Below the pieces are notes generated by a model. That model ran no database searches. It had not been told where the DNA came from and worked only from the letters and a program-made list of their open reading frames with translations. Positions 1 through 64,000 of a DNA stretch of 64,000 nucleotides are shown here, piece by piece. Position 1 is the stretch's first letter. Each line of letters starts with the position of its first letter. A program made the position numbers and the translations under genes. Source of the DNA: Rikenellaceae bacterium (GTDB lineage: Bacteria; Bacteroidota; Bacteroidia; Bacteroidales; Rikenellaceae). The stretch spans positions 10,898-74,897 of the forward strand of contig JBCQUV010000002.1 of assembly GCA_047173765.1 (NCBI GenBank), given 5' to 3'.

Positions 1-2
1 CG

Positions 3-581
3 ATGTTGGACATTGTGACTATGACCTACGCAGGTCTTATAAATAAGAATGTGGTTGCCACACTCCAAAGCCATGGCTGCAACGCCATAGGTTTGTCGGG
101 TGCGGATGGTAACTCGATAAAGGCTACCAAGCGACCTGCAAACCCCATAGACTTCGGTTTCGTGGGCGATATAGACTCTGCAAATGTCAATGCGGAGTTC
201 CTGCTTACGCTACTCAATGCAGGGGTGACTCCAGTGTTTAGTGCTATTATGCACAATGGCGAGGGGGTGCTCCTAAACTGCAATGCCGACACTGTGGCAT
301 CGTCAGTAGCACTTGGTATGAGCCGAGTAGCGGCCACCGACTTGGTGTTTTGTTTTGAGAAAAAGGGCGTGCTAACCAACATTGACGACGAAAATAGCGT
401 TATATCTGTTATCACCCCCGAGAACTACGCTGCCTACAAAGCTGATGGTTCGATTCACTCGGGTATGATACCCAAAATTGATGGTGCACTAAAGGCTGTG
501 GCGCAAGGGGTTCAGAGTGTGACAATTAAACATTCGGAGGATTTGTTGAATCCCGAGAGTGGAACAACCATAAAAATTTAA
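3..581 (+). CDS. argB: Acetylglutamate kinase (5' end outside window)
   Basis: Amino-acid kinase motifs GLSGADG, LLNCNADTVA, GMIPKID; upstream of argE/argH. Confidence 0.93.
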   Translation: MLDIVTMTYAGLINKNVVATLQSHGCNAIGLSGADGNSIKATKRPANPIDFGFVGDIDSANVNAEFLLTLLNAGVTPVFSAIMHNGEGVLLNCNADTVASSVALGMSRVAATDLVFCFEKKGVLTNIDDENSVISVITPENYAAYKADGSIHSGMIPKIDGALKAVAQGVQSVTIKHSEDLLNPESGTTIKI

Positions 582-585
582 AGTT

Positions 586-1392
586 ATGAAGAGGTTTATA
601 TCATTTTTCGCATGCGTAGCAGCGATGCTTGGTGTGGTGTCGTGCGACGACGAAATCACCTATGTTGGAGGCGAGGATTTGTACTTTTTGAAATCTATGA
701 CAAACACAGATTACGATATCCACAAGAAGTATATCTATGATTTGGAGATGAATCTTATGCAGATTGTCGAATCCGAAGTTTTGGGTAGCTCCGTGAGTGA
801 GACATTTGATATAAGCTATAATTCAGACTATGTGACTCTTAGTTATGAGTCGGGAGAGTCTACGGTGTTGATGTTTAAGGATGGTTATGTATCTACTCTA
901 TCGAAGTATGACGCAGATAGAGCCAGTGAATACTCCATAAGATATTACTACAACACAAGTGGTTACCTATCAAAATTTGTGAAAAGCGAGGGTAGTACAA
1001 CAACTACTACTACCTGCACATGGTCGAGCGGAAATCTCACAATGATTGAGACCACAATCGCATCGCCCACCGCTACGACATACAATAAGTTGGAGATTGA
1101 GTATAGTTCATCCAAAGCAAAAACTACAAATTTTGATATGAACTTCTACACCATAGCCGAGGAGTTCCAACAATTCCCAACCAAATGGTTCGGAAACTAC
1201 CCCACAAATCTATCGACTAAACGCATATACTACGCTTCGAAAACAGACGAAAATGAAGCGTGGGAGGCTATCACCAATGGTGATGTGGAGAATAGCTACA
1301 CCTTCGATGAGAATGGTTGCGTGAGCAGTTATAGCAGCAGCTCAGCGGCTGGGGATTGGAGTATGTCGTTCACCTATACCGTAGTAGATTAA
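586..1392 (+). CDS. Hypothetical lipoprotein (DUF4595-like, Ser/Thr/Tyr-rich beta protein)
   Basis: Signal peptide with lipobox VVS-C followed by acidic DDE; 268-aa ORF filling the argB-argE gap. Confidence 0.7.
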   Translation: MKRFISFFACVAAMLGVVSCDDEITYVGGEDLYFLKSMTNTDYDIHKKYIYDLEMNLMQIVESEVLGSSVSETFDISYNSDYVTLSYESGESTVLMFKDGYVSTLSKYDADRASEYSIRYYYNTSGYLSKFVKSEGSTTTTTTCTWSSGNLTMIETTIASPTATTYNKLEIEYSSSKAKTTNFDMNFYTIAEEFQQFPTKWFGNYPTNLSTKRIYYASKTDENEAWEAITNGDVENSYTFDENGCVSSYSSSSAAGDWSMSFTYTVVD

Positions 1393-1394
1393 TT

Positions 1395-2453
1395 ATGCCC
1401 GTAGAACTACTCAAAACCCTAATTTCGACCCCCTCCATTTCGCGTGACGAGGCGGCAACTGCGACTATTATAGAGTCGTGGCTCGGGGAGCGTGGAGTTA
1501 CAACCCATCGTTATGGAAACAATGTGTTGGCATACTCCGCAGGGTTCGACCCCTCAAATCGTAAGACTCTGTTGCTCAACTCGCATCACGACACTGTGCG
1601 CCCTGCGGCGAGCTACACTCGTGACCCTTTTGCGCCCACTGTGGAGGGTGACACACTCTATGGTTTGGGTAGTAACGATGCTGGAGCTTCGGTTGTGGGG
1701 TTAATGAATGCATTTGTGCAGTGGTGGGATAAGCCGCTAAATATAAACCTGTTGCTCGCTATTACGTGCGAAGAGGAGGTTATGGGCGAGGGGGGTATTC
1801 GTTCGCTTACGGAGCAGCTCAGGTGTGTAGATTTTGCACTCGTGGGAGAGCCTACGGGGTTGGATGCCGCCATTGGTGAGCGAGGTCTTGTGGTGTTGGA
1901 TTGTGTGGCACGAGGAGTGAGTGGTCACGCAGCACGCAACGAGGGCGAAAATGCTCTGCAAAAGGCTGTGGATGATATCGTTAAGCTCCGCACCTTTGAG
2001 TTCGAAAAACGCTCCGAACTATTGGGCGACATCAAACTTTCGACCACCATGATTGAGGCTGGTACGCAACACAATGTAGTGCCCGACGTGTGCCGATTTG
2101 TGGTCGATATACGCACTACGGATGCCTACACCAATCAACAAGTGGTCGATATTTTGCAGAGCGAAATGCAATCGACAATTACTCCACGCTCAACGAGAAT
2201 AACTGCTTCGGCTCTCGACGAGGAGCACCCAATGCTATTGGCTGCCAAAGAGTTAGGCGCAACACCTTATGTTTCGCCCACAACTTCCGACATGGCACTT
2301 ATGAGCTACCCATCGCTCAAATTGGGCATTGGCGACTCGGCACGCTCGCACACCGCAGATGAATATATATGCCTAAGCGAAGTGGCTGAAGGCATAGAAT
2401 TTTACAAAAAATATATAGAAAAATTATCACAATATTATGAAACTATGGAGTAA
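1395..2453 (+). CDS. argE: M20 metallohydrolase, probable acetylornithine deacetylase (ArgE-like)
   Basis: LLNSHHDTV, GLGSNDAG, EEE, VGEPT and SHTADE motifs; arg operon context; start placed at ATG 1395. Confidence 0.85.
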   Translation: MPVELLKTLISTPSISRDEAATATIIESWLGERGVTTHRYGNNVLAYSAGFDPSNRKTLLLNSHHDTVRPAASYTRDPFAPTVEGDTLYGLGSNDAGASVVGLMNAFVQWWDKPLNINLLLAITCEEEVMGEGGIRSLTEQLRCVDFALVGEPTGLDAAIGERGLVVLDCVARGVSGHAARNEGENALQKAVDDIVKLRTFEFEKRSELLGDIKLSTTMIEAGTQHNVVPDVCRFVVDIRTTDAYTNQQVVDILQSEMQSTITPRSTRITASALDEEHPMLLAAKELGATPYVSPTTSDMALMSYPSLKLGIGDSARSHTADEYICLSEVAEGIEFYKKYIEKLSQYYETME

Positions 2454-3741
2454 GGGTTTTGAGCCCAACGAGATGATTGAGACATACACGGTGGGTAGAG
2501 ACCGCGAATTGGATATGCGCCTTGCGAGGTATGATGTCGAGGGCTCTATTGCCCACATTATGATGTTGGAGAGCATCGGACTTTTGACTGCCGATGAACT
2601 CATTACACTTGCCGCAGAGCTCAAAAATATACATCGTGAGATTTTGGCTGGCGAGTTCCAAATCGAGGAGGGTATCGAGGATATTCACTCACAAGTGGAG
2701 CTACTTCTCACACGCCGCTTGGGCGAAGTGGGCAAGAAGATTCACTCTGGGCGTTCGCGCAACGACCAAGTTTTGGTAGACCTCAAACTATTCTTGCGTG
2801 ACGAAATCAAGGAGATTGCTCGTGAGACATACGCACTTTTTGAGCGTCTGCAACTCCTAAGCGAGGAGCATAAGGAGGTGTTGATGCCAGGTTACACACA
2901 CCTTCAAATCGCTATGCCATCCTCATTTGGATTATGGTTTGGAGCCTATGCCGAGTCGCTCGTAGATGATATGCGAATGTTGGCAGCAGCATACGAGACC
3001 GTAGACCAAAACCCTCTGGGTTCGGCTGCTGGATACGGCTCTTCGTTCCCGCTCAACCGCACCATGACTACTGAGCTTCTGGGCTTTGAGACCATGCACT
3101 TCAATGTCGTGGCAGCACAGATGAGCCGTGGCAAGAGTGAGCGTGCAACTGCCTATGCTGTGGCATCTATAGCCTCTACTATGGCTAAATTTGCGATGGA
3201 TGCCTGCATGTTCAATAGCCAAAATTTCGGATTCATAAGCTTCCCCGACGAATACACCACAGGGTCGAGCATCATGCCTCACAAGAAGAACCCCGATGTA
3301 TTTGAGCTTATGCGTGGTCGTTGCAACCGCTTGCAATCTCTACCAAACGAGATTTCGTTGCTCACCACCAACCTACCCGTGGGTTATCATCGTGATTTGC
3401 AGCTGCTCAAAGATATTATGTTCCCCGCCACGGAGGAGCTACGCCGTTCACTTCAGATGTGCGACTTCATGTTGCAACACATACGTGTGAAGGATTCAAT
3501 CTTGGAGGACTCTAAATATGACTACCTATTCACTGTGGAGGATGTAAACCGCCTAGCTATGGAGGGGGTACCTTTCCGTGAAGCGTACAAGCAGGTGGGA
3601 ATGGAGGTTCAACGTGGCGAATACACACCCACAAAATCTGTGAACCACACCCACGAGGGTAGTATCGGAAACCTATGCACAGAGCAAATTAAGGCTAAGA
3701 TGACGGAGGTGTATGGCCGAATAGTAAAGGTGGCGAAGTAG
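2437..3741 (+). CDS. argH: Argininosuccinate lyase
   Basis: HSGRSRNDQ, MPGYTHLQ, GSSIMPHKKNPD fumarate-lyase signature. Confidence 0.97.
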   Translation: MKLWSKGFEPNEMIETYTVGRDRELDMRLARYDVEGSIAHIMMLESIGLLTADELITLAAELKNIHREILAGEFQIEEGIEDIHSQVELLLTRRLGEVGKKIHSGRSRNDQVLVDLKLFLRDEIKEIARETYALFERLQLLSEEHKEVLMPGYTHLQIAMPSSFGLWFGAYAESLVDDMRMLAAAYETVDQNPLGSAAGYGSSFPLNRTMTTELLGFETMHFNVVAAQMSRGKSERATAYAVASIASTMAKFAMDACMFNSQNFGFISFPDEYTTGSSIMPHKKNPDVFELMRGRCNRLQSLPNEISLLTTNLPVGYHRDLQLLKDIMFPATEELRRSLQMCDFMLQHIRVKDSILEDSKYDYLFTVEDVNRLAMEGVPFREAYKQVGMEVQRGEYTPTKSVNHTHEGSIGNLCTEQIKAKMTEVYGRIVKVAK

Positions 3742-3743
3742 TC

Positions 3744-4544
3744 TCAATAATCACAATTAGTAATCCGTAACATATACTCTCCTGCGAAATATTCGACTAT
3801 CGCATTTATGGAGAACCACCCAGCGGGGATATCATCATCGGCGTAGATCACATTGCGATCTACGCCGAGTTTTATTGTGTGGCCATCCATATCTTGGAGT
3901 GTGTGGTAGGTGTACTCTGTGAGTGATGTTTCATCATTGCGAGTGCAGAATGTGGCGATGAGGGATTGACACCGAATATTACTTAGCCGAACATACCTGA
4001 GCGTGTGATTTGCTGCTATGGAGGATATGGTCACAATGGTAGGTTCGGGGATTATGATTGGTGTGTCGCAAAGTTGTAGGTGTAGGGGCATATCATCTTC
4101 GGATATTAGACCCGTGGCATTATCCTCATCGGGCGTAGAGCCTAGAGACAACATGCCACCCGTTGCGCCCAACCACAGATTGCTGCACAAAACACGCACT
4201 GTAGCACCAAATATAAAACCCGAAGTGGAACAATCGAAATCGCACATGATTTCAATTGCTCCACTGCTATCTTCTATAATGATGCTCGTGGGGAACTCCC
4301 CATAGGCATCATTTGCTGTTATTACCCCTTCGATTGCGAGGTCTTGGGTTATGAGCTGGGAGTTGCCACTGTATAGCCCTTTGAGGTACTCTATCGAAAC
4401 ATTAGTGACGATAGGTTGTAGTTCATTCTCCCACGACGAATCCTCCTCAGCAGAAGAGGACTCCTCATTTGGTGGAGTGCAGCCCCACGCCATAATTACC
4501 GCAAGCAATCCGACGCTAAATAGATTTTTACATTTATTTAGCAT
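3744..4544 (-). CDS. Lipoprotein with OB-fold-like DUF5689-type domain
   Basis: Lipobox AWG-C plus acidic linker; IEGVITAND..G.F..SIIIEDSSGAI pattern typical of this family. Confidence 0.65.
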   Translation of the reverse strand: MLNKCKNLFSVGLLAVIMAWGCTPPNEESSSAEEDSSWENELQPIVTNVSIEYLKGLYSGNSQLITQDLAIEGVITANDAYGEFPTSIIIEDSSGAIEIMCDFDCSTSGFIFGATVRVLCSNLWLGATGGMLSLGSTPDEDNATGLISEDDMPLHLQLCDTPIIIPEPTIVTISSIAANHTLRYVRLSNIRCQSLIATFCTRNDETSLTEYTYHTLQDMDGHTIKLGVDRNVIYADDDIPAGWFSINAIVEYFAGEYMLRITNCDY

Positions 4545-4557
4545 AACGACGAGACTC

Positions 4558-4724
4558 TAAGTAGGGTAAAATAATTATTGGTGTGTTTTTAAGAGTGCTA
4601 TTGGAGATGAGATTTTTTGCTATTGAATTGAAAATATAGTGGTTCTATACTGAAATTTAATAGTGAAAAATATCGCTCCAAGAGTGCTTTTAAAAATATG
4701 ACAATAATTGTTTTACACTACTTA
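4558..4724 (+). mobile_element. 167-bp MITE, family A, copy 1 (TA-flanked, TIR TAAGTAGKGTAAAAYAATTATTG)
   Basis: Four equal-length copies in the window with unrelated flanks; 23-bp imperfect TIRs; identical to copy at 38982. Confidence 0.9.
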
Positions 4725-4727
4725 TTC

Positions 4728-5108
4728 TTACTTGCGTTTCTCCTTAGCCTCTATACACTCCGTAGCGTGAGGCACACGCAATAGTCGTTGTTTGGGGATT
4801 AGGTTGCCTGTGGTTTTGCAAATACCATAGGTTTTATTCTCAATGCGAATAAGAGCCAACTCCAAGTTGCGGATGAATTTAAGTTGGTGAGCTGCCAAAC
4901 GTGCGCTCTCCTCCTTAGATAGGGTTGTAGCACCCTCCTCCAAAATCTTGTATGTTGGCGAGGTATCCTCTGTACCGTTATCTGCCGTATGTGTAATTGT
5001 GGCACGCAAGAGCTCATAATCTTCACGTGCATTCTCCAGTTTTTTCAAAATGAGTTCCTTGAACTCCGCTAAATCGGCATCGCCGTATCTTAACATATCC
5101 TCTGCCAT
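4728..5108 (-). CDS. TraR/DksA family transcriptional regulator
   Basis: Coiled coil followed by ALIRIENKTYGIC..TG.LIPKQRL.RVPHAT. Confidence 0.9.
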   Translation of the reverse strand: MAEDMLRYGDADLAEFKELILKKLENAREDYELLRATITHTADNGTEDTSPTYKILEEGATTLSKEESARLAAHQLKFIRNLELALIRIENKTYGICKTTGNLIPKQRLLRVPHATECIEAKEKRK

Positions 5109-5218
5109 AATCTTACTTTTTTAGATGTTTATGTAAATATAAATATATATTTGGAGAAAACAAAATATATATACAAAATTTGTGCAGAGATTAATATCGG
5201 AGGGTAGACAGTACACAC

Positions 5219-5248
5219 AAAAAAACCTCACTCAAAATGAGTGAGGTT
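5219..5248 (-). terminator. Intrinsic terminator after the tRNA
   Basis: AACCTCACTCA-aaa-TGAGTGAGGTT hairpin with T-run on the minus strand. Confidence 0.75.
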
Positions 5249-5256
5249 GCAATAGG

Positions 5257-5330
<74 letters not shown>

Positions 5331-5485
5331 TACGCTACCGACGAGTAGACTAATCTACCCGAAGAGTGGTGCAAATATAGTGAAAATATTATCGCTATCC
5401 AAATTTTAGAGTGCAGATTTGAAAAAAAACATATACCCCCTCTCTTTTTATCGGACCACACATAGCGTGTGGGTGGGGTATACAC

Positions 5486-5516
5486 AAAAAGTAGGTCTCC
5501 TTTTGGGAGACCTACT
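5486..5516 (-). terminator. Intrinsic terminator of pckA
   Basis: AGTAGGTCTCC/GGAGACCTACT hairpin followed by T5 on the minus strand. Confidence 0.75.
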
Positions 5517-5538
5517 CAATATATATGTTGTGCAAATA

Positions 5539-7143
5539 TTACAACTGTGGACCAGCTGCAACAAGAGCCAAACCTGCCTCGTTGCCAGTGAACTTAACGA
5601 AGTTCTTCACGAAACGACCTGCCAAATCTTGAGCCTTAACATCCCACTCAGCAACTGTTGCATAAGTGTCACGTGGGTCAAGGATTGCAGAATCAACTCC
5701 TGGAAGAGCTGTTGGGATTGCAAGGTCGAACAAAGGAAGTTGCTTAGTAGGAGCAGCGTCGATAGAACCGTCAAGGATTGCGTCGATGATACCACGTGTG
5801 TCCTTGATAGAGATACGCTTACCTGTACCGTTCCAACCTGTGTTTACAAGGTATGCAGTAGCACCTGATTGCTCCATGCGCTTAACAAGCTCTTGACCGT
5901 ACTTTGTAGGGTGAAGAGTTAGGAACGCTGCACCGAAACAAGCAGAGAATGTTGGAGTAGGCTCAGTGATACCACGCTCTGTACCAGCCAACTTAGCAGT
6001 AAATCCAGAAAGGAAGTAGTACTGAGTTTGCTCTGGAGTAAGAACAGAAACTGGAGGCAATACACCAAATGCGTCTGCAGTAAGGAAGATTACCTTCTTA
6101 GCAGCTGGAGCCTTTGATGGTGGTGGCACGATGTTGTCGATGTGGTGGATTGGGTACGATACACGAGTGTTCTCAGTAGTCGAACCATCAGCGAAGTCGA
6201 TCTTACCGTCAGCATCAACAGTAACGTTCTCCAAAAGTGCATCACGACGGATAGCCTTCCAGATATCTGGCTCATGCTCCTCAGAAAGGTTGATAACCTT
6301 AGCGTAGCATCCACCCTCGAAGTTGAATACACCGTCATCATCCCATCCGTGCTCGTCGTCACCGATAAGCTGACGCTTAGGATCTGTAGACAAAGTTGTC
6401 TTACCTGTACCTGACAAACCGAAGAAGATAGCAGTCTCGCCAGCCTCGTTAGTGTTTGCAGAGCAGTGCATAGCAGCGATTCCCTTCAATGGAAGTAGGT
6501 AGTTCATGTATGCGAACATTCCCTTCTTCATCTCACCACCATACCATGAGTTAAGGATGATTTGCATCTTCTCTGTAAGGTTGAATACAACCGCAGTCTC
6601 AGAGTTCAAACCGTAATCCTTGTAGTTCTCAACCTTAGCCTTTGAAGCGTTTACTACTACGAAATCTGGCTCTCCGTAGTTAGCAAGCTCCTCTGCTGAT
6701 GGGCGGATGAACATGTTTGTTACGAAGTGAGCTTGCCATGCAACCTCCATGATGAAACGGATCTTCAAGCGAGTGTTCTCGTTAGCACCAGAGAATGTAT
6801 CAACTACGAACAATCTCTTGCCTGAAAGCTCATCAACAGCGATCTTCTTAAGGTCAGCCCAAGCAGCCTCAGTAACAGGCTTGTTGTCGTTCTTGTACTC
6901 ATCTGAAGTCCACCAAAGTGTGTCTTTAGTAGTCTCATCCATTACAAGGAACTTATCCTTAGGTGAGCGACCAGTGTAGATACCAGTCATTACGTTTACT
7001 GCGCCCATCTCGGTCACTTGACCCTTCTCAAAACCCTCTAGTGCAGGGTTAGTCTCCTCCTCGAAAAGAAGGTCGTAAGATGGATTGTGGACAATCTCGG
7101 TAGCACCGACGATGCCATACTTGCTCAAATCAATTGTAGCCAT
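5539..7143 (-). CDS. pckA: Phosphoenolpyruvate carboxykinase (ATP)
   Basis: [36 protein letters not shown] motifs. Confidence 0.98.
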
Positions 7144-7349
7144 AATTTTAAAATATTTTTGTTAATAAATCTTCTTCTTTTGCGTGTAACTAACTATGCT
7201 AAGCTAGTTTCACGTTGCAAATATACGAAAATAATTTTAATGTGAAAAAAATAACAATGCTTTTTTTGAAAAATATTTTAACAATTTTTTCAAAACTCTT
7301 CACAATGTAATAACGTAAAAAATATACCTATTAATATATAGGCAAAAAT

Positions 7350-8654
7350 TTACTCCTTCATTAGGTATGCCTTGAACTCCTCGAAGCTCTTGCCCATCTC
7401 CACACTCTGCTTTGTGCCCTCCATAAATGCCTTAAGCGGAGCAGGTATCTCGACCTTCTCACCAGTGATTCCCTCGACTGTTTCGAGGAACTTCGCAGGG
7501 TGTGCAGTCTCCAAGAACACACCTACTTCGCCCTCTAAGAGCTGCTCCTTGAGTGCACGATATCCGCAAGCTCCGTGTGGGTCGAGCAGGTATCCTGTGC
7601 GTGGCAATGCCTCTGCTACGGTCTCTGCAATTTGAGAGTCTGTATATGCACATCCCGATACTTCGGCGCAAATAGCCTCGTGTGAGCTGCCATACAACTC
7701 CAACACACGTGCAAAGTTGCTTGGGTCGCCAACATCCATAGCGTTCGCAATAGTAGCGACCGATGGGCGTGGAGTGTAGACCCCTGTGTTGAGGTACTGC
7801 AAGAATATATCGTTCGAGTTGTTTGCCGCAATAAATCTCTTCACTGGCAATCCCATCTTCTTTGCTATGAGCCCTGCGGTGATGTTACCGAAGTTTCCAC
7901 TCGGAACACAGAATACTACATCCTCAGCCTTACCCTCTCTCTTCAACTGCGCATAGGCGTTGAAGTAGTAGAACGCTTGGGGCAAAAATCTCGCCACATT
8001 GATTGAGTTCGCCGAGGTGAGCTTCATGTGAGCGTTCAACTCCTCATCCATAAACGCTTGTTTCACCAATGCTTGGCAGTCGTCGAAAACGCCCTCAATC
8101 TCCAAAGCTGTGATGTTTTGACCCAAAGTTGTGAACTGCACCTCTTGGATTGCACTCACCTTGCCCTTAGGGTACAACACATATACGTGGATGCCATCAA
8201 CGCCCAAGAATCCATTTGCCACAGCACTTCCAGTGTCTCCCGAAGTAGCGACCAAGACATTGACCATTTTATCCTTTTTCTCCTTCGCAATGAAGTAACC
8301 CAACAATCGAGCCATGAAACGTCCGCCCACATCCTTAAATGCCAACGTGGGGCCGTGGAACAACTCCAACGAATATATCGAAGGTTCAACCTCCACAACA
8401 GGAGTCTCAAATGCCAAAGTATCGTAGACGATAGCATTCAGACTCTCCGCATCTACATCCTCTCCAAAGAAGGCATCTGCCACAGTGTAGGCGATTTCTT
8501 GGAACGACATCTTGTCGATATTCTCATAAAACTCTGCTGGCAGGGTCTTGATTGTCTCAGGCATATATAATCCCTTATCTGGAGCCAATCCCTTGACTAC
8601 CGCCTCCTCTAATGTAGCCCAATCGGCTTGCTTATTCGTGCTGTAATAGCGCAT
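7350..8654 (-). CDS. thrC: Threonine synthase
   Basis: LELFHGPTLAFKD PLP lysine, ATSGDTG, VPSGNFGN, TAHPAKF. Confidence 0.97.
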   Translation of the reverse strand: MRYYSTNKQADWATLEEAVVKGLAPDKGLYMPETIKTLPAEFYENIDKMSFQEIAYTVADAFFGEDVDAESLNAIVYDTLAFETPVVEVEPSIYSLELFHGPTLAFKDVGGRFMARLLGYFIAKEKKDKMVNVLVATSGDTGSAVANGFLGVDGIHVYVLYPKGKVSAIQEVQFTTLGQNITALEIEGVFDDCQALVKQAFMDEELNAHMKLTSANSINVARFLPQAFYYFNAYAQLKREGKAEDVVFCVPSGNFGNITAGLIAKKMGLPVKRFIAANNSNDIFLQYLNTGVYTPRPSVATIANAMDVGDPSNFARVLELYGSSHEAICAEVSGCAYTDSQIAETVAEALPRTGYLLDPHGACGYRALKEQLLEGEVGVFLETAHPAKFLETVEGITGEKVEIPAPLKAFMEGTKQSVEMGKSFEEFKAYLMKE

Positions 8655-8699
8655 AATTTTTATCTATTTTATTGTTTCTAATTTTTATTGTCTGGTATA

Positions 8700-8897
8700 T
8701 GTCTGGACTGCCTTTACGCCAGGCGGGCGGTGCGAGCCGCACGGGCAGTCTTGTGTTGCGGAGTGGGTACGCAATAGCTTTGCAATTGCATAAAATATAA
8801 TAGTTACATCTGCCTCGAAAGTGAACTTTCGATTCACATCTAACTATTATATTTTAGTCAAAAACCTAAAGGTTTTTGACCCCACCCGAAGTTACAC
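8700..8897 (-). repeat. ~195-bp multi-branched structured repeat, family C, copy I
   Basis: Reverse complement matches 9101-9300 in the closing stem, first short hairpin and 3' module; the long arm differs in sequence but is still palindromic. Confidence 0.85.
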
Positions 8898-8973
8898 GAT
8901 ACGTTACCCTCGTGTGTAAATTCAATCAACGTATTTTATCTTTTTTTTAATCATATTTTACCACACCCCAAAA

Positions 8974-9068
8974 GAGGGTGACTAAAAAGTATTACAACCC
9001 ACCTCTGTCATCCTGAACTTGATTCAGGATGACAATATAGGTAATAAAGTGACTTGTTAGTCATTCTC
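8974..9068. repeat. REP-like palindrome (core TGTCATCCTGAA-cttga-TTCAGGATGACA, 9006-9034) inside a larger hairpin
   Basis: Perfect 12-bp inverted repeat; outer arms GAGGGTGACTAA/TTAGTCATTCTC; AGGATGACAATAT recurs near 61766. Confidence 0.6.
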
Positions 9069-9100
9069 ATATTATATCTCCTTTTGACGTGAATGGTTAC

Positions 9101-9300
9101 GTGTAACCTCGGGTGGGGTCAAAAACCTTTAGGTTTTTGACTGACATATAATTATAATATATGAGCTTGAAAGTTCACTTTCAAAGGGCATATATTATAA
9201 TTATATGTCAAGCGATAGCGTCAGCTATTGCGTACCCACTCCGCAATACAAAACTGCCCGTGCGGCTTCGCACCGCCCGCCTGGCGTAAAGGCAGTCCCA
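9101..9300 (+). repeat. ~195-bp multi-branched structured repeat, family C, copy II
   Basis: Four-way junction plus conserved AAAACTGCCCGTGCGGCTTCGCACCGCCCGCCTGGCGTAAAGGCAGTCC. Confidence 0.85.
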
Positions 9301-9330
9301 TGTTGTAGTCCTATGTTGCAATCCTATGTA

Positions 9331-10539
9331 TTACTTCAAAAGCTCATCCATAAACTCTGTAGTAGACAACTCGCCGTAAGCTCCATGCTTTGCGGACTCT
9401 TCGTCGTAAGCCATCACTGCGTCTGGCTCACGGGTGGGGTTGTATATTACGAATGGCACCGACTCACGTGTGTGAGTGCGTAGTTCGCATGGTGTTGGAT
9501 GGTCGGGGAGCATCGCTATAGTCACGGGCTCCGACATCTCGGCTGCGGCTGCCATTATGGGTGCTACAACTCGCTGGTCTAAGTACTCTATGGTGCGTTG
9601 CTTAAGCTCCACATCGCCCTCGTGCCCAGCCTCGTCACTTGCCTCGATGTGGAGGTATACGAAATCTTGGGTTTTGAGTGCCTCTATCGCTGCCGCAGTC
9701 TTGCCCTCGTAGTTGGTGTCGTAGAGACCTGTTGCCCCCTCAACCTCCACAGGGTCTAAACCTGCATATACGCCAATGCCCTTTATGAGGTCTACGGCCG
9801 AAATCACCGTGCCACTCTTGACGTTGGGGTACTTCTGCATCATAGTCTCCATCTCGGGTTTGTAGCCTGGTGACCACGCCCATATCGAGTTTGCCATATC
9901 CTTGCCTGCTGCTGCACGCTTTAGGTTCACGGGGTGTTTGCTTAATATCTCTTGCGACTTTATGGTGAGGTCGTTAAGTAGCTTTGCTGTAGCCTCCGCA
10001 TCGGGCAAAGTGGGCTCAATCATAACATCCATGAATGGAGTACCTGGTACATCGTGCGGAGGTGTGCACTTTAGAGCCTTGTTGCCACCCTTGATTTTTA
10101 GGAGGTGTCGATATGATACACCCTTGTGGAAACTCACAGTGTCGTCACCCAACTCCGCTTGCAGAGCGTCTATAAGTTCCCATGCCTCCTCATTGGAGAT
10201 GTGACCTGCGGAGTGGTTCTTGATTTTTGCGTCCTCAATGCAGATGATGTTGCAGCGCATAGCCATCTCGCCTGGGAGTATTTCGACCCCCATTGATGCC
10301 GCCTCTAACGAGCCACGACCCTCGAACACTTTGCGCACATCGTAGCCCATAACCGCAAGATTAGCAATCTCACTACCTGGAGCAAATCCCTCGGGCACCG
10401 TCTCTAGCATACCACTGCGACCAAGCGCAGCGAGCCTATCCATCGCAGGCTTGGGAGTAGCTTGCAGAGTGGTCTTATCACCCAATTTCTCTATAGGGTG
10501 ACCTGCCATTCCGTCACCCAGAATTACTATATATTTCAT
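9331..10539 (-). CDS. Cofactor-independent phosphoglycerate mutase family protein (ApgM-like; proposed homoserine kinase substitute)
   Basis: ILGDGM, PGSEIANL, HIEASDEAGH, PDHPTP alkaline-phosphatase-superfamily motifs; between thrA and thrC. Confidence 0.88.
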   Translation of the reverse strand: MKYIVILGDGMAGHPIEKLGDKTTLQATPKPAMDRLAALGRSGMLETVPEGFAPGSEIANLAVMGYDVRKVFEGRGSLEAASMGVEILPGEMAMRCNIICIEDAKIKNHSAGHISNEEAWELIDALQAELGDDTVSFHKGVSYRHLLKIKGGNKALKCTPPHDVPGTPFMDVMIEPTLPDAEATAKLLNDLTIKSQEILSKHPVNLKRAAAGKDMANSIWAWSPGYKPEMETMMQKYPNVKSGTVISAVDLIKGIGVYAGLDPVEVEGATGLYDTNYEGKTAAAIEALKTQDFVYLHIEASDEAGHEGDVELKQRTIEYLDQRVVAPIMAAAAEMSEPVTIAMLPDHPTPCELRTHTRESVPFVIYNPTREPDAVMAYDEESAKHGAYGELSTTEFMDELLK

Positions 10540-10576
10540 AACTTACCTATTTTCTTTTAAGCCCTAGTTTAGCAAG

Positions 10577-10700
10577 TGAGTTTGACCAACAAGAGTGAAT
10601 TTTGGGGCATCGTGAGGATTTTTAACCGCAGCGTACTTTAGGTACGTGAGGATTAAAAACCGCAAGGATGTGCCAAAAGTCGCCTTGTTCGTCGAACTCA
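10577..10700 (+). repeat. ~124-bp palindromic element, family D (RPE-like), copy 1
   Basis: Imperfect rod TGAGTTTGAC...GTCGAACTCA with central AACCGCAGCGTAC-tttag-GTACGTGAGGATT. Confidence 0.8.
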
Positions 10701-10704
10701 AAGG

Positions 10705-13143
10705 TTAGCGGATGTTGGCGATACTTATGATATCCGCAAAAACTCCAGCCGCAGTCACCGCAGCACCTGCACCATAACCCTTAATCACCATAGGCAACTC
10801 TTTGTACCTCTCCGAAGTGAGCATCACAACACTGTTGCTACCAGCCAATTCGTAGAATGGGTGTTTAGAATCCACAGCCACCAAGTTCACCGAACCCTTG
10901 CCATTCTCCAACTTAGCCACAAAACGATAGCGCAGGTCATTATCCACAGCATATTGCCTATCAACCTCGAACTTAGCATCCAACGATGGGACATTAGCCC
11001 AGAAATCATCTACCGAACCCTCAAACAACTCATCGGGGATAAATAGATTCTTTTCGACCTCATCTCTTTCGAGTCTATATCCAGCCTCACGAGCAAGGAT
11101 TACGAGCTTACGAATAACATCCGAACCATTCAAATCGAGGCGTGGATCTGGCTCTGCGTAACCTGCCTCCTTAGCCATCATAATCGCCTTCGAGAGGGTT
11201 ATGTCCGATGTCATCTCATTGAATATAAAGTTCAAAGTTCCCGATACTACCGCCTCAATCTTGGTGATTGTGTCACCACTATTTATGAGTCCATTGATAG
11301 TCGAAATGATTGGAAGTCCTGCACCGACATTGGTTTCAAACAAGAACTTCACACCCCTCTTGCGAGCAATCTCTTTAAGCTCCACATATTTGTCATACTC
11401 CTCGGATGCCGCCACCTTATTGGCTGCCACAACCGACACATTGTTGCTAAGCAACTCCTTGTAAATAGTTGTGATTGGGGCACTTGCCGTACAATCCACA
11501 AACACGGAGTTAAAGATATTCATCTTCTTAATCTCCTCGCATATAATCTCGGGCGATGCCGCTTGTGACGACTCTGCAAGTAGTGCCTCATAATTATCTA
11601 GGTCGATTCCATCTCTATCGAATATGCAAACCTTCGATTTGGCAATTCCCACGACATTGATTTTAAGAGCCTTTTCGGCCAACAACTTAGGCTGCTGCGC
11701 ACGTATCTGCTCCACCAAATTGCGCCCCACAGTTCCCACACCTGCAATAAAGAGGTTGATAACTTGGTAATCCGACAAGAAGAACGAATCGTGAATAACA
11801 TTTAGAGCCTTGCGCAACTGCTTAGTCTGCACCACAAATGATATGTTGGTCTCGCTAGCACCCTGTGCACAAGCTATCACATTGATACCATTGCGACCCA
11901 AGATATTGAACAACTGACCTGCAATACCTGGCGTGAGACGCATGTTATCACCCACGATAGCCACCGTAGCCAAGTCGTGCTCGATGTTGGCTGGGTTCAT
12001 TGCACCCAACGAAATCTCGGGCTCAAACTCCTCATTGAGAAGCTCTGCCGCAGAGGCTGCATCTACGTTGCGCACGCCAAGCGATATATTGTTCTCTGAC
12101 GATGCCTGAGAGACCAAGAATACACTAATTCCGCCCTTAGCCAAAGCTTTGAATATGCGGTAATTAACACCCACAGCACCCATCATGCCCAATCCCGATA
12201 CTGTGATTAGTGAGGTGTCGTTGATTGACGATATACCCTTGATTGGCTTACCCTCCTCCTTGCTACGCTCACGAGTTATAAGTGTGCCTGGAGCATCCAC
12301 GTTGAATGTGTTGCGGATTACGATAGGTATGTTTTTGTGGTATACGGGGTATATTGTTGGCGGATATATAACCTTTGCGCCGAAGTTGCACAACTCCATA
12401 GCCTCCACAAACGACAACTTCTCTATGACGTAAGTGTTGTTTATAACCCTAGGGTCGGCAGTCATGAATCCATCTACGTCTGTCCAAATCTCCAAAATAT
12501 CTGCACCCAATGCGGCAGCCAAGATTGCGGCAGTGTAGTCCGAACCTCCACGACCTAGGGTTGTGATTTCGCCACTCTTTTTGTCTGAGGCTATAAATCC
12601 TGGCAACAACTTCACACGAGTCGAAACCTCCGCAAATTTGGCAGATATAAGAGCATTCGTAGCGTCGAAATCAACCACATGCTTACCAAATTGAGGGGTA
12701 GTCTTAATCAACTCACGTGAGTCTATGAGTGTTACATCATCAAAAATATATGAAATGATAGTCGATGACAACCTCTCACCATAGCTCACAATCGTATCCA
12801 TCGTCTTGGGCGACAAGTCGCGGATGAGGAATATGCCCGTGAATATATTGCACAAATCGTTAAACAGGGGTTGCAGCATGCTCTTCAGCTCCGCACGCCT
12901 TGGTGCTGGCACTATGCCATCAATCATATCGTGGTGGCGAAGAATCATCTTATCGAGAGTCTCACGATAAGTGTCACAACCTTTGTGTGCCGATGTTGCC
13001 GTAGCGATTAGAAGGTCTGTAATGCCTCCAAATGCCGATACCACAACAATCATCTCCTCCATCGAACCATTGACTATCTGCGCTACATTGCTCAGACTCT
13101 CTATTGAGCCAACCGATGTTCCACCAAATTTAAGTACTTTCAT
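10705..13143 (-). CDS. thrA: Bifunctional aspartokinase/homoserine dehydrogenase I
   Basis: MKVLKFGGTS start at 13143, TTLGRGGSDYTAA, ACT domains, GVGTVG, ETNVGAGLP, GYGAG. Confidence 0.97.
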   Translation of the reverse strand: MKVLKFGGTSVGSIESLSNVAQIVNGSMEEMIVVVSAFGGITDLLIATATSAHKGCDTYRETLDKMILRHHDMIDGIVPAPRRAELKSMLQPLFNDLCNIFTGIFLIRDLSPKTMDTIVSYGERLSSTIISYIFDDVTLIDSRELIKTTPQFGKHVVDFDATNALISAKFAEVSTRVKLLPGFIASDKKSGEITTLGRGGSDYTAAILAAALGADILEIWTDVDGFMTADPRVINNTYVIEKLSFVEAMELCNFGAKVIYPPTIYPVYHKNIPIVIRNTFNVDAPGTLITRERSKEEGKPIKGISSINDTSLITVSGLGMMGAVGVNYRIFKALAKGGISVFLVSQASSENNISLGVRNVDAASAAELLNEEFEPEISLGAMNPANIEHDLATVAIVGDNMRLTPGIAGQLFNILGRNGINVIACAQGASETNISFVVQTKQLRKALNVIHDSFFLSDYQVINLFIAGVGTVGRNLVEQIRAQQPKLLAEKALKINVVGIAKSKVCIFDRDGIDLDNYEALLAESSQAASPEIICEEIKKMNIFNSVFVDCTASAPITTIYKELLSNNVSVVAANKVAASEEYDKYVELKEIARKRGVKFLFETNVGAGLPIISTINGLINSGDTITKIEAVVSGTLNFIFNEMTSDITLSKAIMMAKEAGYAEPDPRLDLNGSDVIRKLVILAREAGYRLERDEVEKNLFIPDELFEGSVDDFWANVPSLDAKFEVDRQYAVDNDLRYRFVAKLENGKGSVNLVAVDSKHPFYELAGSNSVVMLTSERYKELPMVIKGYGAGAAVTAAGVFADIISIANIR

Positions 13144-13369
13144 TCTCTTTTTTCTATTTTTTGCCCCAGCTTTTTCTCGCCTCGGGGGATACATATACTA
13201 AGATTGCAAATTTACTACTTCTTGCCCAGAAATCAAAATATTAACTCCATATTCATCTTTTTTTTCGTGTGCAAAGTCGCAATATTCATCCTTTTTGAAA
13301 AAGGTGCCACTCGGGTTTTTGTTTTTTTAACAGAATATTCATATCTTGCTGGGTCGTTTCACCAAAAAC

Positions 13370-15220
13370 ATGCTTACAATGTTGCAACGTTTCAAATATC
13401 TAATTATCACATACTGCGCCACAGTTGCTTTGCTCGCAGCTCAGAGAATCCTATTTCTTGCCGTCTATTTCGACTCTGCTCGCAAATTTCCTATTGTAGA
13501 AATCCTAAAGAGTTTTTATTATGGCTTGACGCTCGATGTGTCGGTTGCGGGCTATATCATGATGTTGCCACTCCTTGTGCTCGTGCTCTCGGTGTGGATT
13601 CCACTCGGTGAGAGGTTTTGGAGGGGTGTGATGCTCACGTTTTTGACACTCATTGCGGTGGTGTCGTCTCTGATTTTGGCGGGGGATTTGGGGTTGTACG
13701 AATATTGGAACTTTAGGGTCGATAGCTCGGTGTTGTTCTATTTGGCATCGCCCAAGGCGGCTGCGGCAAGTGTTGTTATGCGAGATGTTTTGGTGTCGGG
13801 TGTGACATTTGCGGTTATGGTTTCGGCGATGTTTGCGAGCTATAGGTGGTGTGTGCATCGACTTAGTACTCCGAGGCTTAAGTGGTGGCAATCTGTGCTT
13901 TCGACTCTTGGACTGCTGCTTTGCGGAGGTGTGATGTTTGTGGGCATCAGGGGTGGCGTGTCGGTATCGGTTGCCAACCTTAGCAAGGTCTATTTCAGCC
14001 ACGAAGAGTTCTTGAATCATGCAGCCGTGAATCCTCAATTCTCTCTGCTCTCGACCATAGGTGAGGAGGATGATTTTGTGGGTAAATATCAATTTTTTTG
14101 GGCGGAGGAGCTGGCGCAAAATGTGGCAACTTGCATGCCCCAAATCGAGGGTGGCGAGGTCACGCCACTGCTCACCACGGAGCGTCCCAATATCCTATTT
14201 ATAATAGGTGAGAGCTTTTCGGGTTCAATCATAAATCTCGAAATTGAGGGCGAGGAGGTCATGCCTAACCTGCGCCGATTGGCTGCCGAGGGGGTATACT
14301 TCCCCAATGCCATAGCCAATAGTTTCCGCACCGACAGAGGTGTCACATCGACTCTATATGGCTTCCCGGCGCAACCTCGTACATCAATTATGAAGTACCC
14401 CATCAAGAGTCGTAAGTTGCCATCTTTGGCGGCAGAGCTGGCGAGTGAGGGTTACGCCACAGAGTTTATATATGGTGGCGATTTGAACTTTACCGATATG
14501 GCATCTATGTTGTACTCAACAGGTTGGCGAAATCTCAAATGGCAGCAAAACATCAAAACTAAGGTTAAGACCAACTCTAAGTGGGGCTTCGACGACCTCT
14601 TTATGAGCGACTTCGTAATCCAAAGCGTGGTGGATGCCTCCGCCGCAGGTACTCCATTTATCACAGGGTGGCTGACCCTAAGTAGCCATGAGCCTTTTGA
14701 GGTTCCGTACGACAAATTCGAAGATAAGGTGTTGAACTCCATGGCGTTTGCCGACGATGCTGTGGGTCGAGTGGTAGATTCTTTGCGCAATACATCGGCG
14801 TGGGATAATCTGCTTGTGATAATTGTTGCCGATCACGCCTACTCGTCATACCCCAAAGGGTTGAAGTATAATAGTTTATTGCGACATCGCATACCTCTAA
14901 TTTGGTGCGGCGGAGCTGTTGCAGAGTCCATGGTCGTGGATAAATATGTGGCGCAGATGGATATTGTTGCAACTCTGTTGTCGCAAATGGGGCTCAACCA
15001 CGACAAATTTGAGTTCAGCCGTGATATGATGAATAGTAACTTCCGCGAAAGGGGTTACTACGCCTTCTCGGATGGATTTGGAGTTGTGGATTCCAAGGGT
15101 TCAATCATATATGACAATAGCGCAGGGCGAATAATATCGCACGAGGGGGATACAACTCACCTCGAAATTCTTGGAAAAACCACCCTTCAGCAGACTATGA
15201 AGGTGTTGGAAGAGTATTAA
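13370..15220 (+). CDS. LTA synthase family / sulfatase-like membrane protein
   Basis: Five N-terminal TM segments, IRGG, PNILFIIGESF, TLSSHEPF, VADH. Confidence 0.85.
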   Translation: MLTMLQRFKYLIITYCATVALLAAQRILFLAVYFDSARKFPIVEILKSFYYGLTLDVSVAGYIMMLPLLVLVLSVWIPLGERFWRGVMLTFLTLIAVVSSLILAGDLGLYEYWNFRVDSSVLFYLASPKAAAASVVMRDVLVSGVTFAVMVSAMFASYRWCVHRLSTPRLKWWQSVLSTLGLLLCGGVMFVGIRGGVSVSVANLSKVYFSHEEFLNHAAVNPQFSLLSTIGEEDDFVGKYQFFWAEELAQNVATCMPQIEGGEVTPLLTTERPNILFIIGESFSGSIINLEIEGEEVMPNLRRLAAEGVYFPNAIANSFRTDRGVTSTLYGFPAQPRTSIMKYPIKSRKLPSLAAELASEGYATEFIYGGDLNFTDMASMLYSTGWRNLKWQQNIKTKVKTNSKWGFDDLFMSDFVIQSVVDASAAGTPFITGWLTLSSHEPFEVPYDKFEDKVLNSMAFADDAVGRVVDSLRNTSAWDNLLVIIVADHAYSSYPKGLKYNSLLRHRIPLIWCGGAVAESMVVDKYVAQMDIVATLLSQMGLNHDKFEFSRDMMNSNFRERGYYAFSDGFGVVDSKGSIIYDNSAGRIISHEGDTTHLEILGKTTLQQTMKVLEEY

Positions 15221-15329
15221 TTCCTAAAAATATTTAAAAAACATGTATGTGTACATTTGTTGATTATCAGTAATTTACATTAAGGCAGTGTTAAGAAAGT
15301 ATTAATAAATTAAAAAAATCACTAAAATA

Positions 15330-15361
15330 TTTGCACGATATGTAATTTTACCATACATTTG
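15330..15361 (+). promoter_or_regulatory. Bacteroidota primary-sigma promoter (-33 TTTG / -7 TACATTTG)
   Basis: TTTG at 15330-15333 and TACATTTG at 15354-15361, 20-nt spacer. Confidence 0.7.
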
Positions 15362-15364
15362 CCA

Positions 15365-15508
15365 ATGAAGTTTTAAGGTTCATTTTTAGGTTAGTTTTAG
15401 TTGGTTGAGGAGATCGGACGGCTGTAACACGCAAGTGTTACTAAGGTTCAAACAGGGAGTGGTTACCCTTTTTGGATTTAATGCCCCCGATTTACCTCAC
15501 TTTTTTTT
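15365..15508 (+). ncRNA. Candidate small RNA
   Basis: Own promoter, U/G-rich 5' segment, three-way junction with GCAA tetraloop, T8 tail, no sizeable ORF. Confidence 0.55.
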
Positions 15509-15517
15509 GAGCCTTTT

Positions 15518-15639
15518 TGAGGTTAAATAGGGTGGCATTTTTTGCACTTCCCTTGTCCTTCAAATCCTCACGTACTTCAGTACGCTGCGGTTTGAAGGAC
15601 TTCACGAAGCCCAAAAACTACTCACCCTATTTAACCTCA
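15518..15639 (-). repeat. Family D (RPE-like) element, copy 2, followed by a partial duplicate (15657-15692)
   Basis: 17-bp TIR TGAGGTTAAATAGGGTG/CACCCTATTTAACCTCA; central AATCCTCACGTAC-ttca-GTACGCTGCGGTT; 19-bp direct repeat at 15537 and 15657. Confidence 0.8.
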
Positions 15640-15729
15640 CCGCGTTGGAGTCGCTTATTTTTTGCACTTCCCTTGCCTCTGAAATGTTCACATTCCAAAA
15701 TCCCAAAAATTTTCACTACCTTTGTGCTC

Positions 15730-16284
15730 ATGGATACAGCACAACGACTTAGACACGAAAACATTGCGGAGTACATACTCTACATTTGGCAACTCGAAGA
15801 TCTGCTTCGAGCACTACAATTTAGCCCCGAGGCTATATACACCCAATTTGTAGCACCTCGAACTCAACTTGCACCCCAAGAGCAACACGCTCTGTTGGAG
15901 TGGTATGCACAAATTGGCGATCTACTCCAAAAGGAGGGCAAGGAGGAGCAAGGTCACATAGAGCACACCCTGCACCTGATTGCCGACCTGCACAACCTCC
16001 ACCTACAACTTCTCAAACTCCCAGTAGGAGCACGCTACCGAGCACTATACGCATCATTAGAGGAGGTGCTACCCAACTTGCGAGCAGTAATCAAAGGCGA
16101 TATATCCGACACGGAGCTATGTTTTAGAGCACTATACGCCACAATCCTCTACCGCATAAAAGGCGAGGGTGGTAAAAATGCCGTAGCCGACACCATAGAG
16201 TTCGTATCCCCCGTAATAGCCGAATTAGCTCTCACATTCCGCAAAGTGGAGACAGGAGAGATTGACCTATTTAAAAAAGAGTAA
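15730..16284 (+). CDS. DUF4924 family protein
   Basis: ENIAEYILYIWQLEDLLRA N-terminus typical of this Bacteroidota family; start at ATG 15730 just after TACCTTTG. Confidence 0.8.
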   Translation: MDTAQRLRHENIAEYILYIWQLEDLLRALQFSPEAIYTQFVAPRTQLAPQEQHALLEWYAQIGDLLQKEGKEEQGHIEHTLHLIADLHNLHLQLLKLPVGARYRALYASLEEVLPNLRAVIKGDISDTELCFRALYATILYRIKGEGGKNAVADTIEFVSPVIAELALTFRKVETGEIDLFKKE

Positions 16285-16289
16285 CAGCA

Positions 16290-16910
16290 ATGGATATAAT
16301 ACTAAAATATTTCCCCGACCTCAGCGAGCGTCAGCGTCAGCAATTCACCGACCTATATGATGTCTATGCCGATTGGAATGCCAAAATAAATGTGGTGTCA
16401 CGCAAAGATTTCGACCAGCTATATCTACGTCATGTGCTTCACTCGTTGGCTATTGCCAAGGTGTGTAGCTTTGCGGCCGATGCCAGAGTGTTGGATGTGG
16501 GGTGTGGTGGCGGATTCCCCTCTATTCCCCTAGCGATACTATTCCCTGATGTGCAGTTCACCGCTGTGGACTCCATAGGCAAGAAAATCACGGTTGTTAA
16601 GGGTGTTGCCGAGGCTCTAGGGATAGAGAATATTGCACCTCACAACTGCCGTGTAGAGCAGATTAAGGGCAAATTTGACTATGTCGTATCACGTGCGGTG
16701 ACCGACATGTCTACATTCGTAGGCTGGGTGTGGAACAAAATGGAGCGAGGGCAAAAGGGCACGCTGCGCAACGGCATACTCTACCTCAAAGGCGGAGAGC
16801 TAGCCGAGGAGTTGGCACTCACCCAAAAGCGATGGACGCTATACTCCATCCCCGAATTCTTCGACGAGGAGTTTTTCGAGACCAAAAAAGTGGTATACAC
16901 CCAAAGATAA
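16290..16910 (+). CDS. rsmG: 16S rRNA m7G527 methyltransferase
   Basis: WNAKINVVSRK, HVLHSL, LDVGCGGGFP, VVSRAV, YLKG. Confidence 0.96.
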   Translation: MDIILKYFPDLSERQRQQFTDLYDVYADWNAKINVVSRKDFDQLYLRHVLHSLAIAKVCSFAADARVLDVGCGGGFPSIPLAILFPDVQFTAVDSIGKKITVVKGVAEALGIENIAPHNCRVEQIKGKFDYVVSRAVTDMSTFVGWVWNKMERGQKGTLRNGILYLKGGELAEELALTQKRWTLYSIPEFFDEEFFETKKVVYTQR

Positions 16911-16919
16911 TCGTGCGTA

Positions 16920-17642
16920 ATGAAACGAATAGTGATAGTAGGTGCTTCGTCGGGCATAGGTCGTGAGGTGGCACGCCAATTTATAGCGGCAGGGTGGACT
17001 GTCGGTATTGCGAGTCGTCGCACCGAGCCTCTCGACGAGCTGAAGGCTTTAGCTCCCGAGCGTGTCCACACCTCGCAGATAGATGTGCAGGCGGAGGATG
17101 CACCCCAGAAACTCCTATTATTAATAGGTGCAATGGGTGGAATGGATACTTATCTGCACTCTTCGGGCATAGGTAAGCAGAACAAGGAGCTCACCCCCGA
17201 CATCGAAATCGAGACTCTGCGCACCAATGGCGAGGGTTTTGTGAGGATGATAACCTCGGCGTTCAACTATTTTCGCGGTCAAGGGCAGGGTGGGCACATT
17301 GCAGCTATAACCTCCGTGGCGGGTACTCGTGGCGGCGGAAATGCTCCTGCATACTCTGCCGTGAAGGCGTTTCAGAGTCGCTACCTGGATGGCTTGGCTC
17401 AGCTTTCGGGCGGCGAGAAGTTAGGTATCAAAATCACAGATATACGCCCTGGGTTTGTGGCTACTCCACTCATTGGCGACTGCCCCTACCCAATGGTTAT
17501 GAGTGCGGAGTATGCGGCACGCAAAATCACTAAGGTCGTAACTTCGCAGCGCAGGAGTGTGGTTGTGGATTGGAGATACTCGCTACTGGTGTTCGTGTGG
17601 AGGCTTATCCCCAGATTTGTGTGGGAGAGGATGTCGTTGTAG
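16920..17642 (+). CDS. SDR family oxidoreductase
   Basis: VGASSGIG Rossmann motif, YSAVK catalytic YxxxK, IRPGFV. Confidence 0.92.
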   Translation: MKRIVIVGASSGIGREVARQFIAAGWTVGIASRRTEPLDELKALAPERVHTSQIDVQAEDAPQKLLLLIGAMGGMDTYLHSSGIGKQNKELTPDIEIETLRTNGEGFVRMITSAFNYFRGQGQGGHIAAITSVAGTRGGGNAPAYSAVKAFQSRYLDGLAQLSGGEKLGIKITDIRPGFVATPLIGDCPYPMVMSAEYAARKITKVVTSQRRSVVVDWRYSLLVFVWRLIPRFVWERMSL

Positions 17643-17668
17643 ATTATATACCCCTCCCCAATCGTTGT

Positions 17669-19501
17669 CTACTCTAAAGATTGCATCTCGACAAGCTTAG
17701 CATATATACCTCCCTTGGCTATGAGCTCTGTGTGAGTTCCGCTTTCGGCCACTATACCTTTATCTATAACTAATATTCTATCAGCGTTTTGGATTGTGCT
17801 GAGTCTGTGTGCCACCACCACAGAGGTGCGCCCTTTGAGGAGTTTGAGCAGGGCATCTTGCACTAGCTTTTCAGACTCTGTGTCTAGAGCCGATGTCGCC
17901 TCGTCGAGTATGAGAATTGCAGGGTTCTTGAGCACCGCACGAGCTATGCTTAGGCGTTGTCGCTGACCGCCCGAAAGTTTCATGCCCCTGTCTCCAATAT
18001 TGGTGTCGTAGCCACTCTCGCACTCCATAATAAAGTTGTGTGCATTGGCAACCTTTGCTGCCGCCACTAACTCTTCGTCGGTGGCATCTCTGCGTGCAAG
18101 GCGTAGGTTTGCGCCAATGGAGTCATTGAACAAGATAGTATCTTGCGCCACAATACCCATTTGAGCGCGGAGGCTCTCCTGTTTGTAATCCTTTATGGAT
18201 ACGCCATCTATGAGGATATCGCCCGATGTGACATCCCAAAAACGTGGGACAAGCTCGCTAAGGGTAGATTTTCCACCACCCGACGAACCCACCAACGCCA
18301 CGGTCTCACCCTTGCGAATAGCGAAATTCACACCTTTGATAATCTCACGTGACTCATCATAGCGGAAACGAACATCCCTAAATTCGATTTTGTCGTGGAA
18401 GGTGTCGAAATCTATGGCATCAACCTTATCGACCACTTCGCTCTTCTCTTCGAGGAGTTCGAGCACACGCTCTCCTGCGGCAATACCTTGGTTGATATTC
18501 GAAAATTGGTCGATTATAGAGCGTAGAGGTCTTGTGATTTGCGAGAATATGGCGATAAAAGCCATAAATGCAGCTGCGCTAAGCTCCCCAGCCGCCACAA
18601 GTGCGCCTCCAAAGACTATGATTATACCGATTGCTGCCACGCCCATAGTCTCACTCGCTGGTGAGGCTAGTTGCTGACTGCGTGCAATGGTGAGTGTAGT
18701 ATCTGCCACAGTGCGGTTGGCATCGTGATACTTATCTTTCATATACTCAGTGGCATTGTACCCCTTTATAATCTTAATTCCCGAAATGCTCTCATCCAAC
18801 ATGCCCACCATCCTGGCATTAATCTCTTGTACCTTGCGAGCTGGATGACGCAATTTTTTCACTATGCTGCCAATGACAAAAGCTACCAGGGGTAGAAACA
18901 GAATCGAGAAAATCGAGAGTTGCCACGATATTGTAATCATAGCAAACACATATCCCAAAATCAGAAATGGCTCACGGATAGCAACTTGCAGGGTATTGGT
19001 AATGCACATTTGCACCACCGTGACATCCGACGAAATCTTCGCTATAATATCTCCTTTGCGTTGGCTACCCAAGTATCCAACATTCATATCCATAATGTGG
19101 TCGAACATCTGGTTACGCATGCGCTCCAATGTGCGTTTGCGCATATCCTCCACAGTCATAGAGCACATATACCTAAACAAGTTACTCAACAGCGTCATCA
19201 TAAATGTGATGACAGCCAATAGAATCAACATGTTTTGCATCAGAAAGTTACTGCCAAAGAAAAGTGTGTAGAAGTAGTTTATCGCAGCGTTGTAACACTC
19301 GGCATTAAGAGCAATTTGCGGAAATTCATAGAGCGGCGAAAACTCAAACCCATCCAAGAACATGGTCTTGAGAATTGGGATAATCATCGCATAGTTGAAG
19401 GTGTTGAATATAGCGTATAATACCGCACATATAAAATAAGGTGCGATATATTTGCCCAAAGGACGTGCAAATCCTAGTAATCTAAGGTATATTTTAAACA
19501 T
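17669..19501 (-). CDS. ABC exporter, fused permease/ATPase (MsbA-like)
   Basis: TM domain, GSSGGGKST, LSGGQRQR, ILILDEATSALD, AHRLST. Confidence 0.92.
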   Translation of the reverse strand: MFKIYLRLLGFARPLGKYIAPYFICAVLYAIFNTFNYAMIIPILKTMFLDGFEFSPLYEFPQIALNAECYNAAINYFYTLFFGSNFLMQNMLILLAVITFMMTLLSNLFRYMCSMTVEDMRKRTLERMRNQMFDHIMDMNVGYLGSQRKGDIIAKISSDVTVVQMCITNTLQVAIREPFLILGYVFAMITISWQLSIFSILFLPLVAFVIGSIVKKLRHPARKVQEINARMVGMLDESISGIKIIKGYNATEYMKDKYHDANRTVADTTLTIARSQQLASPASETMGVAAIGIIIVFGGALVAAGELSAAAFMAFIAIFSQITRPLRSIIDQFSNINQGIAAGERVLELLEEKSEVVDKVDAIDFDTFHDKIEFRDVRFRYDESREIIKGVNFAIRKGETVALVGSSGGGKSTLSELVPRFWDVTSGDILIDGVSIKDYKQESLRAQMGIVAQDTILFNDSIGANLRLARRDATDEELVAAAKVANAHNFIMECESGYDTNIGDRGMKLSGGQRQRLSIARAVLKNPAILILDEATSALDTESEKLVQDALLKLLKGRTSVVVAHRLSTIQNADRILVIDKGIVAESGTHTELIAKGGIYAKLVEMQSLE

Positions 19502-19515
19502 CTATTATCTTCTAT

Positions 19516-19977
19516 TTATTCGGGGTTATAACCTACATCTTCCAAATGCGCCATGCGTGCATTTGCTGCCGCCACCGCTAGTTCATCGCAGCGGTTATTT
19601 TCGACATTGGAGGCGTGACCCTTGACCCACACAAATCGTACATTGTGACGACGATATATTTTCAAAAATCGCTGCCACAAGTCGGGGTTCTTTTTATCTT
19701 TGTACCCCTTCTTCTCCCATCCAAATACCCATCGTTTCTCCACTGCATCTACCACATATTTGGAATCAGAGTAGATTGTGACATCCGACCCCTCGAACTT
19801 CAGCGTCTCCAGACCCACGCACACAGCCATTAGCTCCATGCGATTGTTGGTCGTAAGCCGAAACCCTTGGGAGAGCTCCTTGCGGTAGACTCCCGATAGC
19901 AGCACCACACCATAGCCTCCAGCTCCAGGATTGCCCAGAGCGGAGCCATCGGTGTAGATTGTTATAGGTTGCGCCAT
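19516..19977 (-). CDS. rnhA: Ribonuclease HI
   Basis: [39 protein letters not shown]. Confidence 0.97.
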
Positions 19978-22601
19978 TACTGAAGTGCTGCGAGTTGCTC
20001 CTTGATTGCGGCAATCTTCGCCTCGGCATCAGCTTGTTTAGCACGCTCGTTATCCACAACTTTTTGGGGTGCAGAGCCTACGAATCTCTCGTTCGAGAGC
20101 TTTTTCATGACGCTTGTGAGGAATCCTTCCTGGTATTTCAAATCTTCGGTGAGCTTCTTAATCTCTGCCTCCTTGTCGATTTTGTCGCCTAGGGGCACGA
20201 AGTATTGAGTTGTCTTAACTATGAATCCTGCTGCCGTAGCATCCTTTTCAGTTACCATATCTATTGATGACAAATTCGCCATTTTGGCAATCACTGGAGC
20301 ATACTCCTTAGGGAAGTTTGCATCCTCTATGACGTTGAGTGCAAGTGCCTCACGTACAGGCATATTCTTTGATTTGCGGATATTGCGGATTTGCGAAATC
20401 ACCTCCTGAGCCAACTCAAAGCGGCTCAACAAACTCTCGTTCACCTCACCTGCCTTAGGCATTAGGTTCACCATGATTGAGTCGCCGTTACGCTCCTCTA
20501 TGACCTGCCAAATCTCTTCGGTGAGGAATGGCATAAATGGGTGCAACACACGCATTAGCTTGTCGAAGTATGACTTGGTAGTGGCAAGCGTAGCAGCATC
20601 AATTGGGCATTGGTAAGCGGGCTTCACCATCTCTAAGTACCATCCGCTGAAGTCGTCCCAGAACAAGCGATATGCAACCATCAACGCCTCAGAAATTCTG
20701 TAACCCTCGAAGTCGCTCTCGATTTGAGCCAACGCTTGGTTGAACTTTGTGTCGAACCACTCGATTGCGAGTTTGTTGTTTTCGGACTGCTCCAAAGCCT
20801 CGTCTACCTCCCAGCCATTGATTAGGCGGTAGGCGTTGAAGACCTTGTTACCGAAGTTACGACCCTGCTCACAAAGAGCATTGTCGAACATAAGGTCGTT
20901 ACCTGCCGATGAACACAACATCATCGCAACACGCACACCATCAGCACCATACTCCGCAATCAAATCCAATGGGTCGGGTGAGTTACCCAACTGCTTAGAC
21001 ATTTTGCGACCTATCTTATCACGCACAATACCCGTGAAATATACATTTCTGAATGGCATCTCGCCTCTATACTCATAACCCGACATAATCATACGAGCCA
21101 CCCAGAAAAAGATAATATCGGGGCCCGTTACGAGGTCGTTCGTTGGGTAGTAGTAGTTAATCTCCTCAGAATCAGGGTTGCGGATTCCATCAAATACCGA
21201 AATTGGCCACAACCACGACGAGAACCATGTGTCGAGCACATCCTCATCTTGGCGCAAATCCCCAATAGTAAGCGACTCATCTCCACTCTTAGCACGAGCT
21301 TTAGCGACCGCCTCCTCGGCAGTGAGTGCCACCACGAAACCACCCTTAGGCAGATAGTATGCTGGGATTCGCTGACCCCACCACAATTGACGAGAGATAC
21401 ACCAATCCTTGATATTCTCCATCCAGTGGCGATATGTGTTTTTGTATTTCGCAGGCACAAATTTGATTACATCCTCCATTACCGCCTCGGTCGCAGGCTT
21501 AGCAATATCTGCCATAGACATAAACCACTGCATAGACAACTTCGGCTCTATGGCAACTCCCGTGCGCTCCGAATAACCCACATTGTTGGTGTATGGCTCG
21601 ACCTTCTCCATCAAATCCGCAGCGGTCAAATCCACCTCGATTTGTTTGCGGCACTCGAAACGATCTACGCCCACATACATTCCAACTTTGTCGTTGATTG
21701 CGCCATTATCCTCGAATATGTCGATAACCTCCAAGCCAAACTTCTCGCCCAACATATAGTCATTCACATCGTGGGCAGGGGTCACCTTCAATGCTCCCGT
21801 TCCGAACTCGATGTCTACATATTCATCATATATAATTGGAATCTCACGACCAACGAGTGGTACAATAACCTTCGCTCCCTCGCTGAGCCATTTGTAACGC
21901 TCATCGTTAGGGTTTATACACAATGCCGTGTCACCAAGGATTGTCTCTGGGCGAGTGGTAGCTACAATGATATTTTTGTCCGACCCCACAACTTTGTATC
22001 TGAGGTAGTAGAGCTTGCCTTGTGACTCCTTGTATACAACCTCCTCATCCGAAAGAGCTGTTTTAGCCGAAGGGTCCCAGTTCACCATGCGTACTCCACG
22101 ATAAATCTTACCCTTCTCGTATAGGTCGCAGAATACACGTAGTACACTTTCGGTGCGAGCCTCATCCATAGTGAAACATGTGCGCTCCCAGTCACACGAT
22201 GCACCGAGTGTGCGCAACTGCTTGAGGATTACACCTCCATACTCCTCTTTCCACTCCCAAGCGTGGCGTAGGAACTCCTCTCTGGTGAGTGAGTTTTTGT
22301 CTATACCCTCGGCTTTGAGCTTAGCCACAACCTTAGCCTCTGTGGCAATGGATGCGTGGTCGGTACCTGGCACCCAACAAGCATTCTTGCCCATCATGCG
22401 TGCACGACGCACTAGGACATCTTGGAGTGTATTGTTGAGCATGTGCCCCATGTGCAACATACCTGTAACGTTTGGTGGTGGAATTACGATAGTGTATGGC
22501 TCACGCTCATCAGGCGTAGAGTGAAAAAGATTTTTCTCGATCCAGAAGTCATACCATTTAGACTCCAGCTGTGAGGGTGAATATTTATCTGCGATTTGCA
22601 T
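19977..22601 (-). CDS. valS: Valine--tRNA ligase
   Basis: [30 protein letters not shown]-terminal coiled coil. Confidence 0.98.
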
Positions 22602-22797
22602 TATGTGTATAAATTAAAATTACATATTAAGAGTGCAAAGTTAAAAAACAATGACGAAAAGACAATAAACTATCGGCAAATTATAGCTTATACCCTCCAC
22701 ATTTTTAATATTTTATGAATAATTATAGGAAATTTAACGATTTTTGAATGAAAAAACGTATCTTTGCCCAATTATAAAAGTATAACTAACACAAGTA

Positions 22798-23991
22798 ATG
22801 CCTACTATATCACAACGTGCTGAGCAGATGCCAGCATCCCCAATCCGCAAACTTGGGCCCCTAGCCGATGCAGCAAAAACTCGTGGCGTGAAGGTCTACC
22901 ACCTCAACATAGGTCAGCCCGACCTTAATAGCCCCGAGGTAGGTTTGGAGGCTCTCAAACATATCGACCGCAAGGTTTTGGAATATTCACCAAGTGATGG
23001 CTTTTTGTCACTACGCAAAAAGCTAGTGGAGTACTATGCACAATACCAAATCAAGCTTACCCCCGACGAGGTGATTATCACCACTGGAGGTTCGGAGGCT
23101 GTGTTGTTTGCGTTTATGTCGTGCCTAAACCCTGGCGACGAAATTATCGTTCCCGAGCCAGCTTACGCCAACTACATGGCGTTCGCAATCTCGGCAGGTG
23201 CTGTAATTCGCCCCGTGGTATCGACTATCGAGAATGGTTTTGCATTACCTAGCATCAAAGCATTCGAAGAACAGATTAATGAGCGCACACGAGGAATCCT
23301 AATTTGCAACCCCAACAATCCAACGGGATATCTATACACTCGCAAGGAGATGGATCAAATCCGTGACTTGGTCAAAAAGTACGATTTGTTTCTCTTTTCG
23401 GATGAGGTGTATCGTGAATTCATATACACGGGCTCTCCCTACATATCGGCTTGCCATTTGGAAGGTATAGAGAAAAATGTTGTGCTTATCGACTCCGTAT
23501 CAAAGCGTTACTCGGAGTGTGGAATCCGCATTGGAGCACTCATAACCAAGAACGAGCCACTGCGCAATGCGGTGATGAAGTTCTGTCAAGCGAGACTCTC
23601 CCCTCCACTCATAGGTCAAATTGTGGCGGAGGCATCGATTGATGCCCCTAGGGATTACAAGATTGATTGCTACGACGAGTATATCGAGCGCAGAAAGTGC
23701 TTAGTGGATGGACTAAACCACATCCCTGGAGTATACTCACCAATCCCAATGGGTGCATTCTACACCGTGGCAAGGTTGCCTGTGGAGGATAGCGACGAGT
23801 TTTGCCAATGGTGTTTGTCGGATTTCGATTACGAAGGCGAGACGATAATGTTGGCTCCAGCGTCAGGTTTTTACTCAGATTCTTCGCACGGACGCAATGA
23901 AGTACGTATTGCGTACGTTCTCAATAAGGAGGATCTGCAACGTGCACTATTTATTCTGGGCAAAGCACTTGAGGCTTATAATGCAAGATAA
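22798..23991 (+). CDS. PLP-dependent aminotransferase class I/II
   Basis: LNIGQPD, CNPNNPTG, SDEVYREF, DSVSKRYSECGIRIG. Confidence 0.93.
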   Translation: MPTISQRAEQMPASPIRKLGPLADAAKTRGVKVYHLNIGQPDLNSPEVGLEALKHIDRKVLEYSPSDGFLSLRKKLVEYYAQYQIKLTPDEVIITTGGSEAVLFAFMSCLNPGDEIIVPEPAYANYMAFAISAGAVIRPVVSTIENGFALPSIKAFEEQINERTRGILICNPNNPTGYLYTRKEMDQIRDLVKKYDLFLFSDEVYREFIYTGSPYISACHLEGIEKNVVLIDSVSKRYSECGIRIGALITKNEPLRNAVMKFCQARLSPPLIGQIVAEASIDAPRDYKIDCYDEYIERRKCLVDGLNHIPGVYSPIPMGAFYTVARLPVEDSDEFCQWCLSDFDYEGETIMLAPASGFYSDSSHGRNEVRIAYVLNKEDLQRALFILGKALEAYNAR

Positions 23992-24068
23992 CTTCACCAA
24001 AAAGAGCTTGATAATTTGTGAGTTCAACTATTTATATTTAATTTTGCAGCCGTAATATCACCATTCGC

Positions 24069-24905
24069 ATGAATCAGAGAGCATTAAACATATTTTTCAC
24101 ACTCCTCACAGGAGTTCTTTTGGGAGCATGTGCAACCCAAAATAAACTTAGTGCCGAGGATCCCGAAGTGGTATACAAACAGGGATTGGTGCTCTACGAA
24201 GCGGAGAAGTGGAACAAAGCGTCTCGGCATTTCGAGAATATAATGGGTGAATATATCGGTGCACCATGCGAGGACTCTATAATATTCTTCAACGCAAGGT
24301 GCAAATTTAAGGATACGGATTACAACGCCGCAAGCACATACTTCGAAGCGTATAGGCGACAATTTAGCCGCAGCCCATTTTTGGAGGATGCCGAGGGCAT
24401 GTTGATTTTGTGCTACTACTACTCATCACCTCCGCCAGATAGAGACCCTACGAATGTGCACAAAACAATAAGTAGCATAGATGAATTTATGTCTCGATAC
24501 CCCAAGAGCGACAAGATTGATGACTTTAAGGAGATAAGAGCAGAGCTCGTGCAGCGACTTCACGATAGGTCGTACCTCAATGCCTACACGTACTACAAAA
24601 TCGGCAAGTATAAATCGGCAATCGTGGCGTTCAAAAATTCGCTGAAGGAGTACCCCGAGAGTACCAATCGCGAAAAGATTATGTACTACATGATTTTGTC
24701 GGGCTATGAGCTCGCTCGCAACTCTATAGAGTCTCTGCAAGTAGATAGATACCTGTCATTGGTGGATATGTACTACACATTTATTGCGGAGTTCCCCTCG
24801 TCGGAGTGGCGCAAAGATGTGGACGCAATAAACGAAAAAGCAAAAGCATTCCTCGAAAAGAGCAACACTCAGCAGCAAGAGGAGGATGGCAAAATAATTA
24901 TTTAA
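24069..24905 (+). CDS. bamD: Outer membrane protein assembly factor BamD
   Basis: Lipobox LGA-C, TPR repeats, YYYSSP..DRDP; conserved bamD-rpoZ-coaBC order. Confidence 0.88.
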   Translation: MNQRALNIFFTLLTGVLLGACATQNKLSAEDPEVVYKQGLVLYEAEKWNKASRHFENIMGEYIGAPCEDSIIFFNARCKFKDTDYNAASTYFEAYRRQFSRSPFLEDAEGMLILCYYYSSPPPDRDPTNVHKTISSIDEFMSRYPKSDKIDDFKEIRAELVQRLHDRSYLNAYTYYKIGKYKSAIVAFKNSLKEYPESTNREKIMYYMILSGYELARNSIESLQVDRYLSLVDMYYTFIAEFPSSEWRKDVDAINEKAKAFLEKSNTQQQEEDGKIII

Positions 24906-24928
24906 GTAACAACATTTTTTGATATATA

Positions 24929-25237
24929 ATGGAAATTAAGAAGAACACACCTAACAACACCGTAACTCGTCAGTTGGTGGATTTGGATCACGAGACTGGT
25001 AACATCTACAAGTCTCTCAACATCATTTCACGCCGTGCAAACCAAATCTCTACGGAGCTTAAGACAGAGCTTACACGCAAGTTGGCAGATTTCTCGTCGC
25101 TAACCGACACTATGGAGGAGACATTCGAGAACCATGAGCAGATCGAAATTTCTCGCTACTATGAGCGTTTGCCAAAGCCTGTGTTGATTGCAACGGAGGA
25201 GTTCCTTGGTGATGAGGTATATTACAAAGAGAAGTAG
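24929..25237 (+). CDS. rpoZ: RNA polymerase omega subunit (Bacteroidota type)
   Basis: TGNIY.S..IISRRANQI and ENHEQIEISRYYERLPKP motifs. Confidence 0.9.
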   Translation: MEIKKNTPNNTVTRQLVDLDHETGNIYKSLNIISRRANQISTELKTELTRKLADFSSLTDTMEETFENHEQIEISRYYERLPKPVLIATEEFLGDEVYYKEK

Positions 25238-25244
25238 TAATCAT

Positions 25245-25368
25245 CGAACTTTGCAAAGCGGCGAAATTTCGAAGATACCTTAGCGAGCTACTCGGTCACG
25301 TACTTAAAGTACGCTCCCTCGCATCTCACTAAGCCATCTTCAAAATTTCATCCACTTATCAAAGTTCG
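25245..25368 (-). repeat. Family D (RPE-like) element, copy 3, divergent
   Basis: Rod CGAACTTTG...CAAAGTTCG with central TCACGTAC-ttaaa-GTACGCT. Confidence 0.7.
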
Positions 25369-25538
25369 GGTTGCGGTGGATTTTTTGATTCGGGAAGCGA
25401 TGTAAATTGCAGCTTAAAAACCACTCTTTTTGTAACAATATATAAGGTGTGACGTTGGGGGATTTTTCACTAACGTCACCTTTTGCGTATATTATATAAG
25501 TGGTATAATATAGGTGCTATGGATATGTAGCCTAGCAA

Positions 25539-25738
25539 GGTTGCCCTCGGAGGGTGGGCAAAAAACGCAAGTTTTTTGTTGATTTTTATATTACTTTTTA
25601 GGTCAGGGAGTTCACTCACTGAGATAAAAAGTAATATAAAAATTTAAAATCTTAGACCTAAGATTTTAACCCACCCCTCCGCAACTAAAAACCGCCCGTG
25701 CGGCTCGCACCGCCCGCCGGCGTGAGGCAGTCCAGACA
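25539..25738 (+). repeat. ~195-bp multi-branched structured repeat, family C, copy III
   Basis: Same architecture and 3' module GCCCGTGCGGCTCGCACCGCCCGCCGGCGTGAGGCAGTCC as the other copies. Confidence 0.85.
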
Positions 25739-25753
25739 TTAAAACAATAAAAT

Positions 25754-26929
25754 ATGAATATTTTACTATGCATAACAGGCAGTATAGCTGCCTACAAAGC
25801 GGCCTCACTCTGTAGACTGTTCAAAGTTGCGGGGCACGATGTGAAATGTATTATGACCCCTTTGGCAAAGCAGTTCATCACGCCGCTCACTATGGCAACC
25901 CTCTCCAAAAACCCTATCTTGGTGGAGTTCTTCAACCCCGAAAATGGAGAGTGGAATTCGCATGTGAGCCTAGGTGAGTGGGCGGACTACATGGTCGTAG
26001 CCCCTGCCACGGCCAACACTATGGCAAAAATGGCGTATGGCGTGGCAGATAATCTGCTGCTCACAACCTACCTGTCGGCTAGGTGCGAAGTCGTAGTTGC
26101 CCCAGCCATGGATTTGGATATGTACGCTCACGCCACTACGCAGCAAAATATCGAAACACTAAGGAGTCGTGGAGTACACATTGTGGAGCCTGCATCGGGC
26201 GAGCTAGCAAGTGGACTCGTGGGCAAGGGCAGAATGTCGGAGCCTGAGGAGATTTTTAAATTCGTGGAGTCGCTATCTCAAAAAAAAAAGAGCCTCGAGG
26301 GTAAGCACTTTGTAGTGACCGCAGGCGCGACAATCGAACCCATAGACCCAGTGAGATATATCACGAACCACTCCACAGGCAAAATGGGATACGCCATAGC
26401 AGAATCGTTGGCGCAACGTGGCGCAGAGGTTACGTTGGTTAGTGGACGCACCTCACTCGCAACGCCACGTGGAGTAAAACGAGTAGATGTACTCTCTGCA
26501 GAGGATATGTATCACGCTGCGGTCGAGGTGTTTAACGATGCTGATGGTGGCGTTATGTGCGCCGCAGTCGCAGACTACACCCCCAAGGAGGTGGCAGATA
26601 AAAAGCTCAAAAAGGGGGATGATGACCTGCACATAGAGCTCAAGCGCACACGTGACATAGCAGCAACATTGGGGGCAGCAAAGGGCTCGAAAATATTGGT
26701 AGGCTTCGCCCTCGAAACCAACGACGAGCAAGCCAACGCCGAGGGTAAACTCACACGCAAAGGATTTGATTTCGTGGTGCTTAACTCCCTTAGAGATAAG
26801 GGTGCAGGATTTGGAGGTGACACCAATAAAGTGACCTTCGTTAGCGCACAAACAAATGAGGAGCTGCCGCTGATGTCTAAGCGTGAGGTGGCGGAAAAAA
26901 TAGCAGATAAAATCGAAACACTACTATAA
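25754..26929 (+). CDS. coaBC: Bifunctional phosphopantothenoylcysteine decarboxylase/synthetase
   Basis: TGSIAAYK, APATAN, APAM, G.GRM, IDPVRYITNHSTGKMG, VGFALET. Confidence 0.97.
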   Translation: MNILLCITGSIAAYKAASLCRLFKVAGHDVKCIMTPLAKQFITPLTMATLSKNPILVEFFNPENGEWNSHVSLGEWADYMVVAPATANTMAKMAYGVADNLLLTTYLSARCEVVVAPAMDLDMYAHATTQQNIETLRSRGVHIVEPASGELASGLVGKGRMSEPEEIFKFVESLSQKKKSLEGKHFVVTAGATIEPIDPVRYITNHSTGKMGYAIAESLAQRGAEVTLVSGRTSLATPRGVKRVDVLSAEDMYHAAVEVFNDADGGVMCAAVADYTPKEVADKKLKKGDDDLHIELKRTRDIAATLGAAKGSKILVGFALETNDEQANAEGKLTRKGFDFVVLNSLRDKGAGFGGDTNKVTFVSAQTNEELPLMSKREVAEKIADKIETLL

Positions 26930-28569
26930 TGTTACAGAGCATAACGGTTGATAATTACGCACTTATAGAGCACTTGGAGATGGGGCTAGATTCTGAGCTC
27001 AATATCATCACGGGCGAAACTGGAGCAGGAAAATCTATACTCCTAGGGGCTTTGGGATTGTTGCTAGGCAACAAAAACGATGGCTCCGCAATCAAGGATA
27101 ACGCCAAGAGTTGCGTTATCGAGGGTCTGTTCGACATATCGACACTGGGTCTGAAACCTATGTTCGAGGAGCAGGATTGGGATTGGGAGGAGACAATCTC
27201 CGTAAGGCGCATAATATCTCCGTCGGGTAAGAGCAGAGCATTTATAGGCGATATACCCGTTACGCTTGCTGACCTCAAAAGTCTGGGTGTCAAGTTGATA
27301 GATATACACTCGCAGCATCAAAATTTAGTGCTTAACTCCGAGTCGTTCCGCATAGATGCCCTCGATTTGGTGGCTCAAAACACAGAGCTCCTTGCTCAAT
27401 ATAGTGACCGTTATTCTACCCTCACAAAACTTCGTGCGGAGCTTAGCGCAGCGGAGCAAACTGCCGCACAAATATCACGAGATGAGGAGTGGCTGAGATT
27501 CCAAGTCGAGGAGTTGGTGGGTGCAAAACTCATAGAGGGAGAGAGCGAAGATATTGAGGCAGAGCTGCTTGTGCTCGAAAATGCCGACCGCATAAGCGAA
27601 GTTCTCAACGCCCTACGCACACGCCTCGATAGCGAAGAGGTGGGTGCTTTGGTGCAACTCAAAACATCTCAAAACGAATTGTCGGCAATAGCCAAAAAGT
27701 ATCAAGCGGCAGGGGAATATGCCGCACGCTTAGATAGTATTGTTGCCGAACTAAAAGATATAAATAGTTCTGTATCATCTGATTGCGAGCGCATAGAGTG
27801 CAATCCCGAGCGTCTCCAAAAACTCAGCGACCGACTCGGTGTAATATACTCTTTGTGTCAAAAACATAGAGCTGCCAACCTTGCGGAGCTTATCGCCACA
27901 CGAGATGAGTACATAGCCAAGCTAGCCAAGATAAATGGCAGCGACGAGGAGATTCAAGCCCTGCGTGCCCAGATTGCCGAGTGCGAAGCTGGAGCATTCA
28001 AAGTAGCGATAGAGTTGGAATCGAGGCGCAAAGTTGCAGCCAAGGAGCTAAGCACAAATATATGCCGCACACTCTCGATGTTGGGGATGGGTGAGGCGAC
28101 AATCAATATAGCCGTGGAACGCCGCACGGCTCTATCCGTGTCGGGGGTAAATAGTGTCGATTTCTTGTTTTCGTCCAACAAAGCCTTCACTCCGCAACCA
28201 ATAGATAGGGTCGCTTCGGGCGGTGAGCTGTCACGTGTGATGCTGTCGCTTAAAGCTCTGCTAGCCAAGCATAAGCAGTTGCCAACGATAATATTTGATG
28301 AGATAGATACGGGTGTGTCGGGTCAAATAGCCGATGCCATGGGCGAGATAATTTCGGAGTTGTCGGAGTCGTTGCAGGTGGTAGATATAACTCACCTTCC
28401 ACAAGTTGCCGCCAAGGGCAATACGCACTTTGTGGTCTACAAATCCGAAGGTCGCACAAACATAAAACTCCTAGACCCCACGGAGCGAGTAAACCAAATC
28501 GCAACAATGATTTCGGGTGCAACAATCAGCAGTGCTGCACTGGAACAAGCCAGAATATTGCTAGGCTAA
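26929..28569 (+). CDS. recN: DNA repair protein RecN
   Basis: ITGETGAGKS, DIHSQH, ASGGELSR, IFDEIDTGVSG, ITHLPQVAA. Confidence 0.97.
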   Translation: MLQSITVDNYALIEHLEMGLDSELNIITGETGAGKSILLGALGLLLGNKNDGSAIKDNAKSCVIEGLFDISTLGLKPMFEEQDWDWEETISVRRIISPSGKSRAFIGDIPVTLADLKSLGVKLIDIHSQHQNLVLNSESFRIDALDLVAQNTELLAQYSDRYSTLTKLRAELSAAEQTAAQISRDEEWLRFQVEELVGAKLIEGESEDIEAELLVLENADRISEVLNALRTRLDSEEVGALVQLKTSQNELSAIAKKYQAAGEYAARLDSIVAELKDINSSVSSDCERIECNPERLQKLSDRLGVIYSLCQKHRAANLAELIATRDEYIAKLAKINGSDEEIQALRAQIAECEAGAFKVAIELESRRKVAAKELSTNICRTLSMLGMGEATINIAVERRTALSVSGVNSVDFLFSSNKAFTPQPIDRVASGGELSRVMLSLKALLAKHKQLPTIIFDEIDTGVSGQIADAMGEIISELSESLQVVDITHLPQVAAKGNTHFVVYKSEGRTNIKLLDPTERVNQIATMISGATISSAALEQARILLG

Positions 28570-28580
28570 AAATAATGGAT

Positions 28581-28639
28581 ATAAAAAGATATGTCCCCGA
28601 GAAGTTAGATAAAAACTTTTCGGGGACATGTCTTTTTAT
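28581..28639. terminator. Bidirectional terminator between convergent recN and pfkA
   Basis: ATAAAAAGATATGTCCCCGA...TCGGGGACATGTCTTTTTAT inverted repeat with A and T runs. Confidence 0.8.
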
Positions 28640-28655
28640 TATTTTCTAACTCTCG

Positions 28656-29636
28656 TTAGATAGAGAGAATCTTAACCAATTCCAACCCCTCTCGGTCGAG
28701 TTTGCGGTCGTCGTGTTTGATAGCTTTGTTGAATGGCACGAATACTATCTCGCTATTTTTCACTCCAATCATTACGTTGCGCTGACCAGCCACGAGTGCC
28801 TCGATAGCCTTTTCGCCCATGCGTGATGCTAGGATACGGTCTGTTGCTGTGGGCGAACCTCCACGCTGAATGTGACCAAGGATTGTCACACGTGCGTCAT
28901 ATTGAGGGTACTCCTTCTTGACACGCTCCGCAAGACCCATTGCACCACCTGTCGATGGGTTTTCGCACACGAGTACGATAGCGGAGTTTTTGCTTTTGCG
29001 GAATCCACTGTTGATAAGCTCTGCGAGTTGGTCTACCTCGGTCTCCATCTCGGGGACTATGGCAGCCTCTGCTCCCGAAGCTATAGCTCCATTGAGTGCG
29101 AGGTCTCCAGCGTGGCGACCCATAACCTCCACAAAGAATAGACGCTCGTGCGAAGATGCTGTGTCACGAAGTTTATCGACACACTCCATAATCGTGTTTA
29201 GAGCGGTGTCATATCCGATTGTCGAGTCCGTACCATTGAGGTCGTTGTCGATAGTTCCGGGGAGAGCCACGATAGGCACATTATGCTCCGACGCTAAGAG
29301 TTTTGCTCCAGTAATAGAGCCATCACCACCAATCACCACAAGGGCATCAATACCTGCTGCCTTCATATTCTCATACGCAATGGTACGTCCTTCGGGCTCA
29401 CGAAACTCCTTGCATCGAGCGGTTTTGAGGATTGTACCACCTTGTTGAATAATATTACTTACGCTTTTTGATGTTAGATCTATAATCTCGTTTGTCACGA
29501 GACCTTTGTACCCACGCATAACACCCTTTACTTCAAATCCATTATAGATTGCAGTACGGGTCACTGCACGAATTGCAGCATTCATTGCTGGCGAGTCTCC
29601 TCCCGATGTGAGGATACCGATACATTTGATTGACAT
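28656..29636 (-). CDS. pfkA: ATP-dependent 6-phosphofructokinase
   Basis: [33 protein letters not shown]. Confidence 0.97.
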
Positions 29637-29773
29637 AACTTTAATATTTTTAAAAACTGCGTTTGTGCCAAAGGTAGGACTTTTTCACTAAACGACAAAA
29701 TAAAAGGCAATAAACTCTTATGTAAATATCATTTTTGTAGAAATATCACATCTGAAATCATCTTGTCATAGCT

Positions 29774-29940
29774 TAAGTAGTGTAAAACAATTATTGCCAT
29801 ATTTTTAAAAGCACTCTTGGAGCGATATTTTTCACTATTAAATCTCAATATAGAATAACTATATTTTCGATTCAATAGCAAAAAATCTCATCTCCAATAG
29901 CACTCTTAAAAACACACCAATAATTATTTTACCCTACTTA
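29774..29940 (-). mobile_element. 167-bp MITE, family A, copy 2
   Basis: Reverse complement of 4558-4724 with about 6 substitutions; TA at both ends. Confidence 0.9.
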
Positions 29941-30059
29941 ATTGCTTTAAATACTATCTTTTGGCAACCCTATTGCATTTGCATCAAAGTTTTATTATCT
30001 TTGTCGTATGTCACTCTGCGCAGGGTGATATGTTGAGAAATCATAAATGTGTATAGAAT

Positions 30060-31823
30060 ATGAATTTTTTTAAAATATTTTTTGCTGCATTTGTTGCAGT
30101 AATCCTAGCGGTGATATTTTGTGTGGTGGTTTTGATAGCTGGTGTGGTTGGGGCTGTGACCGCAAAGTTAAGCTCCTCGCAGAGTGTGGATTCGGAGTCG
30201 GTGTTGGTCATTGATTTGAACGAAACGATTGTCGATACTCCAGATGTGAGCCTGCTTTCGATGATTGATTTTTCGACCCTCTCGATTCAAACCCGAACCA
30301 CGACTTTGGATGCAATTCGTGCGATAGAGTGCGCATCGTCGGATGATAATATAAAGGGTATATATATTCGTCCACGCACGTATGGAGGGCAATCTTTAGC
30401 ACTCCTCGAAGAGCTGCGCAGTGAGATACGTAGGTTCAAGGAGAGCGGGAAATTTGTCGTGGCATACTCCGATTCATATTCGCAAGGGGGCTACTACCTA
30501 GCGTCTATTGCAGATAGCCTATATCTGCAACCCGAGGGATTAGTCATGTGGCAAGGTATGGCCGTGTCGTCGATGTTTTATAAGGGGTTGCTGGATAAAT
30601 TGGATGTAGATGTAGAGGTGTTTCGCCCATCGTCGTGTAGCTATAAATCTGCTGTTGAGCCATTTTTGCGCCGTAATATGTCGTCCGAAAGCAGAGAGCA
30701 GAGTGAGGCTTTGGTGGAGTCGATATGGGGTGGTGTTGTGGCGGATATTGCGGAGTCTAGGACTCTAACTACGTCACTACTAAACAAATCCGCCTCTGCA
30801 CTTAGTAGCTTTGTGGCTTCGGGTGCTGTAGCGTCAGGGTTGATAGATAGGTTGATGTACGAAGATGAGTTGGAGCAGGTGTTCGAGAGGTATGGCGTTG
30901 AACTAAACAAGAAGGGGCGTGCCAATAGGGTGTCGCTGAACTCATACGCTACAAACCAAAAGATTGTAGCCTCGACAATCACTCCGCCCAGCAGCAAAGT
31001 AGCGGTGGTGTATGCCGAAGGTACAATAGTAGATGGTACGGGCGAGATGGGCGAAATCGGAGGTGATGCCTTGGCTCGGGTGTTGCGCGAAGTTCGTGAG
31101 GATGAGGATATTAAATCTGTGGTGTTGCGTGTGAACTCTCCAGGCGGAAGTGCCTTGGCGTCGGATGTCATATGGAGGGAGATGACGCTTCTTCGCAAGC
31201 AGAAACCTGTGGTGGTATCTATGGGTGGCTATGCTGCGAGTGGAGGCTACTACATAAGTGCAGCTGCGGATGCTATTGTTGCCGACAAATTTACTATTAC
31301 AGGTTCGATAGGGGTCTATGGCGTGTTGTTCGATATCGAGAAGAGCCTATCTTCAAAGTTGGGCATAACCTCCGACACCGCAAAGAGCAACCCTTCGGCC
31401 GATTTCATGCGCAGTTCACGACCTATAACCTCCACAGAGCGACAGGTGATGATTCGCAGCGTAGATCAAGTGTACGACACATTTACATCCCACGTGAGCA
31501 CGGGGCGCAACCTGCCAATAGAGAAGGTGCGCGACATATCTCAAGGTCGAGTGTGGTCGGGCGAAGATGCTAGATTGTTGGGATTGGTGGATGGCATAGG
31601 GGGCATAAAGAGCGCAATCCTCATAGCTGCCGAGCGTGGCGGTGTGGCTGGGAATTTCGATATAGTCGAGAAAACTACCCTCTCAGACGACTTCACGTCT
31701 ATATTTGCACCTATAACATCGGCTTATGCTCCATGTAGCGAATATATGGAGGTGCTGAAGGGTCTATACCCCTTGAAATCCAAAAGTGGTGTGGTTATGT
31801 TTTCGCCATTGAGGGTGGAGTAG
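30060..31823 (+). CDS. sppA: Signal peptide peptidase SppA (67K type)
   Basis: Tandem S49 domains, YKSAVEPF, LRVNSPGGSA, AASGGYY, TGSIGV. Confidence 0.95.
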   Translation: MNFFKIFFAAFVAVILAVIFCVVVLIAGVVGAVTAKLSSSQSVDSESVLVIDLNETIVDTPDVSLLSMIDFSTLSIQTRTTTLDAIRAIECASSDDNIKGIYIRPRTYGGQSLALLEELRSEIRRFKESGKFVVAYSDSYSQGGYYLASIADSLYLQPEGLVMWQGMAVSSMFYKGLLDKLDVDVEVFRPSSCSYKSAVEPFLRRNMSSESREQSEALVESIWGGVVADIAESRTLTTSLLNKSASALSSFVASGAVASGLIDRLMYEDELEQVFERYGVELNKKGRANRVSLNSYATNQKIVASTITPPSSKVAVVYAEGTIVDGTGEMGEIGGDALARVLREVREDEDIKSVVLRVNSPGGSALASDVIWREMTLLRKQKPVVVSMGGYAASGGYYISAAADAIVADKFTITGSIGVYGVLFDIEKSLSSKLGITSDTAKSNPSADFMRSSRPITSTERQVMIRSVDQVYDTFTSHVSTGRNLPIEKVRDISQGRVWSGEDARLLGLVDGIGGIKSAILIAAERGGVAGNFDIVEKTTLSDDFTSIFAPITSAYAPCSEYMEVLKGLYPLKSKSGVVMFSPLRVE

Positions 31824-31841
31824 GCGTGGTTAAGGGGACTT

Positions 31842-32621
31842 CTAATATTTAAACCTTAGGGTTTCGGTGTCGAATGTGACACCTCCACGTGAGAAAAATT
31901 TTGATATATCGCCACTTGCGATTAGCTCCGCAGGGGTGCCCGAACGCATGCTCTCCCCCTTTTGGAGTAGCCATAGCCAGTCGCACATCTGTATGGCGGT
32001 GTCGAGGTCGTGAGTCGATAGCAAAATTGTCTTGCCCTGTTCGTGTGCCAATCGGCGTAGGAGCACCATCACCTCCACACGGCTTATGACATCTAGGAAC
32101 GCTGTGGGTTCATCCAGCACGATTATAGGGCATTGTTGCGCCAAAGCCTTGGCTATCATCGCCTTTTGGCGTTCGCCATCGCTTAATTCCGCCACATGAT
32201 TTTGAGCTTTGTGCGCAATGCCGACTGCCGACAATGACTCCTCAATAATTGCCCTATCATCTGCCGACAACTCCCCAAAGAATCCAGTGTAGGGGTACCT
32301 GCCCAGTGCCACAAGGTCATACACGGAGATGCCTCCTGCGGTACTCTTTTCGGTGAGCACAACCCCCACCAATTTAGAAATATCACTCTGTGCGTAGTCG
32401 CCTATATTGCGCCCCAAGAGTTTAATCTCGCCGCCCAACGATGGTTGGAATCCGCATAGCGTGCGCAGAAGTGTCGATTTTCCTGCGCCATTGAGCCCTA
32501 GTAGTGCTGTTACCTTGCCTGAGCATAGCTCCAAGTTGATATTGGTGTGCACCGCAAAGGTGGCACCTCGGCGTTGAGTGTAGCCGATATTTAGTCCCGA
32601 TGCTGATAGAGGTGCTTCCAT
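31842..32621 (-). CDS. btuD: ABC transporter ATPase, cobalamin/iron-chelate type (BtuD-like)
   Basis: GLNGAGKST, LSDGERQK, LDEPTAFLD; lies in B12 riboswitch locus. Confidence 0.82.
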   Translation of the reverse strand: MEAPLSASGLNIGYTQRRGATFAVHTNINLELCSGKVTALLGLNGAGKSTLLRTLCGFQPSLGGEIKLLGRNIGDYAQSDISKLVGVVLTEKSTAGGISVYDLVALGRYPYTGFFGELSADDRAIIEESLSAVGIAHKAQNHVAELSDGERQKAMIAKALAQQCPIIVLDEPTAFLDVISRVEVMVLLRRLAHEQGKTILLSTHDLDTAIQMCDWLWLLQKGESMRSGTPAELIASGDISKFFSRGGVTFDTETLRFKY

Positions 32622-33655
32622 TAGTTGAAGTATTGGATATTTTTGCGGTTAATAATAACATATATAATCACAGGTGCACCCAGCAGTGGCGTCACTGCAT
32701 TGAGCGGAAAGACTTGATTACTAAATGGCATCACTGTGAGCAGATTGCACAACAGAGCCATGCCACCACCCAAGAGTATAGTCACAGGGAGCAGAAGCTG
32801 GTGATTGGATGTGCGCAGAGCCAGCCGTGCGATATGTGGCACAGCTAGTCCAATGAATGATATAGGACCACAAAAAGCTGTTGCCGCAGCGGTCAATACG
32901 CCTGTGCATAGCAGAATTAAAATTCGTGTGGTTTTGATTTTCACGCCCAAATTCGCAGCATATTTTTCGCCCAACAGCAGTGCGTTTAGTGGCTTAATGA
33001 GCAACAGCGACCCCATGAGCCCCACGATAGTAAGCCCCACGAAGTATGGCAACTTAGCCATTGACACCCCAGCAAAATCGCCCATGCCCCACATCACAAA
33101 CGCATGCACCTTGTCCGACGAGGCTTGGAAATTGAGCACCGATATAAACGACGACACAATATACCCCACCATGATACCCACAATGAGCAACATGGTGTTG
33201 CTATTAACTCGTGCCGAGAACCAAATAATCACCGCCATAACCGCACCTGCACCCACCACGGCAGCTAATATCACCGCCATATATCCCCCAAACTCAATGG
33301 CATATCCACCCATCGAGAGCATCACAATCGCCACACCTAGGTTCGCACCATTGCTAATACCCAAAATCGAGGGTCCAGCCAGCGGATTGCGAAACAGCGT
33401 CTGCAACATAAGTCCACTCACCGCCAAGGCTCCACCCGTGAGCAGTGCTGTGATAGCTTGCGGAAGTCTCGATTCACGAACTATATGCACCCACGCGCGC
33501 TTTACTTCGACCCCCTCTGCACCCATGAGGATTTGCCACACCGTGCGCAGCGGAATATCGACCGCTCCGTATGTGAGGTTCAAAAAAAATAATATACACA
33601 ACCCTGTAATTAGGGTCGTGTATATTACACTATATAGTTTGGTTGATTGGGACAT
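32621..33655 (-). CDS. btuC: FecCD-family permease (BtuC-like)
   Basis: SRLPQ, QTLFRNPLAGP, GPISFIGLAVPH; start at ATG 33655. Confidence 0.85.
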   Translation of the reverse strand: MSQSTKLYSVIYTTLITGLCILFFLNLTYGAVDIPLRTVWQILMGAEGVEVKRAWVHIVRESRLPQAITALLTGGALAVSGLMLQTLFRNPLAGPSILGISNGANLGVAIVMLSMGGYAIEFGGYMAVILAAVVGAGAVMAVIIWFSARVNSNTMLLIVGIMVGYIVSSFISVLNFQASSDKVHAFVMWGMGDFAGVSMAKLPYFVGLTIVGLMGSLLLIKPLNALLLGEKYAANLGVKIKTTRILILLCTGVLTAAATAFCGPISFIGLAVPHIARLALRTSNHQLLLPVTILLGGGMALLCNLLTVMPFSNQVFPLNAVTPLLGAPVIIYVIINRKNIQYFN

Positions 33656-33681
33656 ATTACAAATATACACATTTTTTGCAA

Positions 33682-34563
33682 CTACTCCGCCATAACACTC
33701 GAAGAATATATCTCCGTGCCAAGAATATGCAAATCCTCTGCGCCAGCCACCTCCGTAGATACTTCGCCCAGTGTGCCAGCTACTTGGCGTTGCGAATTGT
33801 AAACCTTCACGAAATCTATGGACTCCAAATTTGCAGGGTTGCCTTGAGAGTCCACTGCCCATCCGATGTCGATAGCTGAGCGGTCTGAAGAGTTAGTTTG
33901 GTTATCGACATATCCGTAGCTTAGAGCCGTGGCACTCCAGTATGAGTCATCCTCGGTGTATATATCCGCTAGGCGAGTGCCCGTGAATGTGAGCTCTGAG
34001 TCGGATATCCACCCTGGGAATTTTGCTGTCACGGTGCCGCTATCTCCCTCGCTATCACTCCATGCTATGGAGGTTGTGCCGTCGCTAATGTATGTGATTG
34101 AGTAGGGTGCAATCGTAGAGTCGTTGTCGTGGTCGCTACCCTTGATTTCGTACCATGTGTCGTCGGGTATGCCATTGGCGTTGTCGTCGCGCGACACCAT
34201 CACGATGCCTGGCTCGTGGCTATTATCGAATGCGTTGCCATATATGCGCAGGTCGCACAAACCATCTCGGTTAATAACAGATTGCTCGAACCCAAACACC
34301 ACATATCCGCCAAAGCCACCTAGCGAAATCATTGTGCCCGACCCTGTGCCTGCAAATCCAGCCTCGATTTTTGCTAGGATATCCTCCTTGCTCTCACCTT
34401 CGGTGTATGCAGGCAGAGTATTTACGTATTGCCCAGGGGCTGGCTGAAAATCGTATACCTTGGCTATGTAGGGGTTTTCGACATTATCTCCTCCATTTTC
34501 GCTATCCTCTGCGCACGAGATGATAGCGAAAATAGAGATAAGGGGGATTAAGACTCTACGCAT
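33682..34563 (-). CDS. Surface lipoprotein resembling the B12-binding domain of BtuH
   Basis: Lipobox IIS-C plus AEDSE; DFQPAPGQYVN, ISLGGFGGYVVFGF, EPGIVMVSRD.N.NG.PDD.WYE, LGEVSTE. Confidence 0.72.
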   Translation of the reverse strand: MRRVLIPLISIFAIISCAEDSENGGDNVENPYIAKVYDFQPAPGQYVNTLPAYTEGESKEDILAKIEAGFAGTGSGTMISLGGFGGYVVFGFEQSVINRDGLCDLRIYGNAFDNSHEPGIVMVSRDDNANGIPDDTWYEIKGSDHDNDSTIAPYSITYISDGTTSIAWSDSEGDSGTVTAKFPGWISDSELTFTGTRLADIYTEDDSYWSATALSYGYVDNQTNSSDRSAIDIGWAVDSQGNPANLESIDFVKVYNSQRQVAGTLGEVSTEVAGAEDLHILGTEIYSSSVMAE

Positions 34564-34569
34564 GGTATA

Positions 34570-35364
34570 CTACTCCTCGTCAGACTTTACTACTGCGATG
34601 TTGTCGATAGCTACGTATCCAGGGACTGCATTTGTGCCTCCATAGGTAACGTTACTATCACACACGACAGTAATCTTAGATACTGCACCAAGAGATGCAA
34701 GAGATACTCTCTTCCAACCCATCTCGCACACGCCTTTCTCAGCCATATATGCCACTACACTATCCGTCTTATTATCATCAGCATCATAACCTGTAAATGT
34801 AACTTTAAAGTAATCTGTGTCGCTAATTCCTCCTACTGGAACATAAGTTCCATCACCATAGATAGCACTATTAAGCATATATGATGTGTTAGCGAGGTAA
34901 AGGTGGTCGATAGTTCTTGCTCCGTTGTCAAATGTTAGAGCGGCTTTCTCGCCTCCATAATAAACAGTACTTTGGTCACTATAAACAACTACGAAGTTGT
35001 TAGAACCATTGTATCCTCCAATCGGTACTGCAAGTTGAACATAATATGAATCAGCACCATCAATATCATCCGTATAATTTGATACAGCCGAGCCGCCTGC
35101 CCAGAAAGCATAAGTATAAATTCCATAACTATTAGTGTTGATACTACCCGAAAGAGCTGTTACGGAATCGCTCCAACTCTCTTGTACGTTGCCGTAAAGA
35201 GGCTCTCCCTCCGATTGCGACGATGGAATCAAAGCATTCCACTCACTACCCTCAAATGTGATAACATCATAGTTTGACATGCCATCATTCTCCTCAGAGT
35301 TCTCACTACACGATACCATCGCTACTACTGCGAGCGCAAATGCCCAAATTGTAATTTTTTTCAT
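34570..35364 (-). CDS. DUF4465-type surface lipoprotein (BtuJ-like B12 binding)
   Basis: Lipobox MVS-C plus SENSEE; W.GG.AVSN, LYLANTSY, FKVTFTGYD, W..VSLASLG, PGYVAIDN. Confidence 0.72.
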   Translation of the reverse strand: MKKITIWAFALAVVAMVSCSENSEENDGMSNYDVITFEGSEWNALIPSSQSEGEPLYGNVQESWSDSVTALSGSINTNSYGIYTYAFWAGGSAVSNYTDDIDGADSYYVQLAVPIGGYNGSNNFVVVYSDQSTVYYGGEKAALTFDNGARTIDHLYLANTSYMLNSAIYGDGTYVPVGGISDTDYFKVTFTGYDADDNKTDSVVAYMAEKGVCEMGWKRVSLASLGAVSKITVVCDSNVTYGGTNAVPGYVAIDNIAVVKSDEE

Positions 35365-35403
35365 TGTTTTTGTTTTGTTTAAAATTGTTTGTTATTAAAT
35401 AAG

Positions 35404-36528
35404 TTATCTATTCCTAAATATCATCTTGGCGGGTATATCCCCCGTGGTTACCGACCATTGCAGCTCTCCTGCGGGAGAGTAGCAGTGCAGCGTGCCTGGC
35501 ACTACAAACCCTTTGGCATCGGTGATGTATATATCCTCGGTTTCGGGGTTTATGGCTATGGCGTAGGGTTGCGATATGTTGGCATCCGACCCGTCGGTGA
35601 TTATCGAGCGTGAGGCAATACTCTCTGTGGGGGTGTACACCACAGCCCAACTTATGGTGTACTCCAGTGTAATGTAACTATACTCCGAACTAATTATATA
35701 TAAGTACTCGCCACTCACAGTCATCGAGCTGCTCGCTACATCCAACTCGCTTATAACCAACTCCGTCGTAGGATTGACTCTGTATATCTTGGATGAGTTG
35801 TCTGCGTAATCTCCACGTGACGAGACCCATAGCATCCCCTCCGAATCCTCAACTATCTGGTGCAGATTTATCGCTACCTCTATCTCGCTCACCACTTCGA
35901 ACGAGTTGAGGTCAATCACCATAACCCTATTGTCGTATGTCGGAGCACCATTAGAGGCGTACTTCACGGAGGTGGTGACATACAATTTATCGCCCTGAAC
36001 CACCATCTGCTCGGGTTGGTAACCGGCTTGACATCTATCCACTATCGTTAAACTACTAAGCTCAACCTTATAAATATCTCCGCACCCCGAATCATCCGAG
36101 CTTTGGTATGACGACACATAGGCGTAGTCGCCTCTAAAAACAATATATCGGCAATCGGGCACCGCCACTTCGCCCACATGCGTAGCATCGTCAAGCGACA
36201 TCACCTCCACCAAATTCGAGCAGTTGATTACCGCATACAACCTATCATTGTAAGCCTGCAAATCATTACCCACATCGCCCAACTCTTTGATTACGGTTGG
36301 ATTACGCTCTGCAAATATATTTTTGTGGTACTTGCCCGTAGTTATATCAAAGTAATCGAGCGTCGCCTTGTTCGAACCCATATTCCCCTCGTTAAGCAGA
36401 TACATGCCACCCACCTCGCCCACGTATGGGTCGGTTACGGTGGTGGTGGTCGAGGTGGTTACATAATCATCCTCCACGCGGCAAGCTAGGGTTAGCAGCG
36501 CAACCATTATATATATTATCCTCTTCAT
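35404..36528 (-). CDS. btuG: Beta-propeller surface lipoprotein (BtuG-like, YncE family)
   Basis: Start MKRII at 36528, lipobox TLA-C; LLNEGNMGSN.ATLDY, LGDVGND, IYITDAK, TGDIP. Confidence 0.78.
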   Translation of the reverse strand: MKRIIYIMVALLTLACRVEDDYVTTSTTTTVTDPYVGEVGGMYLLNEGNMGSNKATLDYFDITTGKYHKNIFAERNPTVIKELGDVGNDLQAYNDRLYAVINCSNLVEVMSLDDATHVGEVAVPDCRYIVFRGDYAYVSSYQSSDDSGCGDIYKVELSSLTIVDRCQAGYQPEQMVVQGDKLYVTTSVKYASNGAPTYDNRVMVIDLNSFEVVSEIEVAINLHQIVEDSEGMLWVSSRGDYADNSSKIYRVNPTTELVISELDVASSSMTVSGEYLYIISSEYSYITLEYTISWAVVYTPTESIASRSIITDGSDANISQPYAIAINPETEDIYITDAKGFVVPGTLHCYSPAGELQWSVTTGDIPAKMIFRNR

Positions 36529-36530
36529 CC

Positions 36531-38513
36531 TTAAATCGTTACATTTATTGTAAATTTCACATTCACCCCAGGCATTGGGTAGCAATCCACCACTTCGTAC
36601 TGTTGGTTGAATATGTTGTTTACCTCGGCAGCCACTCTCATGGCGCATCGCTTGAAATCGAACGCCTTGGCGAGTGACACATCGTGTGTATACCATGGTT
36701 GAGCGTAATTTTCGGGGATATTTGCCTGCATTTCGTATCTCTCGCCAGTGTATATAAAGCTGTAGTTCATCTCCCACTTGCCGAGTGTTGCGCCCAACAC
36801 TACCGAGCCGCTGTGCCATGGTATGTAGGGGATTTGGTCGCCATAGTATGTGTCCGTTGGGTCGGTGAAATCCTGCGCACGTTGAAAAGTGTAGTTTAGG
36901 CGTGTGGTGAGTCCGACCTTCGACACCTGCCACTCCACACCTCCTGCGACATCTACGCCTCTGATTTCGCACTGCCCCAAGTTGAGCATTGTCCATCTAA
37001 ATTGGTTGGATGTGGGCATAGCTACGATTTTATTCTCCACCTCGTTGTAGTAGGCGTCAGCTTGTATGTTTAGGGTTTTAAGACTATTGGAGTTGAACCC
37101 CTTGGTGTAGGCTACACCTATGTTATATTGATTTGTGTATTCGGGTTTGAGCGATGTGTTGCCCACGAAGCTGTAATAGAGGTCGTTGAATGTTGGCATG
37201 CGAAATATTCGCTTGTAGAAAGCCCTAATATCCAGCTCAATATCCGCAAATGGTCTATACGAAACAATCGCCGTAGGACTCCACTCACTCTTATCCTCTG
37301 CCGCCTCCGCTACGCTGCTGGTGCTCTCCGCCACAAATGTGTACAACACACTCGCTTGCATCTTTACTCTGCCCACCGACACCGATGTTGCCGCTGCCGC
37401 CAAGAGTGTCGAGCGTCGTGGATATGCGAAGTCGTAGCTATTGGCATCCAAGTAGTTGTATAGGTAATCCACCGACAGATTAGCACTCCACCAATCATAA
37501 ATTTTGAATTGGTTAGCCACCGACACATACCCCTCCTGCTGCCAATACCTATTATCGTATCCCGAATCTGTACCCACATATCGCAGATAGTCATGCGCAT
37601 ATTTTCCGCTAACTAACACACTGTAAAATGGCGAAATACTCTTGCGCAGAGAGCCCTGCACAAACAGATTTTCGTCCCACTGTCTATCCGCATTTTCGAA
37701 TGTTCCAGGCACCGAACGCACATATGCCCCAGGATATCCACGCTCCGAATTGTAGTAATATATTTTGGTGCGCCACTCTCCGCTACTAATCTTGCCAAAT
37801 AATCCGCCCTCGACCCTAAAAGCCTCCACATCACCATTTTGGCGTGTGTCGCTCACTGTGTATCCATCCTCCTTTTGGTATGTGAATTTGTACTTACCCG
37901 ATGTGCGCATATACTCCGCATTTAGCGATGACGACACGTTGTCGGAGAGTTTTTGTTCGTATAACACAGAGGGGTTTATGAGGTCGAACGACCCAGTTTT
38001 GAATGTGCCTTTGAGGTTGTAATTTTTCTCCTCGTCGAATGTCGGGCGACGAGCCTGCATATAGACAGACCCTGCCGATGCAAAATCCTTGGCTGGCTGA
38101 AATATCGAACTTTTATGACCATTGTACAACTCCACAGCCTCCATATTGTCCAACGAGAAACGCCCCAAATCAACCGTGCCATTTTGAGCATTACCAATCT
38201 CTACACCGTCGTAGAACACACCCACATGCTGCGAACCCATACTTCTGATATTCACAGTTTTGAGCCCCCCGATACCACCATAATCCTTAATCTGCACCCC
38301 CGAGAAATATCGTATAGCATCCGCCACCGAATGCACACTAAGCCTATCCAACTCCGCAGCCGAAAGTCTCTGCGAGGGTATGACATTGGGCAGATTCTTA
38401 CGTGCACTAAAAACCACCTCATCGAAGCTCAAATTATAAGCCACAGAGTCCCTGCCAAGACCATAGAGGTCGCAGCAAACAAAGAGCAATAATAGGGGTA
38501 AAAAACCTCTCAT
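36531..38513 (-). CDS. btuB: TonB-dependent receptor, BtuB-like
   Basis: Plug motif GVQIKDYGGIGGLKTVNIRS, FRMPTFNDLY, NNIFN..YE....YPMPG; downstream of cobalamin riboswitch. Confidence 0.85.
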   Translation of the reverse strand: MRGFLPLLLLFVCCDLYGLGRDSVAYNLSFDEVVFSARKNLPNVIPSQRLSAAELDRLSVHSVADAIRYFSGVQIKDYGGIGGLKTVNIRSMGSQHVGVFYDGVEIGNAQNGTVDLGRFSLDNMEAVELYNGHKSSIFQPAKDFASAGSVYMQARRPTFDEEKNYNLKGTFKTGSFDLINPSVLYEQKLSDNVSSSLNAEYMRTSGKYKFTYQKEDGYTVSDTRQNGDVEAFRVEGGLFGKISSGEWRTKIYYYNSERGYPGAYVRSVPGTFENADRQWDENLFVQGSLRKSISPFYSVLVSGKYAHDYLRYVGTDSGYDNRYWQQEGYVSVANQFKIYDWWSANLSVDYLYNYLDANSYDFAYPRRSTLLAAAATSVSVGRVKMQASVLYTFVAESTSSVAEAAEDKSEWSPTAIVSYRPFADIELDIRAFYKRIFRMPTFNDLYYSFVGNTSLKPEYTNQYNIGVAYTKGFNSNSLKTLNIQADAYYNEVENKIVAMPTSNQFRWTMLNLGQCEIRGVDVAGGVEWQVSKVGLTTRLNYTFQRAQDFTDPTDTYYGDQIPYIPWHSGSVVLGATLGKWEMNYSFIYTGERYEMQANIPENYAQPWYTHDVSLAKAFDFKRCAMRVAAEVNNIFNQQYEVVDCYPMPGVNVKFTINVTI

Positions 38514-38649
38514 CCGAGCGCAAAAAAAGTGTTGTTACGCCAAATATGCAGGGGTAAGAAGTTGAGAGATGGGAGCACAGCATAGCACTCCAAAGCCAAA
38601 GACTTAATCCAGATTTATTCGCCGTAAATTCTAAATTATAAGTGTCGGT

Positions 38650-38842
38650 AGAGGCAGGTCTTCTGACTTATTTTCTTCACTCAACAACCCTTCCCAAATC
38701 GCTTCAGTGGCTATTTTGTTGAGCTTCGTACCCCCAAAATGAGGCACACGAAAAATTACAGCAGCGGGAACTGTGGTCGAATTTCACGACCTTCCCATTT
38801 AATTCTTAATTGCTTAACGCAACCTAAGAAACCTAAACCGCT
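38650..38842 (-). promoter_or_regulatory. Cobalamin riboswitch
   Basis: Minus strand AGGTTT...TTAAATGGGAA-GGTCGTGAAATTCGACC-ACAGTTCCCGCTGCTGTAA...GCCACTG...GGGAAGG...AAGTCAGAAGACCTGCC (B12 box); -7 promoter TAAGTTTG at 38844-38851. Confidence 0.95.
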
Positions 38843-38888
38843 GCAAACTTACATAAAATTTCTGGAATTATAAGCGTGTGAGATAAAA

Positions 38889-38950
38889 ATATTTTACCCC
38901 ACCCCCAAACCCTCTCCCCTTGGGAGTGGACTTTGTCGCTGACGCTCCGA
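38889..38950 (+). repeat. C-rich REP-like repeat, family E, copy 1
   Basis: ATATTTTACCCCACCCCCAAACCCTCTCCC..GGGAGTGG..GTCGCT..CGCTCCGA also at 61628-61759, partial at 8954-8972. Confidence 0.7.
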
Positions 38951-38981
38951 AAGAGGTAAATTCGATGAATCGAATTTTATT

Positions 38982-39148
38982 TAAGTAGGGTAAAATAATT
39001 ATTGGTGTGTTTTTAAGAGTGCTATTGGAGATGAGATTTTTTGCTATTGAATTGAAAATATAGTGGTTCTATACTGAAATTTAATAGTGAAAAATATCGC
39101 TCCAAGAGTGCTTTTAAAAATATGACAATAATTGTTTTACACTACTTA
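38982..39148 (+). mobile_element. 167-bp MITE, family A, copy 3
   Basis: Identical to 4558-4724 by eye; different flanks; TA at both ends. Confidence 0.9.
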
Positions 39149-39250
39149 TAGATGATAAGGTATATAATTTTTGTGAAAAATATACAACGTAGCCCTAAAA
39201 ACTCCCAATTATTTTATACCTTTGTTCGTTATACGTTATATATAAAATTT

Positions 39251-39931
39251 ATGGGTAACGAACTTTTTGATTTAGCAGATATATTCTTGCGCTCTATTAT
39301 GGTGGGTGTTGCAGCCTCCATAACCGTAGGACCTGTTGCGGTGTTGTGCATACAGCGCACGCTGAGCAAGAGTCGCCAATCGGGTTTGGTGTCGGGATTG
39401 GGTGTGGCAAGTGCCGACACGCTTATGGCACTCATAGCATACTTTTTCTATTCGGTTTTGCAAGGTCCCATCGACAAATATAATGTGATTCTAAGAATCA
39501 TCGGCGGAGTCTTTGTTGTGGGCGTGGGAGCATATATATTTCTGCAAAACCCTGTGATGCAAATTCGCAAAAATAGAGCTGGCAAGAGCTCTCCGTGGCA
39601 AGACTTCGGGTCGATATTTGGTCTCACCATAGCCAACTTTTTGATGGTTATACCCTATATCCTAGCATTTTTTGCAGTCTTTAAAATCTCTACGGGTGAT
39701 GCCGTAGATGCGTCGAGTTGGATGAGTGGGCTGATAATTATCGCTGGATTTTTCTCGGGTGCGGTGGCTTGGTGGACAGCTCTGGCGTTTGTGATTAACC
39801 TCTTTAGGACTAAGTTTCGCCCTCGCCACATGCTCACCATAAACCATGTCGCAGGCTCAATTATCGGGCTTCTGGGTGTATACACCATACTTTCAACCTT
39901 CTTAAATCTTATTCCCAATGGAACAATCTAA
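39251..39931 (+). CDS. LysE family transporter
   Basis: VGPVAVLCIQRTL..GLVSGLGVASAD, hydrophobic 6-TM profile; start moved to ATG 39251 after TACCTTTG promoter. Confidence 0.85.
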   Translation: MGNELFDLADIFLRSIMVGVAASITVGPVAVLCIQRTLSKSRQSGLVSGLGVASADTLMALIAYFFYSVLQGPIDKYNVILRIIGGVFVVGVGAYIFLQNPVMQIRKNRAGKSSPWQDFGSIFGLTIANFLMVIPYILAFFAVFKISTGDAVDASSWMSGLIIIAGFFSGAVAWWTALAFVINLFRTKFRPRHMLTINHVAGSIIGLLGVYTILSTFLNLIPNGTI

Positions 39932-40616
39932 CCCAATTATAATAGCTATTGATGGCTTTTCGTCGTGCGGCAAAAGCACATTCGCCAAGGCTATCGCTGT
40001 GCGCCTAGGATACATATTTATAGATACTGGAGCGATGTATCGTGCCATATCTCTCATGGCTCTCAGGGGCGGATATATCACACCAGAAAGTGTGGACGAA
40101 GAGGGCGTGGTGGCTATGTTGCCACACATAAACATCGGGTTTAAATACAACGCCGAACGCGAAGCAAGTGATATATACGTGGGCGACGAATTGGTAGAGA
40201 ATCAAATTCGCACCATAGAGGTAAACCAAGCCGTTAGCCGCATAAGCACCATTGCTGAGGTGCGTGAAAAGTTGGTGTCGTTGCAACAATCCATGGGCGA
40301 GAGAGGCGGCGTGGTGATGGATGGTCGAGACATCGGAACTGTGGTGTTCCCATCCGCTCAAATCAAAATATATATGACTGCCGACCCCAAAATCAGAGCA
40401 CAACGTCGCTACGACGAGCTCACTACCAAGGGTGACCAGGTGTCATACGAGGAGATTGAGGCAAATATAATTTCACGTGATAATGCCGACATCAACCGCC
40501 CAATATCACCTCTGCGCCAAGCCGACGACGCTGTGGTATTGGACAACAGCAATATGAGCATAGAGGAGCAGATGGAGTGGTTTATGAACCTATACCAAAC
40601 AAAGATATGCGAGTAG
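39918..40616 (+). CDS. cmk: Cytidylate kinase
   Basis: IAIDGFSSCGKST, IDTGAMYRA, VMDGRDIGTVVFP. Confidence 0.97.
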   Translation: MEQSNPIIIAIDGFSSCGKSTFAKAIAVRLGYIFIDTGAMYRAISLMALRGGYITPESVDEEGVVAMLPHINIGFKYNAEREASDIYVGDELVENQIRTIEVNQAVSRISTIAEVREKLVSLQQSMGERGGVVMDGRDIGTVVFPSAQIKIYMTADPKIRAQRRYDELTTKGDQVSYEEIEANIISRDNADINRPISPLRQADDAVVLDNSNMSIEEQMEWFMNLYQTKICE

Positions 40617-41461
40617 AGATAGACCCCCAATCGGGCTTTTGCTTTGGCGTGGTCAGAGCCATTGAGCAGGCGGAGCAGAATATCCAAGAGTATGGAGAGG
40701 TCTACTCCCTGGGGGATATTGTGCACAATCGAGTTGAGGTGCAGCGACTAGAGGATTTGGGGCTTAGGAGGCTATCTATTTTGGATATGGAGCGTGCCAA
40801 GGGTGCTAGGGTGTTGATTCGTGCACATGGCGAGCCACCCTCTACGTACGCCAAGGCGGCATCTCTAGCCATACCAATCATAGATGCCACATGCCCTGTG
40901 GTGGCTAATCTTCAAAAAAAAGTGAAGAGAGCGCACGAACAGATGTCGCAAGTTGGCGGCGAGGTAGTGCTGCTTGGCAAGCGAGGTCACGCCGAGGTTG
41001 TGGGGCTCACGGGGCAGGTTGATGACCAAGTTATAGTAATTGAGGGAGAGGAGGATATGGAGCTCATAGATTTCTCGAGACCCATATATTTCTTGTCGCA
41101 AACCACCCAGAGCATATCTCTGTTTGACCACTTGGCAAATATCATGACGCAACGAAGTGACAATGTCACGGTGTGTGATACCATCTGCCGCAGAGTATCT
41201 TCTCGTGAGGCCAATTTGGTGGAGTTTGCCCGCAAGTTTGACCTTGTGTTGTTTGTGAGCGGCAAAAAATCGAGCAATGGTAAGGTTCTATTTGAGTTGT
41301 GTCACGAGGCTAATCCCAATGCCTATACCATAGAGGATGAGTTCGAAATAGAGCCTCAGTGGCTGGAGGGTATCGAATCAGTCGGGATTTGTGGTGCAAC
41401 ATCTACCCCCACATGGCTAATGCAGCGTGTGGCTAAAAGTATTGAAAACATTAAAAATTAG
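40607..41461 (+). CDS. ispH: 4-hydroxy-3-methylbut-2-enyl diphosphate reductase
   Basis: GFCFGV, IVHN, IRAHG, DATCP, DTIC, SSN, GATSTP. Confidence 0.97.
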   Translation: MRVEIDPQSGFCFGVVRAIEQAEQNIQEYGEVYSLGDIVHNRVEVQRLEDLGLRRLSILDMERAKGARVLIRAHGEPPSTYAKAASLAIPIIDATCPVVANLQKKVKRAHEQMSQVGGEVVLLGKRGHAEVVGLTGQVDDQVIVIEGEEDMELIDFSRPIYFLSQTTQSISLFDHLANIMTQRSDNVTVCDTICRRVSSREANLVEFARKFDLVLFVSGKKSSNGKVLFELCHEANPNAYTIEDEFEIEPQWLEGIESVGICGATSTPTWLMQRVAKSIENIKN

Positions 41462-41467
41462 AATATT

Positions 41468-41935
41468 ATGAGTTATTTTTCAAGAGCAATCAAGTATCTT
41501 TTGTCGCTATGTATAATCTACGTAGTGGTTATCTACGCCATGTCTTTTGCGGGTGTTGCGGCATCTACTCCTGAGGCGACATTTGCGTCTCTAATTAGTA
41601 CTTCGCGTGGAATTATTATGATTATTGCTATACTTGCATTGTCGTTTTCGTATCCAGTGTTTGGCTTTATGCGCCAAGAGGTTACGGGCGATATGGAGAG
41701 CGATAGAGAGGCTATAATCTCATCTTTTGCGGCGTATGGCTTTTCGCTAAGGAGCGAGGGCGATGGTGAGATGGTGTTTGGTAGCGACAATTTAATCAGA
41801 AAAATCACGTTGCTATTTGAGGATAAAATCACAGTCACACAGGTGGGCAACAAGTTGGTAGTCGAGGGAATCCGTCGAGTAGTACCATCCGTAATATACC
41901 GCCTCGAAGCGAAGATTTCATTTTCAGAGGAGTAA
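41468..41935 (+). CDS. Hypothetical membrane protein (2 TM)
   Basis: 155-aa co-oriented ORF filling the ispH-peptidase gap. Confidence 0.65.
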   Translation: MSYFSRAIKYLLSLCIIYVVVIYAMSFAGVAASTPEATFASLISTSRGIIMIIAILALSFSYPVFGFMRQEVTGDMESDREAIISSFAAYGFSLRSEGDGEMVFGSDNLIRKITLLFEDKITVTQVGNKLVVEGIRRVVPSVIYRLEAKISFSEE

Positions 41936-41948
41936 TCACACACACACA

Positions 41949-43598
41949 ATGAAAAAGTATAAAATTTGGTCATTAGTCGCAATATTTGCACTGTCGCTAC
42001 TATCGTTTCAAGCCTCTCGCAACGACTTCGGGTTGATGCAGAGCACCGAGACGGTCATACGACTCATGCGCGAACTATCCGAAAACTATGTTGATGAGGT
42101 AGATGCCGAGGCTATGCTTAAGAATGCCGCCCATGGAATGACACGCTCACTCGACCCCTATTCGTCGTTTTTGGCGGAGGAGGATATGGGCGATTTCCAG
42201 ATTATGACTACGGGCAAGTATGGCGGTATAGGCTCCGTAATTCGTCAAAAGGGCGACTATGTGGTTGTGTCGCAACCATACAAAGGCTCTCCAGCCGCTA
42301 AGTCGGGGTTGCGCATAGGCGACAAATTCCTGAAAATTGATGGCGTAAATGCCGTGGGTATGACCACCGCACAAGCGAGCGAGAAACTGAAAGGTACCCC
42401 TGGCACCAAGCTCAAAGTCGAGGTGCGCCCCATAGAGGATACCACCTCCGTGCGCAAAATCACTATCACTCGCGAAAGAATCAAAATCCCAGCAATCAGC
42501 TACTCTGGATTTGTGGGCAATAGAGCCGACTCGATAGGTTATATCTCACACTCCGATTTCTCGGAGGATAGCTATGCGGAGATGACCACTGCATTGCGAA
42601 ATATGCAACGAGAGGGGCTTAAGGGTGTGATTTTGGATTATAGGGACAATGGTGGCGGTCTTATGCAGGAGGCTGTGAATATATTGTCGCTGTTTCTGCC
42701 CAAGGGGAGCGAAGTGCTCAAAATCAAGGGCCGCAGAGATTCCATGGTGTACAAAACTACCCACTCTCCAATGTTCGAAAATATGCCACTCGTGGTACTC
42801 ATAGATGGCAACTCGGCATCGGCTGCGGAGATTGTGGCAGGAGCATTGCAAGATTTGGACAGAGCAGTGTTGGTGGGGCAACGAAGTTTTGGTAAGGGTT
42901 TGGTGCAGAGCACCGTGCCATTGGGTTACAACACCATGCTAAAGCTCACCACAGCACGCTACTACATACCTTCGGGCAGATGTATCCAGGCGATAGATTA
43001 CTCCAAAGGGGCATCTTCGGCGGACAAAAAGGTGGACTCCCTAAAGCAGGAGTTCTCTACTCGTTCGGGTCGTAAAGTCTACGACGGAGGAGGTATCGTC
43101 CCCGATGTTGTGACTCCAGCCGATTATGTGAGTCGCTTTGCGGCGATGCTCTATGGGTTGGGTATTATTGATGAATTTGGTGATGAATATTTTGTGCGCC
43201 ACTTGGGCAGTGAGTTTTCGGCTAATGGATTCTCGATTAGCGATGACGAATATGCGGAGTTTGTGAAGTTTGTCGAGCAGAAGGATATACCCTACAAATC
43301 ACGCACAAGAACCCTGCTCGAGGAGTTGAAAAAGACAGCTAAGGAGGAGCGATACGACTCGGAGCTACTCACCACCCTAGAGCAGCAACTCAAAGATGAT
43401 AAACTCACCAACCTCGAAACATACCGCAAGGAGATAACCAAATATATAAACAACGATATAATTCTCCGCCACGGATATATGGAATCTGTAATCGAGAATT
43501 CACTCACTACGGATAGGGATGTAGCACGTGCAGTCGCAATTCTAAAGAGCCCCGAGGAGTGGCAGCGTAGTTTGGAGTCGCACCACGAGGGTAAATAA
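41949..43598 (+). CDS. S41 family C-terminal processing peptidase
   Basis: SLDPYS, PDZ domain, LDYRDNGGG, SASAAEIVAGALQD, SFGKGLVQ. Confidence 0.95.
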   Translation: MKKYKIWSLVAIFALSLLSFQASRNDFGLMQSTETVIRLMRELSENYVDEVDAEAMLKNAAHGMTRSLDPYSSFLAEEDMGDFQIMTTGKYGGIGSVIRQKGDYVVVSQPYKGSPAAKSGLRIGDKFLKIDGVNAVGMTTAQASEKLKGTPGTKLKVEVRPIEDTTSVRKITITRERIKIPAISYSGFVGNRADSIGYISHSDFSEDSYAEMTTALRNMQREGLKGVILDYRDNGGGLMQEAVNILSLFLPKGSEVLKIKGRRDSMVYKTTHSPMFENMPLVVLIDGNSASAAEIVAGALQDLDRAVLVGQRSFGKGLVQSTVPLGYNTMLKLTTARYYIPSGRCIQAIDYSKGASSADKKVDSLKQEFSTRSGRKVYDGGGIVPDVVTPADYVSRFAAMLYGLGIIDEFGDEYFVRHLGSEFSANGFSISDDEYAEFVKFVEQKDIPYKSRTRTLLEELKKTAKEERYDSELLTTLEQQLKDDKLTNLETYRKEITKYINNDIILRHGYMESVIENSLTTDRDVARAVAILKSPEEWQRSLESHHEGK

Positions 43599-43609
43599 CG
43601 CATAGAGCC

Positions 43610-44785
43610 ATGGGAAAGTGGAATTTTAGGAATATAATGTCTCTGACACTACGCAACCGCATTGTTTTTGCGGTGGGTATGTTGTTGGGTGCATTGTCGC
43701 TAATCTACACCCACAATATGGCTAATTCGCTGAGGGATAAGGAACAACACGATGTGGAGGTGTGGGCACACGCCATGGAGCGTTTGAGCCAAGATATCAT
43801 GGGGCGCAACGACCCCTTCATCACCGATATCGTCAATAGCAACCAAAACATCCCCTTTGTGATGACCGACAACAACCTCAATGTCATAGAGTCGCACCTC
43901 ATCCCCGAGGAGATTATCAACCACCCCGATTTGCTACGCAAGCGAATTGAAAAACTATCCGAGGAGAATCGCCCAATAGTGGTGCGTTTCATGTGGAACA
44001 ACGACAAGCATATACTATTTTATGGGCAATCGACACTTCTCAAAAGGTTGTACTTCTACCCCTACATACAGCTTCTGGCCATATTTATATACATAACATT
44101 GTGCTACGTGGCATTCACCAGCACCAAGCAGGGCGAGCAAAATAGAGTATGGGTAGGTTTGGCAAAGGAGACGGCACATCAACTGGGTACTCCCACATCG
44201 TCGCTGTTGGGGTGGATAGAGTATCTCAAAACCCAACCCATAGACCCCGAAGTGGTGGAGGAGATGAACAAGGATTTGAAACATCTTCTCAAAATTGTGG
44301 ATAGATTCTCGAAGATTGGCTCCGATACCCAACTCTCACGTGCCAACGTAAATGAGGTTGTGGGTGAGAGTGTTATGTATTTCCAAACACGTATCCCTCG
44401 CAATGTCACGCTCGATTACAATGGATTTGCTATGGCTCCAGTGCCAGCTATGCTCAACAGCGCGCTGTTTGAGTGGGTGATAGAGAATTTGTTGAAAAAT
44501 TCGTTAGATGCGCTCCAAGGTCAAGGCAGCTTGCGGGTGAAGGTTTCGACCACAGATAGCGACATACATATAGATGTCACAGATTCGGGCAAGGGAATAC
44601 CCAAGGGTAATTGGGACAAGATTTTTGAGCCAGGATTCTCCACCAAAACCAGAGGTTGGGGTCTAGGACTATCACTATCGAGGCGCATAGTCGAGGAGTA
44701 TCACAACGGCAAAATTGCTGTCATAGACTCTGTGATAGGGCAGGGCACAACAATAAGGGTCACACTAAAACGTGACTTCGAATAG
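43610..44785 (+). CDS. Membrane sensor histidine kinase
   Basis: 2 TM, ETAHQLGTP H-box, ENLLKNSLDA, DSGKGI, GWGLGLS. Confidence 0.93.
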   Translation: MGKWNFRNIMSLTLRNRIVFAVGMLLGALSLIYTHNMANSLRDKEQHDVEVWAHAMERLSQDIMGRNDPFITDIVNSNQNIPFVMTDNNLNVIESHLIPEEIINHPDLLRKRIEKLSEENRPIVVRFMWNNDKHILFYGQSTLLKRLYFYPYIQLLAIFIYITLCYVAFTSTKQGEQNRVWVGLAKETAHQLGTPTSSLLGWIEYLKTQPIDPEVVEEMNKDLKHLLKIVDRFSKIGSDTQLSRANVNEVVGESVMYFQTRIPRNVTLDYNGFAMAPVPAMLNSALFEWVIENLLKNSLDALQGQGSLRVKVSTTDSDIHIDVTDSGKGIPKGNWDKIFEPGFSTKTRGWGLGLSLSRRIVEEYHNGKIAVIDSVIGQGTTIRVTLKRDFE

Positions 44786-44786
44786 T

Positions 44787-45593
44787 ATGATTGATATAAT
44801 TTCGGCAGATAGCGTAGAGCTATTGATAGATAGCATAGCCACAGCACGCAGAGCTGCGGAGGTCACTCTCTTTGGTGAGGAGTCCCAGTTGAGCGGGGGC
44901 GTTATGCCCATATTCGAAGTTCACGGAGGCAATGTTGAAGGTGTTGTAGCAAACCCCACATACGTAATCTTGGCATTAGCATTTCTGCTGCTGTATATGG
45001 TGTGGCTGCCCCACATATTTAAAAATGGAGGAATTAGGTGGTCTATTCTCAAACGTACCAATGTCGATAGCGAGCGAGATTTAATAGGCAAGCAACGTCT
45101 AGGTATGATTGTCGCAACGTGGGCTCTTAGCATCACCCTTTTTGCAATGTTTACCGCACGCATTGTTGCGCAGTTTTCGCCTTTCGACATCTCTTTTGAT
45201 GGTGCGTGGTGGATTTTGGGCGGTGTTATTTCGGTTGTCACAGTTGCGCTCTATGGTTGGGTGGTGCTCAAAGCTGTGGGCTACCTTATTATAGATATGG
45301 AGTTCGCTCGTAAGTTGCAGACCATAAAACGACAACAGCTTATTTTTTGCGTAATATTTTTATCTCCGCTCTTTATAACTAGCTCATTGAGCAATTATAT
45401 ACAAGGGCAATTAGTCGTGCAACTTTCTCTGTTAGTGGTTGTTGCATTGGTAATAAATTATTTGAGACAGAGTTTTTTACTCTTTATGCGACAAAATTTT
45501 TCAATATTGCATTGGATTTTGTACCTTTGTGGCGTTGAAATTCTACCCTTGACATTTATATGGGCAATTACAACCCGATATTTGGGGATGTAG
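44787..45593 (+). CDS. DUF4271-like membrane protein
   Basis: Multi-TM, C-terminal ILYLCGVEILP; usual position before hemD-like gene in Bacteroidota. Confidence 0.7.
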   Translation: MIDIISADSVELLIDSIATARRAAEVTLFGEESQLSGGVMPIFEVHGGNVEGVVANPTYVILALAFLLLYMVWLPHIFKNGGIRWSILKRTNVDSERDLIGKQRLGMIVATWALSITLFAMFTARIVAQFSPFDISFDGAWWILGGVISVVTVALYGWVVLKAVGYLIIDMEFARKLQTIKRQQLIFCVIFLSPLFITSSLSNYIQGQLVVQLSLLVVVALVINYLRQSFLLFMRQNFSILHWILYLCGVEILPLTFIWAITTRYLGM

Positions 45594-45640
45594 GATAAGT
45601 TATCAACGTAATAATAATATAAGGTAACAACAAGAACTGA

Positions 45641-46492
45641 ATGGTGAATATCCGCAAAATTTTAGTATCGCAGCCAAAACCTGCAATAATTGAAAAATCT
45701 CCCTTTTTCGAGCTGTCGCAGCGACGTAATATCGATGTCGAATACAAACCGTTAATCCGAGTAGTGGGTGTTTCACTCAAGGAATTCCGAGCACAAAGAG
45801 TCGAAATTCTAGATCACACAGCTGTGATTCTGACATCTAGAACCGCCGTAGATAGTCTTTTCCACGTATGCGAAGAGGCACGTATCACAATCCCCGAGGG
45901 GATGAAGTATATATGCCAAACAGAGGCTGTGGCTCTATATCTTCAAAAGTATATAGTCTATCGCAAGCGCAAAATATCGTTTGGCGATGGCACATTCAAA
46001 AGCCTTGTGGAGGCAATCGTGAAACACAAAAGCGAGAAGTTCCTGCTCACACAGAGCGAGCCTCACAAGCCTGAGCTCCAAGATATGTTGGACAAACTCA
46101 ACCTAGACTACTCTCCTGTGACTATGGCTCGCACAATATCTGCCGATATGGAGGGTCTATCCCTATCCGATATGGGTTTGGTGGCTCTATACTCACCTTC
46201 GGATGTCAAAGCTTTGGTAGATAATTTTGGTGTGGAGACTCTCCCTCCAATCGCTGTATTTGGAAACGGAACACTTCGTGCTGCACTCGATGCAGGGCTC
46301 AAAGTTAAGGCTATGGCTCCAAATCCCAAGGCTCCATCTATGGTCAAAGCGGTAGATAATTACCTAGATCAAATCGAGGCTGGCGAAGAGGTTGCTGATG
46401 TAGAGCTGCAAGAGGACACCACAAAGGAGGAGTTCATAAAGTGCCAACAGAGCAAAATCTTGAAAAAGGGGCGCACTACAACAAAGAAGTAA
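45641..46492 (+). CDS. Uroporphyrinogen-III synthase family protein (HemD-like)
   Basis: KILVSQPKP, ILTSRTAVD, ALYLQKYIVYRKRKI, YSPS. Confidence 0.85.
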   Translation: MVNIRKILVSQPKPAIIEKSPFFELSQRRNIDVEYKPLIRVVGVSLKEFRAQRVEILDHTAVILTSRTAVDSLFHVCEEARITIPEGMKYICQTEAVALYLQKYIVYRKRKISFGDGTFKSLVEAIVKHKSEKFLLTQSEPHKPELQDMLDKLNLDYSPVTMARTISADMEGLSLSDMGLVALYSPSDVKALVDNFGVETLPPIAVFGNGTLRAALDAGLKVKAMAPNPKAPSMVKAVDNYLDQIEAGEEVADVELQEDTTKEEFIKCQQSKILKKGRTTTKK

Positions 46493-46507
46493 TAATTACA
46501 ACACCAT

Positions 46508-46542
46508 AAAAAAGGAGTGCGTTTGAAAACTCACTCCTTTTT
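46508..46542 (+). terminator. Intrinsic terminator-like hairpin
   Basis: AAAAAGGAGTG...CACTCCTTTTT. Confidence 0.65.
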
Positions 46543-46561
46543 CATATCATGAATACCACCA

Positions 46562-46954
46562 ATGACAGAACAACCCCCCACATACGCACTCTCTCACTCC
46601 GAGCGTCTCAGGAACCTGGGTGCTATAAGGCGACTCTTCGAGAGTGGCAAGGGCGGCTTTGTCTATCCCATACGTTATGTGTGGCTCGCAGCCGAGGGCG
46701 ACGCAGAGCACAACTCTGCCGAGGTGCTATTTAATGTGCCCAAGAAGTTCCACCGCCGTGCCAACAAACGCAACACCCTGCGTCGCAGAGTCAAGGAGGC
46801 ATATAGACTACAAAAGAGTATAATCATAGAGCGAGATGGCACTCCCCAATCGTTGGATATAGCACTCATATACTCCACAAAGGAGAGCCACTCCTATAAA
46901 ACGATAAACAATGCAGTACGCAAAATTTTGGAGCTCATTGCGCAAGATAATTAG
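46562..46954 (+). CDS. rnpA: Ribonuclease P protein component
   Basis: [27 protein letters not shown] (RNR motif). Confidence 0.92.
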
Positions 46955-47171
46955 GAAAATTGCGATTTTCCCTCTTGTGCTTCTGGTGCAGTTCTATCGC
47001 AACTGCATATCGCCATTCACACCCCCAGCGTGCAGGTTTACCCCCACATGCTCGCAATATGCACTCGAAGCTCTGCGCAAACATGGACTCTTCAAGGGCT
47101 CATGGCTCACCATAAAGCGTTTACTTAGGTGCCATCCGTGGGGTGGACATGGGGAGGATCCTGTGCCGTAG
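46938..47171 (+). CDS. yidD: Membrane protein insertion efficiency factor YidD
   Basis: [30 protein letters not shown]; start codon uncertain (TTG 46938 or ATG 46911). Confidence 0.92.
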
Positions 47172-47181
47172 CCTCTCTATC

Positions 47182-47727
47182 TTATTTCGTCTTGTAACTA
47201 CAACGATACTTACCCTTAGCCATACTTGTGAGCTTGTTTTTCAGCATATTACGCTTTAGGGGCGATAGGTGGTCGGTGAATACCATACCATCTATGTGGT
47301 CGTATTCGTGTTGTATAACTCGTGCTGGCAGACCTGTGAACTCCTCGTCATGCTCCACGAAGTTTTCGTCCATATATCGCATGCGAATAGCCACTGGGCG
47401 GCGTACATTTTCGTGAATTCCAGGCACAGACAGACATCCCTCCTCGAAGGTGTCGGTCTCCTCAGACTCTTCGTAAATCTCCGCATTTATAAATACTCGT
47501 CTATAATCTGCCAACTCGGGGTTGTTCTCTGCCCAAGGTGTGCAATCCACTATAAATAGGCGGATATTTTTGCCAATTTGGGGTGCTGCCAACCCTACGC
47601 CCTCGCACACTTCGAGTGTCGAGCGCATATCATCTAGGAGCTTAGGTAGCTCAGGGTAATCTTTGGTGATATCCTCCGACTCCTTGCGCAATATGGGCGA
47701 GCCGTAAATTACTATTGGGTAAATCAT
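47182..47727 (-). CDS. def: Peptide deformylase
   Basis: GVGLAAPQIG, EGCLS, QHEYDH. Confidence 0.97.
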   Translation of the reverse strand: MIYPIVIYGSPILRKESEDITKDYPELPKLLDDMRSTLEVCEGVGLAAPQIGKNIRLFIVDCTPWAENNPELADYRRVFINAEIYEESEETDTFEEGCLSVPGIHENVRRPVAIRMRYMDENFVEHDEEFTGLPARVIQHEYDHIDGMVFTDHLSPLKRNMLKNKLTSMAKGKYRCSYKTK

Positions 47728-47730
47728 TGT

Positions 47731-48159
47731 TTATTTCATTTTAAATTCCCTCGACTCCATATAACTCTGAAGGATTATCGTAGCCGAAATCTTATCTACT
47801 AACGCTTTATTGCGACGTGCCATCTTGCCTATGCCGCTCTCCAACATTGTGCGGTGAGCTAGCACCGAGGTGTAACGCTCGTCATGGAGTACCACTTCGA
47901 TTGTGGGGTGAGCACGCTTGATGCGCAACACTAGTGGTTCTATATACTTCCACGTCTGCGCAGGCTCTGCGGAGGTCGTGTGCTTGGGCATACCTACGAC
48001 TATTGTCGATACCTGCTCCTTGGCGCAATACTCCACCAACCACCTTTCCAACTGCTTGGTGTCGAGAGTATCCAACCCTCCAGCTATGAGTTGCAGAGGG
48101 TCGCTAACTGCGACCCCCGTGCGTTTTACTCCATAATCTATGGCTATAATCCTGCCCAA
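47731..48159 (-). CDS. ruvX: YqgF/RuvX family pre-16S rRNA nuclease
   Basis: IAIDYG.KRTGVAVSD, VVGMP, DERYTS, VDKISATIILQSY. Confidence 0.93.
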   Translation of the reverse strand: MGRIIAIDYGVKRTGVAVSDPLQLIAGGLDTLDTKQLERWLVEYCAKEQVSTIVVGMPKHTTSAEPAQTWKYIEPLVLRIKRAHPTIEVVLHDERYTSVLAHRTMLESGIGKMARRNKALVDKISATIILQSYMESREFKMK

Positions 48160-48162
48160 TGC

Positions 48163-49707
48163 TTACTCCTTAATCTTAGCAAACAATGGGCGCATAGATA
48201 CCGCCTCGTTCACGATAGCTGCCAAATCCTTGATAGCTACACGCTCTTGAGCCATGGTGTCACGATGACGCAAAGTCACGGTGCCATCCTCAGCCGATTG
48301 GTGATCTACGGTTACGCAGAATGGTGTACCCACAGCATCTTGGCGACGATAACGCTTACCGATAGAGTCCTTCTCGTCGTAAGCCACGACGTGGTCAAAC
48401 TTGAGTGAATCGATGATTTGACGTGCAATCTCAGGAAGTCCATCCTTCTTTACGAGTGGCATAACCGCAACCTTAGTAGGTGCCAATGGAGCTGGTAGGC
48501 TCAACACCACACGAGTGTCGCCACCCTCCAACGCCTCCTCCTTGTACGAAGCGGACATCACCTGCAAGAACATACGATCTACACCAATTGAGGTCTCCAC
48601 AACGTAAGGCACATAGCTCTCCTTAGTCTCTGGGTCGTAGTATTGAATCTTCTTGCCCGAGAATTTTTGGTGGCTACCCAAGTCGAAATCTGTGCGTGAG
48701 TGGATACCCTCCACCTCCTTGAATCCGAATGGAAAGTTATACTCTATGTCTGCCGCAGCATTAGCGTAGTGAGCCAATTTGTCGTGGTCGTGGAATCGGT
48801 AGTTGCCGTCACCAAAGCCCAAAGCTCTGTGCCATGCCATGCGTGTATCCTTCCACTCTTGCCACCACTTCATCTCCTCGCCTGGGCGCACGAAGAATTG
48901 CATCTCCATCTGCTCAAACTCTCTCATGCGGAATATGAATTGGCGTGCAACTATCTCATTTCTAAATGCTTTACCAATTTGTGCAATACCAAATGGAAGT
49001 TTCATGCGTCCAGTTTTTTGGACGTTCAAGAAGTTCACAAAGATACCCTGCGCAGTCTCTGGGCGAAGGTATATGGTGTTTGCACCCTCGGATGTAGCAC
49101 CCATTTGTGTAGAGAACATCAAGTTGAATTGGCGCACATCTGTCCAGTTGCGAGTACCCGAGATAGGGCACACAATCTCGCAATCCAAGATTATTTGGCG
49201 CACCTCCTCAAAGTCGTTAGCGTTGAGCGCATCTGCAAAACGCTTGTGCTGAGCATCACGCTTTGCGGCAATCTCCAATACTCGAGGCGATGTAGCACGG
49301 AACTGCTCCTCGTCAAATGACTCCTTGAAACGCTTGCGAGCCTTGTCTACCTCCTTTTGGATTTTGTCATCTTGCTTCGCCAACCACTCCTCTACGAGTA
49401 CATCGGCACGGTATCTCTTCTTTGAATCTTTGTTGTCGATGAGTGGGTCGTTGAATGCTCCAACGTGACCCGAAGCCTCCCACGTGCGTGGGTGCATGAA
49501 TATTGCAGCGTCCAAACCTACGATGTTCTCGTGAAGCTTAACCATCGAATCCCACCAATATTTCTTGATGTTGTTCTTAAGCTCTACTCCATTTTGACCG
49601 TAGTCGTATACTGCACCCAGACCATCATAAATCTCCGATGAGGGGAATACGAATCCGTACTCTTTGCAGTGTGCAATTAGCTTTTTGAATAACTCTTCTT
49701 GTGTCAT
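48163..49707 (-). CDS. glyS: Glycine--tRNA ligase (alpha2, eukaryote type)
   Basis: SSEIY, YLRPETAQGIF, GKAFRNEI, REFEQME, SIGKRYRRQD. Confidence 0.97.
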   Translation of the reverse strand: MTQEELFKKLIAHCKEYGFVFPSSEIYDGLGAVYDYGQNGVELKNNIKKYWWDSMVKLHENIVGLDAAIFMHPRTWEASGHVGAFNDPLIDNKDSKKRYRADVLVEEWLAKQDDKIQKEVDKARKRFKESFDEEQFRATSPRVLEIAAKRDAQHKRFADALNANDFEEVRQIILDCEIVCPISGTRNWTDVRQFNLMFSTQMGATSEGANTIYLRPETAQGIFVNFLNVQKTGRMKLPFGIAQIGKAFRNEIVARQFIFRMREFEQMEMQFFVRPGEEMKWWQEWKDTRMAWHRALGFGDGNYRFHDHDKLAHYANAAADIEYNFPFGFKEVEGIHSRTDFDLGSHQKFSGKKIQYYDPETKESYVPYVVETSIGVDRMFLQVMSASYKEEALEGGDTRVVLSLPAPLAPTKVAVMPLVKKDGLPEIARQIIDSLKFDHVVAYDEKDSIGKRYRRQDAVGTPFCVTVDHQSAEDGTVTLRHRDTMAQERVAIKDLAAIVNEAVSMRPLFAKIKE

Positions 49708-49723
49708 TATTTATATCTTTACT

Positions 49724-50055
49724 TAAGGGGAGTTCTATTTTCTCCCTGATTTTAATTTTTAAGTAGTGTAAAACAATTATTGCCATATTTTTAAAAGCAC
49801 TCTTGAAGCGATATTTTTCACTATTAAATTTCAATGTAGATCCACTATATTTTCAATTCAATAGCAAAAAATCTCATCTCCAATAGTACTCTTAAAAACA
49901 CACCAATAATTATTTTACCCTACTTAGTTAATAATTGTCCATTTTTAATTTTACAAAAGTGGGTTGTAGTGACTCCTACTACCGATTTTTGTAAAATCGA
50001 AAAGGGATAGTTAGTAGCTGGAAAGTATTTTAGGGAGAAATTAGAACTCCCCTTA
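49724..50055 (+). mobile_element. Family B rod-shaped MITE-like element interrupted by a family A copy
   Basis: TIR TAAGGGGAGTTCTATTTTCTCCCT / AGGGAGAAATTAGAACTCCCCTTA; removing the insert restores a continuous 167-bp hairpin. Confidence 0.8.
49760..49926 (-). mobile_element. 167-bp MITE, family A, copy 4 (nested)
   Basis: Reverse complement of copy 1 with a few substitutions; TA duplicated. Confidence 0.9.
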
Positions 50056-50056
50056 A

Positions 50057-51991
50057 TTATTTTTTACTCTTTTGTTGCTCTTGAGCCTCTGCCAACATAG
50101 CTTCGTAGCGTTGTTGGAACTTAGACTTTTTGGAGTTGCTCTTCTTCTTGGCGTTAGCTTGAAGGATTGCGTGGATTTTGTTGTCGTCCACCATGCGGCG
50201 TATGAGTATTGTTTGACCAATAGTCAAAAGATTAGCCAAGAAGTAGTAGTAGCAAAGACCACTCGAGTAGCTATTGAACCACAACAACATCATCACTGGC
50301 ATCATATACAACATCATAAACTTCATACCCGCCATTTGAGGTTGCGACGATGCCGATTGGTCGTAGTTCATCTTAGAGTAGAAGAACATCACAATAGCCA
50401 TAAGTAGCGCAAATAGACTCACATGGTCACCATAAAATGGGATTGAGAATGGCAAATTCAACACACTATCATACGACGACAAATCGTGCGCCCACAAGAA
50501 TGATTGGTCACGAAGCTCAATCGAAGCGGGGAAGAAACGGAACATAGCGATGATGATAGGCATCTGAATCAACATAGGCAAACAACCTCCCATGGGGTTC
50601 ACTCCCACCTTTTTGTATAGTTCCATAGTCGCCTGCTGACGTTTCATAGCTTCATCATCCTTGGGATATTTAGCGTTGATAGCATCCACTTCGGGTTTCA
50701 TCACACGCATTTTAGCCATAGACAAATAGCTGCTATATGTCATAGGTGAAATCACCAACTTAACGAGTAGAGCAAGTATAAATATAATAACTCCAAAGCT
50801 AGCGATGTGGTCTCTAAGGAAATCAAAAATCGGAATAGTGAAGAATTTATTAACCCATCCAAAGATACCCCATCCAAGTGGAATAAGCTCCTGCATGCGC
50901 AAATCTCCAAGTTCCAAATCCGACGTGCCCTTAAGCACATAATATTGGTTTGGACCATAGAACATTGCGAATTTGTATCTGTCGGTGGTAGTGTCATAAG
51001 GCACGGTCATCTGCGACGAGAATGACTTCATGAACCCAGAACCCTCTTCGGCTGTGTTGAACGCCATATTGGCAGTCGAGAAGAATGATGGTGCAATAAA
51101 TGCCGACGAGAAGAATTGTTGCTTGAATGCTACCCAGTTGATTTTGCCTGTAACATCTTTGCTCTTGCGCTCCTTGCTCATACCCAATTCGTCGATTCCT
51201 CTCTCGCCATCGAAATGGTATGACAGAGTGGTGTATGTGTTCTCGTTGGTGTAACCTCTCTCGTTTTGGTATGTTGTATTTGCCCAATTTATGGTTACCG
51301 AAGATTGGTTAGCCATGATTTGAGACATATTGTGCAACTTAACATCGAAATCCAACATGTAGTTACGGCTCTCATCCGCAGTGTTGTAGATTGTGTAGAT
51401 ATACTCCACCGCTACCCTATCGCCAAAATCAAGCATGAAACATTGGCGTACTGCTCCACCCTCCAATATTATGGCTGGAAGTGGCACAAATGTGTACTCC
51501 GAAGTATTGACCTTGACGTTGTTGAGTCCATTGCGGATGTAGAACGACATATCCATATTGGCACTCGAAGGGTCGAACATCTCGATAAGCTCCGTGCGCT
51601 CGCCCTTGGGTGCATATTTGGTATAGTTTTTGAGTGTAACGCTCTTGGGTTGTGCACCTTTGGTCGATAGTACCATTTTCAACACGTCGTTCTCCAAAAC
51701 TATATCTTGTGGCTCTGCGATTTTGGCATTAGTGAGCTCCTCGCCAATTGTCATAATGCTTTTAGCTCTCTGCATAGCCACTGCTGTGGAGTCTGAGCCA
51801 TTGGTGATTTGACCCATAAGAAGTGCCTCGGCTTGAACCTCTGCCGCACGTTGAGCCTCTAGAGCTGCCATGCGCTCCTCGTATGCTGCCAATTCTGCTT
51901 GATAGCGGGTGCTCTCCTTGTGATTGATGTACATGAAACCTACAAATAGTAGGACTATGATAGCTATTGCTGCAATAGAATTTTTATTCAT
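50057..51991 (-). CDS. yidC: Membrane protein insertase YidC
   Basis: WVAFKQQFF, YGP, LGWG, NPMGGCLPMLIQMP, FLWAHDLS. Confidence 0.96.
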   Translation of the reverse strand: MNKNSIAAIAIIVLLFVGFMYINHKESTRYQAELAAYEERMAALEAQRAAEVQAEALLMGQITNGSDSTAVAMQRAKSIMTIGEELTNAKIAEPQDIVLENDVLKMVLSTKGAQPKSVTLKNYTKYAPKGERTELIEMFDPSSANMDMSFYIRNGLNNVKVNTSEYTFVPLPAIILEGGAVRQCFMLDFGDRVAVEYIYTIYNTADESRNYMLDFDVKLHNMSQIMANQSSVTINWANTTYQNERGYTNENTYTTLSYHFDGERGIDELGMSKERKSKDVTGKINWVAFKQQFFSSAFIAPSFFSTANMAFNTAEEGSGFMKSFSSQMTVPYDTTTDRYKFAMFYGPNQYYVLKGTSDLELGDLRMQELIPLGWGIFGWVNKFFTIPIFDFLRDHIASFGVIIFILALLVKLVISPMTYSSYLSMAKMRVMKPEVDAINAKYPKDDEAMKRQQATMELYKKVGVNPMGGCLPMLIQMPIIIAMFRFFPASIELRDQSFLWAHDLSSYDSVLNLPFSIPFYGDHVSLFALLMAIVMFFYSKMNYDQSASSQPQMAGMKFMMLYMMPVMMLLWFNSYSSGLCYYYFLANLLTIGQTILIRRMVDDNKIHAILQANAKKKSNSKKSKFQQRYEAMLAEAQEQQKSKK

Positions 51992-52010
51992 TACTTATAT
52001 CTATTTTCTG

Positions 52011-53630
52011 TTACTCTTTAAGATTCTTAATTGCTGCTGCGACAAATGCCACAAACAATGGGTGTGGGTTTAGAACGGTACTTTTGTACTCTGGGTGGTA
52101 TTGCGTACCCACAAACCATGGGTGATCCACAATCTCCACAACCTCCACAAGTGTGGTGTCGGGGTTTACTCCCGCAGCAATCATACCTGCCGCCTCATAC
52201 TCATCACGGTAGTTGCTGTTGAACTCGTAGCGGTGGCGGTGACGCTCCACAATAGATGTCGAACCATACGCCTCGGCAACTTTCGAACCTGGGGTGAGTG
52301 CACAAGGGTAACCTCCTAGGCGCATTGTGCCTCCCTTAGCGGTAACTCCCTTTTGCTCCTCCATAATGTCGATTACGGGGTGTGCGGTTATAGGGTTCAT
52401 CTCCGAAGAGTGCGCATCTGCGTATCCCAACACATTGCGAGCAAACTCAATTACAGCGCACTGCATACCTAAGCATATACCAAGGAATGGAATTTTGTTC
52501 TCACGAGCATACTTCACTGCCATAATCTTACCCTCGATACCACGATTACCAAAGCCTGGAGCTACCAATATCGCACCCTTTGTGCCCAATTTCTCGTCGA
52601 TATTCTCTGGAGAGAGCTTCTCTGAGTTTACGTATGTCACCTTCACTTTGCAGTTGTTGGCTGCTCCAGCGTGTATAAATGACTCTGATATTGATTTGTA
52701 TGCATCTGGAAGCTCGGTGTATTTACCCACGAGTGCAATCTCGATATTGCGTTGTGGATTTTTAACCTTGTGCACAAAGTCGCTCCACTTGTCCAGCTCG
52801 GGGGTGCCCTCAACCTCCAAATCCAACTTCGAACATACCACCTTGTCTAGGTTTTGCTCGTACATTTTGAGTGGCACCTCATAAATTGTTGGCACATCAA
52901 TAGAGACCATCACCGCATCAGGGTCTACGTTGCAGAACAACGCAACCTTGCGCTTAACATCTGCCGAAAGCTCATGTTCCGAACGCAACACCAACACGTC
53001 GGGTTGCAAACCATTCTCCAACAACATCTTCACAGAGTGCTGCGTAGGCTTAGTCTTAAGCTCGCCCGATGCTGCCATATATGGAATCAAGGTCAAGTGA
53101 ATAAGTGCCGTGTTGTGATACCCAAGTTGGTAGCGCAATTGACGCACCGACTCAATGAAGGGTTGCGACTCGATGTCACCCACCGTACCACCAATCTCGG
53201 TGATTACGATGTCATAATCTTTGGTTTGACCTAGGATTTGTATTCTGCGCTTGATTTCGTCTGTGATGTGGGGGATTACCTGCACCGTTTTGCCCAAAAA
53301 CTCACCCTTACGCTCCTTCTCAATCACACTTTGGTATATCTTACCTGTGGTGACATTATTCATCTTTGAGGTGTGAATAGAGGTGAATCGCTCGTAGTGA
53401 CCCAAATCCAAGTCTGTCTCCGCACCATCTTCGGTGACGTAGCACTCTCCGTGCTCGTAGGGGTTGAGTGTTCCTGGGTCTACATTGATATATGGGTCTA
53501 ATTTTTGGATAGTCACCGAATAGCCACGTGCCTGCAACAGACGAGCCAACGATGCCGATATAATACCCTTACCAAGTGACGATGCAACACCGCCAGTTAC
53601 GAAGATATATTTTGACTTCTCTAGTTTCAT
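52011..53630 (-). CDS. pyrG: CTP synthase
   Basis: [46 protein letters not shown]. Confidence 0.98.
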
Positions 53631-53703
53631 TCTTTTCTCTTTTATTTTTTACTTCCGACTATACATATTAATATATAGCACTCACTAACCTAACTCTTTT
53701 TTG

Positions 53704-55575
53704 TTACTCTTGCGTTGCCGCGTCAATCAACTTCACCTTAGCGATGATGTCGGCTCTATCTTGACGAGCCTTTTCGATTTTGCGCTTCACATCTGCAATC
53801 AATGCCTCTGCACCCTTCGATTTGCCGAAGAATCCAATGTTGTTTTCGAGTAGAGCGATGTCGCTATCCAACTGCTTTACTTTCTGCATCAATTTCTCTC
53901 TCTCGCCTCTCACTCGACCATCGCCAGAGCCCTTTATATGCGAAATCTTCTCTTTGAATTTGCTTATCGAGCGATCTCTCTCTTGACCCCTAAGGGTTGT
54001 GAATAGTCCATCTACTACCTCCTTATATCGTTTCGAGATAGCATCTTTTGCCTTGATAGGCACAAATCCAATCTCCGAGAATCGACGTTGGAACGCCTTG
54101 ATAGCATCGAATCCGCCTGCTGCTACTATGTCGCACGACTCCATCTCCGCAATGAGAGCCTCCTTAGCTTTGAGGTTGGCATCTTGCTCGTTGTCTTGCG
54201 ACGAGAAGTGTGCAGATTTTCTCTCGAAGAATCCATCGCATGCAGCTCTAAATCTCTTCCACACTTGGTCTGAATAGCGTTGAGCTACACTGCCTACGCT
54301 CTTCCACTCCGCTTGCAACGCTATGATTTGGTCTGTTGCCGTTTTCCAATCTTCGCTGCTGACCAATGCCTCGGCACGCTCGCAGATTTGTGTTTTGAGC
54401 ACTAAGTTTTGCTCCATCTCGCCCTTTTGCGATGCGTAGAATTGACGCTTAGTTTCGAAGAACTTGTCGCATGCAGCACGGAAACGGTCATAAATCTTGG
54501 TGTTATCCTTTTTGGGCGCAAAGCCTATGCTCTTCCACTCTTTTTGTATTTCGAGGAGTTTGTCGCTCGCCTTGTTCCACTCTTTGTGCGACACGCCACC
54601 TCGTGCCACTAGCTCCTCTACACGTGCGCACAACGCCTCTTTGAGCTCCAAGTTTTTGAGTTGGTCAGATTTAATCTGCTCAAAATATCCTTGGTGTAGC
54701 TTGTTTATTTGGCTCGATGCCTCCTTAAATCTGTTCCATATAGCCTCCTTGAATTCGTCTGCCACAGGACCAGTTTCGCGCCATGAGTCGTGCAACTTTT
54801 GTAGTTTGCGGAACGCCTCAACCACAGAGCTCTCCGACACCAACGCCTCGGCTTGCTCGCATAGAGCTGTTTTTTGCTCCAAGTTCTTTTTGAGGTCTAG
54901 GTCACGAAGCTCCTTGTTGATTTTTATGAAGTTGTAGAAGTGCTCGGTGTGTAGGTGGTATCTCTCCCAAATATCCTTCACCTCTGCTGCGGGCACGCTA
55001 CCAGTCTCTCGCCAACGAGTCTGCAACTCGCGGAATTTTGGGAATGTGTGGTTAAGAGTCTCGTCTGACTCCACCAAATCCTTAAGCTCCTCGATGATTT
55101 GGAGCTTGATTTTGAGGTTTGCCTCCTTTACTGCCTCTGCGTTTGATATGAACTCGTCTCGCTTAGTACGATACTCTTTGAGAAGCCCTTTGAGCTTAAC
55201 CTCCAATTCATCAACCTCTGGTGTGAACTCTGCATCTTCGCCATTTTGCTCAGCCGCTAGGCGACGTAGCTCCTCGCCCTCGGCACGGTGAAGTTTGTAG
55301 AATGCAATTTTAATCGCCTCAACCGTGCGACGCAACGATTGTATCGGCTCCGCCACCAAGAGTCGAGCGAGTAGGTCTACTAACTCCGCTTTGCTTTTGC
55401 CAGCGAAGGTATCCTCTTCTGTCTCCTCTGCGGAGTCTAAAATTGGGGTATCGAGCTCTATTGTCTCGGGTTGTGGTGTAGACTCAGCCTCTGTGGGTTG
55501 AGTTGCTGTTTGCACATCCTCAGCGGTGCTGAGTAGCTCTTCTTGAGCTGAAGGAGTTAAATTTTCGGTAGTCAT
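53704..55575 (-). CDS. DUF349 repeat protein
   Basis: Repeated LQ.(R/E)W(R/K)..G.V....IW.RF..A...FF units; acidic N-terminus; start at ATG 55575. Confidence 0.88.
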   Translation of the reverse strand: MTTENLTPSAQEELLSTAEDVQTATQPTEAESTPQPETIELDTPILDSAEETEEDTFAGKSKAELVDLLARLLVAEPIQSLRRTVEAIKIAFYKLHRAEGEELRRLAAEQNGEDAEFTPEVDELEVKLKGLLKEYRTKRDEFISNAEAVKEANLKIKLQIIEELKDLVESDETLNHTFPKFRELQTRWRETGSVPAAEVKDIWERYHLHTEHFYNFIKINKELRDLDLKKNLEQKTALCEQAEALVSESSVVEAFRKLQKLHDSWRETGPVADEFKEAIWNRFKEASSQINKLHQGYFEQIKSDQLKNLELKEALCARVEELVARGGVSHKEWNKASDKLLEIQKEWKSIGFAPKKDNTKIYDRFRAACDKFFETKRQFYASQKGEMEQNLVLKTQICERAEALVSSEDWKTATDQIIALQAEWKSVGSVAQRYSDQVWKRFRAACDGFFERKSAHFSSQDNEQDANLKAKEALIAEMESCDIVAAGGFDAIKAFQRRFSEIGFVPIKAKDAISKRYKEVVDGLFTTLRGQERDRSISKFKEKISHIKGSGDGRVRGEREKLMQKVKQLDSDIALLENNIGFFGKSKGAEALIADVKRKIEKARQDRADIIAKVKLIDAATQE

Positions 55576-55842
55576 CTGCCTTGTCTGTTTGAACGGACTC
55601 TCAAATAAGTTTATACTGCGTAAGTTGGGCTCTTTGCCCAATCATACATTCTAACCTGCAAATATAACTATTTTTAACCATACAATCCCATTTTTTTTTC
55701 ACTTTTTTGTGGCTTTATTCTCCTAATGGTGGCAATTTTATCTATTATGGCGAAAAATGCCTTCGAAAGGTTGCGGTTGTCGATATTTTTTATTACCTTA
55801 GCAACACTCTGATTTTTTACTTTAATACCCATATTTTTGCCG

Positions 55843-58014
55843 ATGTTTAACCCTCTATACGCACACTCTTTGCTCCAAACTCCGATTGATAGCCCGGTGC
55901 TGAAGTTTCTCGTAATCCTCTCGATTATACTCTTCGCTCCGCTGCTGTTCAACAAGCTGCGCATACCCCATATTTTGGGGCTTATTATTGCGGGTGCTAT
56001 CATTGGTCCTTATGGGTTGAATCTCGTGCTCAGAGATAACGGAATTGTGCTTTCGGGTACGGCGGGTCTGCTCTATATCATGTTCTTGGCAGGTCTCGAA
56101 ATAGATATGAATGAGTTTGTTAAGAGTCGGGTCAAAAGTTTTGTATTTGGGCTCTACACCTTCGTAATCCCGATGGCTGTCGGAATTGGTGTGGGACTAT
56201 ACCTGCTCGATTTTTCGCTCAAAACATCAATTCTCATGGCGAGTATGTTTGCCTCGCATACGCTGTTGGCATACCCCATAATCTCTAAACTCGGAGTCAA
56301 ACACAATCGTGCGGTGACGGTCACAATCGGAGGTACGGTAATAGCCGAGACCCTGGCTCTGTTGGTGCTGGCTGTGATTGTTGAGACCACCAAGGGAGCT
56401 GTGGATGCTATGTTCTGGTTGCGTTTTGCCGCCTCTTTGTCCATATTTGCTGCTGTTATATTTGTTGGATTTCCCATTGTCACACGCCTATTTTTAAAGA
56501 ACGTGTCGGATGGTTTGACCCAATATGTCTTTATTCTATTTATGGTGTTCCTCGGAGCGTCATTTGCCGAGGTGGTCGAGATTGAGGGTATCATTGGCGC
56601 ATTGTTTACTGGATTGGCACTCAATAGGTTAATTCCCCATTCGTCGGCTCTGATGAATCGCATAGAGTTTATTGGTAACGCCATATTTATCCCCTTCTTT
56701 TTGATAGGTGTGGGTATGCTCATAGATTACAGAGTATTCATATCGGATTGGCACACTTTGTATGTGGCATTTATTATGACCTCATTTGCTACGATTGCCA
56801 AATATATAGCGTCGTGGATGGCGCAAAAGAGCTTTGGTTACACGCCAGAGGAGCGAACCCTAATATTTGGACTTAGTAACGCACGTGCTGCGGCTACGCT
56901 GGCTGTGGTGCTGGTGGGTTATAACATTGTGCTGGGGCGCAATCCAGATGGTTCGGAGATTCGCCTATTCGACGACAGTGTGTTGAATGGTACTATCGTT
57001 ATGATATTCATCACCTGCACAATAGCATCGTTCTCGGCACAGCGTGGAGCATCCAAGATTTCGATGAACGAGCAAATTGACCTAGACACCGACACCGACG
57101 ACACGGAACGAGTGCTCCTACCCATAAATAGCGTGGAGAGCACTAATGAACTCATGTCGTTCACCAACCTCATAGTCCCTCGCCAAAGCAATAGCACGAT
57201 AACCGTGGCGGCGGTGGTGGGCGAAAGCAAAGATGAGTTGGCTCAAATTGCGAGTGCCAAAAAGGTCTTTGAGCGTGCCATACATTGCGCCTCGGCTATG
57301 GATAGGTCGATAGAGACCAATATGCGCTACGATGTAAGCTACACCAGCGGAATCCTCAACATGATTAAGGAGTCCGAAATCAGCGACTTGGTGCTGGCGG
57401 TGGATGACGAAAAGTTCAAGAAGGGAACCCTCATAAACAAAATCTTTGACGACTCGATGAAGAGCAGCAGCGTCACAACATTTATGTATCGCTCGCAGCA
57501 ACCCGTGGAGACTATCAAGCGACACATTGTAATTATACCTCCAAATGCCGAAAATGAGCTAGGTTTCCGTGCGTGGATTGTAAGAATATGGAACCTTCTG
57601 CGCAGCACAGGGTCGAGCGCGGTGGTGTATGCCAATGCCAATACCGTCAAAATCTTGGAGCGCATAAATAAAAAGGTGTCGCTCCCCATCAAACTCAACA
57701 CCTACGCTAGATACCAAGATATTTTGATTATAGGCAAAGATTTGAAATCGGACGATGGACTCATATTTATTATGAGCAAGAGATTCAACCCCTCCTATGA
57801 TGAGCAGATGGAGCATATACCATTCTATATAGAGACCTATTTCTCGCACCTAAACTTTGTGCTTATATACCCATATCAGCGTGGCGGTGCACACCATTCC
57901 GACATAGATTCACTCACCAATAGAGCCACTATAACTGCGGTGTCGAAAATCGAGGATGTGATAGAAAATGTGATTGGCGTAGTGACAAAACGAGGGGATA
58001 ATTCGGAGGAGTAA
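55843..58014 (+). CDS. Cation:proton antiporter (CPA2) with C-terminal soluble domains
   Basis: LIIAGAIIGP, MFLAGLEID, FASHTL, IFIPFFLIGVGM; about 12 TM. Confidence 0.9.
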   Translation: MFNPLYAHSLLQTPIDSPVLKFLVILSIILFAPLLFNKLRIPHILGLIIAGAIIGPYGLNLVLRDNGIVLSGTAGLLYIMFLAGLEIDMNEFVKSRVKSFVFGLYTFVIPMAVGIGVGLYLLDFSLKTSILMASMFASHTLLAYPIISKLGVKHNRAVTVTIGGTVIAETLALLVLAVIVETTKGAVDAMFWLRFAASLSIFAAVIFVGFPIVTRLFLKNVSDGLTQYVFILFMVFLGASFAEVVEIEGIIGALFTGLALNRLIPHSSALMNRIEFIGNAIFIPFFLIGVGMLIDYRVFISDWHTLYVAFIMTSFATIAKYIASWMAQKSFGYTPEERTLIFGLSNARAAATLAVVLVGYNIVLGRNPDGSEIRLFDDSVLNGTIVMIFITCTIASFSAQRGASKISMNEQIDLDTDTDDTERVLLPINSVESTNELMSFTNLIVPRQSNSTITVAAVVGESKDELAQIASAKKVFERAIHCASAMDRSIETNMRYDVSYTSGILNMIKESEISDLVLAVDDEKFKKGTLINKIFDDSMKSSSVTTFMYRSQQPVETIKRHIVIIPPNAENELGFRAWIVRIWNLLRSTGSSAVVYANANTVKILERINKKVSLPIKLNTYARYQDILIIGKDLKSDDGLIFIMSKRFNPSYDEQMEHIPFYIETYFSHLNFVLIYPYQRGGAHHSDIDSLTNRATITAVSKIEDVIENVIGVVTKRGDNSEE

Positions 58015-58242
58015 AGAGCCCCAATTAAATATTTGTATATGGCCGCAAGTGACTGTTGAATACGAGGTTACAATGGTAAAGCAAATGTTATTTGAATAAC
58101 AATAAAGTGTTATACAAATAACAATAAAAAAAATTATAAAAAGCTCTCTTTGGGGAGTACAAAATTCAACTTTTTTACCTACTTTTGTTGCACAAGGGTG
58201 GGTGTGATAAAACAATAATAAACCAAAAACAGAGAAAACATT

Positions 58243-59445
58243 ATGGTGATTCTAGTACTAAACTGCGGCAGTTCGTCAATCAAATACCAAGTGATTGACA
58301 GAAACGACCAAGACTCTACTCTTTTAGCAAAAGGTATAATCGAGCGCATTGGCGGCGAAATGGGTGTATTTACCCACAAACCTGTGGGCAAGGCTGTGTA
58401 TGCTACCGAGCAACCAATTCCCGACCACACAGAGGGAATTCGTGTAGTACTCGCTGCGCTGCTCAACGAGGAGCACGGCGTAATCAAATCACTAGAGGAG
58501 GTAAAGGCCGTTGGTCACCGTGTGGCTCACGGAGGAGAGTTCTTCTCGGAGAGTGTTTTGGTGAACAAAGATGTGGAGGATAAAATCCGCCAACTCTTCG
58601 AAATAGCTCCGCTGCATAACCCAGCGAATTTGGAGGGTATAACATCTATAGAGAAGGTTCTGCCGGGCATACCACAAGTTGCGGTGTTCGACACGTCGTT
58701 CCACCAAACAATCCCACCAATGAACTACCTATACGCTATTCCTTATAAATATTATGAGAAGTATCGTATCCGTAAATATGGTTTCCACGGCACATCGCAC
58801 AAATTCGTAGCTCAAAAGGCTGCTAAGTTGGCAGGGCTGGATTTCTACAACTCAAAAATCGTTACGTGCCACGTAGGTAATGGTGGTTCGGTGACAGCTA
58901 TCCTCAATGGTAAATCTATCGACACATCTATGGGATTCTCTCCACTGGATGGACTTGTGATGGGTACTCGCAGCGGAAGCATGGATGTGAGTGCAGCGTT
59001 GTACATCGCCGAGAAGGAGGGTATGTCATACGGCGAACTTACATCAATGCTCAACAAAGAGTCGGGCGTGTGGGGTCTCACAGGCATTTCGAGCGACATG
59101 CGTGACATCGACGACGAGTACGACAAGGGTAACGAGATTGCAATTATCGCTAGAGATATGCACTACTCACGCGTGAAGAGATTTGTGGCTCAATACGCAG
59201 CTGTGATGGGCGGACTAGACCTTATAGTATATACAGGCGGCGTGGGTGAAAACTCACACAACCTCAAGCGTGTGGTGAGCACCAACATGGAGTTTATGGG
59301 CGTGGAGGCAGATGTTGATTTGATTAACAAGGCTCGCAACGAAGATATTATCCTATCTAAACCTTCATCTAGAGTCAAGATTGCAATGATTGAGACCGAT
59401 GAGGAGATGGTGATAGCTTCGGATACATATAATATCGTGAAGTAG
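58243..59445 (+). CDS. ackA: Acetate kinase
   Basis: VLNCGSSSIKY, GHRVAHGG, APLHNP, FDTSFH, YGFHGTSH, TGGVGEN. Confidence 0.96.
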   Translation: MVILVLNCGSSSIKYQVIDRNDQDSTLLAKGIIERIGGEMGVFTHKPVGKAVYATEQPIPDHTEGIRVVLAALLNEEHGVIKSLEEVKAVGHRVAHGGEFFSESVLVNKDVEDKIRQLFEIAPLHNPANLEGITSIEKVLPGIPQVAVFDTSFHQTIPPMNYLYAIPYKYYEKYRIRKYGFHGTSHKFVAQKAAKLAGLDFYNSKIVTCHVGNGGSVTAILNGKSIDTSMGFSPLDGLVMGTRSGSMDVSAALYIAEKEGMSYGELTSMLNKESGVWGLTGISSDMRDIDDEYDKGNEIAIIARDMHYSRVKRFVAQYAAVMGGLDLIVYTGGVGENSHNLKRVVSTNMEFMGVEADVDLINKARNEDIILSKPSSRVKIAMIETDEEMVIASDTYNIVK

Positions 59446-59490
59446 AGAACAAAATAACAGAACTATAAATAACTAACAACTTAATTAAAC

Positions 59491-60396
59491 ATGATAAAGA
59501 CATTATCAGACATCGTTGATGCAGCACGCAAAGGCGGTAAGAAGCGTTTGGCCGTAGCTTATGGTCAAGATTCACACACCCTAGAGGCAGTATACGCAGC
59601 TTACAAAGAGGGTATTGTAGAGGCAACTCTTTTTGGTGACAAAAAGACAATCGAGAAGGTTTGCGAGGAGGAGGGTATCGACGTCACGGTATTCCAAATC
59701 ATCGACGAGGCTTCGGATGTAGCTTGCGTGCGCCGTGCAGTAGCATCGGTTGTTGCGGGAGACGCAGATGTACTTATGAAAGGATTGGTATCTACTGACA
59801 AGTACATGCGTGGAATCTTGAACAAGGATGCAGGAATGTTCCCTCCTAAGGGTGTTCTTAGCCACGTAACTATCGTAGAGATGCCAGCTTACCACAAGTT
59901 GCTTACTATCTCAGACATCGCAGTTATTCCACTTCCAGATTTCAAGCAAAAGGTGAAGTTGGTAGGTTACCTAGCTAACACTGCTAAGTTGATTGGTATC
60001 GACAAACCAAAGATCGCTTGTATCGCACCTTCGGAGCAAGTTTTGCCAGGTGTGATTTCATCTGTTGAGAGTGCAATCCTAGCTAAGATGGCTGACCGTG
60101 GTCAATTGGGTAAGGTTGAGTTGGATGGTCCATTGTCGTTGGATGTGGCTATGTACAAAGAGGTTGCTGAGCACAAGAAGGTGACTGGTTCATCTATCGC
60201 TGGAGACCCAGATTGCTTGTTGTTCCCTAACATCGAGGCTGCAAACGTATTCTTCAAGTCTGCAACATACATCTGCAAGAGTGAGTTGGCGGCTATGGTC
60301 GTAGGTACTAAAGTTCCTTGTGTGCTTACTTCACGTGGCGACACTAGCAAGAGTAAGTTGTACTCTATCGCTCTTGCTTGCCTCGCAGTAAAATAA
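59491..60396 (+). CDS. ptb: Phosphate butyryl/acyltransferase
   Basis: DVLMKGLVST, LSHV, DGPLSLD, PNIEAAN, VLTSRGD; short Ptb type preceding buk. Confidence 0.88.
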   Translation: MIKTLSDIVDAARKGGKKRLAVAYGQDSHTLEAVYAAYKEGIVEATLFGDKKTIEKVCEEEGIDVTVFQIIDEASDVACVRRAVASVVAGDADVLMKGLVSTDKYMRGILNKDAGMFPPKGVLSHVTIVEMPAYHKLLTISDIAVIPLPDFKQKVKLVGYLANTAKLIGIDKPKIACIAPSEQVLPGVISSVESAILAKMADRGQLGKVELDGPLSLDVAMYKEVAEHKKVTGSSIAGDPDCLLFPNIEAANVFFKSATYICKSELAAMVVGTKVPCVLTSRGDTSKSKLYSIALACLAVK

Positions 60397-60399
60397 TGG

Positions 60400-60452
60400 T
60401 TGAGGTTGGCTAACAAGGCGATTTTTGGCACATCCTTGTTAGCCAGCCTCAA
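60400..60452. repeat. Collapsed family D remnant forming a strong hairpin between ptb and buk
   Basis: AACAAGGCGATTTTTGGCACATCCTTG matches the reverse complement of the right arm of 10577-10700 at 26/27; TGAGGTT terminus as in copy 2. Confidence 0.7.
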
Positions 60453-60483
60453 TTAAAATTAGGTTAAATATAAGGTTGAAAAT

Positions 60484-61551
60484 ATGAGTTATAAAATTTT
60501 AGCTATAAATCCAGGTTCTACCTCTACAAAGGCCGCTTTGTATGAGGATAAAGAGATTTTGTTCGATATGACACTTCGCCACTCGGCAGAGGAGTTGTCT
60601 AAATATTCGCATGTGATTGAGCAGTTGGAGTGGAGAAAGGAGTTGATTCTTGATGCACTCAAAGAGCGCGATTTCGATGTTGCAAACCTTTCGGCTGTAG
60701 TAGGTCGTGGTGGTTTGGTTAAGCCTATCGAGGGTGGTGTGTATGAGGTGAATGACACCTTGGTTGAGGACACTAAGCACGCAGTGCGTGAGCATGCCTC
60801 AAACCTCGGAGCACTTATCGCTCGCTCTATCGCAGACCAAATTGGTGTTCAATCATTCATCGCCGACCCAGTTGTTGTGGATGAGTTGGAGCCCGTAGCT
60901 CGTGTGAGTGGAATCCCAGAGTTGCCACGTACATCTATGTTCCACGCCCTCAACTCTAAGGCTATAGCGCACGCTTACGCAGATGACCAAGGCAAGGAGT
61001 ATGAGGCGTTGAACCTTATCGTTGTGCACATGGGCGGTGGAGTTTCGGTGAGCATCCACAAGCAAGGTCGTATTGTAGATACCACAAATGCATTGTCGGG
61101 TGATGGCGCATTCTCTCCAGAGCGTGCAGGTCGTGTGGAGCCTATGGCACTCGTAGATTTGTGTTTCTCGGGCAAACACAGCCACGAAGAGATACAAAAG
61201 ATGGTTATCGGTCACGGAGGTCTTATGGCTCTTATGGAGACAAACTCTATGTTGGATGTTGTGAACGCTTCGCTCGATGGCGACGCTCACGCAAAACTTG
61301 TATTCGATGCTTTCTGCTACAATGTAGCTAAGGATGTTGGCGCAATGAGCACAGTAGTGTGTGGTAAAGTTGATGCAATCCTCATCACTGGAGGTATCGC
61401 ATACAATGAGCACATCACCAAGAGCCTCACCGAAAAGTGTGAGTTTATAGCTCCAGTGGTTATCTACGCTGGCGAGAATGAGCTAGGTTCACTTTCAGGA
61501 AGCGTACTTAAGGTTCTTCAGGGTACTGCTACTGCGAAGGTTTACGCGTAA
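60484..61551 (+). CDS. buk: Butyrate kinase
   Basis: INPGSTSTK, VGRGG, HASNLG, DPVVVDE, FHALN, HMGGG, SPERAG. Confidence 0.96.
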   Translation: MSYKILAINPGSTSTKAALYEDKEILFDMTLRHSAEELSKYSHVIEQLEWRKELILDALKERDFDVANLSAVVGRGGLVKPIEGGVYEVNDTLVEDTKHAVREHASNLGALIARSIADQIGVQSFIADPVVVDELEPVARVSGIPELPRTSMFHALNSKAIAHAYADDQGKEYEALNLIVVHMGGGVSVSIHKQGRIVDTTNALSGDGAFSPERAGRVEPMALVDLCFSGKHSHEEIQKMVIGHGGLMALMETNSMLDVVNASLDGDAHAKLVFDAFCYNVAKDVGAMSTVVCGKVDAILITGGIAYNEHITKSLTEKCEFIAPVVIYAGENELGSLSGSVLKVLQGTATAKVYA

Positions 61552-61565
61552 TAAAGGAGTTTTAT

Positions 61566-61613
61566 AAAAAGCCCCTCCTGTTTCTTGTTTTGAAATAGGA
61601 GGGGGCTTTTTTT
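61566..61613 (+). terminator. Intrinsic terminator after buk
   Basis: AAAAAGCCCCTCCTGTTTC...GAAATAGGAGGGGGCTTTTTTT. Confidence 0.85.
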
Positions 61614-61627
61614 GACTCCGTTATTTC

Positions 61628-61759
61628 ATATTTTACCCCACCCCCAAACCCCCTCCCTTAAGTTCCTTTTCTGCTATTCGCATCTCGGCAATTCAAGCGA
61701 GGCTTGATTGCTCTCGATTTGTCAGCAGCTGGGGAGTGGCTTAGTCGCTTCGCTCCGAC
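61628..61759 (+). repeat. Family E repeat, copy 2, with a 72-bp hairpin insert (61659-61730)
   Basis: Flanks align with 38889-38950; insert core GCAATTCAAGC-gag-GCTTGATTGC. Confidence 0.65.
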
Positions 61760-61828
61760 GGGTCAAGGATGACAATATGGATTTAACATACTACAACTAA
61801 TGAGATAGTTACCTCGTGATTAACCCAT

Positions 61829-62018
61829 CGTTACCCTCGATTTGGGGCGGACACCTGCAAGGTGTCCGAAAATAATAATATCCTATATTTTTGGTCAAAT
61901 TCATTTGAACCAAAATATAGGATATTATTATTTCAGAGCCAAAGGCTCGTTCGCCCAAATCGCTAGCGGAAAACTGCCCGTGCGGCTTCGCACCGCCCGC
62001 CGGCGTGAGGCAGTCCCA
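61829..62018 (+). repeat. ~190-bp multi-branched structured repeat, family C, copy IV
   Basis: Same fold and 3' module AAAACTGCCCGTGCGGCTTCGCACCGCCCGCCGGCGTGAGGCAGTCCCA. Confidence 0.85.
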
Positions 62019-62020
62019 AG

Positions 62021-63073
62021 CTAAGCCAAAGTATTCCGAATCACAGACTCAGCGATTGCAGCGTAGTACTCCTTGACACGCTCATCGCCTATGATGGCAG
62101 GAGTTCCAGCCTCGGCACCCTCCATTATAGATTGTATTATGGGCACTTCGCCTAGAAATGGCACGCCTACCTGCGAAGCATATTCACGTGCTCCGCCACG
62201 CCCAAATATGTAGTATCTGTTGTCGGGTAGCTCCTCGGGGGTGAACCACGCCATATTCTCGATTATACCTGCCACCTTGACCTTGACATTCTCGTTGTGG
62301 AACATCTCCACACCACGCACCACATCCGCTAGGGCTATGCCTTGGGGGGTAGATACTATCACGGCGGACTTAAACTTCAACTCCGAGAGAATCGTGAGGT
62401 GAATATCTCCTGTACCTGGAGGTAGGTCTACGAGCAAGAAATCGAGCGTACCCCACTTGGTTTGGTGTATAAGCTGCTTGAGGGCATTAGACGCCATCGT
62501 GCCACGCCATAGCAGAGCATCGGTGGGCTTAATGAAGAATCCTATCGACATAACTTTGAGCCCGTCCACTTCGGCAGGGATTATGCAATCGACCCCATCC
62601 ACCTGCTCACCATCGGGCAAATACCCCTCTACACCCCACATTCGAGGTTGCGAAGGTCCATAAATATCGGCATCTAAGATACCAACCCTAAATCCCATAT
62701 CTCGCAGTGTAGCAGCTAGATTAGCCGTCACCGTAGATTTGCCTACGCCACCTTTACCCGATGCCACACCTATGACATTGGCAATTGCCGAAGTTGTGGT
62801 TTTTTTCTCGGGCTCCACGATTTTTTGGGGTGCAGCCTCCTTGACCAATACGAGTTTCGTACCCTCGAAATTGGCAAAGTTTTCTGCTAGCATAGTCTCA
62901 ATACGCCCTTTAATTTTGATAGCGAAGGGGTCGCGCACACGCCCAAAGCGAAGTGTGACAACTATTTTTTTGTCCGTAGCGACCACCCCTTCGACGAATC
63001 CTCCCTCGACAATATCGACCCCAGTTTCGGGGTGGATAATCTGGCGCAGAAGGGTGTTTATCTTTTGTTCCAT
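62021..63073 (-). CDS. mrp: Mrp/ApbC/NBP35 Fe-S cluster carrier ATPase
   Basis: VASGKGGVGKST, LDADIYGPS, MSIGF, VDLPPGTGD, ENMA. Confidence 0.94.
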   Translation of the reverse strand: MEQKINTLLRQIIHPETGVDIVEGGFVEGVVATDKKIVVTLRFGRVRDPFAIKIKGRIETMLAENFANFEGTKLVLVKEAAPQKIVEPEKKTTTSAIANVIGVASGKGGVGKSTVTANLAATLRDMGFRVGILDADIYGPSQPRMWGVEGYLPDGEQVDGVDCIIPAEVDGLKVMSIGFFIKPTDALLWRGTMASNALKQLIHQTKWGTLDFLLVDLPPGTGDIHLTILSELKFKSAVIVSTPQGIALADVVRGVEMFHNENVKVKVAGIIENMAWFTPEELPDNRYYIFGRGGAREYASQVGVPFLGEVPIIQSIMEGAEAGTPAIIGDERVKEYYAAIAESVIRNTLA

Positions 63074-63170
63074 TTATGTATGAATTTTGTTAATTACAAA
63101 GGTAGTCATTTTGAGTAAAAAATGTGCTATTAAAAGTGGTAGTTTTGTGTGTAATTTAGCAAAAAAATGT

Positions 63171-63319
63171 TATCTTTGCATCGTTAAATCACTTAACCTG
63201 TTAAAATAGCATGAATTTTTCGTCCAAATATAGATGGTCGCAACAGATTTTTAGCTGTGGGGAGAGTGTGAAAATATATAAGCCGTTATAACGACATAGT
63301 TGTGTTATAGCGGTTTTTT
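63171..63319 (+). promoter_or_regulatory. purE leader: promoter, 26-codon ORF (63211-63291) and terminator hairpin (63281-63319)
   Basis: TATCTTTG -7 element; AGCCGTTATAAC...GTTATAGCGGTT plus T-run ending about 30 nt before the purE ATG. Confidence 0.6.
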
Positions 63320-63347
63320 ACTTTTTTATAATTTACAATTTGCAAAG

Positions 63348-63815
63348 ATGAAAGTAGGAATTATTATGGGCTCTACAAGCGACTACGACGTGATGTCGGC
63401 AGCCGTAGAGTGCTTGGAATCATTTGGTGTAGAGTTCGAAAAGAGAGTTGTGAGTGCTCACCGTACCCCCGATTTGTTGGTAGAGTATGCCAAGAGCGCT
63501 AAGTCTAGAGGCTTGGAGGTTATCATAGCAGGTGCAGGTGGCGCAGCCCATTTGCCAGGTATGGTGGCTAGTATGACTCCACTCCCTGTTATTGGTGTGC
63601 CAGTGAAGTCTCGTGCACTTAATGGTTTGGATTCTCTGCTTTCGATTGTGCAGATGCCAGCAGGTGTGCCTGTGGCGACTACGGCTATCAATGGTGCGAA
63701 AAATGCAGCACTTATTGCAGTGTCGATTTTGTCGCTTAGTGACAAAGCTTTGGCCGAAAAGTACGATGCTTTTAGGGCTAAGCAGACAGCAGATGTATTA
63801 GCAGCAGAGTTGTAG
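63348..63815 (+). CDS. purE: N5-carboxyaminoimidazole ribonucleotide mutase
   Basis: [34 protein letters not shown]; start at ATG 63348. Confidence 0.97.
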
Positions 63816-63818
63816 AGT

Positions 63819-64000
63819 ATGAAAATTGGAATTATCGGAGGAGGTCAGCTAGGGCTGATGATTGCCCAGCAGGCAAAGGGTCTCGGTGTGCAAACCATAG
63901 CGTTGGACCCTGCAGTGGATGCTCCAGCTTTTGCGGTGTGCGACGAACATATCGTGGCGACATACACCGACGAGGATGCGTTGGTACAGTTGTGCGAGGC
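63819..64000 (+). CDS. purK: N5-carboxyaminoimidazole ribonucleotide synthase (3' end outside window)
   Basis: Read directly from sequence: MKIGIIGGGQLGLM...ALDP..DAPA; follows purE. Confidence 0.92.
   Translation, partial: MKIGIIGGGQLGLMIAQQAKGLGVQTIALDPAVDAPAFAVCDEHIVATYTDEDALVQLCE

Follow-up and report, generated by a model that had tools for sequence, protein, structure and literature searches.

Repeat copies within the window and their predicted fold

The window, a stretch of 64,000 nucleotides from the genome of a Rikenellaceae bacterium (1.87 Mb in 73 contigs, 87% complete), carries four copies of an intergenic repeat (Table 1). Re-reading of the sequence located all four where the original prediction had placed them, and the copy number proved larger, with 38 sites across the host genome. 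Copies 1 and 2 form an inverted, back-to-back pair (8705-9298) with outer ends GGACT...AGTCC, whereas at first no pair of terminal inverted repeats had been seen. The pair lies inside the thr operon, in the order thrA, proposed homoserine kinase/apgM, pair, thrC; around these copies the neighbouring genes are therefore functionally related, contrary to the initial description. Copies 3 and 4 stand alone. The 3' end of copy 4 is 5 nt from the mrp stop codon, and leaders resembling the GTTAC motifs which precede it are found at other loci. A conserved hairpin upstream of coaBC (window 25455-25485; also L465-L468) is present in all five genomes compared and is possibly regulatory, the junction behind it holding different repeats in different species.

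Table 1. Positions of the repeat copies, their parts and adjoining motifs in the window
Feature	Position	Strand	Remarks
Copy 1	8705..8897	minus	left half of back-to-back pair
Copy 1 parts	four-way junction ~8757-8891; terminal module 8705-8746	minus	
Unrelated CGTC-type palindromic repeat	9007..9033		inside spacer of copy 1/2 pair
Copy 2, whole unit	9101..9298	plus	right half of back-to-back pair
Copy 2 four-way junction	9107..9245	plus	closing stem, hairpin a, long hairpin b, hairpin c
Copy 2 hairpin b	9142..9210	plus	perfect 22-bp outer stem, bulge, conserved apex
Copy 2 hairpin-b apex	9169-9182	plus	GAAAGTTCACTTTC
Copy 2 module hairpin H1	9260..9273	plus	GTGCG/CGCAC
Copy 2 predicted H-type pseudoknot	9274..9293	plus	L1 1 nt; L3 TAA
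Copy 2 pseudoknot S1	9274-77 / 9283-86	plus	CGCC / GGCG
Copy 2 pseudoknot S2	9279-82 / 9290-93	plus	GCCT / AGGC
Copy 2 terminal AGT(CC), conserved	9294..9298	plus	right boundary inferred
13-bp tandem repeat of terminal motif	9292..9329	plus	2.9 copies
Copy 3, single	25539..25733	plus	upstream of coaBC
Three degenerate GTTAC motifs	61808..61834	plus	11-bp period; lead into copy 4
Copy 4, single	61829..62016	plus	between convergent buk and apbC/mrp

The repeat had not been recognised as a named family, and this stands. Rfam matched only a cobalamin riboswitch (38636-38851, minus strand; RF00174, 89 bits) and one tRNA in the window, only sub-threshold generic hairpins within 8500-9500 (the best IS605 match reaching 13 bits, E=5), and only tRNAs at 15 loci of relatives; in none of these scans did the element reach gathering score. 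No published description of the family was found in a literature search conducted mostly outside subscription papers.

Each window copy folds as a closing stem with hairpins a, b and c, and none of 200 shuffles per copy was as stable (folding z of -8.7, -11.1, -8.3 and -9.5 for copies 1 to 4). Read along the plus strand, the junction starts with TCG and continues through the closing stem, the three hairpins in order, CGC and an A-rich linker. The four-way junction with covariation that was originally proposed is upheld: in an alignment of 43 copies, pairing extends to 91.6% of cells and two-sided change to 48 of the 66 pairs, against 34-43% of cells pairing in slid-alignment controls, although these figures do not constitute a p-value because the copies are related, and the comparison with the controls is biased toward structure because the structure was derived from these same sequences. 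Wobble pairs had been thought to be mostly G-U in the plus orientation. G-T does exceed A-C (32 versus 18 in 2127 cells; G-T 1.5%), but the bias is weak.

The outer stem of hairpin b is mostly 22-27 bp long; there is a bulge on the 3' arm, and the apex reads AARTTYAYTT. Its pairing is close to perfect, with 1203 of 1243 positions Watson-Crick, 11 G-T and 4 A-C (53 of 59 stems). Sister copies in G041 differ by 47% (11 copies) and 31% (6 copies) in the 10-nt middle of this hairpin versus 8% elsewhere, and despite this divergence 16 of the 17 score as perfectly paired. Flanking DNA was rejected as the source of the variable stem, the copies' own flanks giving 7.9 and 7.5 matches and other flanks 8.0 and 7.7. 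One old orthologous copy, shared with G045, contains unrepaired mismatches in hairpin b; its arms have therefore not been homogenised in place, and we infer that perfect pairing arises when a copy is made. In two copies (L063, L075) the apex is inverted, which is an event at the DNA level. Conservation reaches deepest in the family at the apex of hairpin b and at the terminal hairpin with AGT.

The 3' module was initially considered near-invariant, which does not extend to the family, where the head of its first hairpin, H1, occurs in five alternative types. Its order is H1, S1, one pyrimidine, S2, S1', L3, S2' and AGT. S2 is found as GCCC:GGGC, GCC:GGC, GCCT:AGGC and GCGC:GCGC, and further as GGCC:GGCC, GTCC:GGAC, GAC:GTC and GTC:GAC; S1 as CGCC:GGCG, TGCC:GGCA, CTC:GAG, CGC:GCG, TGC:GCA and CC:GG. 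L3 shortens with S1 (4 bp/3 nt, 3/2, 2/1), a trait of true RNA pseudoknots. Modules were chosen by the H1 head only, and 14 of 139 rows were set aside because they lay on the reverse strand or could not be anchored. The tail proved to pair with its own loop in 38 of 46 distinct variants (115 of 125 instances), whereas 5000 shuffles gave 9.9 variants on average and 19 at most. The closing stem of the three-way junction first proposed, ACYGCC/GGCAGT, has by comparison only 2 two-sided changes over 43 rows, although most copies in the host genome remain able to form it; six to seven of its pairs are possible in 57 of 88 main-type copies and only two to four in three other types. The pattern of covariation suggests that the module is better read as a hairpin, an H-type pseudoknot and AGT, and that the three-way junction may be an alternative fold in the host genome and not the conserved one. 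Compact pseudoknots with a 1-nt L1 have a geometry known from RNA; in DNA, S1 and S2 could form as alternative hairpins. On the deepest branches a plain hairpin replaces the pseudoknot, usually followed by AGT, GGT or GAT.

The terminal AGTCC is strongly conserved (A 92, G 92, T 87, C 80, C 81 across 102 ends). Orthologous sites in G045 retain the module with a different junction, or the junction with a different module, so that the two parts are exchangeable. There is also a second class of repeat (L051, L052, L077, L034, L055, L040) with the same terminal module and another extension after AGTCC, arranged as inward-facing pairs with long inverted arms.

Distribution, empty sites and tRNA-linked relatives

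The host genome contains 35 matches to the module as originally described, and 44 terminal modules when variants are included. A diverged junction copy (G000:C69:6380-6589) lies outside the site counts, and two apparent scars (C27:23165-23316 and 29892-30090) keep only the AGTCCAGAC end. The covariance model R2 matched 13 of 149 other genomes of the same genus, seven of these carriers with at least 15 matches each, and none of 149 genomes sampled across the order. The broader, junction-only model R3 gave matches in 22 of 149 other Rikenellaceae, spread over 9 of the 31 genera, an upper figure because some weak matches (L287, L289, L291; E ~1e-4 to 1e-3) look like chance on inspection. Of 18 members of a second genus it matched 8, and of 149 genomes sampled from the whole phylum none. 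The counts are from samples, zero denoting absence from the genomes searched; thus a wider search with a covariance model, as first suggested, has extended the family within the Rikenellaceae and not to the wider phylum. Similarly, 43 of 54 matches in a genome collection belong to the Rikenellaceae, the other 11 lying in GC-rich coding sequence and being discarded as chance. Window sequence occurs in fish gut metagenome runs, and a metagenome scan gave one locus. In viral contigs three patterns gave zero matches and two looser patterns 6 and 58, none with model support and without a tRNA among the 58; there was no real match in PLSDB or in phage collections either.

Empty sites, for which a search had been proposed, were readily found. 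The apgM-thrC junction measures 13-30 bp in G041-G043 and in both operon copies of G044, so that the site of the copy 1/2 pair is empty in four of five relatives; in the fifth, G045, it holds another, decayed pair. The copy 3 site is empty in all four relatives compared. Relatives carry elements at 25 syntenic sites; the host genome lacks the element at 17 of these and shares the other 8, the shared sites indicating slow movement. Ten outward pairs retain both modules. Partner ends of seven are more alike than permuted ones (2/5040), and a pair therefore behaves as a unit, its two halves often being of different subtypes. More widely spaced 'pairs' enclosed ordinary genes. Neither strain-level contigs nor a 20-kb region yielded an excision joint, none being seen in the former and none clean in the latter.

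Other repeats accompany the element. A 168-bp MITE with terminal inverted repeats TAAGTAGKGTAAAA (window 4558-4724, 29774-29940, 38982-39148 and 49760-49926) has about 90 near-identical copies in the genome (185 end matches); it inserts into AT-rich DNA, hairpin b included, and interrupts several copies of the element. IS630-like transposase fragments on C2 and C22 have an end similar to that of this MITE. Another REP-like family, with core TCACGTAC...GTACGCT (window 10630-10649, 15568-15586 and 25296-25315), gives 37 genome matches, often beside the element. The CCCCTCCC/GGGAGGGG repeat (window 61636-61748; 31 matches) is interrupted at 61684 by a further hairpin repeat. We had taken it to be DUF559-linked; the pattern used did not detect it beside 13 DUF559 genes, and the host genome has no DUF559.

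Element 3' ends adjoin genes: for 26 of 33 the stop codon of a converging gene is 4-129 nt away, the other seven abut gene starts, and convergent junctions are favoured, elements occupying 16 of 171 of these as against 15 of 1206 others. Such placement would be expected of a host-selected RNA 3'-end element spread by recombination, be it a bidirectional terminator, an RNase III substrate, an mRNA stabiliser or a trailer RNA resembling the tRNA-linked repeats (TLRs) of E. coli, which the available text of PMC8144298 reports to be transcribed and processed. Hairpin b, at about two helical turns and flanked by A and T tracts, would also suit this role. The orientation of the element to transcription is variable however, and the copy 1/2 pair sits inside an operon; a crude scan called no terminator-like site in that pair, orthologous sites are often empty and the loops, discussed below, are of DNA type. 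Selection as an RNA 3' end thus appears rather unlikely.

In relatives, 43 of 68 element sites coincide with breaks in synteny, and integrases are present in 5 of 5 genomes tested. Integron attC sites, which PMC8266576 mentions, conserve shape over sequence, have extrahelical bases and one active strand, and lie after stop codons; the element likewise conserves shape over sequence, has extrahelical bases, would have one active strand and follows stops. It could accordingly be imagined as a folded, attC-like recombination site whose use by a tyrosine recombinase would rearrange operons at the 3' end. By contrast with attC, the element is branched and has neither a conserved GTTRRRY/RYYYAAC core pair (GTTAGGC is only one of many loop and tail variants) nor cassette arrays. 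A role in rearrangement was rejected, since convergent junctions break alike without an element (18 of 22) and with one (11 of 12 and 6 of 7), and there is very little to commend an attC-like site. Operons in the G000 clade are reshuffled at their 3' ends: gene order breaks at only 4 of 43 divergent junctions versus the 18 of 22 element-free convergent ones (G000 against G041, G042, G043 and G045).

A different association is seen in six other genomes, where copies lie directly behind a tRNA (G352, G400, G109, G380, G348 and G385; tRNA-Arg, -Thr, three tRNA-Ser and -Pro). In G352, 17 bp of the tRNA 3' end, starting in the T-loop and preceded by GCGAAGTC, are perfectly repeated on the far side of the copy and so bracket it. 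G400 shows a perfect repeat of 15 bp, G109 an imperfect one together with a second unit in tandem, and the other three have remnants or nothing clear. The right boundary falls just after AGTY in G352 and G109, and by extension from these AGT(CC) is the putative right boundary of the window copies. The position behind tRNAs, the perfect 15-17-bp copy of the tRNA 3' end and the tandem unit recall the E. coli TLR (rtT/RttR), which in the available text of PMC8144298 ends in an 18-19-bp copy of the 3' end of the upstream RNA gene and is reported to be without known function. TRIP1, as far as the accessible part of PMC10888264 describes it, is not tRNA-linked. Unlike TLRs, the family is mostly dispersed, all 38 host-genome sites being away from tRNA and tmRNA genes (0 of 35 with an element within 600 bp), and it gives no Rfam RttR match. 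The tRNA-linked form may be ancestral.

These relatives qualify the original statement that there is no target duplication. It holds in the host clade, where none was detected at 84 ends (0-1 own versus 0-1 null matches), and fails for the tRNA-linked relatives, two of which have perfect duplications of 15-17 bp. Short tandem repeats of the terminal motif follow the 3' end at 25% of 102 ends, compared with 9% in shuffled sequence.

DNA-type loops and the search for a mover

Loop composition bears on whether DNA or RNA is the acting form. In 101 elements, GNA accounts for 79 of 152 triloops and the reverse-strand form TNC for one, compared with GNA counts of 8 of 131 in post-stop DNA, 5 of 25 in terminator-like sequences and 17 of 403 in shuffled ones, whilst of 244 tetraloops 18 are GNRA and 2 UNCG; all these counts overstate independence because copies are related. 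The pairs closing GNA loops are 55 C:G, 24 T:A and 0 G:C, a pattern which matches the d(GNA) stability rules given in the available part of PMC3201870. Folding energy gives no strand preference (59 and 52 of 101). Two metatranscriptome runs contain contigs covering most of the copy 1/2 pair, in which DNA carry-over is possible; these data consist of contigs only, and strand, ends and level are unreadable. On loops and pairing, the evidence favours action as plus-strand single-stranded DNA rather than as a non-coding RNA. The initial proposal of a non-autonomous element or non-coding RNA selected for shape has thus fared better in its first half, for which the empty sites speak, than in its second.

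The enzymes first named as possible movers find little place in the carriers. Y1 (PF01797) was found in 0 of 6 genomes and in 2 of 150 in the genus sample, neither of them among its 14 carriers (82-93% complete), and RAYT (model NF047646) and TnpB each in 0 of 5 carriers. A search for IscB by RRXRR was blank, as were its control searches. Reverse transcriptase is present in 6 of 28 carriers and absent from the host genome, and of 14 RT loci the 8 examined contain no element.

These results weigh upon two explanations. The element might be a SINE-like structured RNA, inserted into new sites by target-primed reverse transcription with an enzyme supplied in trans, a scheme in which the 15-17-bp target duplications at tRNA ends, the short tandem tails and the scaling of L3 with S1 would all find a place. 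With so few RT-bearing carriers and no element at the RT loci, with DNA-type loops and scarce G-U pairs, and with a high-copy clade devoid of duplication, we consider it unlikely. Alternatively the repeat could be an ordinary REP/REPIN family whose RAYT has been lost, or missed in incomplete genomes. Extragenic inverted doublets, arms that vary yet remain paired and long persistence in a lineage are all REPIN traits, but the foot of the hairpin lacks a GTAG-type tag, neither Y1 nor the RAYT model is found in the carriers tested, and the presence of young copies with perfect pairing points to a recent mover. An ordinary REPIN family is accordingly improbable.

Other candidates were not linked to the element. 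Rpn/PDDEXK_2 was found in 0 of 15; DUF559 is encoded by 18 of 150 genomes, G109 being the sole carrier among them. Small GIY-YIG genes are found in 6 of 22 carriers, but the repeats on their flanks are of CGTC type, and 0 of 8 such loci gave a match to the element model, one loose module lying beside L416. IS110 is present in 2 of 5 genomes and nowhere near the element in the host; in G130 both IS110 matches lie close to an element, at 0.3 and 1 kb, without shared ends. Neither an HxH motif scan nor a search for genes repeat-flanked on both sides gave a candidate, and no recurring accessory gene emerged from 185 small ORFs adjoining elements or from 36 neighbours scanned with Pfam, the neighbours being housekeeping genes. 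The genomes are mostly incomplete assemblies, prone to lose mobile DNA, and Pfam may miss a divergent enzyme.

Two further arrangements were observed. A single intact-looking IS110-family gene (L470, G000:C64:69605-70690) is followed by a hairpin whose apex, CAAGTTTACTTG, is shared with hairpin b. CGTC-type palindromes, of which one lies in the spacer of the copy 1/2 pair, flank stand-alone GIY-YIG genes of ~95 aa on both sides in relatives (L415-L419, L421, L438). By analogy this layout would be REPtron-like with a non-HUH enzyme; the repeats persist in the host genome, whose only GIY-YIG match is UvrC.

Proposed transposition and comparison with known repeats

On balance the repeat is probably a non-autonomous mobile element of the Rikenellaceae which, as folded single-stranded DNA, is moved by a structure-specific strand-transfer enzyme acting in trans. 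It is envisaged that (i) the plus strand folds once exposed as single-stranded DNA and (ii) a protein recognises the apex and bulge of hairpin b, which lie mostly 22-27 bp from the junction, together with the terminal hairpin or pseudoknot and AGTY. (iii) A cut just after AGTY would then allow that end to be joined to a target nick, which in the tRNA-linked form would fall at the T-loop, repair duplicating 15-17 bp. (iv) Mismatches in hairpin b would be corrected in the folded intermediate, so that both arms would change together. (v) The short tandem tails would arise where one site is used repeatedly. Since the host clade has no target duplication, steps (iii) and (v) rest on other genomes, namely on two perfect and a few partial duplications.

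As a first guess, the mover may be a small HUH-like or structure-specific nuclease, modelled on the GIY-YIG genes flanked by the neighbouring repeat. It is possible, although we put this forward tentatively, that it belongs to an undescribed class of single-stranded DNA transposition or recombination enzyme which reads a DNA four-way junction and pseudoknot, and which used T-loop targets first and gene ends later.

A number of parallels can be drawn with known systems. As with REPs and REPINs in the available text of PMC3337134 and PMC8266576, the element is non-autonomous, extragenic and multi-copy, forms inverted doublets, has strand-specific loop and bulge features and persists in its lineage; as with the REPINs of the former source, arms and spacer vary yet stay paired. 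By analogy it may work like a REPIN. The element differs in its size (~190 nt per half) and its four-way junction and pseudoknot, in having AGT 3' of the last hairpin where REPs have GTAG 5' of it, in halves that are often of different subtypes and in that no Y1 gene was found in the carriers tested. The motifs upstream of its hairpin are GCCC, GCTC, ATCC and GCAC rather than GTAG-type. REP families have a cognate RAYT gene flanked by the repeats, whose product cuts single-stranded DNA at CT. It is not classed as a REPIN because two defining features, the GTAG tag and a cognate RAYT, were looked for and not found.

IS200/IS605-derived elements and the omega-RNA loci of TnpB and IscB have structured ends with a pseudoknot directly before a variable flank. 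The element shares these features, but neither TnpA nor TnpB was found in the carriers tested. It differs also from retron msr-msd and retroposons, which have a cognate RT, in that only 6 of 28 carriers have an RT and none of the 8 RT loci examined contains the element.

To our knowledge, RAYT is the one mover characterised for the persistent palindromic repeats of bacteria. The present repeat is larger and branched, has young copies, empty sites and target duplications, and is accompanied by no RAYT in the carriers tested; the finding also ties dispersed repeats to tRNA-linked ones. The module is a possible natural DNA pseudoknot with support from covariation. With a predicted cut after AGTY and a predicted T-loop target, the element may provide a defined substrate for finding another enzyme of single-stranded DNA strand transfer.
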